In this document: one piece after another, positions 1 through 7,134 of the stretch
Layout of the letters: every line of letters starts with the position of its first letter
How positions within the stretch are numbered: the stretch's first letter is position 1
NCBI GenBank assembly: GCA_046497275.1
Contig: JAWOFX010000066.1
Location: 1-7,134, forward strand
From: Promethearchaeia archaeon
GTDB lineage: Archaea; Asgardarchaeota; Lokiarchaeia; Sigyniarchaeales; SOKP01
Length of the DNA stretch: 7,134 nucleotides
Reading direction: 5' to 3'
The notes under the pieces: generated by a model
The model's database searches: none
Told to the model about the DNA's origin: nothing
Seen by the model: the letters and a program-made list of their open reading frames with translations, nothing else
Translations under genes and position numbers: made by a program

Positions 1-137
1 CACATTTCAGGAAAGATAAAGAAGTTCAAGATGTAAAAATGGATATTATTACCGATGTGATTAAGGATTTTGTATTACCATTTGACATAAATGAAGAAGA
101 ATGTGATTGCGGGTTACAATTTAACGCACAATTTTAA
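1..137 (+). CDS. 3' end of a CDS truncated by the window edge, hypothetical protein (…HFRKDKEVQDVKMDIITDVIKDFVLPFDINEEECDCGLQFNAQF*)
   Basis: Frame starting at nt 3 is open to TAA at 135-137, while the other two plus frames stop early. Composition is protein-like and is followed by T-tracts (144-176). Not in the ORF track because it has no start codon. Family not recognised. Confidence 0.55.
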   Translation, partial: HFRKDKEVQDVKMDIITDVIKDFVLPFDINEEECDCGLQFNAQF

Positions 138-179
138 TTAAAATTTTTTTAAATATTCCAATTTTTCAAATTTTTTCTT

Positions 180-237
180 AATTTCAGATTTCTTTACAGC
201 ATAGTTCTGTTTTTAAAATATAGGTAAATCTGAAATT
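180..237. repeat. 12-bp perfect inverted repeat (AATTTCAGATTT 180-191 / AAATCTGAAATT 226-237, 34-nt spacer) between convergent genes; possible terminator or RNA stem
   Basis: Direct reverse-complement match of the two arms. T-tracts flank it on both strands. Confidence 0.5.
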
Positions 238-284
238 TGAATCGCAAATCATAATAATTAAAAAGAAGATTATAAAATTAAAGA

Positions 285-935
285 TTAAAACGTTTCGAGC
301 ACCCAATCTTCAAATTTCATTTTCCGTAATTCTTCCGCAAACAATAACTTAAGATTTTCTTCGTCAGGCAATAAATTTTCCTTTTTTAATAATTCGTATA
401 GCTTTTCAATCGCTCTATCAATTAGAATTTGATATAATGTTTTCCCGTCTTTATTGAGTTCAGAAAATTCATTATTAACTCGTTCTTTAGTAGTTTTAAT
501 AATTTCAACCCAATAATTGGCGAAGATCTCAACATATTTTTCTAAATCGTTAATTTTATCAACATCAAGGACGGGAAAGGTTACGATGTATTTCCCATCT
601 TCTTTCTTTAATAAATTATACCATTCCAGATTAAGCAAATGATTTTCGACCACTTCCTCACTCCATTGATAACCAACGGATGGAGAATATTCTTGCTTAT
701 TGATTACAATCGGATTAGGTGAGAATCGTATGAGCTCAACAACTTGCTCGAATGTTTTTGGTCCTTCCCCGGCTAATATTATCAAGATTTGTCGTCTAAC
801 TTTATTTTCTAAAGGCCAAGGTACTACCGACTCATCCCATGGTTTTCCTCTGTCAAAATCGAACCAAGGTTCTATTAAGGAAATGTGTTCTTCTCCAACA
901 AATCGATATTTATTATATTTTGATTCTTCTTTCAA
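285..935 (-). CDS. Winged helix-turn-helix (ArsR/HTH_20-like) domain protein with helical C-terminal domain
   Basis: 216 aa. PLENKVRRQILIILAGEGPKTFEQVVE…SEEVVENHLLNLEWYNLLKKEDGKY fits the ArsR-like wHTH pattern. TTG start with a strong SD (GGAGGTG) 8 nt upstream, and 2 nt after the upstream stop. The CDS is secure; the function is tentative. Confidence 0.75.
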   Translation of the reverse strand: MKEESKYNKYRFVGEEHISLIEPWFDFDRGKPWDESVVPWPLENKVRRQILIILAGEGPKTFEQVVELIRFSPNPIVINKQEYSPSVGYQWSEEVVENHLLNLEWYNLLKKEDGKYIVTFPVLDVDKINDLEKYVEIFANYWVEIIKTTKERVNNEFSELNKDGKTLYQILIDRAIEKLYELLKKENLLPDEENLKLLFAEELRKMKFEDWVLETF

Positions 936-937
936 AT

Positions 938-1456
938 TTATAACACCTCCAATATAGCATCAATATCAAGCCATCCCTTTTTAGCATGAATTATCTTTCC
1001 ATTGGTATCAATAACAAATTGTCCCGGACCTTGTTGTTCCCATCCCTCATACTCACCATGTTCAATGTTTTGCTCTTTACATTCCTTTAATTTATTTTTT
1101 AACTGTGATATCGATTCAGGGGTCATCATCCCAAGTCCATATTCTTTATAAAGTTCATCTTTAGAACTCGGGATGACGGGGAAATCAATTCCTTTTTTAG
1201 ATATATATACTTCAGCTACATCTTCTCCGGATTGTGTAATGTATAGTATTTTTGCTCCCTTATCTAATATTTCATTCTTGCGTTCTAAGAGAGTGTTCAA
1301 ATCTAAATGACAAATAGGACATCCAAAATATCTCGAAAATATTAAAACTACTTTCTGATTCTCAAACTCCTCCTCCAGAGCAATTTTACCAGCATTGTAT
1401 GATTCAAGAGTAAATAATGGTGCATTCTCTCCAATTTTAATTTCCATTTCACTCAT
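938..1456 (-). CDS. Thioredoxin-fold AhpC/TSA redoxin, peroxiredoxin-like 2 (PRXL2/SelU/AAED1-type) with CxxC
   Basis: 172 aa. Motifs IGENAPLFTL, FSRYFGCPIC (CxxC), FPVIPS and QQGPGQFVID…IIHA. A GTGAT SD-like element lies at 1462-1466. Confidence 0.85.
   Translation of the reverse strand: MSEMEIKIGENAPLFTLESYNAGKIALEEEFENQKVVLIFSRYFGCPICHLDLNTLLERKNEILDKGAKILYITQSGEDVAEVYISKKGIDFPVIPSSKDELYKEYGLGMMTPESISQLKNKLKECKEQNIEHGEYEGWEQQGPGQFVIDTNGKIIHAKKGWLDIDAILEVL
944..950 (-). promoter_or_regulatory. Shine-Dalgarno GGAGGTG for the wHTH gene, embedded in the last codons (LEVL) of the redoxin gene
   Basis: Perfect complement of the 16S anti-SD (CACCUCC) seen in this window at 6951-6960. Spacing to TTG is 8 nt. 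Confidence 0.75.
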
Positions 1457-1497
1457 TTTTAATCACGTTTATTATATTATTAAATTATTTTTTGGAT

Positions 1498-2460
1498 TTA
1501 TTTTTCTCCGAGCATTGCTTCTATTAATATTTGGGTGGCTTCCTCTTCAGTTAATCCCTTTGATTGTAATTCATCCAACCATTTTTGAGGAAATCTTCCT
1601 AAAGAAGCTTCATGAGATACAGTTGAAGTAGGATCAATCGCTCGTATGAATGGACGTGCTCTACATATTGATCCTTTCCCAAGTACAATCTCATTACATT
1701 CAACGTGACCATTGCATCGGGGCGCATTCCCTTCGGTTATACCATACATTAATACTTCCCCTCCATCTTTTGCCGCAGCTTTCATCTTAATGACACTTCT
1801 GGCGTTTCGCCCTTCTAAGAATACAGAATCTCGAATTCTTATTGAATCTCCTCTGTTTTTCCCAAAAGCCTTAACATTTGAGCGTATTACACTATTTTCC
1901 ATTGCATAGATATCAAGCAATATTTTTACTCTTCCCGGGGTTCCTTGAGTCAGATTGAAAGTATTTTCGTAAATACTGTCTTTTCCAATATACATATAAC
2001 TTACAGGAGCAACTAACGCTCCACTTTTTTCTCCATGATAATGAGTCTCATTATATGTAAATTTACAATTATTTCCTACGTAGATATGTCCAAACATTTT
2101 ATGAACCAATCCATCAGCATTTGGGAAACTACAATGTGCTTGAATAGTCACTTCTGAGTTATCCTCCGCAATAATCCGAGGAAATATTCTTTGTATTCCG
2201 GTTTGTTGTTTTACTCCAAAACAGAGATGGACTGGATCTTTAATAACAACTCCCTCCTTTATTATTACATCAGCAATGATCCCATCTGCGATTTCTTTGC
2301 CTTTTATGATTACTCCTTCAATTTCTTCTATGCCTTTTATGGAATTAAAATCAAGTAGCATTTTTGCTCCTTTTCCATGGCCCGGAATAAAGTCATTTAT
2401 ATCAATATTATATCCTTCAAGACTTTGGAGAATCTCTTCTGGGTATTCTGTTTTACTCAT
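1498..2460 (-). CDS. sufB: SufBD-family Fe-S cluster assembly scaffold (SUF-like minimal system SmsB)
   Basis: 320 aa beta-helix-type sequence with PVHLCFG, AHCSFP, ETHYHG, GHVEC and SHEASLG motifs. Its short length and position directly after the SufC-type ATPase (ATGA overlap) are typical of SMS. Confidence 0.92.
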   Translation of the reverse strand: MSKTEYPEEILQSLEGYNIDINDFIPGHGKGAKMLLDFNSIKGIEEIEGVIIKGKEIADGIIADVIIKEGVVIKDPVHLCFGVKQQTGIQRIFPRIIAEDNSEVTIQAHCSFPNADGLVHKMFGHIYVGNNCKFTYNETHYHGEKSGALVAPVSYMYIGKDSIYENTFNLTQGTPGRVKILLDIYAMENSVIRSNVKAFGKNRGDSIRIRDSVFLEGRNARSVIKMKAAAKDGGEVLMYGITEGNAPRCNGHVECNEIVLGKGSICRARPFIRAIDPTSTVSHEASLGRFPQKWLDELQSKGLTEEEATQILIEAMLGEK

Positions 2461-3254
2461 TTTGATTGTTCCTCCTGAAAAATTTTGTCAATATAATCCT
2501 CGCCGAAACACGCATTCTCTTCTACAAAAAGGGTTCTTTTACAATATTCCTTCAATCCTGCGCGGGCACAATATCGTAACATTACTTCTGGAAATGTGTC
2601 GGTTATAATATCATCTCCTGCCCAAAGTAATGTGGCATAATCCGCGATCATTCCAATATCTTCTCGATGCGTAATTAGAAGTATAGTCATATCGAGATTT
2701 CTTATTTTATTAAAAATATTCAAGAAGTCTTCAATTACTATTAAATCCAGCCCTGCTGTGGGTTCGTCGAGGATGATCAATCTCGGCCTCATGGCAATAG
2801 TGGCAGCTAATTCTATTCGCTTTCGTTCTCCTCCACTTAATGACTCGTCAACAAAACGATCAAGATATTTTTCCGGTTTCATATTAACTGTCTTAAGCGC
2901 TTCTATTGCTTGTTCTTTAATGTTGGTCTTATCCTTCATGCCTAAAGATAAATATTTTAAAACAGATAAACCATCTATTCTTGCGGGTTCTTGCCATGCT
3001 AAAGTAATTCCAAGCTTAGCTCTCTCTGTTACGTCAAGATCAGTTATATCTCGTCCATCAAAAAAAATTTTGCCCTTGCTTATCTTATAGGTAGATAATC
3101 CCATAATTGAATAAGCTAATGTGGATTTACCCGAACCATTTGGTCCAATCACTGCGTGAATTGACTTTTCTTTCACTCCAAATGAAACATCATTTACAAT
3201 CACACATTTTTGGTCAAATGTTGGAATTGTTACATTCTTGAGTTCTAGTAGCAT
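2457..3254 (-). CDS. sufC: SufC-type ABC ATPase (SmsC) with Cys-containing C-terminal extension
   Basis: 265 aa. Walker A GPNGSGKST, Q-loop AWQEP, signature LSGGE, Walker B ILDEP and H-switch ITH. Translationally coupled to sufBD, with no permease gene adjacent. Confidence 0.92.
   Translation of the reverse strand: MLLELKNVTIPTFDQKCVIVNDVSFGVKEKSIHAVIGPNGSGKSTLAYSIMGLSTYKISKGKIFFDGRDITDLDVTERAKLGITLAWQEPARIDGLSVLKYLSLGMKDKTNIKEQAIEALKTVNMKPEKYLDRFVDESLSGGERKRIELAATIAMRPRLIILDEPTAGLDLIVIEDFLNIFNKIRNLDMTILLITHREDIGMIADYATLLWAGDDIITDTFPEVMLRYCARAGLKEYCKRTLFVEENACFGEDYIDKIFQEEQSK
2471..2476 (-). promoter_or_regulatory. Shine-Dalgarno AGGAGG for smsB, embedded in the smsC C-terminal codons (QEE)
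   Basis: The minus strand reads CAGGAGGAACAATCAAAATG, complementary to the anti-SD. Confidence 0.65.
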
Positions 3255-3530
3255 CTTTCTACTATTGTTTTTATTTTATTATTAAAGTATGGCTTGTATA
3301 ATATTTAATATTTATTTTAATAAAAACTAAAAAAATAGGATAATCTCACTTTAGATTTAGAGTGTTATTCCAATTATTTATGTAATATATAAGGATGGAT
3401 AAGAAATATTTTGAAAAATCATACCTTACGCCAGAGAATCTAAAATCTATAAATCCAATTTTTATAATCTTAATTTTTTATATTAAAATAGTAGAATTCA
3501 TTAAAATTTAAAATCTAATGGTAAAAAGAA
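3255..3530. promoter_or_regulatory. Divergent promoter region (sms operon / PAC2 array) with an imperfect inverted repeat at 3338-3371
   Basis: 276-bp AT-rich spacer between divergent starts. TATA-like TTTAATAATA on the minus strand about 23-32 nt before the smsC ATG. Palindrome CACTTTAGATTTAGAGTG at 3347-3364 (14/18 self-complementary). Confidence 0.5.
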
Positions 3531-4319
3531 ATGAAATCGAAAAAATATGTGAATAGCGGCGAGAAAAGTTTTATTGTGATTGAAGAGGAGGATGTGGAGA
3601 TCAAAGAAAATCCAACATTGATGTTTGGATTTGCTGGAGTAGGATTATTAGGACCCATAATTGCTAATGAAATGATAGAACAAATTCAAGATATCAAAGA
3701 AATTGGATATGTTGCATCAGATATGCTACCACCTATCGCCACCTTCCATCATGGAGAGCTTATGCATCCGTTTAGAATTTATTACACACAAAAATACAAT
3801 ATAATTTTGGGAATTTCTGAAGTTCCTTTTCAAATATCTTCAGCGTATAATGACCTTGCGAAAACTTTATGTAACTGGTCCCAATCTGAAGAAATTAAGG
3901 CAAAGGAAATTATTACATTCCAAGGTATTCCGAAAAAAGGGATGATTGACGAATTTCCAGTATATTATGCTGCTCAAGAAAATTCTTCAAGAAGGCTAGA
4001 TCAACTTAATATTGAGAAGGTTGATAAAGGAATCATAACGGGAGCTGAAGCGACTTTAGTAAATATAGCACTTACAAGTAAGTTAGAACCCATAGTGCTT
4101 TTCACACCAGTGTATCAAATTGCTACTCCTGAAGGGGCAGCGAGTATAATTGAGAAACTGAATCAAATCTATGGCATGAACATTGAAACTAAGGAATTAA
4201 TTGAAAAAGGTAAGGAAATCAAGGAAAAAATGCAAGATTTAGCAAATAAAGCAAGGCAATATAGACAAAAACAGTTAGCTGGTTCTCAGCAAGAAGGCCC
4301 TTATGAATTATACAGATAA
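3531..4319 (+). CDS. PAC2-family proteasome assembly chaperone/activator (PbaA/B-like), paralog 1; HbYX tail LYR
   Basis: 262 aa. GFAGVGLLGPII (PAC2 GxPGxGxVG-like), HPFRIY, SEVPF, TPEGAA, a C-terminal helix and an HbYX end. Confidence 0.88.
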   Translation: MKSKKYVNSGEKSFIVIEEEDVEIKENPTLMFGFAGVGLLGPIIANEMIEQIQDIKEIGYVASDMLPPIATFHHGELMHPFRIYYTQKYNIILGISEVPFQISSAYNDLAKTLCNWSQSEEIKAKEIITFQGIPKKGMIDEFPVYYAAQENSSRRLDQLNIEKVDKGIITGAEATLVNIALTSKLEPIVLFTPVYQIATPEGAASIIEKLNQIYGMNIETKELIEKGKEIKEKMQDLANKARQYRQKQLAGSQQEGPYELYR

Positions 4320-4342
4320 AATAATTTTTCTATAATTTTTTT
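4317..4342 (+). terminator. Oligo-T terminator candidate after PAC2 paralog 1
   Basis: TAAAATAATTTTTCTATAATTTTTTT immediately follows the stop. TTTTTCTATAA recurs after paralog 3. Confidence 0.45.
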
Positions 4343-4417
4343 AAAGCTGATGATTAGATTATGAAAAATACATTTAAATTTCATAGATCTAATTTTTAAA
4401 TTGGATTAAGTTTTTTC

Positions 4418-4439
4418 AAACATAGATGCAGTATAAAAT
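4418..4439 (+). promoter_or_regulatory. Putative promoter of PAC2 paralog 2: AAACATAGA motif plus TATA-like TATAAAAT
   Basis: AAACATAGA starts at -42 from the ATG and TATAAAAT at -28. The same arrangement occurs upstream of paralog 3. Confidence 0.45.
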
Positions 4440-4459
4440 ATAAAATCAAGGTAATTTTT

Positions 4460-5257
4460 ATGAAAAATATCAAAAAAGAATACGTATGCCCCCCTGGTAA
4501 GAATAGTAAAGTAGTTATCGAGGATGTCAGAGATAAAATAAAGGAAGGCGCTACTTTAGTTCTTGGTTTTGCAGGAGTTGGCTTAATAGGACCAATAATA
4601 GGAAACACTTTAATCGAGCAAATAGATGATTTAAAAGAGATTGGATTCGTAGCTTCTGATATGCTTCCCCCTATTTCAACATTTTATGACGGGAAATTGA
4701 AACATCCGTTTAGATTATATTACTCTCCAAAATATAATCTTATTTTAGGAATTTCTGAGGTTCCTTTTCAAATATCCTCAGCATATAATGATTTAGCTAA
4801 AACTATCTGTAATTGGGCGCTTTCAGAAGATGTGAAAGCAAAAGAAATTGTAGTCTTCCAAGGAATTCCTCAAAAAGGGATGATAGAAGACTTTCCTGTA
4901 TACTATGCTTCAGAGGACGCTCAAATCAAACAATTTGAAGATGATGGAGTAGAAAAAGTTGAAAAAGGTATTATTGTAGGTCCTGAAGCAACTATCATAA
5001 ATGAAGCATTAACAAACAAACTCAACCCATTAGCATTATTTACACCTGTTTACCAGATTCCAACACCTGAAGGTGCTGCCTCAATTATTGAAGTTTTGAA
5101 TAAACGATATAATCTAGATATTGATACTTCCCCATTATTGGAGGAAGGAAAAGAAATAAAAGAAAAAATGTTAGAACTTGCAGAAAAAGCACAACAATAT
5201 CAAAAAAAGCAACTATCAGAATCTAAAGAAGGCGGATATACTCAATATTATCAATAA
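4460..5257 (+). CDS. PAC2-family proteasome assembly chaperone/activator, paralog 2; HbYX tail YYQ
   Basis: 265 aa. GFAGVGLIGPII, HPFRLY and PTPEGAA motifs. About 66% identical to paralog 1 and about 71% to paralog 3 (hand count over 247 columns). Tandem TAA TAA stop. Confidence 0.9.
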   Translation: MKNIKKEYVCPPGKNSKVVIEDVRDKIKEGATLVLGFAGVGLIGPIIGNTLIEQIDDLKEIGFVASDMLPPISTFYDGKLKHPFRLYYSPKYNLILGISEVPFQISSAYNDLAKTICNWALSEDVKAKEIVVFQGIPQKGMIEDFPVYYASEDAQIKQFEDDGVEKVEKGIIVGPEATIINEALTNKLNPLALFTPVYQIPTPEGAASIIEVLNKRYNLDIDTSPLLEEGKEIKEKMLELAEKAQQYQKKQLSESKEGGYTQYYQ

Positions 5258-5270
5258 TAAATATATTAAT

Positions 5271-5290
5271 TAAAATAATTCTTTTTTATT
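5271..5290 (+). terminator. Oligo-T terminator candidate after PAC2 paralog 2
   Basis: TAAAATAATTCTTTTTTATT shares TAAAATAATT plus a T-tract with the paralog 1 downstream region. Confidence 0.4.
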
Positions 5291-5364
5291 GTTTAAACTT
5301 CATCCAAATTAATAAATCAAGATTGAGACTAATAAGTGAATTTTTAAAGCTTAATTTAAATATT

Positions 5365-5390
5365 AAACATAGAGAAAAGTTATTATAAAT
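5365..5390 (+). promoter_or_regulatory. Putative promoter of PAC2 paralog 3: AAACATAGA, BRE-like GAAAAG and TATA TTATTATAAAT
   Basis: AAACATAGA starts at -42 from the ATG. A purine-rich BRE-like element directly precedes the TATA at -27. Confidence 0.5.
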
Positions 5391-5406
5391 AAAGATGTGA
5401 ATATTA

Positions 5407-6201
5407 ATGGTTGTAAAAGAATACGTATGTAAGGCTGGGAAAAAGAGTAAAGTGGTTATAGAAGATTTTTCGGTTGAAATTAAGAATGATGCGACTATAA
5501 TTTTAGGATTAGCCGGGATTGGTCTTATAGGCCCAATAATCGCAAATACTATGATTGAACAAATTGAAGATATTAAGGAAATTGGGTTTGTAACAAGTGA
5601 ATATCTCCCTCCTATCTCTGTATTTTATTCTGGTCAGCTAAAACATCCGTTTAGGATATACTACTCTTTAAAGTACAATTTAATAATTGCTATTTGCGAA
5701 GTACCATTTGAAATTCCATCCGCATATAATGATTTAGCAAAAACAATAAATAACTGGGCTTTAAATGAAGATGTGCAGGCAAAACAAGTAGTGGTGTTTC
5801 AAGGAGTCCCTCAAAGAGGCATGATCGAGGAGTTTCCAGTATATTATGCCGCAGAAGAAGAACTAATGGAGTTTCTTGAAGAAAAAGGCGCAAAAATGTT
5901 TGAAAAAGGAATCATCATAGGACCAGAATCAACGATTTTAAATGAAGCATTGACGAATAAATTACAGGGATATGCATTATTTACTCCAGTTTATCAGATT
6001 CCTACTCCAGAAGGAGCAGCGTCTGTGATACAGTTATTAAATAAAATTTATAAAATGGATATTGACACTACTAAGTTGTTAGAAGAAGGCAAAGAAATCA
6101 AGGAAAAAATGTTGGATCTTGCTGAAAAAGCTCAGGAATTTCAGAGAAAACAGATAGCTGGAGAAGAATCTGCAGATTCTTATACCCAATATTATCGCTA
6201 A
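5407..6201 (+). CDS. PAC2-family proteasome assembly chaperone/activator, paralog 3; HbYX tail YYR
   Basis: 264 aa. GLAGIGLIGPII, HPFRIY and PTPEGAA motifs. About 59% identical to paralog 1 (hand count). Confidence 0.9.
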   Translation: MVVKEYVCKAGKKSKVVIEDFSVEIKNDATIILGLAGIGLIGPIIANTMIEQIEDIKEIGFVTSEYLPPISVFYSGQLKHPFRIYYSLKYNLIIAICEVPFEIPSAYNDLAKTINNWALNEDVQAKQVVVFQGVPQRGMIEEFPVYYAAEEELMEFLEEKGAKMFEKGIIIGPESTILNEALTNKLQGYALFTPVYQIPTPEGAASVIQLLNKIYKMDIDTTKLLEEGKEIKEKMLDLAEKAQEFQRKQIAGEESADSYTQYYR

Positions 6202-6225
6202 TATAATTATTTTCTTTTTCTATAA
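6202..6225 (+). terminator. Oligo-T terminator candidate after PAC2 paralog 3
   Basis: ATATAATTATTTTCTTTTTCTATAA directly follows the stop. Confidence 0.45.
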
Positions 6226-6374
6226 ATATTAAAAATAACAGACTTCTTCAGAAGATCGCATTTTAAAGGTTCTTTTATGAACATCATTACATAACTAACT
6301 CAATATTTTATAAAAATGAATTATTTATGGAATGTGCCTTTTTTGAAATCAGTATTTGGAAAATAATATTATGG

Positions 6375-6830
6375 TTGATTACTATCAAAGAAAAATTTAT
6401 TCCAGTCCAAATAGATCAAGAGTTATGTATGAAATGTGAGCGATGTGTTAACGCATGTCGTCAAGAAGCGATATATTTTGAAGATGGTATAAGATTAGTT
6501 GATTATTTTAAATGCAAAGGATGCTTGGCTTGTGTTCAGGTTTGTCCAAGGAATGCTATCGAAGTAACTTCAGTCACAAGTGAGAAAGTACTTACTATAA
6601 AAATTGAACATGAAAAATGTAATATGTGTTTGAGATGTATTAATGAAGATGGTACTTTTTGCCCAAATGATTTGTATTATCTTGGTAAAGTAAAGGATAA
6701 AGATGGAAAAGAAATAGATGGAATCCGATTCAAATTTTCTGAAGTTGATAAATGTCAAGGTTGCTTAAAATGCGAATTATCTTGCCCTCAAGATGCTATA
6801 AAAATTGTAAAATTTGAAAATCAGCCATAA
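6375..6830 (+). CDS. Polyferredoxin with four [4Fe-4S]-binding motifs
   Basis: 16 Cys in CMKCERCVNAC, CKGCLACVQVCP, CNMCLRC-x7-CP and CQGCLKCELSCP. The start is uncertain: the track's ATG at 6327 adds a non-homologous-looking 16 aa, so in-frame TTG 6375 is preferred. Confidence 0.85.
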   Translation: MITIKEKFIPVQIDQELCMKCERCVNACRQEAIYFEDGIRLVDYFKCKGCLACVQVCPRNAIEVTSVTSEKVLTIKIEHEKCNMCLRCINEDGTFCPNDLYYLGKVKDKDGKEIDGIRFKFSEVDKCQGCLKCELSCPQDAIKIVKFENQP

Positions 6831-6840
6831 AAACAATATC

Positions 6841-6866
6841 TTTTGATACTTCTCAAAATTCTTTTT
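6841..6866 (+). terminator. Short hairpin (TTTTGA-tacttc-TCAAAA) plus T-tract after the ferredoxin
   Basis: 6-bp stem with a 6-nt loop, followed by TTCTTTTT. Confidence 0.35.
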
Positions 6867-6930
6867 CTACCTATTATACGGCACAAAACAATATTTCATT
6901 TTTTAGAATAGAATCATTTATTATGTGTTG

Positions 6931-7134
<204 letters not shown>

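Follow-up and report, generated by a model that had tools for sequence, protein, structure and literature searches.

Introduction

Proteins of the PAC2 family frequently, but not universally, end in a tail of the HbYX type. In Pyrococcus furiosus, the member PbaB (3VR0) is a homotetrameric, ATP-independent activator of the 20S proteasome. Eukaryotes possess the heterodimer PAC1-PAC2 (PSMG1-PSMG2; yeast Pba1-Pba2), which likewise carries docking tails of the HbYX type. P. furiosus PbaA (3WZ2, 5Y9N) has such a tail as well, yet it does not bind to the mature 20S; it forms a closed homopentamer and assembles with PF0014 to a tholos-like 10:10 complex (PMC3605417, PMC6992696). PF0014 is euryarchaeal, and its gene is co-transcribed as a partner with PbaA in euryarchaea (PMC6992696). 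For both PbaA and PbaB of P. furiosus only homo-oligomers are described (PMC3605417). For Methanococcus maripaludis PbaA, binding to 20S precursors mediated by the HbYX tail was reported, as far as this work is cited in PMC3605417 (Kusmierczyk 2011). Ta1441 of Thermoplasma acidophilum (3GAA) is, like PbaA, a closed pentamer.

The window analysed here is an entire contig (C67, 7134 bp) of a 3.85-Mb metagenome-assembled genome (MAG) consisting of 188 contigs with an estimated contamination of 4.4%. It contains three consecutive PAC2 genes, denoted X, Y and Z (Table 1). The earlier note on this DNA knew of no description of such an array, and our literature search also found no published tandem PbaA triplet and no account of Asgard PAC2/PbaA paralogues; the ProEnd paper mentions neither PAC2 nor Asgard.

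Results and Discussion

All three proteins match PF09754 (PAC2) with E-values of 1.1e-25 (X), 1.9e-28 (Y) and 5.9e-28 (Z). The scores of 91-100 bits compare with a cut-off of 25.8, and model positions 1-215 are covered. Direct reading of the open reading frames revealed no internal stops. Amino-acid identities are 63-64% for X-Y, 57-58% for X-Z and 70% for Y-Z. Three intact paralogs with hydrophobic-Tyr-X tails had been claimed before at 59-71% identity, which agrees with our range of 57-70%. The best homologues are found in Lokiarchaeota/Promethearchaeota MAGs, in accordance with the Asgard host assumed earlier.

Table 1. Positions of genes, C-terminal tails and intergenic signals in the window.
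Feature	Position	Strand	Remark
SufC-like ABC ATPase	2457..3254	-	Divergent upstream anchor of the locus; Pfam
TATA-like box AATTTTTATA	3457..3466	+	74 nt upstream of X start codon
Copy X, PbaA-type PAC2 gene	3531..4319	+	262 aa, tail LYR
HbYX-type tail of X, Leu-Tyr-Arg (...ELYR)	4308..4316	+	Read directly
Oligo-T runs (T5, T7) just past X stop	4325..4342	+	Putative archaeal terminator; weak
TATA-like box AATTTTTAAA	4391..4400	+	69 nt upstream of Y start codon; conserved intergenic block
Copy Y, PbaA-type PAC2 gene	4460..5257	+	265 aa, tail YYQ
HbYX-type tail of Y, Tyr-Tyr-Gln (...QYYQ)	5246..5254	+	Read directly
T6 run past Y stop codon	5282..5287	+	Putative terminator; weak
TATA-like box AATTTTTAAA	5339..5348	+	68 nt upstream of Z start codon; conserved intergenic block
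Copy Z, PbaA-type PAC2 gene	5407..6201	+	264 aa, tail YYR
HbYX-type tail of Z, Tyr-Tyr-Arg (...QYYR)	6190..6198	+	Read directly
T-rich run TTTTCTTTTT past Z stop codon	6210..6219	+	Putative terminator; weak
Poly-ferredoxin (4Fe-4S) gene	6327..6830	+	Downstream anchor of the locus; Pfam

Judged from sequence and predicted fold, X, Y and Z appear clearly nearer to the PbaA/Ta1441 type than to the PbaB type: the PbaA-type model TIGR00161 gives 128-131 bits (128 for X, 131 for Z), which falls short of the NCBI equivalog cut-off of 199 for this subfamily, and the PbaB-type model TIGR00162 gives 31-49 bits (37 for X). The best solved relatives of copy Y are Ta1441 (3gaa, E 3e-37) and P. furiosus PbaA (3wz2, E 2e-24); a profile search with the alignment of copy Y (A2) returned the same proteins with E-values of 5e-61 and 1e-40, respectively. 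Foldseek analysis of the AF2 model of Y (pLDDT 86.3) also ranked Ta1441 and PbaA first, followed by PbaB ahead of human PAC2 and PAC1. Actinobacterial PAC2 proteins and human PAC2 were among the top matches, all with a probability of 1.00.

By sequence, PbaA and Ta1441 belong to the same PAC2 branch as the triplet. They are similar to it in length, in the long C-terminal helix and in the HbYX-type tail, with Foldseek E-values of 1e-17 to 3e-21 and TM-scores of up to 0.84 (target-normalised). In contrast, the identity amounts to just 28-32%, and a single gene there is opposed to three tandem paralogues here. PbaB shares the PAC2 fold (TM-score 0.74-0.81) and the HbYX tail with the triplet, but only 17-19% identity. 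With PbaA as its clearly closer relative, the triplet should not be credited with the activator function of PbaB. Two further PAC2 genes of the genome, unlinked to the array, bring the total to five; they are PbaB-like (L003, tail YFR; L005, tail LYI), with TIGR00162 and 3VR0 as best matches.

The SufC-like gene upstream of the array is followed by SufBD, a peroxiredoxin and a 216-aa protein without family match in Pfam. These neighbours are the same at single, double and triple PbaA loci of different genera, and in many relatives a ferredoxin gene lies 3' of the last PbaA copy. A short contig of 7.1 kb in a MAG of 188 contigs with 4.4% estimated contamination might hold collapsed strain variants or be foreign to the genome, but such an assembly or binning artefact is effectively refuted. 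The gene order SufC<-X,Y,Z->Fer4 occurs also on an NCBI MAG contig (L140, proteins 96-99% identical) and on a JGI metagenome contig (L141, proteins about 86% identical), and identical order in two independent assemblies means that the triplet is not a misassembly. The moderate identity of the copies, which have no identical run of more than 18 nt, likewise speaks against collapsed variants. Tandem pairs were found on contigs as long as 326 kb, the G+C content of the window is 32% compared to 30% for the genome, and the flanking genes share 72-89% identity with their counterparts in a MAG of the same genus.

The history of the array was deduced from two trees of archaeal sequences. Each copy falls into its own orthogroup that is common to other genera. 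The X orthogroup (stem 0.35-0.42) also contains sequences from G001, G002, G003, G009, L140 and L141; the Y orthogroup comprises 13 sequences and the Z orthogroup 12, the latter in other genomes usually adjoining Y. The duplication nodes exclude Promethearchaeum syntrophicum MK-D1, Lokiarchaeum ossiferum and other families. The three genes go back to two consecutive tandem duplications, both in situ, of a single PbaA-type gene between the SufCBD/peroxiredoxin cluster and the ferredoxin gene, the first split leading to Z and the ancestor of X and Y, the second to X and Y. These duplications took place before several genera separated, and strong purifying selection has maintained each of the three copies, with pS of 0.66-0.87 (saturated), pN of 0.07-0.28 and dN/dS of 0.03-0.13 where computable. 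The AU test rejected a grouping of the window's copies in one clade (delta lnL 271, p-AU 1e-106); together with the saturated synonymous sites this rules out a recent lineage-specific triplication. Gene conversion among the copies is ruled out by the longest identical nucleotide run of 17-18 nt. Of the lineage-specific expansion proposed in the earlier note, the restriction to one lineage therefore holds, but not a recent origin in this genome, the duplications being old and common to other genera.

Related species have between 1 and 3 copies at the locus, and Y and Z carry one group-specific substitution each, as might be expected for redundant dosage copies or duplicates heading to loss without any division of labour. 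We consider this very improbable. Saturated synonymous sites combined with the low dN/dS in each orthogroup oppose it, as do the retention of three orthogroups across genera and the 14 fixed changes of X, tail included. Moreover, neither frameshifts nor internal stops occur in the tandem-array copies examined.

Within the window, five matches to a TATA-like motif were obtained compared to 0.93 expected, and one is located upstream of each copy. The box AATTTTTATA is part of a stretch that is conserved among L140, L141 and G002. From their sequence and position these boxes are putative promoters, and as each gene seemingly has its own, X, Y and Z would not form an operon. A scan for sigma-70 promoters and hairpin terminators was disregarded, as it is inapplicable to archaea. 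In DNA with 30% G+C, both TATA-like and oligo-T motifs occur frequently.

A hydrophobic-[Y/F]-X terminus is present in 84 of the 84 PbaA-type relatives examined. The tail types differ between the orthogroups and are conserved within each, with LY[RQ] for X, YYQ for Y and YY[RQ] for Z. Docking in the pockets of the alpha ring is the simplest explanation for this invariance of the penultimate aromatic residue. The alpha subunits contain an invariant lysine (K66 in alignment A3), which we take to be the pocket lysine by Thermoplasma numbering. Mutation of the equivalent alpha lysine (K68A) abolishes activation by PbaB (PMC3605417). A complex prediction with two alpha copies (alignment A3) and copy Y (alignment A2), carried out without controls, reached a score of 0.02 in comparison to a mark of 0.32 and speaks neither for nor against binding.

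On balance, we regard X, Y and Z as old, selected tandem paralogues of the PbaA type that probably dock to the 20S in divided or specialised roles. Each gene would be expressed from its own duplicated promoter, marked by a conserved TATA-like box some 70 nt ahead of the start codon, and each protein would assemble to a PbaA-like ring oligomer. The invariant hydrophobic-[Tyr/Phe]-X tail would then bind to the inter-subunit pockets of the alpha ring, in the 20S or its precursors, a role that the paralogues may have divided or specialised. Several observations speak against this explanation. The closest characterised relative, P. furiosus PbaA, lacks binding to mature 20S (PMC3605417, PMC6992696), the TIGR00161 scores stay below the equivalog cut-off, alpha and beta counts are unchanged with PbaA copy number, and the frequency of TATA-like and oligo-T motifs at this G+C content weakens the promoter argument.

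The lack of binding of PbaA to mature 20S might instead point to a scaffold or cage independent of the proteasome, with the rings as end-plates and the tail packed on the core as in PbaA-PF0014. It is in line with the closed pentamers of the closest characterised relatives, PbaA and Ta1441, and with the tholos-like complex that PbaA builds with PF0014 (PMC3605417, PMC6992696). Further, the conserved neighbours are Fe-S assembly and ferredoxin genes and not proteasome genes. However, no PF0014-type gene co-transcribed with the array was found at the locus, the neighbours being SufC and ferredoxin here and in the relatives, and PF0014 is described as euryarchaeal (PMC6992696). The invariant penultimate aromatic residue and the tail-mediated binding of M. 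maripaludis PbaA to precursors, as cited in PMC3605417, also argue against a scaffold, which we judge to be quite unlikely.

Y and Z remain near the ancestral single-copy protein, whereas X has diverged. Fourteen group-specific fixed substitutions were counted in X compared to one each in Y and Z. Six of these 14 are located within residues 65-89 (binomial p 0.001), a beta-hairpin region of the AF2 model, and the tail was altered from YTQY[YF]Q to PYELYR. X is the fast-evolving paralogue and, judging by its sequence, may have acquired a new function. A beta-hairpin determines the oligomeric state of Pba proteins (PMC3605417), and the hairpin of residues 65-89 presumably corresponds to it.

The occurrence of PAC2 genes was surveyed in 201 Asgard genomes, all of which contain the family, mostly in 3-4 copies with a range of 1-6. 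A baseline of about two unlinked homologs, as previously assumed, accordingly fails for Asgard archaea. Several PAC2 genes are hence typical for other Asgards as well, but there they are dispersed; no tandem arrays were present in 10 genomes with high counts that were inspected, the copies being scattered. The uncultured Lokiarchaeial family of the window normally has one PbaA-type and two PbaB-type genes. At the conserved locus most species of the family possess one copy and about a fifth a tandem pair, while the triplet is rare. Tandem pairs and triplet are confined to a subclade of this one family. The 20S comprises 2 alpha and 3 beta subunits across the order (Lokiarchaeales); in the assembly of the window 1 alpha and 3 beta genes were found. 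The count of 20S alpha paralogs, proposed earlier as a check, gave no support for a connection: among relatives, alpha and beta numbers stay the same whether one or more PbaA copies are present, so that no link to 20S composition is visible.

Paralogues derived from homomers often retain cross-interaction. In the hetero-oligomeric reading, which goes back to the earlier note, X, Y and Z, or just Y and Z, would form an obligate mixed ring of the PbaA kind. Its tails LYR, YYQ and YYR would address non-identical pockets of a 20S with two alpha paralogues, which would make the ring a counterpart of the PAC1-PAC2 heterodimer that arose independently in archaea. In its favour, Y and Z are nearly always both retained, side by side, purifying selection acts on all copies, the tails follow the orthogroups, and relatives encode 2 alpha and 3 beta subunits. 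The cluster of X-specific changes in the hairpin also fits, provided that the presumed equivalence of the hairpins holds. On the other hand, P. furiosus PbaA and PbaB form homo-oligomers only (PMC3605417), and most species of the same family have one copy with the same 2 alpha and 3 beta subunits. The arrangements vary, too: G001 has X and Y together with Z elsewhere, and G005 has Y and Z together with a divergent third copy elsewhere that falls outside X on the tree. The seemingly separate promoters instead of an operon and the single alpha gene found in the assembly of the window point in the same direction. Altogether, a mixed ring is possible but doubtful. Its specific form, one asymmetric PbaA-type ring of X, Y and Z whose three tail types read non-equivalent pockets of a heteromeric Lokiarchaeial 20S, appears unlikely to us. 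If true, archaea would have evolved a hetero-oligomeric alpha-ring chaperone of their own, with a function parallel to that of PAC1-PAC2.

With the eukaryotic pair the triplet shares that both are paralogous PAC2-fold proteins; joint action is common to them as a general idea only. X, Y and Z are all PbaA-type paralogues of one another. Human PAC2 matched the Y model with a Foldseek E-value of 2e-10 and a TM-score of about 0.64-0.68, and PAC1 more weakly with about 0.5. The profile of alignment A2 gave a marginal N-terminal match to human PAC2 (E 0.48) and did not reach PAC1, and the PAC1 model PF16094 had no match in the genome at E <= 1. The idea that the array prefigures the PAC1/PAC2 split is not supported by these results, in which the fold lies closer to PbaA, and next to PbaB, than to either human protein, nor by the subunit numbers of the 20S. 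As the duplications took place inside a single Lokiarchaeial family, they can neither prefigure the split nor bear directly on eukaryote origins. The triplet is at most a parallel to PAC1-PAC2, not its ancestor.

Conclusion

The triplet is a real but modest family expansion. The survey provides a more accurate baseline for PAC2 genes in Asgard archaea and for the 20S composition in Lokiarchaeales. Three diverged PbaA paralogues under selection are natural variants with which the purpose of ring and tail can be probed, given the contrast between Pyrococcus PbaA without binding to mature 20S and Methanococcus PbaA that binds precursors; among them, X offers a remodelled tail and clustered substitutions in a beta-hairpin region. 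Whether homo-oligomers of the PAC2 fold drift into hetero-oligomers, as is required en route to PAC1-PAC2, can be studied in this lineage as well.

Results and Discussion

Three tandem genes in the window, X, Y and Z in 5′ to 3′ order, match the Pfam PAC2 model PF09754 across essentially its full length (E 1e-25 to 2e-28). Pairwise identities are 63-64% for X-Y, 57-58% for X-Z and 70% for Y-Z. Since ORF lengths, PF09754 matches, identities and tails all agree, the earlier note's description of three PAC2 paralogs with HbYX tails (hydrophobic-Tyr-X C-termini) proved accurate.

Genes of the PAC2 locus in the window
Feature	Position	Strand	Description
216-aa protein without Pfam match, peroxiredoxin, SufBD, SufC	285-3254	-	upstream block of the conserved locus
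X, PAC2 gene	3531-4319	+	ORF, 262 aa, tail LYR
Y, PAC2 gene	4460-5257	+	ORF, 265 aa, tail YYQ
Z, PAC2 gene	5407-6201	+	ORF, 264 aa, tail YYR
Poly-ferredoxin gene	6327-6830	+	downstream of PbaA-type gene(s)

The copies share identical nucleotide runs of at most 18 nt and are therefore not collapsed strain variants; that the array arose as an artefact of assembly is unlikely. SufC (divergent), X, Y, Z and ferredoxin recur in this arrangement on an NCBI MAG contig (L140), with proteins 96-99% identical, and on a JGI metagenome contig (L141), whose Y is 86% identical to that of the window. Compared with a same-genus MAG, the flanking genes show 72-89% identity, and the G+C content of the contig (32%) is consistent with that of the genome (30%). 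The window makes up all 7134 bp of contig C67; the MAG itself comprises 3.85 Mb in 188 contigs, with an estimated completeness of 98.9% and contamination of 4.4%. All nearest proteins and loci come from Lokiarchaeota/Promethearchaeota MAGs; homologues from two cultured organisms, Promethearchaeum syntrophicum MK-D1 and Lokiarchaeum ossiferum, share just 39-41% identity and are placed in the outgroup. The host is a member of an uncultured Lokiarchaeial family, here f1.

X, Y and Z score 128-131 bits with the PbaA-type model TIGR00161, below its equivalog cut-off of 199, versus 31-49 bits with the PbaB-type model TIGR00162. Among solved structures, Ta1441 (3GAA) and P. furiosus PbaA (3WZ2) are nearest in sequence. 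Y was modelled with AlphaFold2 (pLDDT 86), and the model matched the folds of Ta1441 and PbaA best, followed by PbaB and then by actinobacterial PAC2 proteins and human PAC2; matches to PAC1 and yeast Pba1/2 were weaker. Two further PAC2 genes are unlinked to the array. The one on contig C34 (tail LYI) has PbaB (3VR0) and TIGR00162 as best matches; the one on C167 (tail YFR) is matched best by TIGR00162, with PbaB and PbaA about equally near. These profile, structure-relative and model matches point to a PAC2 set of three PbaA-type and two PbaB-like genes.

A 122-aa ORF (L142:1447-1815; G000:C34:27379-27747) lies 5.3 kb downstream of the C34 PbaB-like gene. Two models match it below threshold: PF21758 PAC_bac (E 0.0046, 17 bits against a cut-off of 27) and PF16093 PAC4 (E 0.02, 15 bits against a cut-off of 31). 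Similarly weak PAC4 matches also occurred in bacterial control genomes, and the ORF is an unproven candidate.

PAC2 genes were present in all of 201 Asgard genomes, each at least 85% complete, mostly in 3-4 copies (range 1-6). For this phylum, the previously assumed figure of about two homologs per archaeon is therefore an unsuitable baseline. Of the 52 f1 genomes in this sample, 33 carry three PAC2 genes and ten carry four; five were found in the window's genome alone. Two same-genus MAGs with five appeared in a separate 41-genome sample of closer relatives. Ten PAC2-rich genomes from other Asgard families have their copies scattered. A PbaA-type profile recovered the loci of 66 species representatives, a collection that does not include the window's own record; f1 loci among them hold a single gene in most cases, a tandem pair in 12 and a triplet in none. 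The conserved locus consists of the 216-aa protein, peroxiredoxin, SufBD and SufC genes, divergent from PbaA, and a ferredoxin gene downstream; additional PbaA copies occupy this same SufC-ferredoxin site. The order Fe-S/redox block, PbaA-type gene(s), poly-ferredoxin is kept in many f1 genera at any PbaA copy number. At L031 (G014:C12) two PbaA-type copies stand about 3.7 kb apart with a 1016-aa ORF between them on the opposite strand, which looks like an insertion into a once-tandem pair.

Two trees, a careful one with 44 sequences and a quick one with 84, agree in placing X, Y and Z in three separate clades, each of which also contains orthologues from further genomes and genera. In both, X and Y are sister clades, and single-copy genes (tail YFQ) form a further separate clade. 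Forcing the window's X, Y and Z into one clade cost 271 log-likelihood units (p-AU 1e-106). Synonymous sites are saturated (pS 0.66-0.87; pN 0.07-0.28), and dN/dS is 0.03-0.13 where dS was computable. The triplet thus goes back to two ancient tandem duplications, and purifying selection has long maintained the copies. Different genomes retain different subsets: G001 has X and Y adjacent and Z elsewhere; G005 has Y next to Z and, on another contig, a third PbaA-type copy that is divergent, ends in LYQ and in the 84-sequence tree is a long branch grouped with the single-copy clade and not with X.

Some f1 genomes carry a divergent PbaA-type paralogue dispersed away from the conserved locus; L043 (G005:C61) and L131, with tails LYQ and YFQ and long branches in the tree, represent it. 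The record of one contig with a Lokiarchaeial-type PbaA (L120, DATKTW010000024.1) assigns it to a 'Candidatus Nanopelagicaceae bacterium' MAG. Several others (L087, L090, L115, L119, L129), labelled Odin-, Hod- or Hermodarchaeota, nest in the Lokiarchaeial single-copy clade. Mis-binning of contigs or mislabelling of records probably accounts for all these entries.

Pure redundancy, with three interchangeable copies, is unlikely. X carries 14 group-specific fixed substitutions relative to other clades, Y and Z one each. Six of the 14 fall in residues 65-89 (binomial p 0.001), a run of short beta strands in the Y model. A beta-hairpin determines the oligomeric state of Pba proteins (PMC3605417); we infer that it is the hairpin at X residues 65-89. 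The C-terminus of X reads PYELYR in place of the conserved YTQY[YF]Q, and the last three residues are hydrophobic-[Tyr/Phe]-X in 84/84 relatives.

Gaps of 140 and 149 bp separate X from Y and Y from Z. The decamer AATTTTTAWA occurs on the forward strand at three sites only, upstream of the start codons of X (by 74 nt), Y (by 69 nt) and Z (by 68 nt) (5 matches on both strands of the window vs 0.93 expected). All three sites lie within intergenic blocks conserved in L141, the block of X also in the same-genus MAG, and oligo-T runs follow each stop codon. Together these signals, weak in DNA of 30% G+C, suggest three separate transcription units whose predicted promoters were duplicated along with the genes.

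The assembly contains one alpha and three beta 20S genes. Two alpha genes occur in the majority of the genomes sampled from f1 and the MK-D1 family, and three beta genes in the majority of 25 sampled order-level relatives, whatever the PbaA copy number. The count of alpha paralogs, proposed earlier as a check, therefore does not co-vary with PbaA copy number in the sampled relatives. The sole alpha gene found is at G000:C156:7186-7842; the second one of most relatives is either unassembled or lost. In one beta-type subunit (L006, G000:C151:7660-8214, - strand) some 47 aa of propeptide precede the TIGR03634 match; in the other two, 9-22 residues do. K66, which we take to be the HbYX pocket lysine, is invariant in the alpha alignment.

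The equivalent mutation K68A abolishes activation by PbaB (PMC3605417), which as a homotetramer caps 20S and activates it via its tail (PMC3605417, PMC6992696). The closed homopentamer of P. furiosus PbaA shows no binding to mature 20S, and with PF0014 it builds a 10:10 complex (PMC3605417, PMC6992696); M. maripaludis PbaA is reported to bind propeptide-bearing precursors via its tail (cited in PMC3605417). We consider it fairly probable that X, Y and Z would each form PbaA-like rings, that their tails would dock on 20S or its precursors and that this role would be divided among them, with X as the neofunctionalised member. An obligate mixed X/Y/Z ring, analogous to PAC1-PAC2, is a possible but less probable reading. 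A role independent of the proteasome is a real though improbable alternative; the invariant tail and the absence of a PF0014-like neighbour at the locus weaken it.

The suggestion that the array might prefigure the eukaryotic PAC1/PAC2 split is not supported: the duplications took place within a single Lokiarchaeial family, neither the PAC1 (PF16094) nor the PAC3 (PF10178) model matches anywhere in the genome, and the PbaA-type profile reaches human PAC2 with E 0.48 only. The literature searched yielded no description of Asgard PAC2 paralogues, in line with the earlier note, which knew of none for such an array. The array is a genuine, previously undescribed and modest expansion of a known family, possibly one parallel to eukaryotic PAC1/PAC2.

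Follow-up and report, generated by a model that had tools for sequence, protein, structure and literature searches.

Three adjacent genes on the + strand of a Lokiarchaeia metagenome-assembled genome (Promethearchaeota) encode related proteins with different C-terminal tails, and the locus raises the question of what these proteins are and whether their tails dock them on the 20S proteasome. That archaeal PAC2 homologues carry HbYX tails is textbook knowledge. The lineage provides a natural experiment in which a single Asgard family has four to five PAC2 paralogs, each with its own near-invariant tail, together with two proteasome alpha subunit paralogs. A literature search found no paper on Asgard archaea combined with PAC2 or proteasome assembly chaperones. 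The window is the whole 7,134-nucleotide stretch that was analyzed.

Three tandem PAC2-family genes

The trio (Table 1) belongs to the PAC2 family and is of the PbaA/Ta1441 type with pairwise identities of 58-69%, and public records already label the genes 'proteasome assembly chaperone family protein'. The PF09754 model is matched over nearly its full length with 91.1, 100.2 and 98.6 bits for paralogs 1, 2 and 3 against a gathering score of 25.8 bits. PAC2 is the sole Pfam family over its cut-off in the three proteins, with an additional sub-cut-off FKBP26_C match in paralog 3, and Pfam matched no AAA or HEAT domain in the trio. The best NCBIfam match is TIGR00161 with 128-131 bits, below its curated cut-off of 199.25 bits, and the PbaB-type model TIGR00162 is far weaker at 31-49 bits. 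The trio is therefore nearest to the TIGR00161 branch but is not its equivalog.

Table 1. Positions of the three PAC2-family genes and their C-terminal features in the window.
Feature	Positions	Strand	Description
Paralog 1	3531..4319	+	262 aa; ends PYELYR; PF09754 E = 1.1e-25; TIGR00161 128 bits
Paralog 1 tail P-Y-E-L-Y-R	4299..4316	+	HbYX tripeptide L-Y-R at 4308-4316
Paralog 2	4460..5257	+	265 aa; ends YTQYYQ; PF09754 E = 1.9e-28
Paralog 2 predicted disordered end, residues 256-265	5225..5254	+	Hexapeptide Y-T-Q-Y-Y-Q at 5237-5254
Tandem stop TAA TAA, 3' of paralog 2	5255..5260	+	Judged incidental
Paralog 3	5407..6201	+	264 aa; ends YTQYYR; PF09754 E = 5.9e-28
Paralog 3 tail Y-T-Q-Y-Y-R	6181..6198	+	From translation and orthologues

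A PDB sequence search with paralog 2 matched 3gaa (E = 3.3e-37) and 3wz2 (E = 1.7e-24) and no other entries. The AlphaFold2 model of paralog 2 has a mean pLDDT of 88 and a pTM of 0.86, and its best Foldseek matches are the same two structures (probability 1.00, TM 0.75-0.78), followed by 3vr0 and by human PAC2/PAC1 from 20S assembly intermediates. In each of the three proteins a compact alpha/beta core leads into a long helix on the C-terminal side, and a short linker of variable sequence then carries the conserved hexapeptide that ends the chain. The last helix of the model stops at residue 255 and the pLDDT is below 50 over residues 256-265. Positions P7-P13, counted from the C-terminal residue as P1, vary across 120 paralog-2 orthologues with entropies of 1.9-2.7 bits (mostly G/E/K/P/S/T) compared to 0-1.3 bits for P1-P6. 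The model and the orthologues thus bear out the original prediction of a flexible linker ahead of the tail.

The trio shares its Pfam family and its best sequence and fold matches with P. furiosus PbaA (3WZ2) and T. acidophilum Ta1441 (3GAA). The proteins are of equal length and have the core, the long C-terminal helix and a free HbYX-class end in common. The differences are an identity of just 26-32% along with TIGR00161 scores below the cut-off, three tandem paralogs instead of a single gene, and a P3 Tyr inside a conserved six-residue motif in the tails of paralogs 2 and 3. P. furiosus PbaB (3VR0) has the PAC2 fold, and the trio belongs to the other branch. Eukaryotic PAC1-PAC2 (Pba1-Pba2) is a more distant relative with a homologous fold and 15-18% identity; it is a heterodimer on a ring of seven different subunits, and its C-terminal HbYX or HbYX-like tails enter particular alpha pockets.

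The three paralogs sit in three separate supported clades of the tree. The paralog-1 orthologues form a clade with 100/100 support on a long stem (0.35) and the paralog-3 orthologues form a clade with 94/96 support; the backbone is a polytomy, with one paralog-1-like sequence outside it. The P3 Leu of paralog 1 may on this tree be either ancestral or a reversal. The trio are lineage-specific paralogs of the archaeal PbaA/Ta1441 branch that stand in tandem in this genome. The three-in-a-row arrangement occurs only here among the sampled genomes. The others have two copies in tandem, with or without one elsewhere, and the extra flanks inspected in seven genomes contained no third tandem copy. 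The trio is flanked by an operon for Fe-S assembly and by a 4Fe-4S ferredoxin gene, both identified from Pfam matches in the window, and neither a gene resembling a co-transcribed partner nor a PF0014-like neighbor was seen in the window flanks.

The translated C-terminal ends are QLAGSQQEGPYELYR for paralog 1, QLSESKEGGYTQYYQ for paralog 2 and IAGEESADSYTQYYR for paralog 3, followed by one, two and one stop codons, respectively. The second stop behind paralog 2 had been proposed to guard its free C-terminus, and this idea was rejected. An in-frame second stop follows 7.6% of the ORFs in the genome and TAATAA follows 4.0%, the pair downstream of paralog 2 fits this background rate, and a second stop is present in only 2/54 orthologues and is not conserved. 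The tails YTQYYQ and YTQYYR lie where they had been placed, and PYELYR starts at 4299, the span 4302-4316 originally assigned to it covering YELYR only.

Tail sequences and their conservation

An HbYX motif is a small or hydrophobic residue, a Tyr or Phe, and any residue at the C-terminal end (PMC3493965). L-Y-R, Y-Y-Q and Y-Y-R all satisfy this definition at a free C-terminus, as had been proposed. The background was estimated from a crude set of 2885 ORFs of this genome with 120 aa or more; [LIVMFYWAC][YF]x is the ending of 4.9% of them and Y[YF]x that of 0.55% (16 ORFs). The same endings are found on 5/5 and 3/5 of the PAC2-family genes of the genome, respectively, which is more than chance would give. 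Five of the other ORFs with a Y[YF]x end were considered as proteasome binders and set aside because they look like background (a rhomboid, a ketol-acid reductoisomerase, an M50 peptidase, an A-type ATPase subunit and an LRR protein).

A penultimate Tyr or Phe is present in all 54 orthologues sampled from 38 related genomes, and the HbYX definition fits each of them. The paralog-2 group (n = 120) has Tyr at P6 in 120 sequences, Thr at P5 in 107, Tyr at P3 in 116, Phe (80) or Tyr (40) at P2, and Gln at P1 in 118. The paralog-1 tail is P-[YSA]-x-L-Y-[RQ] (11 database sequences and five more in genomes), and the paralog-3 tail is YT[QE]YY[RQ] with Arg at P1 in an inner 6-member subclade. The original prediction gave every tail an extra upstream Tyr; this residue is invariant at P6 of the paralog-2 group, but the corresponding P5 position of the paralog-1 group (n = 11) is Tyr, Ser or Ala. 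Among 198 database proteins of the family-level clade, 180 end in Y[YF][QRK], 11 end in LY[RQ], and 196 have Gln, Arg or Lys at P1. These comparisons rule out random variation among orthologues, and each group holds its own tail across family- to order-level divergence.

Two PbaB-type paralogs are encoded elsewhere in the genome, one on contig C167 with the tail DSYFR and one on contig C34 with the tail KSLYI. The [DE]SYFR tail is kept in 24/24 genomes of the family, and K[STV][LI]YI is kept throughout the whole order.

Tyr at P3 with Tyr or Phe at P2 is the Y-Phi code that defines activation of the human 20S (PMC8907193, Opoku-Nsiah et al. 2022), and Y-Phi has so far been described as a speciality of human and eukaryotic 20S. 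The assignment of YY-X to the Rpt5 and PA200 tail type is correct in that human Rpt5 ends in ANLQYYA (PMC8907193) and PA200 fits the Tyr-Tyr/Phe type. Paralogs 2 and 3 share P3 Tyr and P2 Tyr/Phe with Rpt5 and PA200/Blm10, Y/F swaps being confined to P2, and their P4 Gln is also the P4 residue of human Rpt5, in a region where upstream residues to P6 contribute. The PbaB-type paralog on contig C167 likewise has the Y-Phi form, and paralog 1 with Leu at P3 does not. Y-Phi prefers Thr or Ala at P1, whereas Gln or Arg is found here, and the code was defined on the human and not the archaeal 20S.

The likeness to these activators is limited to the last three residues. Rpt5 is an AAA ATPase and PA200/Blm10 is a HEAT-repeat dome, and both are unrelated to the trio. 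Paralog 1 has no AAA domain, and its L-Y-R is a canonical Hb-Y-X tripeptide; M. jannaschii PAN is reported to end in the same tripeptide (Smith et al. 2007). The resemblance to PAN, Rpt5 and Blm10 that had been pointed out holds only at the level of the motif, and the proteins properly belong in the context of the PAC2/PbaA/PbaB family, for which HbYX tails have been known since 2011-2013. The kind of tail is known and the detail of its conservation in each orthologue group is new.

Predicted docking on the alpha ring

The trio, as PbaA/Ta1441-type paralogs, probably docks on the 20S alpha ring through tails under group-specific selection. In a pocket between two alpha subunits of the 20S, the free C-terminal carboxylate would pair with the conserved Lys66-equivalent, the penultimate Tyr or Phe would touch the Gly19 region, and the third-last Leu or Tyr would occupy the hydrophobic pocket. 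Docking in this manner would hold the oligomer on the outside of the alpha ring, either in a precursor or in the mature particle, and an effect on the gate may follow. Paralogs 2 and 3 would bring the Y-[YF]-x form and paralog 1 the classic L-Y-x form. The trio would compete at the alpha ring with PAN-like and Cdc48-like ATPases and PbaB-type proteins. The three PAN-like proteins encoded in this genome have IYS, IFV and IYS as their last residues, and Hb-[YF]-x ends are common to these three, to the three Cdc48-like ATPases and to the two PbaB-type proteins. Since each group keeps its own tail, including positions that are free in the classic model, the tails appear to be under group-specific selection, the most likely target of which is a difference in affinity or in the pocket or partner state that each group prefers.

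P. furiosus PbaB offers, by analogy, the best experimentally studied model of the predicted tail mechanism. Its disordered C-terminal HbYX is needed for 20S binding and an ATP-independent activation of ~3-fold, and binding and activation proceed through the last three residues of PbaB and through Lys68 of the alpha subunit (PMC3605417). The C-terminus of Ta1441 is likewise HbYX (PMC3605417). Among the points against this explanation, the TIGR00161 scores of 128-131 bits are short of the 199-bit cut-off, and P1 is Gln or Arg rather than the Thr or Ala of Y-Phi.

The pocket residues are present in the alpha subunits. FSP[ED]GRL.QVEY and the Lys in [EDQ]K[IL]F are invariant columns in the alpha subunit of this genome and eight alphaA/alphaB relatives, and the equivalents of Gly19, Glu25, Lys66 and Leu81 are invariant in alphaA and alphaB, with the Thermoplasma numbering carried over by motif and not by structure. 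The assembly contains a single alpha gene (alphaA, contig C156). A homomeric alpha ring was considered from this single gene and dropped, as relatives hold two alpha paralogs and synteny puts the second past the contig end; alphaB probably lies in the assembly gap beyond contig C7.

The original prediction went further and saw the tails as adaptations to distinct alpha-alpha pockets in a heteromeric ring, or else to distinct strengths of gate opening. This reading is possible but rather unlikely. Two alpha paralogs are present in 22/24 genomes of the family and 6/6 congeners, alphaA and alphaB are about 43-47% identical, and their split is older than the order. The two subunits differ beside the pocket, with RLF in one and RLY in the other in helix 0 and GLT or GLH after the Leu81-equivalent. 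The tails are fixed within each orthologue group, and eukaryotic PAC1 and PAC2 occupy two specific alpha pockets (PMC13022661). Against these points, only alphaA is in the present assembly, alphaB being placed beyond contig C7 by synteny, and the pair is assumed to share one ring rather than to form separate rings or particles. In sister families, two alpha genes accompany just one PbaA-type gene, whose tail is of the ordinary [LIM][YF]x kind, and therefore the presence of two alpha subunits alone does not predict the tail type. A comparison of a handful of sequences from the basal genus, which has the L-F-M tail, with the Y-[YF]-Q genera found no pocket substitution that tracks the switch.

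Alternative roles of the tails

The predicted docking through group-specific tails was weighed against neutral drift after duplication, in which any of the tails could stand in for another as an HbYX motif and it would not matter for function whether P3 is Leu or Tyr or whether P1 is Gln or Arg. The motif definition leaves P3 open to any small or hydrophobic residue and P1 to any residue (PMC3493965). P1 switches between Arg and Gln inside the paralog-1 and paralog-3 clades, and P2 between Tyr and Phe in the paralog-2 group. Multivalent activators override sequence preferences. Drift is nonetheless unlikely to account for P1 Gln in 118/120, P3 Tyr in 116/120 and P6 Tyr in 120/120 paralog-2 orthologues beside a freely varying linker, or for the retention of [DE]SYFR and K[STV][LI]YI in proteins with overall identities of 50-88% and 46-89%, respectively. 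Y[YF]x ends occur in just 5/142 representatives of the wider PbaA-type family, so this ending is not a common outcome of drift.

A separate consideration touches specialization. The archaeal 20S and multivalent activators accept many tail sequences, and tail differences therefore need not be functional.

P. furiosus PbaA, the closest characterized homologue, has an HbYX and yet fails to bind the mature 20S, which counts against docking. Its C-terminal segments pack on its own pentamer core and it forms a proteasome-independent 10:10 cage with PF0014; what packs there is the C-terminal helical segment, and PbaA lacking 30 residues still binds PF0014. In M. maripaludis PbaA, the HbYX mediates binding to precursor 20S (PMC3605417). 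A role of the trio tails in packing a closed, autoinhibited oligomer or in binding another partner agrees with the behavior of P. furiosus PbaA and with the trio being PbaA-type and not PbaB-type, but it is improbable given that the packed part is the helical segment and that the loss of 30 residues does not abolish PF0014 binding, that the M. maripaludis tail binds precursor 20S, that the window flanks have no partner-like gene, and that a penultimate aromatic on a disordered end in 54/54 orthologues is characteristic of docking in a pocket with the carboxylate as anchor.

Docking through group-specific tails leads to a broader and far more speculative reading, which is improbable as it stands. 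Two independent PAC2 branches of this lokiarchaeial family would have arrived at Y-Phi tails, and mixed oligomers of the paralogs, if they form, would dock in specific pockets. The tail shifts proposed as part of this reading are ...LFM to YTxY[YF]Q in the PbaA-type branch and ...SYIG to [DE]SYFR in the PbaB-type branch. If mixed oligomers put different tails in different alpha pockets, the pocket-specific PAC1-PAC2 docking of eukaryotes would have a counterpart or a forerunner in archaea, and the lineage would offer an experimentally simple system for the origin of such docking.

Two of the near-invariant tails of the family are of the Tyr-Tyr/Phe type defined on the human proteasome. Together with the other tails and the two alpha paralogs, they make it testable, on a proteasome far less complex than that of eukaryotes, whether features of the tail that go beyond the loose HbYX rule encode the choice of partner or pocket. 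The hexapeptide Y-T-Q-Y-Y/F-Q and the tails D-S-Y-F-R, K-S-L-Y-I and P-Y-E-L-Y-R are on offer for such tests. The last four residues of paralog 1, ELYR, are also the end of a Cdc48 paralog in the same genome.

The PAC2 trio and its gene ends

Translation of the window, which spans the entire contig C67 (7134 bp), confirmed three HbYX-like tails at the ends of paralogs 1, 2 and 3, the three PAC2-family genes of the window. The tails lie at the coordinates originally predicted, except that PYELYR begins at 4299 and not at 4302. The paralogs are 58-69% identical in pairwise comparisons and are separated by spacers of 140 nt (paralogs 1/2) and 149 nt (paralogs 2/3). Each matches the full Pfam PAC2 model (PF09754) with E values of 1e-25 to 1e-28. 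In NCBIfam all three score best against TIGR00161 ('proteasome assembly chaperone family protein'), with 128-131 bits, which is below its 199-bit equivalog cut-off. Sequence searches matched just two PDB structures, Thermoplasma Ta1441 (3gaa, E 3e-37) and Pyrococcus furiosus PbaA (3wz2, E 2e-24). Relatives from Promethearchaeota and Lokiarchaeota MAGs carry the names 'proteasome assembly chaperone family protein' or 'PAC2 family protein' in databases. On these matches the trio are PbaA-type homologues within the PAC2 family, encoded by an Asgard archaeon. For paralog 2, an AlphaFold2 model (148-sequence alignment; pLDDT 88, pTM 0.86) has its final helix at residues 230-255 and a pLDDT below 50 at residues 256-265. 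Foldseek ranked 3gaa and 3wz2 highest for this model (TM 0.75-0.78), followed by PbaB (3vr0) and then by human PAC2/PAC1 from 20S assembly intermediates and actinobacterial PAC2 proteins.

Features of the window and of the host genome (3.85 Mb, 30.4% G+C, 98.9% complete, 188 contigs)
Feature	Location	Strand	Length	C-terminus or match
Paralog 1	window 3531-4319	+	262 aa	...GPYELYR, stop
Paralog 2	window 4460-5257	+	265 aa	...GGYTQYYQ, stop, stop
Paralog 3	window 5407-6201	+	264 aa	...DSYTQYYR, stop
Spans with oligo-T runs (by eye)	window 4320-4459, 5258-5406, 6202-6240
Fe-S assembly operon	trio flank	-		ABC ATPase, SufBD-like protein, redoxin, 216-aa protein without Pfam match (Pfam search)
4Fe-4S ferredoxin	downstream of trio			Pfam search
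PbaB-type PAC2 gene	C167:29502-30290	-		DSYFR
PbaB-type PAC2 gene	C34:21434-22273	+		KSLYI
Cdc48-like AAA ATPase	C40 (locus L066:922-3177)	+		...SEELYR
20S alpha subunit	C156		241 aa
Beta-type protein	C51:15132-15671 (locus L008:1441-2091)	+	217 aa	PF00227, E 1.8e-48

Inspection by eye located oligo-T runs 3' of each trio gene and an A+T-rich spacer of 140-149 nt ahead of each, which suggests three separate transcription units and not one operon. The TAA TAA directly after paralog 2 had been thought to protect its free C-terminus. Of the genome's ORFs, 7.6% have a second stop in frame (4.0% have TAATAA), and only 2/54 orthologues have one; the tandem stop needs no special explanation.

Tail conservation within orthologue groups

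The background for the tails was a set of 2885 crude ORFs from the genome, each 120 aa or longer, 4.9% of which end in [LIVMFYWAC][YF]x and 0.55% (16) in Y[YF]x. Besides the trio, the genome encodes two PAC2 proteins, one each on contigs C167 and C34. Every one of these five proteins ends in the first pattern, and three of them also end in the second. Of the remaining ORFs ending in Y[YF]x, five were checked as possible further proteasome binders, and all encode unrelated housekeeping proteins.

A maximum likelihood tree of 54 PbaA-type orthologues from 38 related genomes resolved the trio into clades with distinct tails. The paralog-2 clade (support 96/90) has Y[TS]xYYQ in 9/9 members, the paralog-3 clade (94/96) has YT[QE]YY[RQ], its inner six members ending in Arg, and the paralog-1 clade (100/100, stem 0.35) has P[YS]xLY[RQ]. 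The basal genus of the family has YSQLFM and the remaining genera Y-[TS]-x-Y-[YF]-Q. In the order's other families there is a single PbaA-type gene with an ordinary tail (MYL, IYL, LYS, IYT, LYT, LFI or LFT). Counting back from the last residue (P1), the 120 database orthologues nearest to paralog 2 have Tyr at P6 (120), Thr at P5 (107), Gln, Gly or Arg at P4, Tyr (116) or Phe (4) at P3, Phe (80) or Tyr (40) at P2 and Gln (118) or Arg (2) at P1, and the entropy is 1.9-2.7 bits at P7-P13. The extra upstream Tyr noted for every tail is thus invariant in the paralog-2 group; it is not conserved in paralog 1, because the database orthologues of that protein read P-[YSA]-x-L-Y-[RQ] (n = 11).

The C167 and C34 proteins match TIGR00162, with 3vr0 as the best PDB match, and are PbaB-type. 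The C167 tail is [DE]SYFR in 24/24 genomes of the family, and two other families of the order have QSYIG; the C34 tail is K[STV][LI]YI in 24/24 genomes sampled across the order, the host included. Random variation among orthologues, the outcome named as counting against the original prediction, was not seen. Judged from these alignments the tails do not drift, because each orthologue group, PbaB-type included, keeps its own fixed tail, and the residues kept include some on which the loose HbYX rule sets no constraint.

Among 142 full-length representatives of 50% clusters from the wider PbaA-type family, 103 end in an ordinary Hb-[YF]-x and only 5 in Y[YF]x. About 20 of the 142 (for example, database proteins P0153, P0156, P0158, P0171, P0176 and P0184) have Tyr-aliphatic-Gly ends (YVG, YLG, YIG or YMG), as do the QSYIG-ending PbaB-type proteins of the two sister families (loci L100, L102 and L104). 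Tyr is at P3 and not P2 in these ends, which places them outside HbYX as usually defined.

Relation to known HbYX motifs

HbYX motifs are already known on archaeal PAC2 proteins as a kind, having been described at the C-termini of PbaA and PbaB (PMC3605417). M. maripaludis PbaA uses its HbYX to bind precursor 20S, and the P. furiosus PbaB homotetramer binds mature 20S and activates it about 3-fold, which requires the last three PbaB residues and alpha Lys68 (PMC3605417). HbYX ends are also present on the pentameric P. furiosus PbaA and Ta1441, and this PbaA does not bind mature 20S despite its motif (PMC3605417). Its C-terminal segments stay packed on the pentamer, it forms a 10:10 cage with PF0014, and its proteasome-binding motif was termed 'enigmatic' (PMC6992696). 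In archaeal AAA regulators, the HbYX definition calls for a small or hydrophobic P3 and a penultimate Phe or Tyr (PMC3493965). The human 20S code is stricter: P3 must be Tyr and P2 Tyr or Phe, P4-P6 contribute, and Thr or Ala is favoured at P1; the human Rpt5 tail is ANLQYYA, and the 'Y-Phi' motif also fits PA200 (PMC8907193). Lys66 of Thermoplasma 20S forms a pair with the tail carboxylate, the hydroxyl of the Tyr is bonded to Gly19, and Leu21, Val24 and Ala154 surround the Hb group (PMC10349882).

The original interpretation of the tails is partly supported. What stands is that the trio tails are putative docking motifs of the HbYX class, with group-specific conservation and with two of them of the Y-Phi type; the stop argument fails, and the likeness to PAN, Rpt5 and Blm10 is at the motif level only. 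The tails are predicted to bind the proteasome, to open its gate and to be specialised from paralog to paralog. A more novel reading, that the trio is the Asgard equivalent of the eukaryotic chaperones that dock in particular pockets, is unlikely.

Three PAN-like proteins of the genome end in IYS, IFV and IYS and three Cdc48-like proteins in LFV, LYK and LYR, which with the five PAC2 proteins makes eleven HbYX-class ends. The C40 Cdc48-like protein and paralog 1 (window 4305-4316) have the same four C-terminal residues, ELYR, and the two may compete for the same site.

Alpha and beta subunits

Tails tuned to a heteromeric alpha ring, as originally proposed, presuppose two alpha subunits. The assembly has one alpha gene and three beta-type genes, and tblastn of the assembly found no further gene for a second alpha type. 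Two alpha genes are present in 22/24 family genomes, all six congeners among them; the two types (alphaA and alphaB) share about 43-47% identity, and another family of the order has both as well. In two congeners (G002, locus L108 on C61; G006, locus L107 on C5) alphaB is two genes away from the orthologue of host C7:363-1109, which is separated by 360 bp from the end of contig C7 (4.3 kb). Synteny places alphaB and a neighbouring gene of 182 aa just past this contig end, and no counterpart of the G002 stretch of about 6 kb beyond alphaB was found in the host assembly either. Because the synteny reaches the contig end and 22/24 family genomes have two alphas, alphaB is most likely missing through an assembly gap. 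Given two alpha types in the lineage, the precondition for a hypothetical heteromeric ring appears plausible. Both types have equivalents of Gly19, Glu25, Lys66 and Leu81 and differ at RLF/RLY in helix 0 and GLT/GLH beside the Leu81 equivalent. No pocket change coinciding with the switch to Tyr at P3 was seen in the alpha sequences compared, and sister families with two alpha genes have only one PbaA-type gene with an ordinary tail.

At the place of GTTTV in the other two beta genes, the C51 beta-type protein has VPGACGVAIK, and so seems to be without the catalytic Thr1. The protein may be inactive, like beta subunits known from eukaryotic rings.
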